A DNA stretch of 64,000 nucleotides from Massalongia carnosa. Taxonomy: Eukaryota. Positions 1 to 64,000 of the stretch are shown one piece after another (the stretch's first letter is position 1; each line of letters opens with the position of its first letter). A program made the position numbers and the translations under genes. The notes under the pieces are model-generated. The model ran no database searches. It was not told where the DNA came from and saw only the letters and a list, made by a program, of their open reading frames with translations. The stretch spans positions 682,001 to 746,000 of the forward strand of contig OZ287079.1 in assembly GCA_965645245.1 (NCBI GenBank). Direction: 5' to 3'.

Positions 1-18
1 AAATACCAGATTGAGCAG

Positions 19-1926
19 GTGGTCTCGTGCGAGATGGAGGTATCGAAGGTCACGCGTGCCAATAGCCCTGTCATTACGCGCAAGGTGATCCGCACGGCGA
101 AAGAGGCGGGCGGGGAGGAGCACAGGGCGTGCGTGGTGTACTGCTTACTGGTGTGCCATCGTTGGTTCCGGCGACAGGCGATGCTGGAGCTATGGGACGC
201 GGATTTACATAATCTAAGGGCGGTGGCGTGCGAGGTGCTTGCGAAGCAAATGTTTGTACAACCCTTTGCCTCCTAAGCTTCTTAAACCCCTTCAGGGCCT
301 CCCCCGCAAAACCAACCAGCTGCTAATTCTCCAAAAAGTATCGAACTCGAACCTGACCAAGACTTCCTTCTCTCCTCTCTCCTCCTCAAACGTTACTCCA
401 TCCTTGTGGGCTCCCACCCCACCAAACCCACTAACGTGGTTGAACGCGCCGTTGACCTCCATGCCCTACGCGTTATTGGCTCCGCCGGCTACCAGAAATG
501 CATTTCGCATCTCTGGCGCGGCTGGCTCGTGCAAGATGAAGCCGATTCAGCCAGCTTTGTTCCCTGGAGGGGCAAGGCTAAAACTGACTACTGGGCGCAC
601 TTCGACCCAAACCGCATGCGCTGCCCGCGATACCAGAATGCGGTACAGGTCTTCTTTAGCGTGCTCTTTTTGGCGCTTTACACGGGCGCTATCAATACGA
701 TTAATCGTAAGGGAGATTTGGATGTTGTGGAGGGGGTGTTATACGCGATGACGTTAGGATTCATGTGTGATGAAATAGCAAAATTCTGGAAAGTCGGCCG
801 GTACTACGTGGGCTTCTGGAACGTGTTCAATAGTACTCTGTACGTATTGCTAAGTGTATCCTTTGTCACGCGGATGATTGCTCTAGGCCACCCGGCCGGG
901 GAGAGAGAAAGGCGACGCTTCAACGAACTGAGCTATAATTTTCTCGCCTTCAGCGCGCCAATGTTCTGGATGCGGCTGCTGCTGTACCTAGACACGTTTC
1001 GGTTCTTCGGCGCTATGCTCGTGGTGCTGAAGGTCATGATGAAGGAGTCGTTGATATTTTTCGCGCTGCTGATCATTGTTATGGTGGGATTCCTGCAAGC
1101 GTTCATCGGCATGGACCAAGTAGACGATGATGCGCAGGTGACGAGTTTCATTTTACAGGCCATGGCCAACAGCGTAATGCAATCGCCAGATTTCACCGGG
1201 TTCGAGAAGTTTGCGCCGCCGTTTGGGATTATCTTGTATTATATCTTTACGTTTGTTGTTATGGTTGGTGAGTCAATCCCGTTAGATTTTTTGAAAGATG
1301 AGGACCTTTCGCCGGAAGCTGATCAGCGTAACAGTGCTGCTAAATATCCTCATTGCGCTATACAACAGCGCGTATGAAGATATTACCGAAAATGCCATTG
1401 ATGAATACATGGCTTTATTCTCGCAGAAAACCATGCAATTTGTCCGAGCTCCCGACGAAAATGTCTTCATCGCTCGTAAGCACGCACGAGAAGTTCATCT
1501 GTAACGAACCGAGGCAGGAAGCTAACAAAATTGGCAGCATTCAACCTGATTGAAATCTTCTGCCTGATACTACCTTTTGAATGGTGGATGTCGACCGCGC
1601 GCTATGAGCGTCTTAATAACCTGGTCATGGGCATCATCTACTCCCCCCTCCTCCTCATCACTGCCTACATCGAAACCAAACAAGCACACGTAGTCAAGGG
1701 CAACCGGTCACGCCACGAGCAGGACGACGACACCGTCGAGGAATGGGAGCAGATGCAATCGGATGTCGATTTTGAGGGGGAGGGCTGGGCGAAAAGAGTC
1801 GAGGCGACCAAGCCGAACATTGAGACGGACGCGGCGGTGTTGGAGGTCAGGGAGCTGAAGACGCAGGTCTCGGAGCTGAGGAAATTGGTGGAGGCGTGGA
1901 AGGGCGAGGTGAATGGCGGATCGTAA
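19..1926 (+). CDS. YVC1: Vacuolar TRP-type calcium channel (5' partial; exons ~19-251, 339-1267, 1335-1475, 1538-1926)
   Basis: Splicing at GT-AG introns (252-338, 1268-1334, 1476-1537) joins the ORFs into a multi-TM channel with motifs RACVVYCLL, AVDLHALRVIGS, LLNILIALYNSAY and FVRAPDENVFIAPFNLIE, typical of fungal Yvc1. Confidence 0.9.
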
Positions 1927-2148
1927 ATGATTGTACGATTGCGTTCTTGCATGCATCTTCGTAAACATGCCAATCTAGTGTCGGAAATTGCTATTCCGCT
2001 TTGTTTCTCGCCAGACTATCTGTACCTTGAATCGCCCTCTTTCTCCCGACGCACCTGACTCAAGATTACCCGAATTCCGGATGGATCCGACCGTCTGATT
2101 GCCTGCGTGTGCGCACGTGCTATTTTATTTGATAGCTACTTACTTCCA

Positions 2149-2171
2149 TTCATCATCATCATCATCATCAT
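2149..2171. repeat. (CAT)n microsatellite
   Basis: About 7 tandem CAT units. Confidence 0.8.
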
Positions 2172-2815
2172 CTCTCCTTGCCTGCTTATTTACTGCTTTT
2201 CTACCTACCTCCCTAGTACTCTCCCTAAGCGCCCCTACCTGCCTAACAAAAACCTTAGCCCGAAATCAAACAAAACCAAACGGACTGAATCCGCATACAT
2301 CCATGCATGCTGCTGCTAGATAACGTCTGCGTTGAGTGGGGCTACTACCTACGTCTCTAATCTACCTACACTTTTCGGGAAATTTCGGGAACTGAGAGAT
2401 TGGGGGTTCAATGGTTGGCGGGTTATGCAGTGGTTGGCGGGTTATGCTCAATGGGTGGCCTTGCTCCCTGCTGTGCGCTGAGGGCGGAAAGGGGCAATTA
2501 AGGTAAGCAAGGGCGGAGACTAAGCAAGAAAGAAAAACCACGGCAGATCAATGAGTTCACAACAAGAAAAAGTCGAGATGAAGAAAGAATTAGATTTGAT
2601 TACGGCTAAATACATGCTGATGCTACTTTACCGCAGCACCGATGTTCTGGAGCAGACCCGATAGCGGATTAAAGGCCAAGAATACACCGTGGAGGATTTT
2701 GGATAGAAACGATTGATATGTTAATCTTTTTAGATGAGAAGCGCCAGTAAGATGTCTTGCAAAAAACGCACGGCATGCTAGGCTCGCACGCCAGGATTTC
2801 CCAGTACGGAAGAGC

Positions 2816-4107
2816 CTAGCAGCCCGTCCCGACCCATGACCCGGCCGATCCGGTGGTAACAACTTTGGAGCAGGCCCCGCACTTCTTGATCTGTAGCGAT
2901 CCCATCTCGAACTTCAAGCTGTATACCTGGGCCGGATCGCAAGTTTTGCTCGCAGTAGGCGTGTAAACGGTAGTGGTGGGGAGGCCTAGCGTATTGAAGA
3001 GGTTGCGTGCGGTCCACACCTCGAAGAAGAGCTTACCGGCAACGCTGTCGAGTAAGTTGGCCGCCGAGTACTTGCTTGCCGCGATTTCCTTCTCGTACTT
3101 GTTGTCGCCGAACACGAACTTGGCCTGAATGGGAAGAAGTGAGGCATCAGCAAAAAAACGACTATTGGAGCGGGAAGTGCTCATGAGCGGAGTGAAACCC
3201 ATACCTCGCAAAGAGACTTCAGGTATCGGAGTTGGTATTGGTAGTCATAGTAGGCGAATGAAGACCACTGAGCGACTTGGCGGTATTGCGGGATGAGGAC
3301 ACGCACGAGGTCCTTGAAATCGGGGTTTCCTGGGCTGGACGGAGTGGCACGATACTTAGCGGCAGACTCCGGATTCTGCACATAAACTATGCGGTTATCG
3401 AGTACTGAAGCAACATTACCGTAGAGGGGAGGAAAGAACGAGCCATAGTGAATTTCAATGTCGTCTCGCTTGGCGAGGGAGCCATAAACCGGGTTTAAGA
3501 AAAAATCGATGTCCTGCGTTGTGGGAGAGCTGTCTTGACCGTTGATCAATTGAGCGATGTCATAGGCCCTACTCAACATCGGAATGGCGGCTGCGGCAAA
3601 CAAAGTGCAGCTATCCTTTGGCAACATCTTCTGGAACCACTTCTGGAGCTCCTTGGTAGAGGTGACGTTCTTTTGGGCTGCAGTGGATAAGACTGTGTCA
3701 ACCAGCATCGGAACTCCTTGCTTCACCAAGTCTGGAACAGTTTTTTTGTCCGCGACGAGCTGGTTCAGAAGATATGGCAAAGATTCTTCCGCGTAGCCAG
3801 TAAGCTCCTTCTTGAAATCGACACCCTTTTGGCTCGGGGTGTTCTCAGGGATACCGATAAGGATAATCCAGGTTGGCTTGTCCAGGAAAATCCCTTCACC
3901 ATCAATCCTAAAGGTTGGATCAACGCAATAAGGATCACATGGACGTGATGGAGCTACAGGATCTGGAGGAGTGATCAGGAACCGAGATTCACAGCCCGGG
4001 TCGTCCGCCGCACAATAACCATTGTCAGGGATAGGGCTCCCGGTTACGGATGGAGCGAGAAGCTGGGAGAGGAAAAGCAAGGTTGAAATGGAAGTGACGC
4101 TTCGCAT
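2816..4107 (-). CDS. Secreted hypothetical protein (~400 aa; exons 4107-3205, 3124-2816), possibly a degenerate DUF4157/zincin-like domain
   Basis: Hydrophobic signal-peptide-like N-terminus (MRSVTSISTLLFLSQLLAPSVTG). A GTATGG..GCTGAT..CAG intron at 3204-3125 joins the 308-aa and 131-aa ORFs in frame. Cys residues cluster near both termini. Confidence 0.7.
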
Positions 4108-5990
4108 GTTTGCGGTTGGCTCTCAAAGTTGAAGTGGGTATGATATGCTAGGTTGGAGGAGGCGATGGGATTGATGGAGAAACGAGCGTCTCGCGCACCT
4201 ATTTATATAGTCTGGTGAGCCTCGGATCTCCGCAACAAAGCGTCCATGTGGATTGAGAAGCTAGAAGCAAGCTGTTGCTCTGGAATCAATAATGTAAGAT
4301 TCATCTTCCATCAATTCCGCTTCCAACGGGAAACCATATAGTCAACCTTGCCGTAGAAACCAAACCAATGAAAGAGGCATCAGTCAGAACAGAAGACGCC
4401 TACCGCGTCGAAAATTGTGCAAGAGGCACGAGGTCGGAGGGGAGAGGAGACGCGCATGCCAAGGCCCTGAAGTAGAACAGATGTGAAGTTATCCGTAGGG
4501 TAGGATTTTTGGCCTTTTTGGGAAGTTTGGCTTCGGAGTTTGCATGCCGGAAAGCGGCAGAAGGACTCGATCAATCAGTCCCCTTCGAGTTCAAGGCTCG
4601 AGAGCAGAAAGGCTCTAACATTTGCAGTATGACTTCCCTGTCATAAGCCGCCTTGGAATTAAATGGAAGCGAGCAAAGAACCAAGCGCGGCTTGTTTTCC
4701 CGATGACTTAACGGTTCCATCATGCTGCCAATCCTAGCACACTTGTGGGTCAATCAATAAAGTCGTTTAGGTTAGAAATTGCTTTTCCACGATGGATCTT
4801 ATCGTGGTGTGCGGCGCAAAGGGTTCATCCCATTGACCCAACTTGGCCATTTGTTAAAGGCGGCTGGATGTCAACCAATTTGTCGGGTCACCATGCCACG
4901 CCAACGCCAACGCCATGCCTTGCAGATTCACGCAATGCCTAACGACAATGTAGATTCCGTGCGATACCACGATACCACGAGCTCGAAGATGATTCACTAA
5001 AACCTAGACCTAGGATTAGCCACCGTCCAATCATAACAATGTTGACTCCTCGGACACATGTGGTAGTTAGGAACACACATTAAGGCGTATTTGGATAATC
5101 GCTTGCCTTTACAGCGTACTCTGTAGCGATACTTCCGGCAGAGTAGAGTACTCTGCACGCGTACATATCTGTACTCTTACTCTATACTCTCAACCTTAAT
5201 AGGGAGTCTTTGGTCTGTATAGAGTGATGACAGCGAGAGAGAGTTTCGGATGCTCTGATCATCAAACCGGTATAGAATACTCTGTAGTTACGGTATCTAA
5301 ACGACAGTTTTCCAGTTTACGATCGATGATGTCTCTTCATTGGCCAGACACTCAAACATAACGGAGCCCAATATACAGCTAATTAGTTAACCTTACGCCA
5401 TGACGTTTTCGAAAGCAATAGTACGAACAAAATGTCCTGAGTTTGATATATGTACCTCCTCATACAGTAAGTTGCGCAAACGGGAGTGAAACGGTGATTG
5501 CTGCCAGTAATCCCAGAGCCAGCCAACGAAGGAGCGTTTACAAAGAAGCTGATTAAGTCACTTCTTCCTCCGATGCTAGTTGTTGATACATAAGGAGACT
5601 GCGGCTTGGCCGATTATTACCTGCAGAGGCGTGAAAACCTCGTGGACACAACCGCGAACCAATAGCGGTAGTTGCGGAAGGGAATACCGAATGTAGGTAC
5701 CCTGTGGTTTATTCGCTTTTCTCCAACGGGACAACGTGCATGAAGCGGCCCTCGCGCTCATCATGAATCATGAGGAAGGCAGTTTGATGCAGGTGACACG
5801 GAACGATGGTTACACCCGGGGCACGGGACTTTGAGTGGGAGGTGACAGAGTGCTACTTTCTTAACTAGAGGTTGGCCTGCAAGTGACAGAATGACCAGGA
5901 CCAACATGGCCGCGAATCTTCACTCACTTCTCAACACCCAGCCCCATTTAGTGACTGACGTTCATCGGACCGAAAGCTAGACAAGCAATC

Positions 5991-6046
5991 ATGGATGGAT
6001 GGATGATGGCTCGAGTTAGTATGGAGCATGGATGGATGGATGGATG
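5991..6046. repeat. Interrupted (GGAT)n simple repeats
   Basis: Two runs of ATGG/GGAT units. Confidence 0.6.
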
Positions 6047-6643
6047 AGTTGAGCGGGAAAGGAACTTGAAGTTTGTAGACGAGTTTTCGTACGATAAATC
6101 TCAACTACGTTTGCAGAATATCGAGCACAGGATAAGTAGGTAACTATGTTCCGTTGCGGTAAATATTGTGCTTTTAAGCATCCACATACCCATCTCTGTA
6201 CTAGTAAATCGAACTCCGTCGAGCATATCTATGCCTCCGACCCACCCCCCTTCCCCCCCCCCCCCCAAAAAAAGCGCTGAGGGAAGGCAACGAGCCTATC
6301 CTGATGCTCTTGTGAGTTCCGCTGCCTTTGTTGGAGGGAAGTAGTACCCTAGGAACAGGATTGGAGACCTGCGAGACGGGAAGATGTTGAAGGGAGGGAT
6401 GAGAAAAGGGGGTGGAGAAGGCGTGGTGAAGGTGTTTTGGCTGGGAAAGAATTGATGCTATGTTAGGGTATTAGAAGCTTTACCTGGCGTGATTATGAGT
6501 GGACGTAGCATCGGAAAGCTACTCCCAAAGTGTAAATTTCACAAGGAAACAGAGATAAGGAACCGTGGTAGAGAAAAAGCCAAGATCTCAGCATTGATCT
6601 ACATAAAACATTGATTTGTATAAAGACCAACTCCATTATAAAT

Positions 6644-9600
6644 CTATGCGACTCCATTACTCAAAACGGCCTTTTCATCCTCGAGCTCCTGCCACTTCTC
6701 TTTCGCCACGCGGGCCTCCTCCGCTCTCAACTGATCGGGCCTCCTCACAGCAATGTCCTTGGGTCGATAATCGCTAAAAGCGCGCTTCAGCACCTGCTCA
6801 ACCAGATAACAACCCACATAGTCAACAATCATGATCGCAGTCATGGTGATCTTGAATTCTGTCGAAAATGGCACCATGCGGAGCTTCTCGTTGATTTCGG
6901 GGATGAACTCCGTCGAGCATGAGAAGGCCACGCCAGACACGAGCAGGAGACCCCAATACATTCCACGGTTCTCACGGATGCCTTCGCGGAAGGGGCGGCC
7001 TTGATAGTTGATGGCGAAGGTCGAGATCTGCTGAATCAATTGCAAGAGGTACACGGCGCTGTTGAGTAGGGAGGGTTCAAATTCGCCTTCGAGGTCCACA
7101 TTGTCGCTGCGGGGCTCAATTTGTTGAACGTAATTAGAGATGTAGATGAGGGTAGCAATATGGATGGCAAATTGGCCAAGGACTGAGCCGATGATGTAGG
7201 GATTGAAGATGTTTGGTTGTGGTCGCTCTTTGGATAAGCCTTCTACGGACTGGGCAAGCGTTAGCACGATTTGGCTCAAAGAATAACTTTGCATCGGCTC
7301 TGTATGCATACCTTTGCTCTCGAAATTGACAAGAAACAAACGCTCATGAGCATTCCACTTATGGTGACTTGACCGTCACCAAACTTGATTCCCTCCAAAT
7401 ACAAAACACTCAAGCTGTACGCGCTAATCAAACAATTCAAGGCTAGGATTTTGTACATCTGTATGGTGGCCACTAAAGTGCATCGGCCTTGTCTTATGAT
7501 ATTCGGAATTGCAATCACGTTTGCAAGTTTGCTTGTAAAAGGAGCGGCAACCGAAGCATCACCGAGTTTGATCCTGGGGGGCTCATTTTCGTCAAGTTCC
7601 TGCTCCATCATAGTCGCTGTAAGCTTGTCTGCCATGCTAGCTGCAGCTAGCTGAGCCTTTTGTTGCTTCTCTTGCGCAGGCGTTAAAGTCTTTTTGGCAT
7701 TTTGAAGAGCTTGTGCGCCTGGTGAGGTGATTGTGACGATCGCGTTAGACTTGTCTATAGCTCCTGAATTTGTCGAAACCAAACCAGCACCTCCTTTTCT
7801 CTCAGCTTGTTGTAGTATTGCTTTTTCGTAATGGGGATTGTTTGCACCAGGCGGGTAGGTGTGGGCAATGTTCAGTGGAACTGGTGGAGAAGGTTGGTTG
7901 AATCGCTTCATCAATGATACTTGCTTTTCGTATATCTCTTTCATTTTGGTGGTTCTAAAATGCTCCGCTATTCTATTGAGATCATCCTGTGAGCCATTGA
8001 GAAGGGCTACACCAATGTGAGCCTGCTTTAGCGCCCCCACATCATTTGTCCCATCACCGCACATCAGGGTGGTGTAACCGGCGGCTTTCAAGCCTAGCAG
8101 AATGTCTTCTTTTTGCTTGGGCGAAACGCGAGCATAGACCCATGCATAACGAAGAATTTGTGAAAGAGCCTTTTCGTGTTTGTATTTGGCCAACGCGTAT
8201 CCAGTAATACAGAGATCATTTTCTTTGATAATGGTCGGGTCTAGTGGCTGGCTGGGATCAACGGGAATACTAGTTTTATCATCGACGCTCCGCCAGACAA
8301 GTCTGGTTCCGCTATTATCATGCTCAGGGGCATCAAGGATAAGAACTTCACGATCGACAATCTCAACTTGACGCGCAACATGGACTGCGGTGAGAGGGTT
8401 GTCACCGGTAATCATCACCACACGATGACTGCTCTCATTGAGCATTCGAACAGCCTGCTTTGCGTCATCTTTCAGAGGGCATTGAAGTACCAGGAAACCG
8501 GCAAAAATCAAATTCGCCTCAACTTCTTCCCTTCTCAGGTTGTTGATGCGCATTTGACCTAGCTCGGAGTCGGTTGAGAGATACTTGTATCCTAATGCTA
8601 AGACTCGACCACCATTTCTGGTGAAATATTTGAAAGTCTCGTCATAATTCGGTGGTTCCTTTATCAGCATAGTTCGAATCGTTTCTGGCGCACCCTTCAC
8701 ACCTACAAAGGTACCCTTAATCTTCTTCGAAGTAGCTCGGTCAGTTGTGATGACTGTAGCTACAGAGCTTTGACGTTTCAACGAAGACGAGAATTGAAAG
8801 CGTCGCTTTATCTGAACAAGATCTCCAGGTCCTGTGTTTCCTTTTCCCGGTTTGCCAGTTAATGTATCATTTCGGCCTAACGACCAGCCCAAGGAGGTAA
8901 GAGTTGCCTTTTCCATGGGATCACCCACAATGTCTCCTTCGTCCAACTTGACTAGGGCATGCGCAGTTGCAAGGACTAAAGTGGTTTGTTGCCCTGCGTC
9001 ATGAACAGAAGTCAAATCGGTATGAGCGCCATTTTCTTTTGTGGTTATCCGTCGGCCAAGAGAGAGACCAGCGATACCATCCACAACTAAATCTTCTCCT
9101 GTCAATGTACCAGTTTTGTCAAAGCATGCAATATCCACCCGGCCAGCGAACGGAATTCGAAACGGTTCTGTGCAAAAGATTGCGTATTTGCTCAGAGCGG
9201 CGAGGCTGGTATTAACTGCTAGACTGAGCTCCATTGGAAGCTCGGGGGGAACCACGCTCGTGATAATCAAAACACAATCAAGTAGGAGCTTTGATCGCTT
9301 TCGGTCCTTGCTCACTCCTTCTTGCCAAACATACCATGAGGCAGCGATGGCGAAAATGAGAAGAAACAGTATGAAGAGGAGAGCCTCAATATTGTTTGCG
9401 GAGACTCTCTCCGTGGAATAGATCATTGTACGAACCAAGCTACCCTGGCTGGTTTCAAACCCGGTCTTGACAATTATTGCCATCGCGCCGCCATCAGGTG
9501 GAGGACTGACACCTGAAGCTAAAGTGGGAATAGGTTCCGGAGCATCTTCGCTTACTATACCATGTGTAACTTGAAGCACCTTGGTGCCCCCATAGAGAAA

Positions 9601-10723
9601 AGCATTCTTATCCAAATTTTCCGGGTCGATGGGTGCATCTCCAGGGCGGAGTTGCACCGAATCTTTAAGTAAGGGCGTGCTCTCACCCGATAACATAGCC
9701 TCATTGACAATCGCGGTGCCTTCTACAAGCAGCATGTCGCAAGCAACCCCGCTATCTTCTTTTGTACGGCCCACCGATACCAAGTCTCCCGGAAGAAGCT
9801 TATCGCTCGTAATCTGTTCCCAGCTCTTTTGACGGTATGCCCAGATCTCATATGGTTGTATGCTCATGCCACGAAACTCGTTCAAAGTTCTTTGCCTCTG
9901 CCAAACAACCGTGCTTTCAAAGCCAACTAGCATCACTAAAGTGAAAAGTGAGTAATACCAGTAGTCGTCGAGGAGCCAGAGCCCGACACAAAACATTTGA
10001 AATATGAAGAATGGCGCTACCGCATGTTCCTTCCATAACTCGGTAAAGGTTGGTACTGGAATATCAAAGGTGTTGTCGCCATAATGTTGCTGTAACCGAT
10101 CGATCTCAATCTTCGTGGTCAGCCCCTGCGATGATTGGAATGTTCTGATGAGAGGCCTTGGTTCTCTATCGATGTCGTATGACAAAGGCGCAAAACTGTT
10201 CCGTTCATCATTGTAGAGAAAGCGTCGTTTTTGAAAAAGGAAAGAAGTGCTTTTCTTGCCGCCGATCTATTCGACTTGTCAGTGGTGGCCGGAAAAGTAG
10301 ATGTAGGGGTATATACAGTGTCCCTAATGAGCGGACAAATCTCCGCTGATCCAGCATTTGTGACGGGAATGACCTTGATGAGCTTCGCATGAGGGACTGC
10401 GGGTACGGAGCTAGAAGTAAAAAGCGCGTCGAGATTGACGTTCCATTTGGTAGTAAGCCATGTCAAAGACTGCAGCGTGATTATTGAACCCGCCCATACA
10501 AACGTCCACTCAGATCCAGCGATGTAGGTGTTATATCTCTCCTCGGATAGATATATCGCAAAGAATAGAGGCCATATAAATAAGAATGGCCAAACGTAGG
10601 TATGAAAATACAGGGGTAGTGGGTTGTGTAGAGTTGCTGATAGAATCTGTGGGTTGTTGACCAAAGGGGCCCTGGGCAGTTGTCAGCATCTCCCTGGATA
10701 GAAGGCCCGTTGAGCGAGTACAT
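6644..10723 (-). CDS. SPF1: P5A-type ATPase (ER transmembrane helix dislocase); exons 10723-10722, 10671-10317, 10266-7312, 7249-6644
   Basis: Motifs LSGES, PPELP, CFDKTGTLT, ITGDN, MCGDGTNDVGALK and KLGDASVAAPFTSK. Introns at 10721-10672, 10316-10267 and 7311-7250 give a continuous frame. Confidence 0.95.
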
Positions 10724-11022
10724 TTTGTAAGTTTAGCAGAATGAAATCATTCACGTCATCTAATGGTGCAGCGCATTAGAAGATATAAGAAAAAGTAAGG
10801 GAATAGATGTCATGGACTCGACATCTTAGTAGCCTGAAGCCAGGAAAGGTTCAAGTATGTGTCCAGAGAAATTTAGGGAAACTCCGCCACAACCTCCGCG
10901 GCAGGGTGTTTTTCCGATGATACTCTTAGCGCTTATATGGCGCAGCACTTAGCACGTGCCTTGTATTGTATCGCTAGCTTGATTTTGTGTCACAGGTTCG
11001 CGTTTTGTAGTTATCTCAAGAC

Positions 11023-11197
11023 CACTGTAACAAACACGCACCCGGATATTTTCTCAGCATACCCGTAACCATACCCGAGTATAAATACCCGGTTATTACT
11101 CGAATACTCGAAAATTGATACTCGTACCCGTACCTGGATATTTACCCAGGTATTATCCGGGTAATACCCGGGTATGGGTAAAAGGTTGGTTACAGTG
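11023..11197. mobile_element. hAT-type MITE (175 bp)
   Basis: TIRs CACTGTAAC / GTTACAGTG. Flanking 8-bp direct repeat CTCAAGAC / CTCAATAC (1 mismatch). Many internal TACCCG/CGGGTA subterminal repeats. Confidence 0.7.
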
Positions 11198-11236
11198 CTC
11201 AATACTCTGTACTATCGGGCTTTTCGGCTCTCAGTA

Positions 11237-12842
11237 CGGAGGATGACACAGGAAGTTCTGGCCGACGCTAATATGCACGCTAAATAAGCCACCTACAAGG
11301 GCCTCAGCCCTACGAAGATAAACTCCTTTATTTACTCCTTTTTTACCTTCTTATCCACCTCCTCATCAGTCTACATTGGCCCACTCCTCCTCATCTTCAG
11401 TAGGACCTCTCTTTGAACGCAGATATCGACTGCGCCGCTCCTCAGCATCGTAAGGTCGTACCATTCCTCCTGTCCTTCCTTCTCTGTACTCGTTTCCTCC
11501 TTCTAATTCAATGACAGTCTGTATGTGACGAGGCATTCTCTCTATCCAGCTTTGTATTTGCTCTGCGATAGCTCGTCCCAACATTCAGTCCATGCTACTT
11601 CGGCCTCCCGTCTGCTTCGTGGAGCTCCGAGGAGGGTCGTACGTCTTTTCATCCAAGGCCAGCATGGTTCAATCATGTTGAGATCAGGTGAGTTGCCAGG
11701 CCACAAAAAGCGAAGCACTCGAAAGTCCATAAACACCACATCCTGATGTTTGGAGGTATGACAGGGGGCCTTATCTTCTTGAACCACCGTGTTTGGACGA
11801 TCTTTCATGCATTCGGTAGCGAATGGAAGAAGTTTGTCTATCAAAATATTCTTTTGATAGCGATACCAGTCAATTCCTCCCTTTTTATTATCTCGCACGA
11901 TCTTTCCATGTTTTTGATCCCATATCCATCGAGGCTGTCGTCCTCCTGGATTTCTTAGTCTCATTCGTCTCATTCCATTTTCTAACTCCCAATTGAGCTT
12001 CGCCTCTGATCCCAACCTCTTATTGATAAGCTTCAGCTCTTCCTCGGCTGCCTTCTTTTCTTTTGCAGACTCAGTCTTCCAGATATGAAAAGGACCTTTT
12101 TTATCGTACGAGAAACACCCCCAAAACATGAACTCTGAGTGTCCTTTCCATCGACGACGAATGCATGTTTTATCATTCATTTCTTTCGAGGTTCTCCATT
12201 GCAGTCTTCTTCCTCTTACTGTATTCAGCATCACGCTCGTCTCGTCACTCCAGATGACGTTCTTCCAGTCTTCAAGAGTCCAATGCTGATGATCAATGCA
12301 AAATTTCAGACGTGCTTCCTTCATGATCGAAGTAAGGCCAGGCTTTTTCGTTGATTTACAGGCTCGAAATCCATTCTTTTTAAGAACCTTCAATATAGTG
12401 GAAGAACTCAGCTCATGATCAAAAGCCAGCATAGCTGAAGACTTCTCCCTTTCGTTTCGATCTTTGCGTACATCAGTCAATATAGCCTCCTCCAATGCAG
12501 GTGTTACTTTAGAAGGTTGGCCTGAACGAGGTGCATCTTCAACATATTCCATCTTCAAGACTCGTGAGATCTCGGGATCATATCCTCTGCTTCTTGCTTT
12601 CTTCTTGATATGACTGATAGATCTCGTCGAGACTTCAGTGATTTCCTCTACTCTTTTAGCTGATACTCCATGCTCTACGAGAGTCAAGGCCTGAAGTCTT
12701 TGAGCGAGAGTCAGTGTGTTATCTTGAGGACGAGTCATGATGATGATAGCTATAAAATATCAACTAAAATCAACTATAAATTACAAATATTGAAGCATTT
12801 TATCTCTTGATGCCCGGAGAACCTCCTTTTTTTAAATTATTA
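11237..12842 (-). mobile_element. Tc1/mariner (DD34E) half-element, left arm; transposase 12738-11366 with a 1-nt frameshift near 11565
   Basis: HTH plus WSDET, QEDKAP and NSPDLNMIE motifs, with 34 residues between D2 and E. Outer TIR CGGAGGATGACACAGGAAGTTC preceded by TA. No inner TIR. Confidence 0.9.
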
Positions 12843-15800
12843 TTATTATTATTATTAAATTCATACTCGTTGTGACATCAGCTATAGCCGACCCATGCGA
12901 GAAAAGCTATCAAAGTTTCAAAGAAGGAAAACCCTCATCGAGGGGAAAAAACCTTCATCTGTATACCTACACGTGATCGCTCGACCTCACTTCGCGAATG
13001 CTACGTTTCGCCAGCGCCACATCTACGACACACATGCGTATCAAGAGACTACCTTCTGCCTCTGTTATAACTAGAGTTTGTGACTATCACTACGCGACAG
13101 TCAGGGGGAGGAAGAAAGACACTCTACAGCTAGCGAAAACTGTGTCAGTAGATTAGTCCGCATAAGCCAGCGAGCGGAGGCTCGTAAGCCCTTTTCGGTG
13201 GTCAGAAGGCGGCGATAATCCGTCGTTCCGGCGTCTCTGCACATGTTGCTTCGGCCGTTAACAAACCTGGGGCAGCTGAGTAGCACATACTTGAGCGTCT
13301 GGCGTGCCCATCCACAGCTACACGCCGGCGAAGCGAACGTGGGAACTCGACGAGAGAAGAGATAATCCGCCAAGCCAATACGCTCAGTACGCATTTGAAT
13401 GATGAGGCTGCTTTCGGATTTGCTGAAGTTCTTATGTAATCCCAGTCTCTTTATCGAAAGACCCTCAGTAAGCGCAGCGCAGGGATGACGCTGATGAGCC
13501 GCCTGATACGCGCTCCAGGTCTGTTTCCACTGATTGTTGAAGATCTTGGCTAGCCCTCTGTCCGTCGGAATGTCCTCTATCATGTCAGCAGGCCGGACTC
13601 GAGCAATCTGCCTCGTATACCAGTCACGCTTACGCTGAGCCGGCGTAGCGTTGAGGGCGCGCCGTCGTCTACCGCGCGAGGCAGTCAGCTTGCGCTTGAT
13701 CTTCTCACAGAAAGCGGAGATGCGTTGATCGTGTTCATGTTCTTTAAGACGTCGTCGTGCCTTCGCCTGCAAGTGAGCTAGATGCAGCTGAATTGGAGAA
13801 ACGTGAGTTTCGGCTTCGATGATGATTTGCGGAGTAGCGCGAAATCCTCCGCTTATCACTCGCAGACACTCTCGCTGTATGTCACCGAGCTGTTTGTCGA
13901 TCCTCTGCGTGCCGTCGGGACGGCCATATGGCGAATGCCAGACGGTAGAGCCGAAGGTAATCGCCGGTCGCACGACGGCGCTATAAACGTGTCTCGCCTT
14001 CGTAAAGCACGCTCCCCACGTAGAAGCCGTAAGCCTGGATAATGCCAAGGTCTGTGTAGCCATTTTACCCTGTATGAACTTTAGATGAGGCCCCCATTTA
14101 AGCTTGGAGTCGATCTGAATTCCAAGCACTCGCACCGACGGCGAAGGCGTCTTGTCCACGCCTCCTATGCACACGGCAGCCGTCATGTCGAAGCGACGAT
14201 CATTTCTGGCGAGATGTAGGAGCTCGTATTTAGCAGGCGCGAAGTGCGCTCCATGACGTCTAGCCCACAGCTCGCACATCTCGTGAGCACGTTCTAAAGC
14301 TCGACAGTTACTCTCAGTCGAGGTGCCGTATGCCAGTATATTGATGTCGTCAATAAACCCCAACGCGGTGACTTTGAGTCGAGATCGCTCTAGCTCCTCC
14401 AAAATATCTGCGTTGTAAAAAATGTAGAGAATGGGCGACACTGGCGACCCCTGCGGTATACCGGCATGAACAAGGCGCATCGAAGACGTCTGACCGCCGA
14501 TTGTCAGTGTGGACCTTCTTTGCTGTAAAAAGCTGCCGACCCATGCTACGATCCATTCAGGAATTTTTCTCTTGCGCAGATTGTGCAGCATTCTCTCCGC
14601 CGAGACGTGATCAAAGGCACCGGCCACATCAATGCTCAAAAGCGTGGCCACTTGTCTGACCCCATGTTCCACACCGTGTGTATCTGTTCGGTGAGGAGTT
14701 CAAGCGCCGTTTCACAGGATCTTTGTCGTCGTCCTCCCATCTGAGACTCAGGAAGCAGATTGTGGGTCTCCGCAATAGCGGCGATGCGTTTAGCTATGAT
14801 CGATTCCAAGACCTTCCCAAGCGTATTCAGAAGCGCGATAGGTCTATAGGCCTTAGCGAGAGTGTAGTTCGGCTTGTTCGGCTTCTTGATTGCAATAGTG
14901 TGAGCCTCGCGAAAGCAGAGTGGGTGATACCCCTGCTCTGCGCAGGCGCGAAACAGAAGGACCAACGTGGGCAGTATCGACTTGATCAGAAGCTTGAGTA
15001 TTCTATTCGGTATTCCGTCGGGGCCCGGAGCAGAGTCCGGCTTACAACGCTTGATTGCTGCCTCTATCTCCTCGCCTGTGATAAGAGACTCCGTTTCTGC
15101 GACAGCGGGAGGGTAGCGATACGTCGTCGTGGCGCTGAGGTCTGCCGCGGTTGCATTGGGGAAGAACATGTCAAAGAGAAGAGACGCCTTTTCGTCGAAT
15201 GTGGACGCAGTGACTGCTGTGCCGTCCGCAAGCGTGTGCGTCAGATCGGGCACCTTGGGAATGTCTCGCGGTAAGTGACTGCGCGTACGAGCCCATCGAG
15301 CAAGACGCCATATGCCTTCGGACGCAGACGTCATCTCTGCTAAGGTTCTTCTGAAGTCGAGCTTCTTCTCCTTGGTGATGATCTTCTTCTTTTCATCCGC
15401 CGATTTGAGATACCTGCGCCACGTTGCCTCTGTCTTCCACCTCGTCCACTCGCGTCTTCGACGTCGAGTCTCCGCCACAGCGACAGCGCAACGCTCGTTC
15501 CAGAAGGGTTTGGAGACGGGGCAGGGAGCCGTCCAGGGAATGGTCTCATTTATCGCGTCAATAATGGCGGACTGTAGTCGATTCGCTAAGTCGTCTATGG
15601 CTTGCGGGGTACGCGGCCACTCCGTGACTACAGGTAGACGAAGACTTTTCGCCAGATTTTCTTCGTCGGCTCGCTTCCATGCTCTCTTGCGACGTTCCAC
15701 GCTCAGCTCCACCTCTAGCGTCAGCTTGGTAGAGACGGGTATGTGATCGGACGATTGGTTCATCTCCGGACGGGTGTGACAGTGCAGCAGACTGTGTCTC

Positions 15801-16757
15801 AGGGAGTCGGTCATGAACACTAGGTCTATCGTGCTCGTGGATCTGCGTGCCTCCCAAGTGACAGAGCCACTAGGTAGAGTGAGCTGCATAGACGCCGCAC
15901 GAACGACGTCGAGAAGCTGGTCGGCCGCTTGATGTTGTGTAGGCCTGGAGGGGCCACTCCACAGAGGGTGATGCAGATTAAAGTCTCCCAGCAAGATGTG
16001 TTCCTCTTCATCCCGCTCATGAATCTTTCGTCTCACCGCCTCCACGCTTTCGAGTAGCTGGCGAGAAGAATGCGAGTCGGGTGATTGACTGTAGACGTTA
16101 TGTATATTGATGTATCGTGGCTCATTACTCGCAGATATTCTTAGTCTCATTGTGCACACGTCCGGCGTGAGGAAGTCCACAGCCTAAGAATTGACATCCA
16201 ATCTTTTATTAATATAGAAACACGCACGTACATTCTCATTCGACATAAACGCAAGATGAAAGCCGGAATTGAACGGATTGTGCGACGTGCAAATGCTGGG
16301 GTTGCGCCATGGTTCCTGAATGGCTAAGACGTCATACTCCTCTATTCTCTTGTCCGCCAGTAGAGGGGTCATGACCCCGTTCTTGCTCTTTCTGATGTTA
16401 TACTGTAATATTGAAAGAGATGTTTGTCCCGCCATTACTGGGTACTTCGGGAGACTTTGCCGCTGATTCTGTGAAGCGGCGGGCGGCCGCGCTTCGGCTT
16501 GGGCTGTGGCTGCGTCTGCGAATGCGCCTTCGGCGCCGGAGGAGGCATGGGGTAACGAAGGAGTGCAAGGGCGCTGTCAGACCTATGAGAAGACGAGGCC
16601 GGCTGTGAGTCAGGTACAACCGACACGCTGGCTCTGCGCCTAGTAGGAGATGGCGAGGAGCCTTCTCCAGGTCCCTGCGAGTGTGCCCTCTTGCCGTGTG
16701 TAGAGGGGAGAGCCGGAAAGCTGTTGGTGACTGTATTAATGTCGAGGCTCATAATCG
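12843..16757 (-). mobile_element. 5'-truncated Tad1-like LINE: ORF1 C-terminal remnant (16757-16435) and ORF2 APE-RT (16435-13101) with an in-frame stop at 16184 and a frameshift near 14650; (TAA)n tail
   Basis: APE motifs QYNIRK, AIQEPW, LGDFNLHH and SDH. RT motifs PGPDGI, YRPIALL, GIPQGSPVSP and FIDD. C-terminal CxC..C knuckle. (TTA)n at 12837-12856. 14-bp TSD TTTTTAAATTATTA at 12829-12842 and 16758-16771. Confidence 0.92.
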
Positions 16758-18224
16758 TTTTTAAATTATTACCACTAGACAAGGGCGTGGTAAAATTTTT
16801 AAAAAAAGGTTCTCCGGGCATCAAGAGATAAAATGCTTTAATATTTGTAATTAATAGTTGATTTTAGTTGGTATTTTGTAGCTATCATCATCATGACTCG
16901 TCCTCAAGATAACACACTGACTCTCGCTCAAAGACTTCAGGCCTTGACTCTCGTAGAGCATGGAGTATCAGCCAAAAGAGTAGAGGAAATCACTGAAGTC
17001 TCGACAAGATCTATCAGTCATACCAAGAAGAAAACAAGAAGCAGAGGATATGATCCCGAGATCTCACGAGTCTTGAAGATGGAATATGTTGAAGATGCAC
17101 CTCGTTCAGGCCAACCTTCTAAAGTAACACCTGCATTGGAGGAGGCTATATTGACTGATGTACGCAAAGATCGAAACGGAAGGGAGAAGTCTTCAGCTAT
17201 GCTGGCTTTTGATCATGAGCTGAGTTCTTCCACTATATTGAAGGTTCTTAAAAAGAATGGATTTCGAGCCTGTAAATCAACGAAAAAGCCTGGCCTTACT
17301 TCGATCATGAAGGAAGCACGTCTGAAATTTTGCATTGATCATCAGCATTGGACTCTTGAAGACTGGAAGAACGTCATCTGGAGTGACGAGACGAGTGTGA
17401 TGCTGAATGCAGTAAGAGGGAAAAGACTGCAATGGAGAACCTCGAAAGAAATGAATGATAAAACATGCATTCGTCGTCGATGGAAAGGACACTCAGAGTT
17501 CATGTTTTGGGGGCGTTTTCGTACGATAAAAAAGGTCCTTTTCATATCTGGAAGACTGAGTCTGCAAAAGAAAAGAAGACAGCTGAGGAAGAGCTGAAGC
17601 TTATCAATAAGAGGTTGGAATCAGAGGCGAAGCTCAATTGGGAGTTAGAAAATGGAATGAGACGAATGAGACTAAGAAATCCAGGAGGACGACAGCCTCG
17701 ATGGATATGGGATCAAAAACCTGGAAAGATCGTGCGAGATAATAAAAAGGGAGGAATTGACTGGCATCGCTATCAAAAGAATATTTTGATAGACAAACTT
17801 CTTCTATTCGCTACCGAATGCATGAAAGATCGTCCAAATATGGTGGCTCAAGAAGATAAGGCCCCCTGTCATACCTCTAAACATCAGGATGTGGTGTTTA
17901 TGGACTTTCGAGTGCTTCTCTTTTTGTGGCCTAGCAACTCACCTGATCTCAACATGATTGAACCGGAACGAGTACAGAGAAGGAAGAACAGGAGGAATGG
18001 TACGACCTTACGATGCTGAGGAGCGGCGCAGTCGATATCTGCGTTTAAAGAGAGGTCCTACTGAAGATGAGGAGGAGTGGGCCAATGTAGACTGATGAGG
18101 AGGTGGATTAGAAGGTAAAAAAGGAGTAAATAAAGGAGTTTATCTTCGTAGGGCTGAGCCCCTTGTAGGTGGCTTATTTAGCGTGCATATTAGCGTCGGT
18201 TAGAACTTCCTGTGTCATCCTCCG
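16758..18224 (+). mobile_element. Tc1/mariner (DD34E) half-element, right arm; transposase from 16893, frameshifted near 17515, with a ~170-bp deletion near 17965
   Basis: Near-identical inverted copy of 11237-12842. Ends GAACTTCCTGTGTCATCCTCCG followed by TA. Confidence 0.9.
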
Positions 18225-18447
18225 TACAGAGTACATACAACCCCATCGATGACTCTAGCATTAACTTACCTCTCTCCCTACCGAATAAATCTCTCATTCA
18301 TCTAAGCTAGGAAGACCAGGAAAATTTTACATGACTAATTGTTACTCTTAGAATGTACAATTCATGAAACCTCGTTATATCAATCTATTCTCAGATTATT
18401 CCCAATAAGTTCTTATAACATTAAAGACAATAACATAAATAGACATC

Positions 18448-20417
18448 ATGGAAGATGAGAAGGCACCCCACAGGTCGAACGATGTAGGCCAAACTTCTAA
18501 AGCAAAGAAGCAGCCTAAACCACCAAAGCCACCAAAAGAGCCTAAGCCCCCGCCGGTAAGGAAGGAAAAAGTATCCAATCTGCCTACTGCTCCCATGGAC
18601 CCAAACTCTATGTTCAAAGAAGGGTTTCTGAGATCAGTTTATAACGAAAACCCAGCTGCTCAAATAATCACGCGGTTCCCTCCAGAGCCAAATGGATATC
18701 TTCATATTGGGCATAGCAAGGCAATTGCAATAAACTTTGGATTTGCTAGGTTTCATGGTGGACTTTGCTACCTTAGGTTCGATGACACGAACCCTGAGGC
18801 TGAAGAAGAGAAGTTTTTCATCTCCATTCGGGAAACAATAGAGTGGCTAGGGTTCAAGCCAGTAGGAATCACATACTCCAGTGATAATTTTCAGAAGCTC
18901 TATGATTTAGCCGAGGAGCTAATCAAGCGTGACGGGGCGTATGTCTGTCATTGCACAGGTAAGATATCATTCTTAAGAAGGCAAAGTTGACTACTAAGTG
19001 GAGAGCGTAAAGACACTGAGGTCAAGCTCCAAAGAGGAGGGGAAACCCACGGACCGCGATATGCCTGTTCACACCGAAACAGGCCAACAGGGGAATCTTT
19101 GGAGGAATTCCGAGCAATGCAAGCCGGTAAGTATAGACCAAAAGAAGCGTTCCTGAGGATGAAGCAAAACCTTGATGATGGCAATCCCCAAATGTGGGAC
19201 CTGTCGGCATATCGAGTGTTGGACGCAGCGCATCATCGAACAGGGAGCAAGTGGAAAATATATCCAACATACGATTTCACTCACTGTCTTTGCGACAGCT
19301 TTGAGAGAATATCCCATTCATTATGTACGACAGAGTTTCAGTTATCAAGAGTGTCCTATGAGTGGCTCTGTGATGCAGTAGGGGTATACAAGCCAATGCA
19401 ACGAGAGTAAGTTTGCCAGCCTGGACCAGGAAATCTTATATACTTAATTCCATTAGATACGGCCGGCTTAGAGTTACAGGAACAGTGCTTTCCAAACGAA
19501 AGATTGCCAAACTCGTAGATGACGGAATCGTACGAGGCTGGGACGATCCTAGACTTTTTACCTTAGTAGCGCTCCGACGCCGCGGCGTACCCCCTGGCGC
19601 TATTCTCTCGTTCATCAACGAACTTGGCGTCTCCACCGCCCTCACCAACATCCAAATCGTCCGCTTCGAGCAATCCGTGCGGCGCTACCTCGAGCAGACA
19701 GTACCCAGGCTAATGCTTATCCTGGACCCGATCACTGTATTTATCGATAATCTCTCAGATGACCACGTTGAGGAGATCGAGCTTCCTTTCGGCAAAGATC
19801 CCGCCATGGGCGTCCACCACGTTCCATTTACTAAAACGGTGTATATCGACCGAAGTGACTTTCGAGAAGTTGACAGCAAGGACTACTTTCGCCTCGCTCC
19901 CGGCAAATCCGTCGGCCTAATGAAAGTCCCCTTCCCCATCACTGCAACCAGCTTCGAGAAAGACGAAAATACAGGCCTTGTTACGATTGTGCATGCCACC
20001 TATGAGAAACCCGTCGTGGAAGGAACTCCATTTAAGAAACCCAAAACATACATCCAATGGGTTGCCGTCTCCCCCACGCACTCCTCGCCAGTTGAGGCTG
20101 AAGTTCGCGTTTTCCACCCTCTCTTCAGATCCGAGGACCCGGATGCCGTACCCGGCGGCTTCATCACCGACATCAACCCGGACAGCGAGGAAATATTCAC
20201 CCACGCTGTGATCGAGACGGGCTTCCATGAGGTGCGGAGACGCGCGCCATGGCCAGCGGAGGAAGGAGAGAAGAAGGTCGAGGTTGCGGGCGTCGAGAGC
20301 GTGCGGTTTCAAGGGCTGAGGGTGGCGTATTTTGCTGTGGATGGAGATAGTAAGGGCGATAGGGTGGTGCTAAACCGGATCGTCGGGCTTAAGGAGGATT
20401 CCGGAAAAGGGGTGTAG
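18448..20417 (+). CDS. GLN4: Glutaminyl-tRNA synthetase (exons 18448-18958, 19013-19406, 19457-20417)
   Basis: [15 protein letters not shown] (HIGH motif), [26 protein letters not shown] and GWDDPRL. Introns at 18959-19012 and 19407-19456. Confidence 0.95.
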
Positions 20418-22820
20418 ATGGTTTTTAATGACAGGGCGAAGAGTTGAAAGTATTGTGGGTGGTGAGCGGGGTTTTTAGGGTCACGGATTTTATGAGGTGG
20501 ATGATGAGATGAGATGCGGATTGTAAGAGACATAGATTTTAAACTTTAGTCAGGTCGATCCTTTGCGAGATGGCGAGCATATCCAATAAATAGTCCTGTT
20601 GGGGTGCTTTCATTATCGGAGCCATACCAGATCAGAAAACGCCTTCCTCTAAGCTTTACATCAAACTTGTCTCTTTCGAATATCTCGCCCCTTTCCCCTC
20701 CAACCCAACCCTCTTCGGAGGATTCAGTCCCAACCTCCCAACCTCGCCCTTTCACACTTCTAGCCTGTTGTCCTCTCCCGTCTACTCTCTCAATCATTAC
20801 CCAATCGATTCTCAGCGCCTTCCCTCCCTACTTAGCGCCAACCTACTCATCCATCTATTCCCTATCTACAACCACCCCCCAAACACATTAATTGTTTCCG
20901 AGTCCATCCCCGTAGACATCCCATGAGATGATAGGTAAGTTAAGATAAACTGCGATGCTGGATCGGGGTCGTGGGAAATGGGGAATGGGAATGGTGTGGG
21001 TTTAGGAGAGGGGAGGTGGTTGTTAAAAGGAAAAGGAGAAAGGTATGAAAGAAAGTGAATTTAGACAAGCGGGTTGCAAATATTCGAGGGGTAGGGAAAA
21101 AAGAATTGAAATGAAATATGGTTGGCAGTTATTTAGCGACGGAAAGGAAAGAAAAATGTTTTCATTTTGCTGTAGGGAGGCGTTTCTCGCAATCAGGGGA
21201 CATTGTAGGGAGGTTGTGGGATTGAGGATGAAAGCTGGTGGGTGAGAGAGAGGGAGTCTTTCAGAAACTGGATTGGGGAGAGTATGAGTTTAGGGTTGTT
21301 TGGACTGAAGAGTTCGGGAGCACGGATTTGCGACTGGGGGGCTGGAGGTTGGAACGATATAAGTGAGGAGTAGCATATACTTGAAAGTATTAGGATAGGT
21401 ATATGTCTTCAGAGAAAGACTAGAAATGAATGGATCCCTCTTCCTTCCTTCACCCTTTGACTTATTGTTTTGCTTCTTCTCTGGGTTCTTCTCAAGCTCA
21501 GCCTCAAGTCTGGGGGCTCTCAGAGGATTAGAAGGTTCCTGACGAATGAGGGGTATAGAGAGGGGAAGAGGGAGGATTCGTAGGAAAGGCAGATGGGTGT
21601 TAAGTATTAGGGTAAAGAAGGCATTGGTTTTTGCTTTTTAATAGAATACTTGTAAAGAGAAGAAAAAATATCGAACGGTGTTCTAGCTGCTTTACAAAAC
21701 GAGGGGGGTTGGAGAAGTGGGAATGGTATGTTTGAGTTACCGTATCTTCATAATCAAGAGCTAGTTATTGAAAGAAAACCCCCGCTGTCCTTCTCCTCTC
21801 TCATCTCATTTAGTGGTATCGCGTGAGTAGCGAGTTGTAAATACCTAGCTAGATGAGTGAATCCAAAGAACGAACTCTCCCCCATGAGTAAAAACTGACT
21901 GCCGTGAGCAAGAAAAGGCTCAAAAAGATCGGGTCCGCTTACTTGGGGCAAAAGAAAGCCCGATTACTTACGGTAAAAGATATTGGTGAGAGATCGAGAA
22001 AGGTACATTTTCGATTCGCCTTCTATATTGTTGCTATCGAAGTGATGCGCTGGACAAGCAGATCCCCTCCATATTTCGCAGATGATTTTGCGCTCTTCGT
22101 CCCTCGGGCGAAGTTTTCAAAGAGAGAAAGATTCAGCTTTGAGAACAGGATTTCTACTCAGGATGATAACTCTCGCCACGAACCTGAGTAAATTGCTAGA
22201 GGGTTTCACGAAACTTATGCTGCAAGCTCTTTGCTCTTTGCATTTCCTATGAAGAAAGGAAAATCTCGGCCAAGGAAAAATTCATAACTAGCCTTACACT
22301 GCCAACATTTTGTGCAAGGAAATAGCATGGTGGTCGCCTTAGTTGGGGGTTTTGAGCCCGATATCAAGCCACTTGGAAAAAATCCTATGAGCCAGCAGAC
22401 CCCATATTGATAGAGACCAATTCGCCGAAGCTATTTCACGCACGTATAGAGATCCTACAATGAAAATTGAACCATTCTCCTTGGGCGAAAACTACGATGA
22501 AGACTTCGTAAGTTAACAAAAAGGTCACAAAACGTAGTTATAGACTCCAACGACTTCCTGACGAAAATAGCATAAGGTAACTCTGATTATGATTTTGACT
22601 TGTCAAGAAGTTATCGAACTCAAACTAATATTGTCAAGTAAGTTTGTTTCGATGTATAGAAAGGGTGTGACGAGCTTGAAGTCTCATCACCTCAACAGCC
22701 CCAACCTCTTTTTCTCGCTTCGGCCCTGGCCCTGGCCCCACGTCTACAATTTACTCAAATGCCCAATTTATCTCGCCAGCTCGCCAACTTGCATCATTCT
22801 ACCTCACTCTTGCCGCCACA

Positions 22821-24004
22821 ATGTCACAGAAACACCCCACAAGCATTCAAGCATCCTCCCTCCCTACACTCTCCCACCTCTATAAAACCCTAGAGCTCAA
22901 ACCGGCATCCCCCGACACGCCATCCCCCCAACCATCCGCGAGCCTAAATGCAAAGATATCACTCGTCCAGACATCGATCGTTGATCTTGCTGTCACCTCC
23001 ATCGTCAATGCAGCAAATAACTCTCTTCTCGGTGGTGGCGGTGTTGTAAGCCCCCTGCCTCAATGCTGCTTTCCTTAGAGGAGCTTCTGAACAACTTCTT
23101 AACTTTGAAATCCACCGTTTTAGGACGGTGCCATCCACTCAGCTGCTGGTATCTCGCTCGTCCAAGAATGCCGTACTCTAGGGGGGTGCCCCACAGGATC
23201 CGCAAAGATAACCTCTGCCCACGCCCTTCCTAGTAAATATATAATCCACGCCGTCGGACCCATTTACTTACACGCGAAACGTGAACAAGAGGATCTTCCA
23301 GCTGAGCTACTAACGGGCTGCTACAGGACGAGTTTGCAGCTCGCCGCGGAGAAAGGTGGAAGTGTAGCGTTTAGCTGCATAAGTACGGGCGTGTACGGCT
23401 ATCCGAGCTTCGAGGCGGCCGAGATTGCAGCGAGAGAGGTGAGGAGATTTCTACTAGAACAGGAAGAGAAGGGAGAGAAGGGGGGTTTGGAGAAAGTTGT
23501 GTTTTGCTGTTTCGAAAGCAAAGACGTCCGGGCTTACAAGGCATGGCTGCCGTGAGTCTCTTCCCAGAAACAGTGAACCTTGTAGCGGCGCCAGAATTGC
23601 TGACACTTATGCCCTGTTCACATAGAAAAATATTTCCTCCGGCTCCCTCAGACCTTCCCGACACTACCCCAGAGGTACCAGACAAACCAGCACAACCTTC
23701 AGCCACGACCTCGACATCTTCAAATGCAAGGAAAGTCTTCAGCTCCGCAGACCCTAGCCCGGATGATGACACTACAACGGAAGACTGGGAAACCGTTGAG
23801 AAGCCACTAGAGGTTTCATCAGCGCAGATCTCGGACCTGCATGATGAAGGGGTGAAGGTCGAAGCTGGAGATGCAAGTGCAAGCCTAGATGAAGACCCAG
23901 ATGCAAACAAAGACGAAAAGTCCGGCGGAAAAGTAAGGGATGCAGGCGGTGAAAAGGTAGATGTAAAAGGCGAAGTGAAGCATGGGCTTTTGAAAGATTG
24001 GTAA
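22821..24004 (+). CDS. MacroD-type macrodomain protein (ADP-ribosylhydrolase / O-acetyl-ADP-ribose deacetylase) with an acidic disordered tail; exons 22821-23045, 23124-23551, 23626-24004
   Basis: After splicing: IVNAANNSLLGGGGV|DGAIH, IIHAVGP and ISTGVYGYP. Confidence 0.9.
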
Positions 24005-25734
24005 AAACTTATGAACAGACTCTGTCTATCTAGGATCGGGAAGATGGTTTCTCCTTAGCAACTGCCTCACTTACATGCCTATGGAAGGCGGCACGAACGG
24101 TATGAACGGATGAAATCTCTGTAGAACACGATCGCTGATGACATTGAGAGATCATTTTAATGGCGGAAACAATGACTGAAAGAGTTTCTTCAAGCGCACA
24201 GAAAATCATCAAGTTGTCTTTTCCGCAAAGCTGCTTGAGCAAAGTAAACATCCGTACTAATTTCGCCAAAGGTTCTTCCACTGTCTAGCTATCGGTGGGT
24301 TGACACGGCTGAATTATGCAACGGAAGGCTGCCTAGAGCCGATCTCCATCCCTTACTGGCAAATGATGTATTTTTTCCAACTATTAGGCTAGTTGCAGAG
24401 TGCCGAGCATTTGCGGTAATCGCATGCCGTTTAATGATTACCTATTTAGTACATTTGTCTTCGCTCTTATCAGATGATGATTCCTGTATGGTTCGCGCTT
24501 TCATCCTTCCTGTTTTCCCCTTTCTTATTTTCATCTGCTCATCCCCATCGGTTGTACATCCAAAGAAGATGCACACAAAAGAAATGAAAATCATGGAACA
24601 CATAATCATGACTATTCATCTTATCTTCTTGACCGTCTTTGTCAATTTTCAATTTTTTTTTGATCTAGGTCCCCTTCATCGTTTTAGCTATGTTACTTTT
24701 TGCAAATTTCTATCCTAATCAAGCAAGGGAAAGTTTCGAAAACGCGGCTTGTTATCTTTTGCTGAATCACTCTGTAGAAGTTTTAAGATTATCGATTTCC
24801 GTAGGATTTTCATTCTATTGGGTTTTTTCTTTCGTTCTGTGGTAAATTTAATGACGATCTATGTATGATGAAATGGTTCCGTTTTACTATCTTTTTCTCC
24901 CGTTCTTATTTCATCGTAGTTGCAAAATGCTAAATCGAGAATCGTCCAAACTCGAATAACAGGATCAGGCTTGAGGCTCAAAGACGGGCCTGGTCAAACT
25001 TATAGGTTCACAATAATGGAGAGGCCTACATTTGACACGTGATCACTCTTCTCGTCCTCCTAGCAGAAGAGCCAAAAGCAAAAACAGAATCCCTTGGATC
25101 AAATATCCAGATCGACTCCACCCTTACAGAGCACCCTGGCCGCTGGTCCCATAACCGTAGAAAAGCCCATTTTTCGCACTTCGCTTGTTCTTAGGTACGC
25201 ATAGATTCCCTGACACAGTAAGAGAGCCTAACAGACCCCCAATGTCACGACTATATAAACAGGTAGATGGCCTACATAGATCTCTACCTTCAATTGAAAT
25301 CATATTATCATACCTACTCCATCGTGGTTCCCGCTTATGAGACAGAATGTTTCAAAATTTGATGGAGATGGCGTCCTAAACTTAGCATAACGAAGGATTA
25401 CTGAATAGGTCTTAAGGTTTCACGGAACTAAGCAACCACAAACGCCATTCGGAGCTGTCATATACATATGTGAGTGTGCGATTTCATTGAGCAGGAAGCT
25501 AGAAGAATAAATACCCGGGTATCTAACGTCCTTGGAGATCGGCTTTGCTTCAGCAACAACAGCTTTTGAAACAGTCTATCTTCTCCACTCGGAGCAGATT
25601 CCTGCTCACTTTTGCTTGCCTCTCGCCTGATCTTCAAGTATCTACACCAGAAACTCTCAACCATTAGGTACTTCACCATCACGACCCAACCAATGTTCCA
25701 CCCTAACCAAGCCAGCATCAAGCAGGCCCTCGCC

Positions 25735-26159
25735 ATGCCAGAACCCGAAATCGTCAAATTTACATCTTCGTGTACAACGACGGCGAATACTTCAAACACT
25801 GGTCCCTCTTCATTGACGGACCGGAGAAAATAACTATCAGCCCCTTTGACTTTGACGGCAGTTTCATGGCAGAGATCGTACGAGCAGATCCCTGGGATTC
25901 GAAACCCATGGGGGCCTCGGTTCATCTGTGCAAAATCCCCACAGTCAATGTGCCGCGGCTGGAACAGAATGCGAATGAAATTTCGTTAAGCATGAGGCCC
26001 GGATGGAGCCAGGAATACGCTATGGACCTGCTCGACCAATGCGTGGAGGAAGAGCTCTTCAATCTCGACGGTGTTTACGAGGAACTTTGGTACAAACAGG
26101 ACGGGATGGGGGAACGACCGACAAAGTCCACCGGCACCATTGGTGATAGCAAGACCTAG
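25735..26159 (+). pseudogene. Small fungal 'HW(S/A)LFI' family protein (DUF6540-like), apparently frameshifted near 25760
   Basis: The ATG at 25735 (MPEPEIVK) is out of frame with YIFVYNDGEYFKHWSLFIDG. The expected NCQ motif reads WSQEY. Confidence 0.4.
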
Positions 26160-27031
26160 ATAAGTACTATGGGATGGAGGAGTCGGAGGGCTTTTTGGGG
26201 CATGGAGCCATGATGTGGATCACTAGTCGTGCCCGCTTGAAAAAAACGAATCAAACCCGCTTTAGGAGCAATAGAAACTCACGATTCAACGTTTTTCTCC
26301 CGATCAATCAGGATTTGACTATTAATCGAATGGAATCATTGATTCGTGTCTAAAGCATAAAGGGTGTGAATGCATGATGAAAAGGACATGATACAGGGGT
26401 TATTCCGGTGCTACATAGCTTATTGAAACCACACACACCAAATAAACACCACACCTTCGTCCTGAATATTGCATATTCTCCCATTTGATACTCAACCCCT
26501 CATTTCGTTTTCCGTTCAATGCCATTCTCATATTTGAAAGCCCCCGTGAACCACCCCCACAAATCCCCTAACATAAGAACGAAATTGACGGCGGGACGTA
26601 GAGCAAAACATTACTTGTCACCAACCAAGCCGGCAAGATCCAGTATGAAGAACTGGGACATTTTGAGGTCGAGGATGGGGGCTTTACTTACCGCCGGCTT
26701 TTGGTCCGGTTCTGCGATGAGGAGTGGAATGAATGGAAAGAAGACGAAAACGAATTTCGCAGGAGGGGGTTTTGTTTTAGCATGTAAGGTCGCGTGAGAG
26801 GAAAGATTGGTGTGTATGACACAAGAATGGAGGGCTGGATCAAACAGCTTAGACTAAACACTCAAGAAGACTCAAATGTGGATGCGACAAAGATGTCCGA
26901 AGGTTGCGACATAAGCAGGTAGAAGAAGAAAAAAGGCAAGGAACTATGCCATCAACCAAATACGTAGGGGCCCAGGCTTGACCGTCTCTTCCGTTTCCCG
27001 AAATTCATCTCCCATCGCCCCCTGCTCATTT

Positions 27032-27964
27032 CTAAGAATTGAACAAATCCACCTCCGCTTGCCTCCGCCGTACCAGTCCCTTCAACACCACCCCGCCAGC
27101 ATGCACGTATTCCATCATCTGCTTGGTCGCAGCGGCGAAATGGTGACTGTTGAGATTCGGTTCCAAGCCCCCCAGATTGCCGCAACCGAGGTTGAAGGCG
27201 AAAGAGACCAGAGCGTCGAACTGGTTTTGGGTGAGCTGTTGGTGGAGTTTTAAGTCAGTGAACTTAGGGCGCAAATCCGGCAGGAGCAAATTGATGGAAA
27301 AAACAACAACAAGGCGTCTAAGACAAGGGGAAAGGGACGACTGTACTTTGGCGGTTATTTGCTTGTTGACGCATTGAACGAAGCGATCGGCGTCTTTCCG
27401 CAGGAGAGCCTGGCCTGTTTTCTTCGAGATGGGCGCCTTGATATCGTCGCAGGCCGAGTCGGGCTGGCACGCGTGCCCATATCCGATCGTTTTGACCTTC
27501 TGAACCCTCGTAGTCAGCAAACTAGGGAAAATGTAGCTTCATGCGGAAGAGGTACAAACAGCGTTGTCACGGTAGAAGTTGGCACTCCAGCCTTCGAACC
27601 CGGCAATGAACGACACCCCATGCGCGCTCAAATCATGCTCATCCGAAGATTTGCCCCCGCTCCCGCCGCCAAGACAGCATTGGAACTCCGCTGGGCCGGG
27701 ACAGAGCCCGGTCTTGGAAGAACCGGAGCACTGGTTGGTGAAGCGGCAGTTGCCGCCCGTGCCACAGGAGGGTTTGGTGCAGCATTTCACATCGGCGGGG
27801 TCGTCGGGGCAGAAGTTAGAGTGGACGCTTTCGCCGGAGCCTTTGCACTGAGAGGTTGGGAGGCAGACTCCTGGGGTGCCGTTGGCGGAGCAAGGGCCAT
27901 TGACTTTGGCGAAGGTGATGCTGCTAAGGAGGAGGGAGTAAAGAAGGGTCTGAAGAAATGGCAT
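27032..27964 (-). CDS. Secreted GH24 (phage T4-type) lysozyme/muramidase with two N-terminal Cys-rich repeats; exons 27964-27560, 27499-27347, 27235-27032
   Basis: Signal peptide MPFLQTLLYSLLLSSITFA. The spliced FEGWSANFYRDNAKVKTIGYGH gives an intact E-x8-D-x5-T catalytic triad. GH24 motifs LTQNQFDALVSFAFNLG and LKGLVRRRQAE. Confidence 0.92.
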
Positions 27965-29139
27965 TTTGAAAGGCAGCTGTAAATTTTTGGAATTGTGTAT
28001 ATGTGAAACAGACATGGAATTAAAACCTGCGTTGGAATTGAAAGGTCGGGATATGAAAGCGTTTAAATGTTTTTTCACCTTCTCATGTTTCGTAGGAAGT
28101 GGAGGCGAAAATAATTATCGCTACAAGTGCAATCCAAAAACACATTGCCTACGTGCAAGAAGAGGTCAGACCACCCCATCGTTGAAACGGTCAAGGGCCG
28201 AATGAGATAACCCCCAACAGTTCCGGTTTTGAGATTTCCTTGAAGCTTCATCTCGAAATCGAGTTCTTCGCGTGATAATGGCTCCACGGAGGTAACGAGA
28301 TCGTTCTCCTGGAGATCAACGGATAGTCCCAGGGCACCAATCAACAGAGATGTTCGATAGCGTTGGTTCCACTGCAAACGGGATCTGTATGCTTTTCATA
28401 GAGATTTGGGTGGTGCCTGCGGAGATGGTACGACCATGCCGACATGTGGCGGAGCACAGTCAGTTCAACGCTCTTTAGATTAGAGGTTTCTGCCCATCCT
28501 TTGGTCCCTGGACCCCAAACCCGCTCATTTGATATTCACCATCTTGGCGATGGACATAATACCTGCTGTCATTACTGTACTACTCTGTACTCTGTATGTA
28601 AGAACGAGATTTCAGGGACAAGTGGGGGCCAGGCCGGAACCTCTTGGCGTCTCTATTGCACATAACTCGGTAGAATTCAACCCCAAGGAACTTCGATCTC
28701 GACTCGTACTATCCAAGTATCAACGGATGCATGATCCAAACGATATTCTAAAAATACGAAATAAACAGGTCTGGAGCATCATCAATCACATGGACCGCTA
28801 AACTGTGAAAAACTCTTAGCATTTCCCAATCGCACCTCAAAGTCCCCTTGCTTCGTCGAGGCGGAAAGGAAGCTAGAATATCCTCACCCGAGCGTTCAGC
28901 AATGGATGGCCTGTATGGCGGTATCGCCAGGAAATTTTTTTTTTGGCCCCAGCATCTCGTATCCTCACCGGCCATGCGGCCATTGGTATGAAGCTGCGAG
29001 GGGCGAGATGAATGGTGCTTAACCATCGTCTAGATACATAACGAGGAAATCCCTTCCATGGACACCACCCTTTAGGTGAATCTCCTCCATCGATCAAACG
29101 CTTTAGCATCTATCAAATAAATCTTCACTTCAAGCCAAT

Positions 29140-30009
29140 ATGTATTCTTTCTCCTTTATCTCATCCCTGGCTATTTTTGGACTCGCCATTGTCCATGGTG
29201 GCGTTCTCGAAAAACGTGCCATCCTCAACGGCGCCTGCACCGGCGCTGATAAGGCCCCGGGCGTCTGCATTCCTACATCAAAATGCACTTCGGCAGGTGG
29301 AAATCACATTACGGGGCTTGCCCAAATCTACTAGACGACATCAAATGCTGTACTAAGACTTCCTGCGGTACCGGCGGTAACTGTCGATTTACCAACGAAT
29401 GTACCGGCAACACACTGTCCGGCTTATGTCCCGGTCCAGCTGACTTCCAATGTTGCGTCCCTAAAACTTCCACAGGGGGCTATCCTACCCCGGCGTTCCC
29501 TAAGGTGGGGGCGTGCAAGAAGGTCGCCGTGGATGGTGCGGAAAAGATTGTCAAGGGCAACCCGGGCAAGGTCAGACAGGTTTATTGTACGAGGGATTGC
29601 ACTTGCCCAGGCGATAGCGATCATTGCTGTGGCAGGGCGACAGATATGATGTGCTCATCGAAGGGAGGAGTAAGCATTTCCCCCCTTAGCGGGCCATTTG
29701 CATTGGGCCTTTTGAGTTAAAATGTTTAATTTGCTAGAACCATCATAGGTAAAAACGACGGAAGGAGAATCCATAGCCGAATGGGTGATGCATAACCGCG
29801 CCTCTCTGGATCTCAAATACGTGATCTGGGGTCAAAGAATCTGGAATCCAAGCCGCGATGTCGTTAAACCCTGGGCGCAATGGAGACTTATGGAAGACCG
29901 TCATAGCATCACGAAGAATCATTGGTTTGTGCCTTCCACTTGCAATGCGTCATGATTGAGTTGCTAACTGTAGATTAGGGATCATGTACATGTTAGCTAT
30001 AATGCTTGA
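29140..30009 (+). CDS. Secreted protein with two Cys-rich repeats and a C-terminal H-x6-D...H-x-H (LAS / DD-peptidase-like Zn) domain; exons 29140-29669, 29749-29924, 29979-30009; 1-nt frameshift in the G-run near 29313
   Basis: Signal peptide plus a KR kexin-like site. Repeats are highly similar to those of the neighbouring lysozyme. The spliced C-terminus reads DHCCGRATDMM...LKYVIWGQRIW...MEDRHSITKNHWDHVHVSYNA*. Confidence 0.75.
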
Positions 30010-31029
30010 GTCAAAGAGCAGAACCCAACGCCTGCATTCTTCCTGATTTCCATCTCAAAGACTCGGTTAATTGACAACAAACGGATCCTAAGGATGGCTT
30101 GACGGGGTGGGAATACTTTTGCCTCAATTGTACATTTTCATCCTGTCTGATTTCATTCGCATTAGTGGTTGACTTTCATCCTCTATTGTAAACGAACCGT
30201 ACATATCAGTCTTACAAATTTCATTCCTAGGTCCCGATTCTTGGTCAATCTTGCCGCAAATCGTAAGATCATTTGAACTAAACATGAAGTCCACTTCGTA
30301 ACCAGGTGGTTATCAAGGCCCACTCCACATAAGTGTTATCTAACTATACCAATGCATGAAACGCTCTGGTTGTTATAAACGCTTAAGAAAGAATCCTTCA
30401 GCTTGACCTCGGCAATTGTTAGGTATCCAGCTATTAGGATGTATGTGACTTAAAAAGTAACTGCCTATGTTTCTAAACAAGATCACAACAAATTCCCATC
30501 CCGTCAGCTTCTAGCATGCGGGTGAGCAGCAGCTATTTCAAGATGAGTCGGGAATGAGCGATCTTGGGCAGTGCCTGAGTGGTGCGTGAGCCGAGCTGAG
30601 ATCTCGTGGGACAGTCCGAGGAAAAACACTTAGCAATGGTGAAATGCGCAGATGAGTTTAACAAGGATCAGATCACAAAGATGCAACGGAAACTTGAGAA
30701 ACACACGAAGTGAACGTTGACGAAGATAAAAAGCACATAACTCTTATATAAAGCAGTTGTTATATGTAACTAAGAAGACAACGAATGGTCAATGGATTAT
30801 GTCTCTTGAAAGAGAGAAATCTGCTACCTATGACGGGGAAGATGATCCGCCGTGGTCCCTCCCCGGGTCACAACATGTTTTATAGAACGGCTTGATTTTC
30901 GTAAATAGTGCCAAATCCGTTTAGAAGACGACCGCAGTCGATTAGTTGAATGTAAAGTTGTCTTTTCAGTACTAACGAGCCCTATCTTTTCTGTCAGCTT
31001 TTAGTTATCGGCGAAGAAGCTCGCTATTA

Positions 31030-31708
31030 CTGCATCTGTTGCCATTCCTCCTTCGAATACCATCCCACGGTCTTCTCCGAACGTTCCGTGAACCACTCGT
31101 CCTAGAAGAGATCCCCTGCAGTAGGCCTGTCTCTCGAGTCGAGCTTCATGATCTTTAGTAGAAAGGCTTTGTCAGCATTACAGATCTCTCTTTCTCTGAG
31201 ATACTGGAATGGTTTCAACTTCTCAGGTGGCATCACAGACATGATACCAATAATCGCTTCTTGTGTGTCCTCGTCAGCGATCTCCTTGCAATAGATCGGG
31301 AACGGTCCGAACCATTGATGCTGACGCACGATAGTTTTCGTGTCGTACATTTCATGGCCTTCTGGCTCTTCCGGCTCGAATATGTGGAAGTTGAGACCCC
31401 ATAAGAGGTTGATGAGTTATGTAGATATTAGTTTCCTGTAGAAAATCAAGTAGCTCAGGCCGTAACACCGAAACTCCAAATATCTGCAGCACTGTCCATG
31501 AAAGCTCAAGATGAACCTTAGGAGCCCGAAAGAGGCTGAAGGCGCCAATGTTCCTTTGACGCTTTTAATTACGACAGGGTTCGCTGCGCTCACGATATCT
31601 ACATACACTGCAAAATAGATGAATTCCGAGAGCTGCCCAGTAATTCTGTAGGTACCGGCTTTGCATTTAAGATACTGACCTAGGTATAAAAAAGATCTAG
31701 GTAACATT
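31030..31708 (-). pseudogene. Protein kinase remnant with the catalytic core deleted and an in-frame stop
   Basis: N-lobe VVIKSV is followed closely by ADIWSFG and C-lobe FGPFP...KIMKLDSRDRPTA. No HxD or DFG motif. TAG at 31102-31104 interrupts ...DLF*DEWF. Confidence 0.7.
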
Positions 31709-34454
31709 GCCGTTTCCTCGCTGCACAAACTTCACACCAGTTTCCTCCTTGTTACCTGCAAATTTTCAGAAATAGCTAGTTAAACGGTTGCACAACGGAC
31801 CAATAATAATGAATGAATGAATGAATGAACGAACGGACAAAGGACTACTTCATAAAACCTTCGGAATTAATTATGTGATATTTCTCCTTCTGAGTGGGCC
31901 CTTTCTGCTTTTACACTTTACAGAATATTTAGACGCTGCTAACACAGTTGTATAACTATTGATAGGAACCGTGATACACCTTGAGTACAGCGACTGATCC
32001 CGAGTCTTTGGGACATTGCTGACTTATTCACCTTAGGACACCGCCGGCCTGGCAGACTGGTTCTATTATCCTACTTCTCTGTAACTAGTCAGAGCCGGTA
32101 GCCTAATTCTGTGAACTCTACCTTGTTGGACTACATAGCCGAATCCTAGCAACCTACAACTAATCGACAGGACTCAGGATCTATCGATAAACATGTCACC
32201 TTGTTGAAAGCTCGTTTCTCAGTGATTTAAATATGAATCCCCAGATGTACTTCAACATAAAAGGCTTTCAGTTCCGAACGCTCACATATAACACCCCTTG
32301 CTGTACCCTTTCTTATAATAAGTATTAACTCTATCACAACCACTCGGATACACCAGAATGTTCCTAAAGCCTCAACATCATCATTCATATCGCCGTATAT
32401 CTCCTTTGTTCTTCTCCCCATGGATTTACAAGAGTGCGGCCAGGGAAGAGTTAACTTAGATTTAATTATCAACATGTTGAACAAAAACTCAACCAGGCAT
32501 ACGGCAGCGGGATGCAGGAGAAGAGGGTCTAGGGCTTTCAAGGATAGGCAAAGAGAAGTGCTTGGCAAACGTGATGCAGGTACTCCGTATTTCCAGTGAA
32601 GATACTCCAAATTTAGCTATCTGCTGCACTGAATTCTGAACGACTGAATAGCTAAATTACATGAGGAATCATCGTCTCTTTATACTGCTTGAGGGCCTCC
32701 ATCTCGGCCTATATCAAATGCATGAACCTGCTTCCTTTGAACCTTTTCAGCTGGGCAAAATATACCTTATTGCTGACCGGAGACACCGAGACACTCAGTG
32801 ATCATGAACAGCTGAATTGCCTCCGAAATGTAGCATCATTGCTGCATAACTTTGCCTCCTCGTAGTTGCCGAAGTCGTGCCGATATCTGAAGCTTTTCGC
32901 ATATAGCATATGATTGCCTAATCTGGAAATTAGTAAGCAGGAGGCAAAAGAACCTCGGTCGCAAATATTCAGGTATCTCGGCAAATTCCAATACAACAAG
33001 CTTCGCTAAAATCCTTGTTTTTCTGGTGTAAAGTAAAATATATTCCTAGCATTTTAATCCCTTTGAGAACACCACTGATTGGCACCTGTTCCGAGCAACA
33101 GTTGTCAAAAGGCACATCCAAGCAACCAATACCATTGTGGTCACTAATCTGAAAAGCAAGTACTCTGTCATGGAGTGACTGGGCACCTGCCAGTTAGTTC
33201 ATTGAATCAACCTTAGCTGCTTGAACGAAGCACTAGCCGGTTAGCCGATCCGAAAGGAACTAAGCTTAATCCGGTTCAAAGGTAAGTGTTCCAACTATCA
33301 ATAGTGTCATGGCGATAGTTTCATGCTAGGGACTTTGGGAAATTGGATCAACGGCTGGATTGGGACTAGTTCCGTTCGCCAGAGTCTTATACTCGCCCAC
33401 GTTGGATTTTCTGTTTCTTTTCTCCTTGTCGAACGTCTTGTCCACCTAGCTAGACAATCAAGTGACACGTTTGCACCACCTGAATTCCTACCTGACCTCG
33501 CACCGTGACATACTCGTCACTCCATGCTTTGAGGCCATAAATTGAAGAAGTGATTGTGTCACTTACGCATAAACACAATTGTGAGCCGACTATCCAAAAA
33601 TGGTCTTGTGACGATTGCCTCGATAACAGAGTCTGAGTACATAATGGCAATGATCATGGGGAAGACCGAAAACTTCTGCAAACCGAATAACCATAATATA
33701 TCTCGAAACTTACGGGACTAATTTTGTGTTAATGTCAAGTTTATCGAAATTATGTCAATGTGGACCAATTTTTAAGTTTCAAGAGTCTTAAGTTTCAAGA
33801 TTCTCAACAATTTTTCGAGGCTTTGGTCAACATCTGTGGGTGTGTGTAGCACGTCGACCTAGATAGAAATCTAATAGGGACTATGTACGAAAACTAGTAA
33901 GATGAAGAAAGAAAGCTATGTACAGATCGCCGGTTAATAAACACTCATACCCGTGCTAAGCCTAATGCAGGTTTTCATCACCGTGGTTGAACTGCTCATA
34001 CCACGCGTGTTAATAATGTCGCTACAAGCAGTGCTAAATCCGTTTTCGGTTAGATAAGGTGAATAGCACTACGTCATGTGCTGCCTGAGGTTAGAGCGTT
34101 GTAATCCGTGACAGTGTGTTCGGGTTCTAAATACTTTTTCGGGTTCTTGTATTAATGCTGACCTCAAGAAAAGGATTTAGCCTCTTACCTCCAAAGTCTG
34201 CCTGAAAATTCCTACACTTTGAAGTTATTTTGATGCTAAAGATGAGTCTTTCTTTCTTTCTTTCGCCTTCTTCACTTTTGATGTATCTACCTTTCTACGT
34301 TATTCCATACCTTCTTGGCTTCTCTACCCTAACATCCCTTGACTCTCTGTCCTCATATCTCTCTACCTTCCTACCTCAGTAATTCCTGAGATAGAAGATG
34401 AGGTACAGAAAGAGGTAAGTAGATTACGGGACAAGAGGTCTAATAGAAAAGAAG

Positions 34455-34894
34455 TGTCATGAAATCGAACCAACCCGATCCAGAATCAATCCCGCAGATG
34501 AATCTGACTAAGCTCCCGTTCCTCTATTCAGCTTAGTCAGAATCTCATTAACTAAATCGAGTTTAGACTCCTCTCAACGGCTTCAGGTCAAAGCTGTAAT
34601 CAAAGCGTACCAACGACAGGAGAACCTCATCTCCACCTTTTATCGTCAAACACCTCGTCAAACCTTCGTGCCGTACGTCTCCTAATAGGGGGAGATGAAC
34701 ACTGATCGAATCTTCATGCAAAGGGGTTCGAGACAAATATAAAAGGAAGGACAAGTTAATTAGATTGTTGACTCCTTGTCCGACGTCTTGTATAGCAATC
34801 CATCACCTAGCTATAGCCTTATTAATAAAGCCATCTTGATCACCCAATCCAATTCCTAGGAACATTAGTTCAATCCCCTGCCCAGTCCTTGACA
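34455..34894 (+). repeat. 5' LTR (440 bp)
   Basis: Direct repeat of 40596-41043, differing by about 3 substitutions and one 8-bp indel. Confidence 0.95.
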
Positions 34895-34964
34895 TTACGT
34901 CGGACCTACATCGAAAGGTGCCTTTCATAGCACTAGCCCCTGTCCCCCCTCATATTCCACCATC

Positions 34965-36158
34965 ATGTCTTCGTCTTCAGAAGAGATGACCGTCCCCCAA
35001 AATCCTCTCATCGACGAGAACGTGAAGTTGTTTCAAAACCAGTTCCAAACCAATCCTGAAGCATTCGTCGCGGAAATACGACGACTTCAAGACGAGGTGG
35101 CCCGGTTGCAGGCCGCCCCAGCTCCCGACCCCCCTATACCCACTCCAGCATCAACCTCGTCTCCCTCGTCCGTTCCGGCAATGGACCCTCAGATAGCTGC
35201 CCTCCTGCAGCTCCTTTTGACCCGGAATTCCGAGTCCAAAACCGATCTTCGTTCCGAAAAACTTCCCGACATCTCCGAGTACGATGGAGATGAAGCCAAG
35301 TTGGACTCCTGGGAACAGAGCCTGATTCAACGGATGCACGTTAATCATGATCGATACTCCACCGATGCCTCCAAGATTGCATACGCGGAGAATCGGCTCA
35401 CCATCGGGAAACGAGCTCACAACCTTATGAATGCGTATCGAGTGGATGGCATTTGTAGACTCACCACCTTCTCCGAATGGCGTTCTGCTGTTCGCCTAGC
35501 CTGCGACAACCCCTTCGAACAAGAGGATGCCCGTAAGTACCTTCGAGAAACCCTCAAGCAAGGCTCTCTGAGTTTCGAAGAGTACAACACTCTCTTCTCT
35601 CAGAAAAAAGACCGATCCAGAATGGAAGACGCTTCGTTGATTGATGCCATGAAGGCAAACATCAACTACTCCGTTCAAACCGCGGCCGTCCACTACCGAG
35701 TCCCCGGCACCAATCTGGAGCCAATCACCTTCGACGAGCACGTCGCAATGTGGTTAAGCACGGACCGGAAAATCCGTCCGATCCGTCATCTGGCACCCAA
35801 GGCCACGACTCCGGCCACATCAGCTCCCGCCAATCGAAGAAACGGCACCAAACTTCCTGCTGCCCCTTTCCCCCGCACTGTCGTCACGGGCACGGTCACC
35901 CCATCGATCCCAACCCCCGCCTTCCCCCCAGCTGGAGACCCCATGGACCTAAGTCAGGCCATGGCGGCTGTCAAAGGTCAGTCGTTGAAAACCGAGGGAG
36001 TAAGGAAGATCTGCGAGAATTGGAACCTGTGCTTCTATTGCAAATTGCAACACCTCGGGTCGGCCTCCGACTGTCCAAGTAAGCCTACCAAACGCCTTCG
36101 CAACATGGAAGTCGTCTCGACCCTCACTCCCGAGACTGACGACTCGGGAAACGTCTAG
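34965..36158 (+). CDS. gag: Gag with C-terminal zinc knuckle
   Basis: 397-aa ORF with GDPMDLS and CFYCKLQHLGSASDC. Confidence 0.9.
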   Translation: MSSSSEEMTVPQNPLIDENVKLFQNQFQTNPEAFVAEIRRLQDEVARLQAAPAPDPPIPTPASTSSPSSVPAMDPQIAALLQLLLTRNSESKTDLRSEKLPDISEYDGDEAKLDSWEQSLIQRMHVNHDRYSTDASKIAYAENRLTIGKRAHNLMNAYRVDGICRLTTFSEWRSAVRLACDNPFEQEDARKYLRETLKQGSLSFEEYNTLFSQKKDRSRMEDASLIDAMKANINYSVQTAAVHYRVPGTNLEPITFDEHVAMWLSTDRKIRPIRHLAPKATTPATSAPANRRNGTKLPAAPFPRTVVTGTVTPSIPTPAFPPAGDPMDLSQAMAAVKGQSLKTEGVRKICENWNLCFYCKLQHLGSASDCPSKPTKRLRNMEVVSTLTPETDDSGNV

Positions 36159-36183
36159 ACTCTGCGCATCGTCGCGCGCAGAG
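36146..36183 (+). promoter_or_regulatory. -1 ribosomal frameshift signal (GGGAAAC plus stem-loop)
   Basis: G GGA AAC just before the gag stop, then a CTCTGCGC/GCGCAGAG stem. pol lies in the -1 frame. Confidence 0.8.
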
Positions 36184-39100
36184 CCCTATTTTAATTTCTT
36201 CTTGTCTGTTAGCCAACTCGTTTTCTCCCCCCCTTCAATCAAACACTCGTTTTTCCGCAGCCTCCGCTTTGGAGCTGTTTGAAACCGAAGAAGCGTTTCG
36301 AGATAGCCACCTAGTGGTATCATGTATCTTACGTTTAGGTAGATCTCGAATTCAAGCTCTCAATCTGATTGATTGTGGTGCATCTGGCTATGCATTCATT
36401 GACAAGAAGTTTGCGCAAACTCACCAAATCCCCCTTCATCCCCTCAAATACGCCCGACGCCTTGAAGGCTTCGACGGTCAGCCGGCTCTGACTGGAAATA
36501 TCACTCATGTGGCCGAGGTAATCATGGACTTAAACGGACATGTAGAAAGATTATTCCTTTCCGTAACAGGACTGAAAACCTACCCCATCGTCCTGGGACA
36601 CCCGTGGTTGTGACGACATCAAGCTCTCGCTGATTTCGAGTCCAACTCTCTCTCCCTGTCTTCCTCTTTCTGCCTGGCTCATTGTAGCCCTCATCCAGTC
36701 AAGGTGAAGGCCTACACGGGCGAGAAATTCCTATCTCCTGCGGAAAGTCAGGAAGTATGGGAATCGGAAAAGTACTCGTCCAATAGTCAAATCCTGTCCG
36801 AAAAACCTGTCCTGTCCGAAAAACCTGTCCTGTCCGATAAAACCACGCCGCGCGATAGTAAGACAACTTCTCTCGAAAATCAGGACATCAGTCGTATCGA
36901 AAAAGCGATTGAACAGGGCGACTCACCGAAAATCCGATATCGAAGTCCCTCTTCGTATCGCACCTCCACTCAGCGACATGCTGCCCAGCAGAATCGCAAT
37001 CCTCCTGTTTTGGACGTCTGTGAAATCGGCGCCCTCAACTTCAACTATCTCGGACGAAAAAAGAGTCACGAGATGTTTGCTCTCTCCTTGAAAGAAATCG
37101 ATCACTTTCTCGGCCTGACTCAACCTGAACCTAAGCCTGAACCCAAACCCGAATCTCGCCTTCGTCAAGAGACTGACTGGGCACACTCGAAACCAACCTA
37201 CCAACCCAACCCCCGGTCCAGCCCTAGTGAAAAGAAATATCACTTAGCCCTGTTCCGTATGAACCAGGCTCTGACACAGTTATGTTCAGTGACCGAACCC
37301 GAACCTCAACCCTTGACACTGCAATCATCAGTGACCGCCGAAGAACTGAACGCTTATCGTGAGCGAAAGAACGTCGACCCAGCCCCCCTTCTACCCAAAC
37401 AGTATCACGACTTTCTGGATGTCTTCTCCAAAAAAGAATCGGACGTCCTGCCCGAACACCGACCCTACGACCATGCCATAAAGCTAAAAGAAGGCTCTCC
37501 AATCCCGAATCAAGCTCTTTATGGCATGAGTCGAACCGAAATCGAAGAACTCCGACGCTACCTTGATGAGAACCTGTCGAAAGGCTTCATCCGAGCTAGT
37601 AAATCCCCCGCTGCCTCCCCAGTCATGTTCGTAAAGAAGCCAGGAGGAGGACTTCGCTTCTGTGTCGACTATCGAGGCCTCAATGCCATCACGATTAAGA
37701 ATCGGTATCCGCTTCCCCTGATCACCGAAACCCTGAATCGCCTGAGTCGGGCTAAGATATTCACCAAGCTGGACATTATTTCAGCGTTCAATCGGCTCCG
37801 CATCAAGGAAGGAGATGAAGAACTCACCGCATTCAGAACCCGTTTTGGCCTCTTCGAATCCCTGGTCCTACCATTCGGCCTCTGTAACGGCCCCGCCTCC
37901 TGTCAACACTTCATCAATGATACTCTTCGAGAGTATCTCGACGACTTTTGCACGGCCTATCTAGATGACATTCTCATCTACAGCGAAATTGAAGGCGAGC
38001 ATGAAATCCACGTCAAACGTATCCTCATCAAGCTGAGAGAAGCCGGGCTGCAAGTAGACATCACCAAATGCAAATTTCATGTCACAGAAGTTGCCTATCT
38101 CGGACTAATCGTAACCACCGAGGGAATCAAAATGGACCCCGCTAAAATCGAAACAGTAACTCATTGGCCAATACCGATCAATATGAAAGATGTACAAAGC
38201 TTTCTGGGATTTGCTAACTTCTATAGACGATTCGTATATGGCTTTAGTAAGATAGCCGGCCCACTGACGAATCTAACCAAAAAGGAGGTCAGCTTTCAAT
38301 GGACTGACAAATGTCAACAGGCATTCGAAACTCTAAAAAAAGCTTTCACCTCGGAACTAATACTGATGCATTTCGATCCCGATCGTCCTATCATCGTGGA
38401 AACCGATGCTTCGGACTACGTCTCTGGTGGTATCCTTTCTCAGTATGACAACGAGAACGTGCTTCGCCCCATCGCATACTTCTCCAAGAAACACAACCCG
38501 GCCGAATGCAATTATGAGATCTATGACAAGGAACTCATGGCCATCGTCCGATGCTTCGAAGAATGGAGACCGGAATTGGAAGGTTCTGCTCACCCCATCA
38601 GCGTTATCTCAGATCATAAGAATTTGGAATACTTCGCTTCAACCAAACAACTCAGTCGTCGTCAAGCTCGCTGGTCCGAATTCTTATCCCGATTTGACTT
38701 TAAAATAGTCTATCGACCCGGAAAAGCTGGTGGAAAACCAGATGCACTGACTCGTCGCTCAGGAGACCTCCCTAAAGAGGGGGATGAAACTGATGAAAGA
38801 CATAAACATCAGCATCAAACCATCCTGAAAACTCATAACCTGGACGACGAAGTGGCGAAAAGTTTCTTATCCACGATTATCCTAGCCCCCGCGTTCATCG
38901 AACAGGATCCCGAGTCCGTTGAACATGATCACGAGTTCATTGAACCTGAACCACAGCTGGATCAGCCTGCCGACCAAACCAATCCTGGCCAAGACCCGAC
39001 CGACGTCCCAACTCAGCTGTTATGGGAACAAGCTCTGGAACAGGATCAATTCTCTCTGAAAGTTCTAGACATGCTTCGCAATAATGTCAGATATCATAAC

Positions 39101-40555
39101 GGCATTCAGCTAGCCGAATGTGAAGATAAAGAAGGGATTCTTTATTTTCGAAACCGTCGATACGTACCCAATTCGGATCGGCTCCGTCTCCGTCTCATTC
39201 AACAGGCACACGACAGCGTAGCAGGTGGCCATCCCGGTCGTTCCAAATGCTACGAACTAATGAATCGATCATACTGGTGGCCCAGTATGCATCAAACCGT
39301 CAAACGATTCATTCGTAACTGTCACACCTGTAGACGATCCAAACCATCCCGCCAACGATACCAAGGATGGCTACGCCCTCTGTCCCCACCCGAACGTCGA
39401 TGGCGTGACGTTTCCATGGACTACGTAGGTCCGCTGCCTCCGAGCACCTTCATGGGTATAACCTATCGTTATATCCTCGTCTTCATCGATCGCCTTTCCA
39501 AGATGCGACATTTCGTCCCCACCACCTCCATGGAGGTAGAAGAGGCTGCTAACTCCTTCTACCAAAATGTATGGAAATTACACGGTCTCCCAGACGCCTT
39601 GATTTCGGATCGAGGCACCTAATTCACCTCCGATTTCTGGGACATCATGTGTAAACGGCTTAGAATTGATGCTAGGCTATCAACCAGTTTTCATCCCGAG
39701 ACAGATGGCCAAACCGAGAGGGCTAATGCAACCATGGAGCACTATCTTCGGGCATACGTCAATTACATGCAAGATGACTGGGCCCAGTACTTACCCGGTG
39801 CCGAATTCTCCAGCAATAACACCGACTCCTCCAGCATTCTCGCCTCTCCCTTCCTGGCTAATTATGGACAACACCCCAGGGTAGGATTCGAACCCGAAGA
39901 GCCCCTTCCGCAAGACCTGACCGCCCAGGGAATCGCTAACCTGATCGCCGCCAATCGATTCGTAGACAAGATGCGAGACGTAGACACTCACCTACGAGAA
40001 GAGATGTTGATCGCGCAGGCCTCATACGAATCTTCCGCCAATGAGAACCGCCGTCCCTGTCCTCGTTATCTTGTAGGAGACATGGTATGGCTGAACACCC
40101 GAAATATCCAGACAGCCCGTCCGGCAGCCAAACTGGACGATCGAAATGTCGGTCCTTACCGAGTCTGTAAGGTGTTCGCCAACCCTCTTGTTGTTCAACT
40201 GGAACTCCCCGACACGGTTAAAATTCATCCGGTCTTTCATGTAAATCTGCTACAACACGACGCAGACGACCCCCTCCCAGGACAAATTCCCGAGCTTCGC
40301 GACCCAATAATAGCCGAAGATGGACAGCGAGAATGGTATGTCAACAGCATTCTGAACTCGAAACTGGACAGACGTTATCAACCTCCGCTTCTCAAGTATT
40401 TCGTCAACTGGGAAGGACATACCCCCACCTGGGAGCCATTTCACCTACTAACCAACTGTCAACAAGCTCTGGACGAATTCCACGAAGCCTATCCTGGTGC
40501 ATCCGGCCCACATCTCACCCCCTGTTCCATTCCTCGATGTCGCTGTCATGAATAA
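36152..40555 (+). pseudogene. pol: Pol (PR-RT-RH-IN-chromodomain) with two premature stops (36611-36613, 39620-39622)
   Basis: LIDCGAS, YLDD, ETDASD, HHCC, SDRGT*F, HPETDGQTER and a chromodomain (WEG..TWEP), all in one frame. Confidence 0.92.
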
Positions 40556-40595
40556 AACTGCTTCGCAGGAGCTCAGCTCTTGAAAGGGGAGCTAC

Positions 40596-41043
40596 TGTCA
40601 TGAAATCGAACCAACCCGATCCAGAATCAATCCCGCAGATGAATCTGACTAAGCTCCCGTTCCTCTATTCAGCTTAGTCAGAATCTCATTAACTAAATCG
40701 AGTTTAGACCCCTCTCAACGGCTTCAGGTCAAAGCTGTACCATCACCATCAAAGCGTACCAACGACAGGAGAACCTCATCTCCACCTTTTATCGTCACAC
40801 ACCTCGTCAAACCTTCGTGCCGTACGTCTCCTAATAGGGGGAGATGAACACTGATCGAATCTTCATGCAAAGGGGTTCGAGACAAATATAAAAGGAAGGA
40901 CAAGTTAATTAGATTGTTGACTCCTTGTCCGACGTCTTGTATAGCAATCCATCACCTAGCTATAGCCTTATTAATAAAGACATCTTGATCACCCAATCCA
41001 ATTCCTAGGAACATTAGTTCAATCCCCTGCCCAGTCCTTGACA
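40596..41043 (+). repeat. 3' LTR (448 bp)
   Basis: Direct repeat of the 5' LTR. Confidence 0.95.
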
Positions 41044-41854
41044 AGAAGACAAAAAGATCGAGAGAGGTAAGCGAGTATATTAAAAGTTCAACATATCATT
41101 TTTTTCAAATCATTCCGGAAGAGACACCTCTCGATGATCGGTTTTGCTTGGGGGACGTTTCGAGCATTCAAATGCCGAACCATCCAATAAAATCGAATTT
41201 TTGAGTTTAGATTCATTTATCCTAGAGTGCTACTCATCGACTCACCGCACAAACAGGAGCCGAATTCGAGGACTTTCTAGGCCTAGGGTTATGACACAGT
41301 GCTCTGTCTCCAAGCTGGCAACTTGCCATCACGTGAATACTGGGAGCTATCGCCAAGTATATTCATTGTATTAATGCTTAAGGAGCTGTAGATGTACGGC
41401 GAAGCCCGTAAAGGCTATCAGAAATTGATTGTCGTCTGCCATGCCAACCTGGGCATTGATCGATTTCGTCTTGTGAACGGGTCATGAAGATGAATAATGA
41501 GCTTGAACCAGGCCCTCGATCAACTCTTACTGCCTGATGTTGGAAGCGTCCTATTAAGTCATCCACCTACGATATCCACTTGTAGGACACGTCTTTCATG
41601 TACAAGCAACAATAGCTCGGACAATCTGCACGCTTTTAATAGATACTTGCTTTCAGCCTTATACAAAATGCGCAAATTCAGTCATGCCAAGCGCCAAAAG
41701 TTAAATATTAAGTTGGTATCATAAGTTACGATGTAACCTAACCATACTTCAAATGCGTGATTATGATAATGTCATCATTACCTTTAGCCTCGTAACTTGC
41801 AATATAAGTTGACGATGGCCATTTCCAAAAGTCCACCTAACAAGACAGTACATA

Positions 41855-44108
41855 ATGGCTTTTTACCAGCAGCAACCCTTCTCGCAGTATGATCAATGGA
41901 AGCCTGTGCTTGGTAGTGCCATTGAGTTACAACCGCTTCAACAACAGTATCAACAACGAAAGGTTAAGTATAAGCCTGCAATCTTTATGAGAGAGCAGAA
42001 CCTAGGCTATGAAGCATTAACAGAGTCTATACATAAGAAGAAGAGCTTTCGTCAGCGTTATCTGGGGGGGCTTAAACTCTCGCTCAGATCATTTGCTTTC
42101 ATCGCTGGCTTGGTGCTTGCTATCAATCTGTTATGGTTCGCCTGGGCGAAGAAGAAGTATGGGATAACCTCCGGTTACGGGACGATTCATCGTGGCGACT
42201 GCAGGGTAGCCAAAAACTTAAACAAATGGCTGCACTTACTTATCAACATACTATCCACTTTGCTTCTAATGGGCAGCAACGCTTTTATGCAGGTATTTAG
42301 CGGGCCTACTAGAGAAGAACTTGACCGCGCCCATCAAAAAAGGAGATGGCTCCATATTGGTGCTCTGAGCTTTCGGAACTTACGCGGTGTCGCAAAGCGG
42401 AAGGCTTTTTTCTGTCTTATTTTAGCGTCCTCTTCTATACCTTTCCATCTCCTGTAAGATTACCTATAAAGTGCAAGATTTTCAGCTAATGAGTCAGATA
42501 TAATTCCCTCGTCTTCGCTTCACTATCGGCTAACGAGTATTATTGGGCTGTTGTAACTGATGATTTTTTGTTGGGAGCATCGTTCAATTTGACAAGCCCC
42601 GAATCTATGGTGCTTGTTGAAGAACTTGATCCAGAGCTCACCCCGGCTTACTTAGATATGCAACGGTCCTCGGAGAATTATGAAAGACTTGAGGCGGCTA
42701 GCTGTATTCAAGAATATTCCAGTAATTTCTTGTCAAACAGGCGACATCTCATTTTGGTATCAAGCGACAAAGGCCCAAACTCGATACTCAGTCATGACGA
42801 CGCAAACTTACAGCCTGCCGAGCGTGTAAATTTCTGGATGTGTTCCAAAGATTCGGGGGGGGGACCTTTTGATAAGTGCGACCCATCCGCATACTTAGCA
42901 GATCCTAAGGCGTGGAAAGTCTTCAATCATCCTGTTAAGTACTGTTTGAGTGAACGAACTCAGGAAAGCTGTGCAGTTCAATTCAGCTATAACATCATGA
43001 TTGTGGTAATTGCTTTTAACATCATCAAGCTTGCTGTTATGTTGTTTGTTCTTTTTCGATTGGATGCGGAGAAAATCCTAGTCACTATTGGAGATGCCGT
43101 GTCCTCGTTTCTGCTGAACGAGGATAAGACTACGCAAGGAATGTGTCTCGCAAACAAGCGCGAGATTGATATTTTCTGGAAAGCGCAGGGAGTTGCAAGG
43201 CGATATGACCAAGCGCCAGGACACTGGGGACGCGCTGCTAGTAAAAATCGCTGGTTCAGCTTCACCTTTCTGTATGCTGGCTTTTTCTTAGTATATGGGT
43301 CTCATCTGACATATGACCTAGGCTGTTTATTGCCCTTCTTACCATACTGATCTTACTAGGTTGGGGCTTAACCGTGCTCAAGGGAAAAGGTATCAATACC
43401 AGCCTGCCAGGCCTCTGGAAACTTGGCTTCGGTACCCTGAACGCAAAAGCATTCGTTCTGGTTGAAGGCAATTCTCCTGTAACCGCAATGGCCATGCTGG
43501 CCAACTCCCCCCAAGTTGCTCTAGCGCTTCTGTATGTAACCTTCAATGGCCTCCTTACCTCGATGTTTGCCGCCGATGACTGGAGCAATTTCGCCTTCCG
43601 TGGTCAATACCTAATGGTTAGCACGCCCTCCGGCCAGCAGCGGGGCACATGGTGTCTCGGTCTACCTATATATTATGGCATGGCACTGCTGGTGCTGCAG
43701 ACACTGCTACACTGGCTGATCTCGCAGTCCATATTCGTCGTGCAGATTGCCGTCATCGCCAAGAATGGCGTCCTCAAAACCTCCGGTCAACTCTCAAACT
43801 GCGGATATTCGCCCATTGCTATCGTATTCACGGTGATTGCCGGGCTTGTTATGATGATCAGTGCTTCTGTTCTTGGATTGCGTAAATCAAGAGCAAGGGG
43901 ACCACCTCTCGTTTCTACATGTAGCGCTGCGATTAGCGCTGCCTGCCATCCTAGAACAGTCTGGGAGGAGATGCCTTATATGAAGCTGCGCTGGGCCGGG
44001 GCTGGCAGTCCCGAGAACGGGATTGGACATTGCTCGATCGTGTCACAGGAGGCATGGGATGCTGGGCAAGCAGGAAGCCCAATGCATGGTGCCTTTTACA
44101 CTGGCTAG
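41855..44108 (+). CDS. DUF6536-like fungal multi-pass membrane protein (exons 41855-42453, 42498-43271, 43322-44108)
   Basis: HLLINILSTLLLMGSN, PTREELDRAH, SSIPFHLLYNS, TIGDAVSSFL, ANSPQ and CSAAISAACH. Confidence 0.8.
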
Positions 44109-45028
44109 AATGCTATCAGCAAAAAATATATTGCTTCGCTCTCATTCCAGGGCGCCCTACCTTCAATCATAGTTTTCAAGCACTTGAACATTGGTTAACC
44201 ACACTCATGGGCTTTCTTGACAGTCTAAGACGATATGTACTAGTGATATGCTCCTTTGAAAATATAATCATTTGGATGGAGCAGAAAATCAAATAGGTCC
44301 GGACTATGAGGATGCAGACCTGGAGCGAGAAATGTAACTTATTCTTGAGGGACCATGGGCCCATCGTTTAGGCTTTAGGCACTGCGTTTTGAGGTTGGGC
44401 ATGAACCGTTACACAGCATGCCCTATCCATTAATCCGTCGTGCTTGGATGCTTCAGGACAGGTTGATCTTCACAAAGACGGGTTTCTTCGAAAGGGATGA
44501 ACCTTTATGGGAATGCTAACTTGGCGGGTTTGTGGCGTTAAGACCTTACATTATTAAGCCTTTTATACTCTGTAATATTTCAAAAACTTTCAACCACTAC
44601 AAAGATTCTACATAACTTCAAAGAAAGGCGTTCTTTGTACTACCTAGTTGTCTTTATCGAGTTAAAGGGTCAACTCCGCACAGACCAATATGATTGCCTA
44701 GGAACAACAAACCGAACGTCTCCATGTGGCCTATAAGCACAACAGCAGGTGAGAACATGGGGAGCAATGTTTGTGCCGATCCGATGATTCTTGTCTGGCG
44801 AAGAGCATGATCGATAATGTGGTTATCCAATCATAGTTCATTACATATCTTGTTGTTTTAAAAGAGAATCGGTATGACATGTAGAGTATTGTATGGTATT
44901 ATTGCACCGGAAACATTGGTAACTTCATAGAGCGTGATTTAAGAATAGGCTGATAGCTGTAGATATGGGAGTACTCGTTCTAGCTTCCTCTGTCAGAATC
45001 TTACATAGATTTCCACCACTACAGAGTA

Positions 45029-47311
45029 CATTCGAACCCCGCTACAACGATGGTGGCGTTTTACCAAAATAATTTCGTTACAGCGGGTTTTTCGTTATAT
45101 CGGGGGAGATAGGGAAAATCATGGTAAATTTACTACTTTGCCCCCGTAAAAACCCCCAATTCTCCCCCTTTGTCCCCAGCAACTACCCAAGTGCTTAGAG
45201 TGGCTTGTTTTTGACTGTTTTGCCGTCTTTCAAACAGCCCCCGTTCATGTCTTCGTAATTGACGAAGCATGTCCATATCGCCCTTCAACTGCTGTTCTTC
45301 ATGCAGTCTCAGAATCCTACAAGCCTCCTATGCTTGACTCATCGTTATAACAGGTATAACTTCCACCTCTTCATCCGTTTCAGCGAGCCTTTCCTGCTCC
45401 GCATATCGTGAAACGATATCATTTATAATGTCTTCATTCGTGTCCTTTATAGCCTTCTCGGGCGGGTTTATAAATTGATGAATGTTCATCGGCTCTTCTA
45501 TTCTACCCATGACCTGCATCTGACGTAAGTCCTATGTAATCTCTTCCAAAACAGTCTCGGACTCGATCCAATCCGAGGTTCTTGATTGATTGAAGGGTGC
45601 TGAACCCCAATCAATGACTCCTGATCGCCCCCAGCAGTTCTGTATGAGCAGCTTACTGTGAAAAACACACCTTATCCTGCTTCTGACGGCGTGCCTCTCA
45701 GTACCAAGAGATCGATCGGGTGCCATTTTCCAATAAAGCCCTGTTTCATCCATGTTATAAACGTCTTTGGCAGCATATTGAGATACTAATTTACGAAGAT
45801 CGGTCATTATCTGCTGTACATTTTCGCTTTGATCAGCTGAACCAGCCTCGCCATGATAAATGCGTTTTTTTAGTCCTCGTCGTCTTTTAAATCGATCCAG
45901 CCAGCCATTACTCCATTTCGGAGTGGGAATGCCTTCATACTGAGGCAGTTTGTTCCACAATTCTGTGGCCTTGATCCGTAGCACTTCAGCACTAACAGTG
46001 AGACTGGCCTGTTCATATCGTTGCTCCCATTCGAACAAAGCATCTTCTAACACAGGCCATTTGGGAATAACCTCTCGTTTGATTGAGCTCGCCTCCTCTT
46101 TATCATCCAGGTAAGCATATTTGGAACTGAGAATCTCGCTGATAGATGCACTCCCAGGCACATAATTATACTCCCTTTTCCACCATATGCGACAGTCGTT
46201 CTGAGTCACTTTACCCTTTGAATCATCATTGTACCAGTCCCGAAGAGCTTTTCGCTGAATATTCGTGATTCCATGACGGGTTTTTTTTCGGGGGGAGGAA
46301 ATTGACAAAGACATGGAGGCAGGCCATTCTCGAGACATACTTACAGCAGAATCGTAGCAAATATATGACAGCTTTATCACCTCGCTATAACGAACGTCAC
46401 CAAAAATTTGAAAATAATTTTCGTTATATTGTTATGGAGGGTTTTTCATATGCATGGGCCAAGAAAATAACATCGGATACACAAAAAAGCCTGATGGCGG
46501 TAGCGAACCCACCATGGGCCGAAACCCCCCCAAATACAGCTGGAGACATCCAAGAAGCGCGTGCCGTTCAAGGCAAAATAATCGCAAAAATAAAACAACG
46601 ATATACAGACGCATGGCAGACCTCTTGGAAATCATATCAGAACCTCACATCTACGCCTACTCCAGCACAAGTACCCCACTCACAAAAACACGCATCAAAT
46701 TACACGAAACTCTAGCCAAAGCAGAAAGCGCTCTACCAATTCAGATACGCTCAGAAAAGATATGTCTAGCCGACTTCCTATTTAGACGTCGTAATCATGT
46801 TTTGCAAACTCAACAGTAACAGACGTTCAATGTTACGCTCCATAGGAACAGATCATTATCGACTCATTACTGACTCATCCAAAGCGATGAAACTAGTTAC
46901 CGCTTGGTTAATGAAGACCGGCTTACTAACCCAGTTCTCACTGGCAGCACAGCATTTATATCATTGACAATTGGCGATTAAATACGTCGATTCTTTTCTT
47001 TAACTTTGTCATCGGTCAACTGTTCTTTAGGAAGATCTCTCGACGGAGACTCGGAGAGTATTCGTAGAAGTATCGAATTACTTGGTTTTTCTTCCTCAAA
47101 AGGTTTTCCATGTATTATATAATCCCATAGACTTGCCCGCATGGGCCGGCCTTCAGCCGGTAACACATCGGAATAAGAATTATCATCATCATCATCATCA
47201 TCATGGAGGGTTTTTCGTTATAACGAGGTTTTTACCATATAACTACAAAAAATCCGAGAAATAAGTTCGTTATTTCGTTATACGGAACTTCCCTATAGCG
47301 GGGTTCGACTG
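45029..47311 (-). mobile_element. pogo/Tigger-like DNA transposon, internally deleted (CENP-B HTH transposase remnant ~46314-45180)
   Basis: TIRs CATTCGAACCCCGCTAC / TATAGCGGGGTTCGACTG flanked by TA. TTCGTTATA subterminal repeats. SNGWLDRFKRR and YNMDETGLYW are joined almost directly to the C-terminal IQNCW. Confidence 0.85.
46448..47202 (+). mobile_element. 5'-truncated LINE 3' fragment with (CAT)n tail, nested in the pogo element
   Basis: 14-bp TSD ATGGAGGGTTTTTC at 46434-46447 and 47203-47216. Peptides AESALPIQIRSEKICLADFLF and WLMKTGLLTQFSLA resemble the C-terminus of the LINE ORF2 at 13101-13450. Confidence 0.85.
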
Positions 47312-47619
47312 TATATGGCGCGTTAATCTATAACTAGATAAGTTAGCGCGATACGCGATAACGCCAATGAAGCTAACACTAACTACGGAGCTATTGGCCC
47401 AATAATATTGGGCCAATACCTTAAGGCTACCTAACTCCTTAATGACGTCTTCATATCATTGGTTGAGATCTTAAGCCTCCTATTGGAAGAAGAGATATCG
47501 AATGCCTATCTCAGTCACCTAACACTCCTTCCTTATTTCTTCTTCTTCTTGTTCACATATCGCTAACTCTCAAACTATTGGCATATTCAATTCTTGCCTA
47601 TGAGCTTCGCCACCTACAA

Positions 47620-50600
47620 ATGACCTCTGTGCGATCTTCCGAGTTGGAGGATCAAGCTATCCAGGAACTAGGTCCTGGGTCTTACACGGTTTCACGACTT
47701 GCAAGTTCTTGTGTTCGTCACGTATAACAGTAGATTAAGTCGCTAAAATACTCTATCTAGCAACATGCGACCCCACAACACATCTATCTTACAACGCGAA
47801 GGAGCTTCATTGGCCCTATCCCAGAAGGCTGGCTGAAGAGCCACCGCAAGTCTTGGTACAAACAGTCTTTGAACCTGTCAAATTATTCCTCAAGGGCGGT
47901 GACGTTCTCGGCGAGTTTCAGCGGTTCTCATCTCACACAAAGCAGTGGACGGGACGGTCCCTCTGCAAGGCCCTTCAACGCCAGTTTTCCACAGCCAGAT
48001 AATGTGGATGAAGAGGAAGATATAAGAAAGAGTCGAGAAGCTGAAGAGAATGAGCCCGTAGCGCTGTCGGCTAGGGAATTGAATTCAAGAGGAGCTGTTC
48101 CGGTGCATTCCAAAGGCGACCAAGGCGATAAGCAAGCAAAGTTGGTTCGGGGTCACCCTGCTACATCACCATCAGATTTACGCACGACCTCTGATCCCGC
48201 ATCCCGGAAAGATTATTATATAAAAGTTGCTACGCTGAGCCCTCCGACGCCATCTTTCTTTACTGCAAAGGAAAGATTTGAAAGCCCTTTAAATCCTTCA
48301 GCAGGGCATGTGGATGAAACGACTATAGCTGGTCCGTCGAATATTAGTAAAGGGGTACGTTCAGCCACAGCACCTGTTGTCGGAAATGAATCAGGTCAAT
48401 CTCTCCTCATCCTCGGCAACGCTACTCAGCACAGCTCCGTTGGTGAAGAATCACTCTTACCTGGTGAAAGATTAGGCTCGACTGTCTCCTTAATTCCGCA
48501 TGGCCAGAAAAATGCGGAAAGCACCCGAGTACCTGCGGGAGCTAACGCTTCTTCAATTCTCCCCCCTGTTCCGATATCGACTGGCTTGGTACGATTTAAT
48601 ATTCCTATCGACGGTGCACACGATACAGTTGCTTTAAAGTCAATGAACGCACAATCTAACCGTCGCAGATCATGGAGACAGCTCGGTCGTGGTCGATCTT
48701 ATCTAGGAGAAATCGTAAAAATTGAGAAGATGCTGGTTCGAGTGGATTCGACTATGCGGCAACTTTTTCCCGATTACAACGAAAATGACAGCCTAAAAAC
48801 TGAATCTCGGACAGTGGATAAATGGCGCGAATTCGTCGTCGTATGTAGGGAAAGTACGGAGGAAGGGTACAACTTTTCTATACAGATGTATAAGTCTCGC
48901 GTCATACCTACAATTGAGAAATCCCGTACATCGAAACGCGTTACGCATGAAATTCCTCTCATCCGGAAAAGCACCCGAGTTAATCTCTATTCCTCACTCG
49001 ATAAGACCCTAGTCATTTGGGTTCCATGGAAAATTGGCACAAGAATATACATACTTCGCACACGCTCAGCTGCTAGCGCTGTAGAATGGTATACATTTCT
49101 GCGCAATAGCTTGGGATGGGAACGGCCGTCAGAACTACAGGTTTATGTCCCAGACCTTAGCTTAACGTTACTACTTGAAGATCCCTTTGGGGAATTAGAA
49201 GCTAGTCGAGAAGCTGCTCGGGTATCTATGACGGATGAAACTGCTATCATGAAGAGTCTAGAGGCTGAGCGAGCTGTCGCTGGTATCATCGTGAAACGTT
49301 GCATGAAGATGCTCGAGGATTCGCCCGAATGGGGTAACGTGTTGGACGCTTGGCTGAAAAACGAGAAAATGGGCTTAGCTTGGAAGAGATATGACCGTCT
49401 TGAGTGGATTCATGGAGCTAACGAGCAGAGAATGTATGGAACCATTGCCATGCAAAACTCTCACGATCTGGAGCTTAGGCCGAAGCAACATTACCCTACT
49501 GTTATCAAGTCTGAGGACGAAGCTTTCGAAGAGCCATCGCCTGTTGAAGGATTCCTAGTCCGCCTTACATCCCAAAAAGGCCGAGTCAAACGCCTAGGAA
49601 TGATGTTTTATAAAAGACTATATTTTTATACGCATAATCAGTATCTTTGCTACTGCAAACCGGCAAAGGCATCACCACCCCCTCCACCAAAGCTAACGTT
49701 AAGCGGCGATTCGAAGGTTCCCAGTGCGAAACACATTGTAAACCATACTCCCTTGGTATATGCAGTGGAACCATATCCCATAACTCAAGGGGAGATTTCT
49801 TGGCTTAAACACGGAACGGCTTCATCTAGACAGAAACACGACCAAGAAGCGTTCAAAGAAGCGGAGCGCAAAGTCAACACATTACTACAAGCCGAAGGAT
49901 ACATCAATCTATCTCATGTCGTGCGGGTACAAAATGTACACAGGGGAAGTTCTCCTGTAGATGCAACCCTCGACCAAGGCCCTGATGTTGATTTTCATGA
50001 ACCGGTCAGCGACACACCAAGAGACGATGGAAAAATATATCAGTTTGATGATGATCGAACATTTGAGTTAGTTATGCATAACGGCCTTATCATCCGTTTG
50101 CAGGCATACAACGAGCGCACCCAAAAGGAATGGATGACGAGCCTGGAGAAGCTTGTTCAGTACTGGAAGGTCCGCCTCGCAGACGAGATGCGCGCTTATA
50201 AGCGAATTCGCCAGTTGAACCTAGAGACTCTTAATATTGACGAGGAGATGGAATCTGAGGTGGGCCAGTTTGCCGAAAAATGGGAGGTTACTCGGGCAGA
50301 GGCTTCTCCCGAGTTATTTCACATGTGCGGCATTTCTTGCTGTCGGGCAATCACCGTTTGTCTCTCCTAGATCTAAAGTCACAAGCTGGAGATTATCCTG
50401 ACTAACAGCATAATCAGATGGCAGGGGTCCTGTACAGAAAGCCAACACGCCACTCCACCTTCCTCCGCTGCGGCGTGATTCTTAGCCAGGGCCAGCTTCT
50501 CATCTTCCACGGCAGCCTCCGCGAACGCACCGGTAAAGAAATCCCCCACATCCAGCACGAGCGCCATACGTCCATCGACCTCAAAGACTGCTACATCTAT

Positions 50601-50960
50601 AGCGGCCTCATCACCGACAGCGACCTCCTCTACCAGAACCAAACATTTGACAGTAATCATCCAGGCCACCACGCGCTGCCCCGGGTCTACCTCGAGGATG
50701 GCTGGACTTCGCACGATGAGGACACAGCAACTTGCTTCGTCATTTGGCACGGGCGGAGGAAATCTCTATTTCGTGCGAGCGAGGATACTGCTAAAGGCGG
50801 AACGAGGCGGCGGTTAAGGTACGTGTCGCGCTTGGGGGTGCCGGGAAGATCGATTGTGTTTAAGACGCGGAGTCGGGCGGAGCGGGACCATTGGGTGTTG
50901 AACATTGCGATGGAGATCGATCGGCTACAGTCAAAGGAGGAGATTCGAGTCGAGTCTTGA
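47620..50960 (+). CDS. SPO71: Sporulation PH-domain protein (exons 47620-47700, 47761-50355, 50418-50960)
   Basis: FIGPIPEGW, LYSSLDKT, AWKRYDRLEW, HDLELRPKQHYP, IYSGLIT and FKTRSRAERDHWV. The first intron is GC-AG. Confidence 0.85.
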
Positions 50961-51195
50961 TATAGCGGACAGGCTGCCTGGGTTGGAATTGCAGTTTAGC
51001 GAGGCGTTGGGGGGCTTCGCTAGTTTTCGATCTTACGACTGACGACTATTAATTTATCTTCGGCAAGTAGAAAGAATATAATACCAGGTACAGTAAATGG
51101 TTCTCGCATACCTGATGACAAGCCATCTATCCGAAGCCCAACACATCGAGTTCACCCCAAAAACTCTCCCATCCCCGCCACGAAAAATCCAAACT

Positions 51196-52201
51196 TCACT
51201 TCCCCTCCCAGACACGTCCACTGCCCCTCCAGTCCTGCCATCTCATCCATCCCGCTCTCCGGAAGGGGAACACAACCCCCCTGACCTTTCCTACCAGTAA
51301 GCTTTTCGAAATCTGAGCACCGTAAATCAGCTGATAATTGGCTTTAGCCACCCGTCTTTTTATGCTCACTTCTTTTTGAGAATATGTTTCAGGCAATGGC
51401 CCCGAAAAATACCAGGAGCATGAAATATAAATTGGCATAGAATAAAGGTAGACCAGGAAGGAAGCAAAAGATGATAGCAATATCCAGGAAGAAAAAAAGC
51501 AGAGGAAAGAAACGCACCGGTCCATAGAAACAGCTATCCTGGCTCCATCGATCGCCGTCGGGATGCTCGCCCTCGACCCAAACATGTCCTGGCGGAACAA
51601 GCTCGGTGGCAAAGGGGTAGGGCGGTTTTGTGAGGACGGTGTCACCTTCGATAGCTACGACGCGCTTGATTGCGAGTTTTTCCGGGGAGGTGGGGGACCT
51701 GTGTCCGGGGGGTGTTTAGTCTTCACATCTCCATCTAGATATTTCCCGTAGAATGTGGTTGGAGGCTCGGTTTGCATAACCCTCCTTTCGCTCGCAACGA
51801 GAACCCAAACCAGAAGCGAAGAACCGCCCTGTAAAAGGCACTCACCAAAACGCCACCACCACCCCCCTGCGCAACCCCGCCCCCGGCCGCCAAAGATCCA
51901 CCAGTACCACGTCCCGCGCCGTGGTGCGGTCATAGTCTGTGTTTAGGAGGGGGTACATGCTGGCGCCAGTAACGGTCATGAGGGTCGCGACATGCGTTTG
52001 GAAAAAGAGGAGGAGGGGCACATAAGTGAGGAAGGTAAGAAGTTTTTGCAGAGGAGGAGGGATAGAGGGGGGGTGGTGGATGAAGGCGGGGAGGGAAGTG
52101 GTGGAGAGGTGCCGAAGGGATGTTGGGGGCAGAAAAAGGGAAGATGAGCGGCAAGGGGAGAGAAGGCGGGGGAAGGAGAAAGGCCTGAGGGATAGGCGCA
52201 T
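51196..52201 (-). CDS. IMP2: Mitochondrial inner membrane peptidase subunit (S26); exons ~52201-51846, 51698-51518, 51312-51196
   Basis: After splicing: VTGASMYPLLN (catalytic Ser), WSPTSPEKLAIKRVVAIEGD (catalytic Lys), GHVWVEG and DS..YGPIS. Confidence 0.8.
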
Positions 52202-52456
52202 TGGGAGAGTTCGTTGTGCGGATGAAGGGAGGGCTGAAAAGGAGAAGAAAAATCCAATAGAGAACGGTGTCGACATAGCCGCTTCCGCGTATTGATAACT
52301 AGTTAATTACCCGCGTTATTTACACACTACTCTAGTTGAAAGGGCTAAAATTACTTACAGAGTAGACCCCCCACCTCCGTATCTTAAACCCCCAAATACC
52401 CTTCAGGTCTCAGCTCAACACACTCTCTCGTCGAAACCCTCCACGCTTCCATAAAG

Positions 52457-53326
52457 ATGTCCTCAACAGCAGCACCCCCCGCGGGACAAACCTGGTTCGA
52501 TACGCTCAAAAAGTCCTTCGTTGCCGTCCCCATCGACACCAGCCATAGCGATGCCATCGAAACGACCTCCTTTCTAGAGGCGGCGGAGGGGCTGACTACG
52601 CTTTTCGGTATGGAACGAGCTCTCCCTCCTCTCTTTTAAACTTATATATTCCTACTCCAACTTTACTAGCACCGAGGAATAACCCTTAACGGTTCTTCCA
52701 GACGCAATGGGTTCAATGGCATTCACGCCTGTCAAGAACGACATTTTGGGGAATGTCAAGGTTCCCCTCTCTGCGCCTTCTTCCATGCTCACCCCACCCC
52801 AATGTAACTCACTAAGCCAGCAAAACAAACTTTAGAAAGTTCGCGACCGCCAACTCGCCGCGTCTGCCGACTCTAGAGTCCTGCAGTCCCTCGTTATGAA
52901 CGAGCTGAAAACAAAAAAACACACAGCGGCCGAGGGACTCCTCTGGCTTGTTCGGTTCGTCCCCCCACCAAATCTTCATCCACATTTCTCTCCTCCTCCA
53001 ATTCCCCCATACCAACAACTCCTCCTATCAGTGGTCTCGACTTCACCGCCCAAGCCCTCCGCCATAACCTCTCCCACCCCAACGACGAGCTCTCTGCCTC
53101 CTTCCGCGCTGCCTACACCAATACCTTGAAACCGCACCATTCGTTCCTCGTCAAGCCCGTGTTCAGCGCCGCCATGTCTGCAACACCGTACCGGAAAGAT
53201 TTCTATAGCAAACTGGGTGCGGATACGGAGGCCGGGAAGCAGAAGATGGAGGAGTGGTTAGGCGCGTTGGAGAAAAGGGTGGGAGTTTTAAAGAGGTTTC
53301 AGGAGGGGAAGGAGGCGAAGTGGTGA
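52457..53326 (+). CDS. het-c2: Glycolipid transfer protein (HET-C2-like); exons 52457-52607, 52702-52760, 52836-52954, 53032-53326
   Basis: FLEAAEGL..F|D.MGS.AFTPVKNDI.GNV, EGLLWLVRGLDF, LKPHHSFLVKPVFSAAMSATPYRKDFY. Confidence 0.85.
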
Positions 53327-54559
53327 ACTCTTGCTAATAATGATTGGGGGAAGGGAGGTGGGGGTAGAGATGGTCTGTTCGGGGAACGTTATCATTTCAA
53401 ATAGGGGGCCGAAGTACTTCCTGCCTTAGTCCCCATAAACACCACAGCCTCAATAAAATATAAAATAAATTCCCACCTCTTTGCCCCTTTCCTTCCTCCT
53501 CCCTTCTCTTTTCTTCTTCTACTCCTAATCGTCCCCTCACCCCCCTCTAATCTCAAATTCATGCCCTCCTTAGATTCTGCCCCTCTTCAAGTGCATCATC
53601 AACCCACCCATCTCTCTCTCTTCTAACCCTTTTCCGCCCCCCAATTCGGCAAGTTGCTGGAGGAAATACCGCGCTCCGAACACCCATCTTTCTTCCCTAG
53701 GAATCGAGTGAGCGAAAACTGAAAGGTTCTCGATCGGGCTCACTCAACTCCTACCTAACTTCCCTCACTTCTATTTCCAAAAATGCCCCGTCAACACCTC
53801 AAATCCACCTTGACGAAAAGGTCAACAAGAACCACAACCATAACCACAAAAACAACAACAACAAGAAGGACAACGATAGCGAATGCAACAGAGAATACAG
53901 AGAAAAACTTGCTCTCCCGTTTCACGAAAGGTTCCGCTCAAAGCCCGCTTCAACAAAAACACGAATGTAAAGAAGCAAAACAAATAGACAACCGGTATAA
54001 AACCCCTAAACCCCGGATAAGGGAGAAAAAGCGAAAATTGGGACAGCAGATGATGATGGTGGTGATTGGGCATTTACGTGGGCTTGGGATGCAAAGCAGG
54101 GGATAGAGGAGAATCGAGGAAAGATTAGCGATACGGTATTAGTAAATTCCCTGTACCTAGACGGCAAACGAGAAGATCTCTCCTTTGATTTCCCGATAAA
54201 AGTTCTTGAGGAAGCAATCTCCTTCGGTGGTCAATTTTGCTCTCTAAGCAAGTACTCGTATAAGCGCTAGGGGCTATTTCGCTTATATCACTGTGTAACT
54301 ACTTTTTTTTCTCTTTTTTTTCCAAAAAAAAAGGTAGGGAAAAAAAGACGAAAGAAATAGGGCCAAGGAAGAACGATGAGATATTGCCGACAAAAACAAT
54401 GGCGGTTAGGTAGATATGGATAGGTAGGGCGGGGTTGGCATCGGGAGAAGAAAAGAGGAAGAAAGGGGTCAGTATAGCGAGCTCGATGCTGGGCTGAGAG
54501 ATAGGTAGATACTAGCTCTACTGCGGACGCGCCCAATGCAAGCCGACTAAACGACACCA

Positions 54560-54580
54560 GACTAGACTAGACTAGACTAG
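54560..54580. repeat. (ACTAG)n pentanucleotide repeat
   Basis: About 4 tandem units. Confidence 0.6.
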
Positions 54581-54757
54581 ATAAATGGATGCACACGATG
54601 CGGAAACCGTCATCAGCTCTCGCGCTGACACCGAGAAAGATCGGTAGAGAAAGATAGTCCCGCTTCGAGACGTCATCCTTGCTTTTCGGTCTCCACCTGA
54701 TAATGTATCCCATCACGCTCCACAAATCCATCCGACAAGTTCTCCTGGATTACGATT

Positions 54758-57609
54758 TCATTCCCCTCTCCTCTCCACTCTCCGCAAAAACTCCCTCACT
54801 CTCCCGACCTCCACGTCCTCGCCTCGCTCGCTCTCCACCGCCGCTACTAGCCCCTCCACCATCTCGTCTACCTTTTCCTCCCCCACGCCTGTGCATAACA
54901 CCACCACGCGCCGCAGCTGCACCTCCAACTCCGAGGAACGGCTCTGTAGCGCCTTAGCGCGCATGGAGAGCCTCGCGTTGTTCCGCACGTACGCAGCTAC
55001 GCGCGCTTGCAAGATATCACTCGAAGGTAGGGAAGCAAGGTATTCAAGCTGAGCGGGGATGGGTGAGACGCCGGAGTCAGGGTTAGGAGGCAAGCGGATA
55101 GCATCAACAACGAGACCAGCGTCCGCCTCGCCGATCTTAATTTGCTCGCCGGGGTCCAGGTCGGAAGGGCTGCTGCCTGTCGAGGCCAAGTCAGAGCGGA
55201 GGCTTTCGTTAGCACGGTGGATGTTTGCGATTTTCTGGCGGAGAGACTTGCGCTCGGTAGCTCGGCGCTGCAGGGAGGAGAGTCGACGGCGCTCGGCGGC
55301 GAGGAGGGAGGAGGCTTCCCGGAGTCTGGTATGGGTTTGGTCGATGAGGGATTGCTTAGATTGGAGCTCGGATTTGAACGAGGTGGAGGTGTCCGTCAGA
55401 AGGTTTGTCATTGCTGAACTATGTTAGCTTGGATGATCTAGTTTTTTTCTGAATAGGGAATAACCTAGGTGGGATGGAGAGACGTACTGTTTATGAGCTC
55501 TTGGCTGCTTTCGGTGACTTTACTAATGGGGTTTTTACCTACTTTGGATACGTGGCTACTTGGTGGCACGTCGTTGGTTTCTGGATCTCCACCTACGCCA
55601 AAATCAAGTGGTTTCAAGCCACCACGGTTTGCAATGGTAGGATTCGCTCCAATTTCGATAAGTTGGTGGATGATACTCTTGCTGCCGATTCTCGCTGCAA
55701 GGTTCAATGCGGTATCGCCTGCCATGTCTGCTGCGTTAACGATCTCGGACATGAACCTAGCCAGACCAATAGATTTTACAGGAGGAGGCATTGGCTCGGT
55801 TTCGTTGTGGAAGGAATTCTGTTGGCTGTTCGCTGCGCTGCCCTGACGTAGTACAAACTCAAGCAAAGATTCGAGATAATATCGACACGCTGCAGCTCGG
55901 CCCTTTACAGCTGACGAAACAGCAATGTGATGGAGTACCGTGCGACCACGCCCATCTCTTAGCTCAATAGTAGGCCCAAGCAGTTCCAGCAGCTCGGGAA
56001 AACTACCTTGATCAAGGTTGTTGGTAGTAAGCGCCGCACGTATTAAAGCTGTCTCGCCTCCCCCATTTAACCGGAAAATGCTTGCTCCTTTCGATATCAA
56101 CGCCCGTAACAGAGATGTTCGCGCAAGCGTTGCGGCCCAGTGCAAAGCTGTGTGTGCCGTGGCATCAAGTGGAATGTCGAGATCTTCGCCAGATAAGGTC
56201 AATAGAGCTGGATGCTTGGAGAAATCTGTCTGGGAAGAATCCAGGAATAGGGAGGTCAAAATCTGCTGTTTTTCCATTGCTCCACCACTTGTAGGCTGAG
56301 GAAGTGGTGGTAAACCAATCATGGTGAGGTCAAGGCCCATCTGAGAGTCACCGTGTTGGAGATATGTAAAAGAATGAGTGGGTTCCGATGGCGATTTGCC
56401 CGTCATCGAAATGTCATACCCGCCATTCGGATGATATAAAGATATGTCTTGGCTGGAAGAAGGTTTAGCACGCTTTCGGGGTGGTTCCTGCACTTCGCTG
56501 TTTTGGCTGTGATGGTCTGCGTTGGTAAAGTATGGTGTGTTGTTGCTCCTTAACGCCGGATCGAGCTGGCTGTTAGCGGCGAAACTGTTTTCTGAGTGCA
56601 AGCTTTGCATGCTCTGCTGACTGCTTCCTTGATATGCAGAGTCCTGACTTCCCATCACGTGCTGGGAGGGAGGTCGTGAAGACATTGGGCGTCGATTTCC
56701 GCTCGCAGGGCGTGGACCGGGGGAGTCTAGTCTGGCCTTGTTGATCGCGTTCACCGCATTTGCCGCTGTTTTGGAAATATTCTTGAAAAAGGTACCATTT
56801 GGTGATTGTGCAGGTGGGCGATTCTCAATTCCTCCACCTAGCATGTTTCTCTTACGCTGAGCTGCCATGGCTTGTTCTTTCGTTGGGGTATCAATGTTGC
56901 CATGACCCGGCGTGCTTAAGCCGTCTTGTCCCATGTCATGCTCCAATAGCGGTCGGAGTATTTCTTCGACACCATATTGCCGGCAGAATTCCACACCTCG
57001 GCTATAGTTGACCCACGTCCCTTGGTATTTCCCGTAGCCCCCCTGAACTTTTTCATGGTCACCTGCAAGAATCTCCTTCTCTAACACTTTTGTGCGCTTT
57101 CCTTTTTCAATCCCCGCTACTTTGAGAATTTGGGTTGCATTTAACCAGGAATCAACCCTCCGTCGCATGACATGGATCCCATTTACTTGCATTTCATAGA
57201 CCGAGATGTTTGAGTACGCCGCCTTGTTTTTAAGTTTACGTTAGTAAGAACACAAGACGCCGTTGACATGTCCTGCCCGTCATACCTTATATACTAGGGG
57301 TTTATGACCTGGAGGGTATCTTTGTTGTTGTACGTGGCCATTCACCTCTCCTTGTCCCCGCACGGTGGCTGACTGGAAGTGATTCCCATTGGGCGGTCCA
57401 AAGCTCGACATGTTCAGTGGCATGATATGTTGATGTCCTCTCGAGGCGGGTGGAGTGACTGTCGGAGTTGAGGCAATGGACTGGTTCGCATCAAACGAGT
57501 TCATTGCAAGCTGCGAAAGGTGGATGCTATTCATGGTGGACTCGGTACTATTTCGCGTAAATGAAGGTGGGGGGTATGGGGGAGTGGCGGCGTGAAAAGC
57601 TGATGCCAT
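54758..57609 (-). CDS. SWI6: APSES/KilA-N plus ankyrin G1/S transcription factor, Swi6/Cdc10-like (exons 57609-57286, 57222-55488, 55413-54758)
   Basis: WLNATQILKVAG...HEKVQGGYGKYQGTW. Ankyrin motifs HTALHWAA, GETALIRA and GDTALNLAAR. C-terminal coiled coil. Confidence 0.8.
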
Positions 57610-58086
57610 GGAATTAACTCAATGGAGGATGCGCCAGGGGGGTTGGGGGTTTGTGGGGGGAGGATTTGTGACACTGAGATGCTATTCGGATGTGAAGCTG
57701 ATACATACATGGGGCGAAAGGGGAAAAGGGGGGGTGGTTTGAAGCGACTAGATCATGCGGATAGGTTGTTCTCTTCGATGGTCTCTTCGTACCCTCACTG
57801 TCGTCTCTCTGTGTCGGCGTCTTAGGGAGCACAAGGATATTCCACGCAATCCGACGTGTTCAAAGTGGGGATCCGCTTCGCGTCGATTTCGCGCGGCGGC
57901 TAATTCTTCATTTCATAATTACGGCACGTGTTAGAGGACGCATAAAGTTAGGTTCGATGTAAATAACTAGCTTACCTAGGCTGCATAGAAGTAACCACTG
58001 AAGTAACTACAAAGCCCCACTTCACAACGCGCTGATGCGCGGCATTGAGCTTTTAAACAGTTGATTGTGCAGGCTTATCGATAGCA

Positions 58087-59336
58087 TGGAGTTACAAAGG
58101 CTTGTACGGAGGGCACAGCAATCATCCATCTCGTCAGCGTTACGCCTTGCAACTGGCGCAGGAGAAGACTGGAAGACGGTCAATCCTCGTCATATCTTCC
58201 GCGCCCTCCTCCGTCAGTCTACCTATCTGCCCGATAGTGCTGCTCGCAGCTACTTCCGAGAATATATCATAATGCGGTTTCGTAGCTACAATCCTCGACC
58301 GCCTGTGCCCTATAGTATAACTTCGCGCCTCCAAGAGCCATCGGTCAAGAAAAATCTCTTGAAGCAGGCACGTTCTGGTCTAGCTTTTCTACAGCGAGCC
58401 AACGATGGGCATCCTTCACAGCTTGAGAAAGCACTGGCAATGACGTATGGCCGTCAAGGAAGACGCAGACGAGAATTACTTCAGGAGTTCATACAGGAAC
58501 CTTCGCCCGGACACAATAATCTCGCTCCTCTTGTTACATCGGCGTCTAGCAAGGACAGCAGCCCGAGTCTTCACGAGCGAATGAGGGCTTTGTTTAAATC
58601 ACAACGAGTCCAGAGATCGCAAAAACTGAGTATTCCACGAGAGATTGGGCTAGAGCCCGTGATACCCAAGACAAATAGCTGGGGTCGTCCAATGCCAATA
58701 AGAAGGGCTCGAAATATAAGGAAGAGATGGTATGCAGCGGTCTTACAAAGAATGATGCCTCCCCTGCCGGAGAAAGAATGGGTGAGACTGAGAGATCTTA
58801 GCTCGGGACAGCTACAGTGGGAAAGACCTATACCACGCCGGAAAAAGGGTACATCAAACGAAGACAAAAATATTAACTATTCAAGAACCATGGCCTCCAA
58901 ACTCGAAACTTTGCAGAGCTCCAAAATGCGAAACTGGGAACTGAAGACCAATCCACACCAGTTAAGGCCTAGATTTATGAGGAGGGTGTGGGCCAAAATT
59001 TTCGAACTGAGTCCATTGATGACGTGGGATGAAATCCAAGGCAGATGGGTTGTCCAATGGGGCAAACTGCATGTGAACCAAAAAAGCACCGTCGTCTTAG
59101 AGGAAGTGGTAAACACGTCGTTATTTGATGGTGTGAACGAGAAAGGCCTTCGGGTTGAAATAAATCAAGTTAGTTCTCGGCAGTTTCAGGCACCGTATCG
59201 AAGGAAATATCAACGTTTGACTCGTGAGGTCGGGATACACAAAGGCCCATATCAGCCGCTTTTCTGTTTGGGGGTCTTCTACCCTGGCAAGATCCAGATT
59301 CACGATTTACAATATCGACATTTTTATGGCTCTTGA
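58087..59336 (+). CDS. Basic hypothetical protein with LYR-like motif (probably mitochondrial); 3' end uncertain
   Basis: Long open frame with HIFRALLRQSTYLPD.AAR.Y and P.IP..N.WGRPMP..R..N motifs. Confidence 0.65.
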
Positions 59337-61835
59337 AAGAGCCTTTATACTAGGAGACGACGCAGGTGCAGAGATTGGTCTTAGGGTTAGCAGTAATCGA
59401 GGCTGGCAATGCTAGCTTCCCCGTGTATCAGACGCTATTAGCTCTGTAAGATAGAGAGGAGAACAATTTGTAATCCACAGTCATTAAATTCTGCTTACAT
59501 CCAAGCAGGTCACGCTGGGAGTGTGGAAACCTCGATGAGATAAAAGCATCATGGAGACTGAGCACTTAGTAAAGTGGACTACCTCCCTTGGTCAAGCGTC
59601 CTAAATATGATACAGTCCATTAAGATCTACTAAGACAATCAGTAGTCGCGCAGATGCTTTTTTCCCGCCCTGATAATCTTATTACCTACAGGATTGAGCA
59701 GAAATAAGAACTTCTCGGGCCCAGATAAGGGACAGACGAAAATTTCTCTATATTGAGTGCAGGTACAACGACGGTGGCACTATGCACTGAATCCGAAGCT
59801 CCAGTCAAGGCATTGGTTCCAATGAGGCAATTAGTGTTTTCTAGGTATCTGTCTTGAACCCCTTTTCCCTTCTCATTTGTTCTTCCTGTTCTTCCATTCG
59901 CAGTTTGAATTCTCCCTGATTACCTCTTAGAAATCTTTGTTCTTGGAATTTGCCGCTTCTGTTTTTTGGTTTAAAAGTTAGTTATAGCTTGCTTTTTTTC
60001 TTTTTTTCTTTTAAAAAAAGAAACCTACATTCACCACCAACGGATCTATGTTGCATATTCTATAGTGCTCAGTTCAGATTGCAGGCGGTTCAATCCTCTA
60101 CAAGATATTATCTCTAGCAAGTCCATGGCTGTTGCGGCATTTGACTTTTCCACATTTAATGAACTATCGAAGGCAGCTCTTTAACATAAACAAGAAAGTT
60201 TTCGGTACAAAGGCGAACTAAGTCTTACACAGGGCTCACCAAATGTATCATGCTATAGCCGTGATGGCTTATGTCTCATCCATCAGTCCGCCCGCGGGTA
60301 GGTCTCTCCGAGTATTCGAAAAGAAGAAGTAAACCTTACCTTCGGCTCTTTTTCCCGATAACTTCCCAACTAAGATTCGCGTCAATACGCTCAAATATAT
60401 TTTTACCAATTTAAATTACCTATGGTTCACACATATGTCCAAAACTGGTTTTGGAAATTTCATATGCTGACGCTTGATCTACGTCGCCTCTGATCATATG
60501 ACTTTTTGCTTTTCACCAGTATAAGGATCATGTGCCTAAAGCCTCGCCATTGTGGCTTATTTTTTCGGTAGGGCTATCCTGCCTATCACAGTAGTAGGGC
60601 TGTGAAGCAGAGAAAACATGTTCTCGCGCATTAGATAGGTGCTGCATATCGAAGATTCAACTATACCATCAGCTAGACCTTGAAGCCTGGGAGACTTGCA
60701 GCTCTGCAGACGATGACAGACGTTTCAGTGAGGCTCAAAGAGTATATAAGAAAAACTTTAACTCTATACATAAGGCTTTAAGACAAAGATCTGTAAATTT
60801 CAATTAAGGCAAATGGTCTATGCCCTGGCACAAATCGAGAGGCACTAAGTATATATGGATGGACTGCTCCCGTCTCGGACTTGGGGGCCATCGAACATCC
60901 CCCTTAGAGCGAAAGGTAAGGTGATCGAAAACCCGTACCCGGACGTGCCTGTAGGGAATAGCTCCTAATGGAAGTAGCCATGACGCCATTCTACAAGTTG
61001 AGGGGTTTCAACGGGAGGATCTAGGCTTCGTCACTGATAGATGGGCATGTTGGCTGGAAACATGCCCCGGGGTGGAAATTGGGCAAGTTTGAACGGGCGT
61101 TGGATGTAGAAAATGCCCGTAATCACGAGTCATCTGCGAAAGAAACAGCCTTTGAATAACTGGCACCTCGGGGATAGGTGGAAATTTTCATGGGAATGGG
61201 AGTGACACCTGATCAGTCTTTGCTATAGCAACTACGTAGTTTGAAAATGCGACGCCATGTGGGTTCGATTACTTCTTACCACTACCACCTGGTGCTACCA
61301 AGGAGGAGCGTAATTATGGGTTTGATTTAGTTGTGAGGTCTCTTTAGGTTTTCCTATTGCGTATAGTTTCCCTAAAAACCCAGTAGGGGTTGAGGACGAT
61401 CCGATGCAATCTGCTCTGATAAATGCGACAGAGAAAATCGTCTCAGACATAAGCAATACTTTTGTACTTGATTGGTTGAGTCTTTTATAACTTAAGATTC
61501 AACGTATCGTTGCCCCTTAAACTTTCATGATGCCTAGCCCTACTGACTAGCCCTATAGATTAAGCCGGTATCCAGCCTGATCTAAGCCTTACTGGGTCTC
61601 AAGAGTGTTTAACCTTTGTCTTTAAGAGATCATGAGGGTATCACCTGATACGAGTCCGCCTTTCTCCTTATCCCTGTACATCCCGTGTCCCGCCTCTAGT
61701 ATATGAAGATTAGCTATTCGCCCATCATGCTGCTTCAAGTTGCAAAGTACCTTGCACCACGCGAGGAGCTTCTTGCTCTCAAAACCCCTACAAAAACCTC
61801 AGATCCACCGCATCTGGGGTTCTCAGCATCAAGTT

Positions 61836-64000
61836 ATGGCCCGCCCTAACCATAGGAAACAAAACAGCATGACTCTGAGGCCGAAAGACCAGGAAATGGG
61901 ATTTCAAGAGTCCGAAATTCGTCTTCCTGGAATCAATACTCTGGGTTTGACTCCGACTGAGCAAAACGCTTTGTTCCCCAATGCCCTGAGGGAATCTTGC
62001 TAGTAGGTTGTTTCGTTCTGGTTCGTGATTCGTAGCCTTTCCTGCGTTGGCTAACAAGATTTGGCTGTCGGTAGTGGAGAACTCCACACTCAAAGGGAAT
62101 ACGCCATGGTAGACATCATGAGCAACATCACCGATAAAGAGAATTGGGACGAGAAGGTATTTAACAAGGAGATCATCCAAAAATGGAGAGCCGAGCTCAA
62201 GGGGCCCTCAAAAGAGGAATTAATCATAAAGATGACAAATAAGCCAACCGCTGCTGAACAAGCAGAGAAAAATAAGGATAAAGACGGAGATAGCAAGGGT
62301 GACGAAAAGGCAGATGAACCGGAAGATAAAGAGGATGAAGAGGACGAAATATCGGAGAAAATGATGGACTGGGTAGGTTATCGAAAATTCACATAATTCT
62401 TACGGGAGCTTTCTCATAGAGATTTTGCTGATAAAAATACCTTGCACTTTTATTTCTTTTGCCTTTACTTGATCTGTAGTTAGCTAAGTTCTTGCTCATA
62501 AATTACTGATGGTAAACAGTGCATTGCCGAGCTTCAATACAAGGCGAGGCTTTTCAAAGAGATCAACTGTGTTGAAGGTCCCGATGGCATCTTCAAGTCT
62601 GACACCATTATACCGAATGAGCTTAGAGAGGCTTTGATACAGACTGCTGCGCCGTTGGAAAATATTCCAGAACGGTCAAAGGATTGGCATCCGGGTTCTA
62701 ATGAACAGGTGCTTGATTTGGTTCATCCTTCGTTGTATCCACTTGTTTATGGCCAATCAAAAATCCTTGTCGATAAAGTTCTCAGCCTGGACGACTGTTT
62801 AGGGCGATGTGGAGATGGAGAGACACTCCCCAGACCTTCCATTATAGAACCGCAAGGAGCAGAAACGTATGAGAGTATGATACCCGGTGCTTGGTCGACT
62901 CGATTCCAGTGGCTGCCCAGCGACTTTGCAGTTCCATTAGGAGTAAATGATGTCAAGTAAGTGTGAACGGAAGCTTGTTTCCTGCCCCTCTCTTCTTCAT
63001 TAACTGATGGTTGCGCAAGGATCATGAGTTATATCAACAATTTGCATCCACATGCTCATAAGGACCTCTACTCCGTTGTTGAGCAGATCGTCTCTAAAGC
63101 TATTCCAGTTTGGAATCATACCTTGTCGCCCCTGAAAGCGCGATATAAAGTTCCCGTAAGAGTACAGATGAAGGGGTATGGCTATGAAGGCTATGAGGAT
63201 GATTGGCATGAGCTTGAAATGGAAGAGGATGAAGATGAAAACGATTATGAGGATAGATTGGGCGCGTGGAAAGAATCTCGACGCATCATCCAGCCAGAGC
63301 CTGAGGAGTTTAAGCCGCCTATGGAAAGACTTCACGCACTCTATGAGAACCTGAAGCCCGAAGACACCCCATTGGTGGATCTTAGAAAAGACTTTGGGAA
63401 GCTGCAAATTATTGTCAAACTCGCCAATATCCATCTTACCCCGGAAAACCCCACCTATCCTGGGGGCTCTTGGCATATTGAGGGACAGCTCAATGAAAAT
63501 ATGTAAGCTTCCTCGTTAGATTAGTGAATTGATGAATTTTCGCTAATGATCATGTTCTAGATGTGCTACCGCCTTATACTACTATGATACTGAAAACATT
63601 ATTGGTAGCGCGCTCTCCTTTCGCCAGCAAACAGACCCCAATCCAGTCCTTACGTACCCGCAAGACGACCATCGAGCGGTGGAAACGATATTTAATATCG
63701 ATGCCGAGGGTTCGTCTATTCAAAACTTAGGTGATGTGGCTACTAGGGTACCTATCTTCCTTGAATAACGACTGGTTTGTGGAGTTGACTGACATCTCTC
63801 AAGGAGGGACGGCTCTTGGCCTTTCCCAACGTAACTAATTTCTACTCTTGAGCTATGATGTGCGCTTACTTGCGAACAGATCTTTCAACACTGTGTCTCG
63901 GAATTCCGCCTTGCCGACCCTTCCAAGCCCGGCCATCGCAAGATCCTTGCCCTGTTCTTGATCGACCCGCATTACCGTATTATCAGCACCGCTAATATCC
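61836..64000 (+). CDS. DUF4246/DUF1665-like protein (multi-exon, runs off the 3' end of the window)
   Basis: ITDKENW, DWHPGSNEQVLDLVHPSLYPLVYG, FQWLP, SYINNLHP, LQIIVKLANIHLTP, GSWHIEGQLNE and PGHRKILALFLIDP. Confidence 0.85.

Follow-up and report, generated by a model that had tools for sequence, protein, structure and literature searches.

An inverted pair of Tc1-type elements without inner ends around a later LINE in Massalongia carnosa

Anatomy of the inverted pair and its LINE insert

The DNA between positions 11237 and 18224 of the window (the window being the whole stretch of 64,000 nt of Massalongia carnosa DNA that was analysed) holds two Tc1-type (DD34E) elements in inverted, head-to-head orientation, separated by a LINE. 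The pair lies in the divergent promoter region of its two flanking genes, which were assigned with Pfam to a P5A-ATPase and a Gln-tRNA synthetase. The left arm (11237..12842, minus strand; 1,606 nt) is an element of the ancestral, undeleted type without its 5' end, and the right arm (16772..18224, plus strand; 1,453 nt), which also has no 5' end, is of a lineage defined by a 169-bp deletion. The arms are 97.5% identical over 1,420 aligned nt, and the inverted repeat that they form comprises three segments in colinear order (718, 460, and 278 nt), which are 98, 96, and 95% complementary. Globally aligned, the arms span 1,590 columns with 1,385 matches, 35 mismatches (30 transitions and 5 transversions), and 170 gap columns, which stem from a segment of 169 nt and a single base that the right arm lacks. 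A 3-nt insertion near 12825 is private to the left arm. The inverted-repeat segments and the alignment bear out an earlier note on this DNA, which had described a mirror-image structure with two transposases reading outward.

Both outer ends of the pair are 3' ends of the element. The terminal 20-mer CGGAGGATGACACAGGAAGT has exactly two matches in the window at up to three mismatches (0.00 expected), in inverted orientation at the two outer ends (11237..11256, plus strand; 18205..18224, minus strand), and each is bordered by a TA (11235..11236 on the left, 18225..18226 on the right), beyond which the similarity of the arms decays. The earlier note was thus right that the symmetry stops at the TA and that the outward-facing ends are those of two "right halves" (3' ends). 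Its claim of the same TIR at both ends holds for the identical 20-mer plus TA, but because both are 3' ends their identity says nothing about how long the TIR is. With a TA at each outer end and the empty site not seen, duplication of the TA is presumed. The canonical layout of a single gene between one 5' and one 3' TIR is absent; the locus is a rearranged derivative with two genes and missing 5' ends, not a canonical Tc1-like member. Assignment to the Foldback (FB-type) elements was rejected, as there are no long termini of tandem subrepeats (only small arrays of 16-32 nt, 10 of them listed) and the arms are coding.

Each arm contains a transposase pseudogene, the left one at 11366..12738 (minus strand) and the right one at 16893..18095 (plus strand). 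The left frame is open from the ATG at 12738 to 11545, encoding 398 aa identical to the protein P0132, and then shifts; one base that is present in other copies is missing after 11562. The right gene has lost one base after 17518 as well as the 169-bp segment, whose deletion junction (17964/17965) falls directly past the catalytic E. Among Pfam domains, HTH_Tnp_Tc3_2 is found in both arms (8.1e-13 in the left, 4.6e-13 in the right), and DDE_3, for which the Pfam cut-off is 28.6 bits, scores above it on the left (34.7 bits, 1.9e-08) and below it on the right (24.9 bits, 2e-05). The catalytic residues of the left pseudogene, D165, D322, and E357, which were placed by motif rather than by structural alignment, give D..D..E spacings of 156 and 34, the latter being that of the DD34E class. 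The earlier reading of a DD34E transposase in each arm therefore stands for the domains and the spacing, but not for working genes: because of the frameshifts in both arms and the deletion in the right, both transposase genes are pseudogenes and the element is not autonomous.

The non-LTR (LINE) retrotransposon between the arms occupies 12843..16757 on the minus strand and encodes an endonuclease and a reverse transcriptase (Pfam Exo_endo_phos_2, 2.9e-20; RVT_1, 3.9e-21). A (TAA)n tail lies at its low-coordinate end, and an (ATT)7 array was detected. The LINE is 5'-truncated, other copies continuing past 16758, and the other copies have one extra base after 14651. Its target-site duplication consists of two identical 14-nt copies of TTTTTAAATTATTA, the left one (12829..12842) inside the left arm and the right one (16758..16771) constituting, by sequence, the inner tip of that same arm. 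Since the duplication sits inside the left arm, the LINE was a later arrival than the pair, as had been claimed.

The centre of the pair and the support for the locus

Removal of the LINE and one copy of its duplication gives a centre (16772..16790, plus strand) composed of CCAC (16772-16775), TAGACAAGGGC (16776-16786), and GTGG (16787-16790), and by these coordinates the reconstruction in the earlier note was correct. The 11-nt asymmetric spacer TAGACAAGGGC is kept once between CCAC and GTGG. Family copies elsewhere match from 16772 rightward, which identifies the centre as native sequence of the right-arm element; contigs from runs X2 and X5 show this match and then continue leftward with 27 and 16 other letters, respectively. 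The X2/X5 motif upstream of CCAC has 0 matches in the window at up to three mismatches, and the terminal 20-mer matches at the outer ends only, with no inner match in the window. The earlier statement that neither arm has an inner TIR is confirmed on both counts. From the X5 contig at 11256, the outermost 20 nt seem to be common to the 5' and 3' ends of the family.

Independent short-read contigs from the flanks, in runs X1, X4, and the diverged X2, confirm both outer junctions; X2 comes from a separate study and has a flank that differs from the window by 7 other letters and 14 gap letters. A contig at approximately single-copy depth joins two family ends across 22 other letters in 4/4 runs; family copies do land side by side. 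The locus itself is a relic, dead and apparently single-copy, that has become fixed in at least two diverged strains. The usual thresholds for RIP are a TpA/ApT ratio above 0.89 and a (CpA+TpG)/(ApC+GpT) ratio below 1.03. TpA/ApT is 0.61 and 0.66 in the two arms (flanks 0.78) and (CpA+TpG)/(ApC+GpT) is 1.40 and 1.36 (flanks 1.21-1.22), so that, by dinucleotide indices, the arms have no signature of the RIP that the earlier note had suggested.

Kinship of the two arms

Other family copies, taken from other contigs of a collection regarded as the window's own assembly, were compared with the arms as proteins. Five of these copies bear the deletion: P0001, P0121, P0130, P0131, and P0133, whose contigs are of four lengths in all. 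The right arm and 5/5 deletion-bearing copies have the same deletion frame, ending in ...NMIEPERVQRRKNRRNGTTLRC, and all have K177, T230, L305, M317, and S348, as well as N at a sixth site, within the deletion frame, where the left arm has D. At residues 177, 230, 305, and 317, the left arm, P0125, and three outgroups have R, A, P, and T; at 348, the left arm and the outgroups have G (P0125 is unaligned there). The left and right arms differ at 14/356 residues, compared with 6/345 for the left arm and P0125 and 10/356 for the right arm and P0130. When the deletion frame is removed, the tree groups the deletion copies and the right arm together (support 86/95), and the AU test rejects a clade of left and right arms (lnL lower by 26.6, p 0.0021). 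No residue unique to the two arms together was found among the compared copies.

In these protein comparisons, the arms appear not as sisters but as members of different branches of the Tc1-type family, the left copy being of the ancestral undeleted type and the right an apparently early member of the non-autonomous 169-bp-deletion lineage. Fold-back from one element by hairpin-primed replication, as proposed in the earlier note, is in that form contradicted by the AU test and by the deletion and five residues that tie the right arm, not the left, to other copies. The evidence points instead toward what that note had set against its own proposal, namely two independent elements with loss of the DNA between them, although later gene conversion could rescue a fold-back. 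At residue 264, the right arm has P and 5/5 other deletion copies have S, so that the right arm is basal among them; this position also fits the right arm as founder of the deletion lineage. T44 is common to the right arm, P0125, and P0130 in a pattern that no tree explains, which implies exchange among copies or recurrent change in the family. Furthermore, the lineage markers are confined to residues 177-348 and just past, and the first 176 residues, being free of markers, leave room for a conversion tract.

Origin of the pair and comparison with known systems

The explanation that we prefer, and to which we assign about an even chance, is that two different family copies lay head to head, lost both 5' ends in a central break, and were rejoined at a 4-nt inverted microhomology. 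Two copies would have come to lie head to head at one TA or at neighbouring TAs, generating a near-palindrome of 3.4 kb that would then have broken at its centre, as such structures do; two separate insertions are what we infer, neither the empty site nor an intermediate having been seen. Since the resected tails would be identical rather than complementary, pairing would be possible only where the element itself contains a short inverted repeat, and the CCAC of one tail would have paired with the GTGG of the other. Trimming of the flaps (a loss of at least 27 nt, tentatively about 66 nt from the right copy and about 81 nt from the left) would have removed both 5' ends and left a junction that is nearly symmetric around an asymmetric spacer of 11 nt; 14 nt to the left of this centre, the 5'-truncated LINE later inserted. 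The anatomy, the loss of the inner ends, the separate lineages of the arms, and the late arrival of the LINE are shown by the sequences; what we infer is the succession of events and how the break was repaired. Inverted repeats as short as this one do take part in break repair, as with a 5-bp repeat with a 35-bp spacer in wild-type yeast (PMC10622511).

Such a fused pair is more likely than one element folded back on itself because the two halves belong to different family branches; the junction itself does not favour it, as fold-back priming also predicts a native CCAC/GTGG with a small spacer. A single element copied outward by fold-back or template switching, with arms born identical and one of them later changed by gene conversion, is a doubtful but still appreciable alternative, since ectopic gene conversion on a palindrome of single origin could yield the same lineage pattern. 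The copying might have begun at a break near the 5' end, with the 3' end GTGG folding onto CCAC 11 nt away, or during gap repair after excision, with the nascent strand leaving the left terminal repeat for the right one, in which case the seemingly common outer 20 nt would let the mis-templated strand anneal across the gap. Fold-back priming at equally short repeats is documented (PMC10622511), a MITE made of two inverted copies of one Tc1/mariner subterminal region is known and is attributed to inverted microhomology with template switching in gap repair (PMC3814204), T44 hints at exchange among copies, and conversion of the left arm by an ancestral-type donor would explain P264 in both arms. 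The position of the junction at a native 4-nt inverted repeat, with the spacer kept once, agrees with such copying but is unspecific: 213 inverted repeats of 4 nt with spacers of 3-35 nt occur in the right arm, so that one more is no special mark. Sister arms, moreover, are what the AU test rejects, and although conversion could mask sisterhood, six substitutions and the 169-bp indel would require one tract of at least about 570 nt, for which none of the five deletion copies could be the donor to the right arm, because all carry S264. The lack of any residue restricted to the two arms likewise speaks against a common origin.

There is a slim chance that the pair is instead a natural, mobile "sandwich" that arrived by its two 3' ends or founded the 169-bp-deletion lineage as dimers. 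An equally slim chance attaches to the fuller version, in which the sandwich moves or moved as a unit and founded a deletion lineage of cargo-carrying palindromic dimers, P0001 and P0131 being the arms of a second dimer. These two copies differ at 2/358 residues and are both recorded with a longest contig of 1,860,977 bases, probably the same contig; P0133, a deletion copy, and P0129, an ancestral-type fragment, are both recorded with one of 2,849,552 bases. Two inverted elements with unusable inner ends and cargo between them are indeed what the locus contains, the right arm is basal to the other deletion copies, the terminal 20-mers are identical, and an engineered Sleeping Beauty sandwich transposes well (PMC4229213), a precedent that makes mobilisation as one unit, which the earlier note had raised, conceivable by analogy. 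The TA at both outer ends, however, is equally expected from formation in place, no contig in 4 runs links the arms across the centre without the LINE (though contig sets may be incomplete), neither the centre nor the end was matched when metagenome contigs were scanned, some copies have different DNA upstream of CCAC, and the private states of the left arm (e.g., at 12222 and 12658) are absent from multi-copy contigs. Least probable of all, and very improbable, is a false palindrome assembled from a chimeric or fold-back long read. None of the short-read contig rows shown bridges the centre or either LINE junction, which leaves the centre to the window's assembly, and three of the five runs (X1, X3, and X4) belong to a single study under a single organism label and perhaps include the window's source. 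Artefactual fold-backs give identical arms, whereas these differ at 35 sites and by indels of 169, 3, and 1 nt; the 14-nt LINE duplication is perfect, with a right copy of left-arm-type sequence directly abutting CCAC; and each outer junction, which has its own unique flank, is confirmed, in X2 as well.

On the preferred reading of two fused copies, the locus would be a clean natural example of two cut-and-paste elements ending 5' to 5', and of a kilobase-scale palindrome that survived after the loss of its symmetry centre in the promoter region common to two housekeeping genes. Near symmetry of a junction at a short inverted repeat is by itself no proof of fold-back replication, because a broken palindrome, once rejoined, is expected to bear an identical scar; it is the lineage markers of the arms that discriminate between the two. 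Were the mobile-unit explanation true, the engineered sandwich would have its natural equivalent in this locus, and Tc1 elements a route by which to transport cargo. As it stands, this dead, apparently single-copy relic is of modest interest.

Two inverted element copies bound a segment in the composite bacterial transposons Tn10 and Tn5 and in the maize "double Ds," in which one element is inserted in another. Those copies keep both ends, unlike the two copies here, which have no inner ends. Centre-break revision, in which the loss of a few bases from the symmetry centre stabilises a long palindrome, is mentioned in PMC3300023, with Cunningham et al. 2003 as the reference; it is not known from transposon pairs or from this organism, but may have acted here. 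Fold-back inversions and palindromic duplications near breaks resemble the locus in having a short inverted-repeat centre with the spacer kept once, but, as described, they run into the chromosome and need a second stabilising event (PMC10622511), whereas here the symmetry stops at the element ends and TA and the arms appear not to be sisters. The Goblin MITE (from the Tc1/mariner element Ozma) and the Tc7 and PALTA families are similar in consisting of inverted copies of the same end joined at inverted microhomology, Goblin being ascribed to aberrant gap repair with template switching; by that account they are miniature, non-coding, and multi-copy, in contrast to the near-whole, gene-bearing arms of two apparent lineages at this seemingly single-copy locus (PMC3814204). 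The closest analogue is the Sleeping Beauty sandwich, an engineered construct reported as two complete elements placed head to head with their inner ends disabled (PMC4229213). The natural locus differs from it in that the inner ends have been physically deleted instead of mutated, the outer ends are 3' ends on both sides, the two transposase genes are dead, the LINE cargo came afterwards, and nothing was found that points to movement as a unit, but the two are alike in being a Tc1-family pair around cargo in which only the outer ends are cuttable.

Structure and setting of the inverted pair

The left arm (11237-12842) carries its Tc1-type transposase gene on the minus strand and the right arm (16772-18224) on the plus strand, so that both genes read outward from the centre. 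A repeat finder returned the arms as three inverted segments in colinear order, 718 nt (98%), 460 nt (96%) and 278 nt (95%) long. Their global alignment spans 1,590 columns, with 1,385 matches, 35 mismatches (30 transitions and 5 transversions) and 170 gap columns, all of which stand for bases that the right arm lacks: a stretch of 169 nt (11497-11665 in the left arm) and one further base. Near the centre, a 3-nt insertion is private to the left arm, which also differs by a few changes within an A/T-rich run. The outward ends of both arms are identical, and the terminal 20 nt are found at two places only in the window (two matches at up to 3 mismatches, 0.00 expected). A TA lies directly outside each outer end, the likeness of the arms decays past it, and the abutting host flanks read ...CTCTCAG-TA on the left and TA-CAGAGTAC... 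on the right. The inverted segments and the identical terminal 20-mers bear out the palindromic head-to-head Tc1 pair, with the same outer end plus TA, described in the earlier note. When each part was compared with the whole window by blastn, the arms matched only each other and a second LINE copy was not found; the arms contain no FB-type subrepeats. In the 3' untranslated part of each arm a 12-nt unit (ACTCCTTTTTT-like) is repeated 2.2 times (window 11321 and 18115-18139), and a copy in sequencing run X5 has one more such unit, ACTCCTTTATTT, inserted behind 11321.

The flanks encode a P5A-ATPase N-terminus on the minus strand and, on the plus strand, a class I Glu/Gln tRNA synthetase; the pair therefore occupies a divergent promoter region. 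A short repeat-rich block (11020-11200), some 35 nt off the left end, contains inverted repeats nested in one another and 2.9 copies of an 11-nt unit, TACCCGGGTAA. Its depth is about 5 times that of the flank in runs X1 and X4, contigs of other copies begin at 11083, and it is possibly a MITE.

Both arms contain the Pfam domain HTH_Tnp_Tc3_2; only the left arm clears the threshold for DDE_3, the right arm scoring 24.9 bits where 28.6 are needed. The catalytic residues are D165, D322 and E357, with 34 residues separating the last two. In the left arm the frame stays open through 398 codons before it shifts; other copies, in contigs of all four runs compared, have an extra base after 11562 that restores ...QIQSWIERMPRHIQ.... 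The right gene lacks one base after 17518, where X1 contigs have an extra C, and carries a 169-bp deletion immediately past the catalytic E. Judged from their reading frames, both transposase genes are dead. Relatives number 950 proteins at E 0.001 or better, of 4,795 candidates. The few named matches come from Paecilomyces, Cladobotryum, Fusarium and Pyrenophora, and by protein likeness the family belongs to the Pezizomycotina.

The 3.9-kb LINE between the arms (12843-16757, minus strand) has endonuclease and RVT_1 (Pfam) domains, an (ATT)n run at its low-coordinate end, and two identical copies of TTTTTAAATTATTA as a bounding target duplication. The right-hand TTTTTAAATTATTA copy is left-arm-type sequence; the LINE thus entered the left arm, 14 nt off centre, once the inverted pair existed. 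It is a 5'-truncated copy, since contigs of other copies continue past 16758 in X1, X2 and X4, and it lacks one base that other copies carry after 14651. Against multi-copy X1 contigs it shows, for example, 4 letter differences and 1 gap over 1,523 nt, and 4 letter differences over 1,144 nt. Given so few differences, this copy is much younger than the arms, and its family looks recently active in these genomes.

Five sequencing runs from three studies match the window stretch, and contigs of four (X1, X2, X4 and X5) were compared. Three of the five, X1, X3 and X4, come from a single study under a single organism label, and the source of the window may be among them; one of the five runs is labeled as a lichen metagenome. 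At the left outer junction, long flank contigs enter the element by 26 nt (to 11262) in X1, X2 and X4; at the right, flank contigs enter by 55 nt (X1, X4) or 23 nt (X2). X2 comes from a separate study, and its left-flank contig departs from the window at 7 letters plus 14 gap letters. Because the junctions recur beside a differing flank, the insertion is common to diverged strains, old and fixed. In X1 the depth of arms and LINE is 459-3,992 against 134-147 for the flanks, and across runs the excess is several-fold to tens-fold; depth does not equal copy number, and the raised values indicate that both families are multi-copy. No contig match among those listed crosses the centre (with the LINE or free of it), a junction of the LINE on either side, or an empty site (11236 to 18225). 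This speaks neither for nor against the structure, so the centre rests on the assembly of the window. A palindrome or centre falsely created by assembly is nevertheless hardly credible, as the arms differ at 35 sites and three indels, the LINE target duplication is perfect, and contigs verify both unique flanks.

The arms show the opposite of a RIP signature by the usual RIP index thresholds. TpA/ApT is 0.61 and 0.66 in the arms and 0.78 in the flanks; (CpA+TpG)/(ApC+GpT) is 1.40 and 1.36 in the arms and 1.21-1.22 in the flanks. Also against RIP, several of the polarised changes run from T to C or from A to G, directions foreign to it. The RIP proposed earlier thus finds no footing here, and the 30:5 excess of transitions is ordinary decay. 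Extrusion of a cruciform from duplex DNA is unlikely now, with 3.9 kb of LINE between the arms.

The centre and its missing inner ends

The centre consists of CCAC, TAGACAAGGGC and GTGG (16772-16790). Contigs of X2 and X5 match the right arm from the CCAC at 16772 rightward and have other DNA to its left: in X2 a 27-letter stretch that ends ...GCTTGCATTAGCTTCCG, and in X5 16 of those letters. Since contigs of other copies match from CCAC on, CCAC-spacer-GTGG is native to the element, and the left arm was joined exactly there. At least 27 nt are missing at the centre. The absence of any inner TIR, as claimed in the earlier note, holds, for the terminal 20-mer lies at the outer ends only and the motif ...GCTTGCATTAGCTTCCG upstream of CCAC has no occurrence in the window. 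In X5, another contig follows the element's outer 20 nt as far as 11256 before departing as CCTTGGTAGCGCGCATTAGTGCTATTTTAG, whose final 8 letters overlap the start of the 27-letter X2 stretch. If these pieces join, by an 8-letter overlap between two runs, the canonical 5' end would tentatively comprise about 66 nt as far as CCAC, and the shortfall would be about 66 nt in the right arm and about 81 nt in the left.

The central spacer was also considered as a remnant of an inner repeat like the outer end, a reading rejected because its local alignment with the 3' end is no better than that of shuffles (1,002 of 2,000 reach the observed score in reverse complement and 560 of 2,000 in direct orientation). 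The likeness by eye of GCCCTTGTCTAGTGG and GCCCCTTGTAGGTGG is only a lead. The bare CCAC/GTGG stem has a folding energy of -0.8 kcal/mol; that of the centre fold is about -41.6 kcal/mol, an approximate value because the slice used extends to 12840, 2 bases short of the end of the left arm at 12842. The right arm contains 213 inverted repeats of 4 nt with spacers of 3-35 nt, so such a repeat is no distinctive mark.

Two lineages in one pair

Other copies of the family were compared as proteins and through the run contigs. Fifteen proteins make up the 90% cluster of the best protein match. All are ENA records from contigs 1.27-3.63 Mb long, and one of them, P0132, is identical to the left ORF; on this account the assembly behind the cluster is taken to be that of the window. 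Five of the 15 (P0001, P0121, P0130, P0131 and P0133, here called deletion copies) end in ...NMIEPERVQRRKNRRNGTTLRC, the out-of-frame reading made by the 169-bp deletion of the right arm. Among 74 variable columns, K177, T230, L305, M317 and S348 are common to the right arm and all five deletion copies. At the first four of these sites the left arm, the family protein P0125 and the outgroups P0002, P0007 and P0003 have R, A, P and T; at the fifth the left arm and outgroups have G, and P0125 is unaligned. The deletion-frame site is N in the right arm and the deletion copies and D in the left arm. No column is exclusive to the two arms. These lineage markers are confined to the stretch from residue 177 through the first bases past the deletion. 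Residue 264 is P in the right arm and S in all five deletion copies, so the right arm branches first within the deletion lineage. Left and right arms differ at 14 of 356 residues and the left arm and P0125 at 6 of 345; the right arm differs from P0130 at 10 of 356 and from P0121 at 8 of 218.

The tree comprised 15 rows, all cut at ...NMIE so that the deletion was no character; six short cluster members (P0122, P0126-P0129 and P0134) were left out and the outgroups P0002, P0003, P0005, P0007 and P0010 added. The right arm groups with the deletion copies (support 86/95, not starred), and an AU test rejects a clade of left and right arms (lnL lower by 26.6, p 0.0021). By the residues and the tree alike, the arms are not sisters. 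T44 is found in the right arm and in P0125 and P0130, a distribution at odds with every tree, which indicates exchange or recurrent change in the family, and the private residue changes of the arms (3 versus 5) are too few for dating. A case for sister arms from rare bases at 12394 and 12541, unlike every contig placed there in the four runs, was dropped because those contigs included ones fitting the right arm and no listed match covered the corresponding right-arm sites; both states may be common in the family. The deletion-type proteins P0001 and P0131 differ at 2 of 358 residues and have many private states in common. They are probably on the same contig (both are recorded with a longest contig of 1,860,977 bases) and may represent a local duplication or a second inverted pair.

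Origin of the pair and known systems

Any account must explain both why the near-symmetric junction falls on a 4-nt inverted repeat native to the element and why the arms belong to two lineages. An origin from two source elements, one per lineage, placed head to head and then deprived of their centre, has about an even chance of being correct. A copy from each lineage would have ended up with its 5' end facing that of the other, either at neighbouring TAs or with the second copy in the TA beside the first, and the 3.4-kb palindrome so formed would have broken at its centre. The resected 3' tails, being the same in sequence, could pair only at an inverted repeat inside the element. With CCAC of one tail paired to GTGG of the other and the flaps removed, the spacer would be kept once and both 5' ends lost, which would give exactly the observed junction. 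Revision of palindromes by a centre break is mentioned in PMC3300023. In all four runs compared, a contig at roughly single-copy depth (140, 34, 815 and 13) links two ends of the family, with 22 other letters (24 in X2) in between; its right-type end follows the window to 18235, 9 nt past the TA, and its left-type end follows it from 11233. Two family ends would thus face each other elsewhere, about 37 nt apart and sharing about 9 flank letters with this locus, which suggests that copies of the family land side by side.

Derivation from one source element, by fold-back priming at CCAC/GTGG or by a left-to-right terminal-repeat switch while the gap left by excision was being repaired, accounts for the junction just as well; the same junction is predicted and the 4-nt repeat is not distinctive, so the junction cannot separate the two readings. 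Wild-type yeast used a 5-bp repeat with a 35-bp spacer for such priming (PMC10622511), and a template switch of this kind is proposed for the Goblin MITE (PMC3814204). A single source, however, makes identical arms. Six substitutions and the 169-nt indel would therefore have had to arrive later in a conversion tract of at least about 570 nt, and a single-tract donor among the five deletion copies is excluded, as all have S264; conversion of the left arm by an ancestral-type (undeleted) copy would still serve. The fold-back of one element in the earlier note accordingly fits the junction but, with arms that are not sisters (AU p 0.0021), would need conversion as well. On present sequence comparisons it is the lineage markers that decide between the readings, and they favour two source elements; one source is a rather doubtful alternative. 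Very improbable is a pair that moved as a unit or founded the deletion lineage; scans of metagenome contigs gave 0 loci for the 19-nt centre and 0 for an 18-nt end.

The inverted pair is a real, neatly readable, single-copy dead relic. No natural full-length head-to-head Tc1 pair without both inner ends was found in a literature search covering few subscription journals. Palindromic derivatives of one element end are already known among Tc1/mariner MITEs (PMC3814204). The engineered Sleeping Beauty sandwich (PMC4229213) consists of two head-to-head elements with dead inner ends that move as one.
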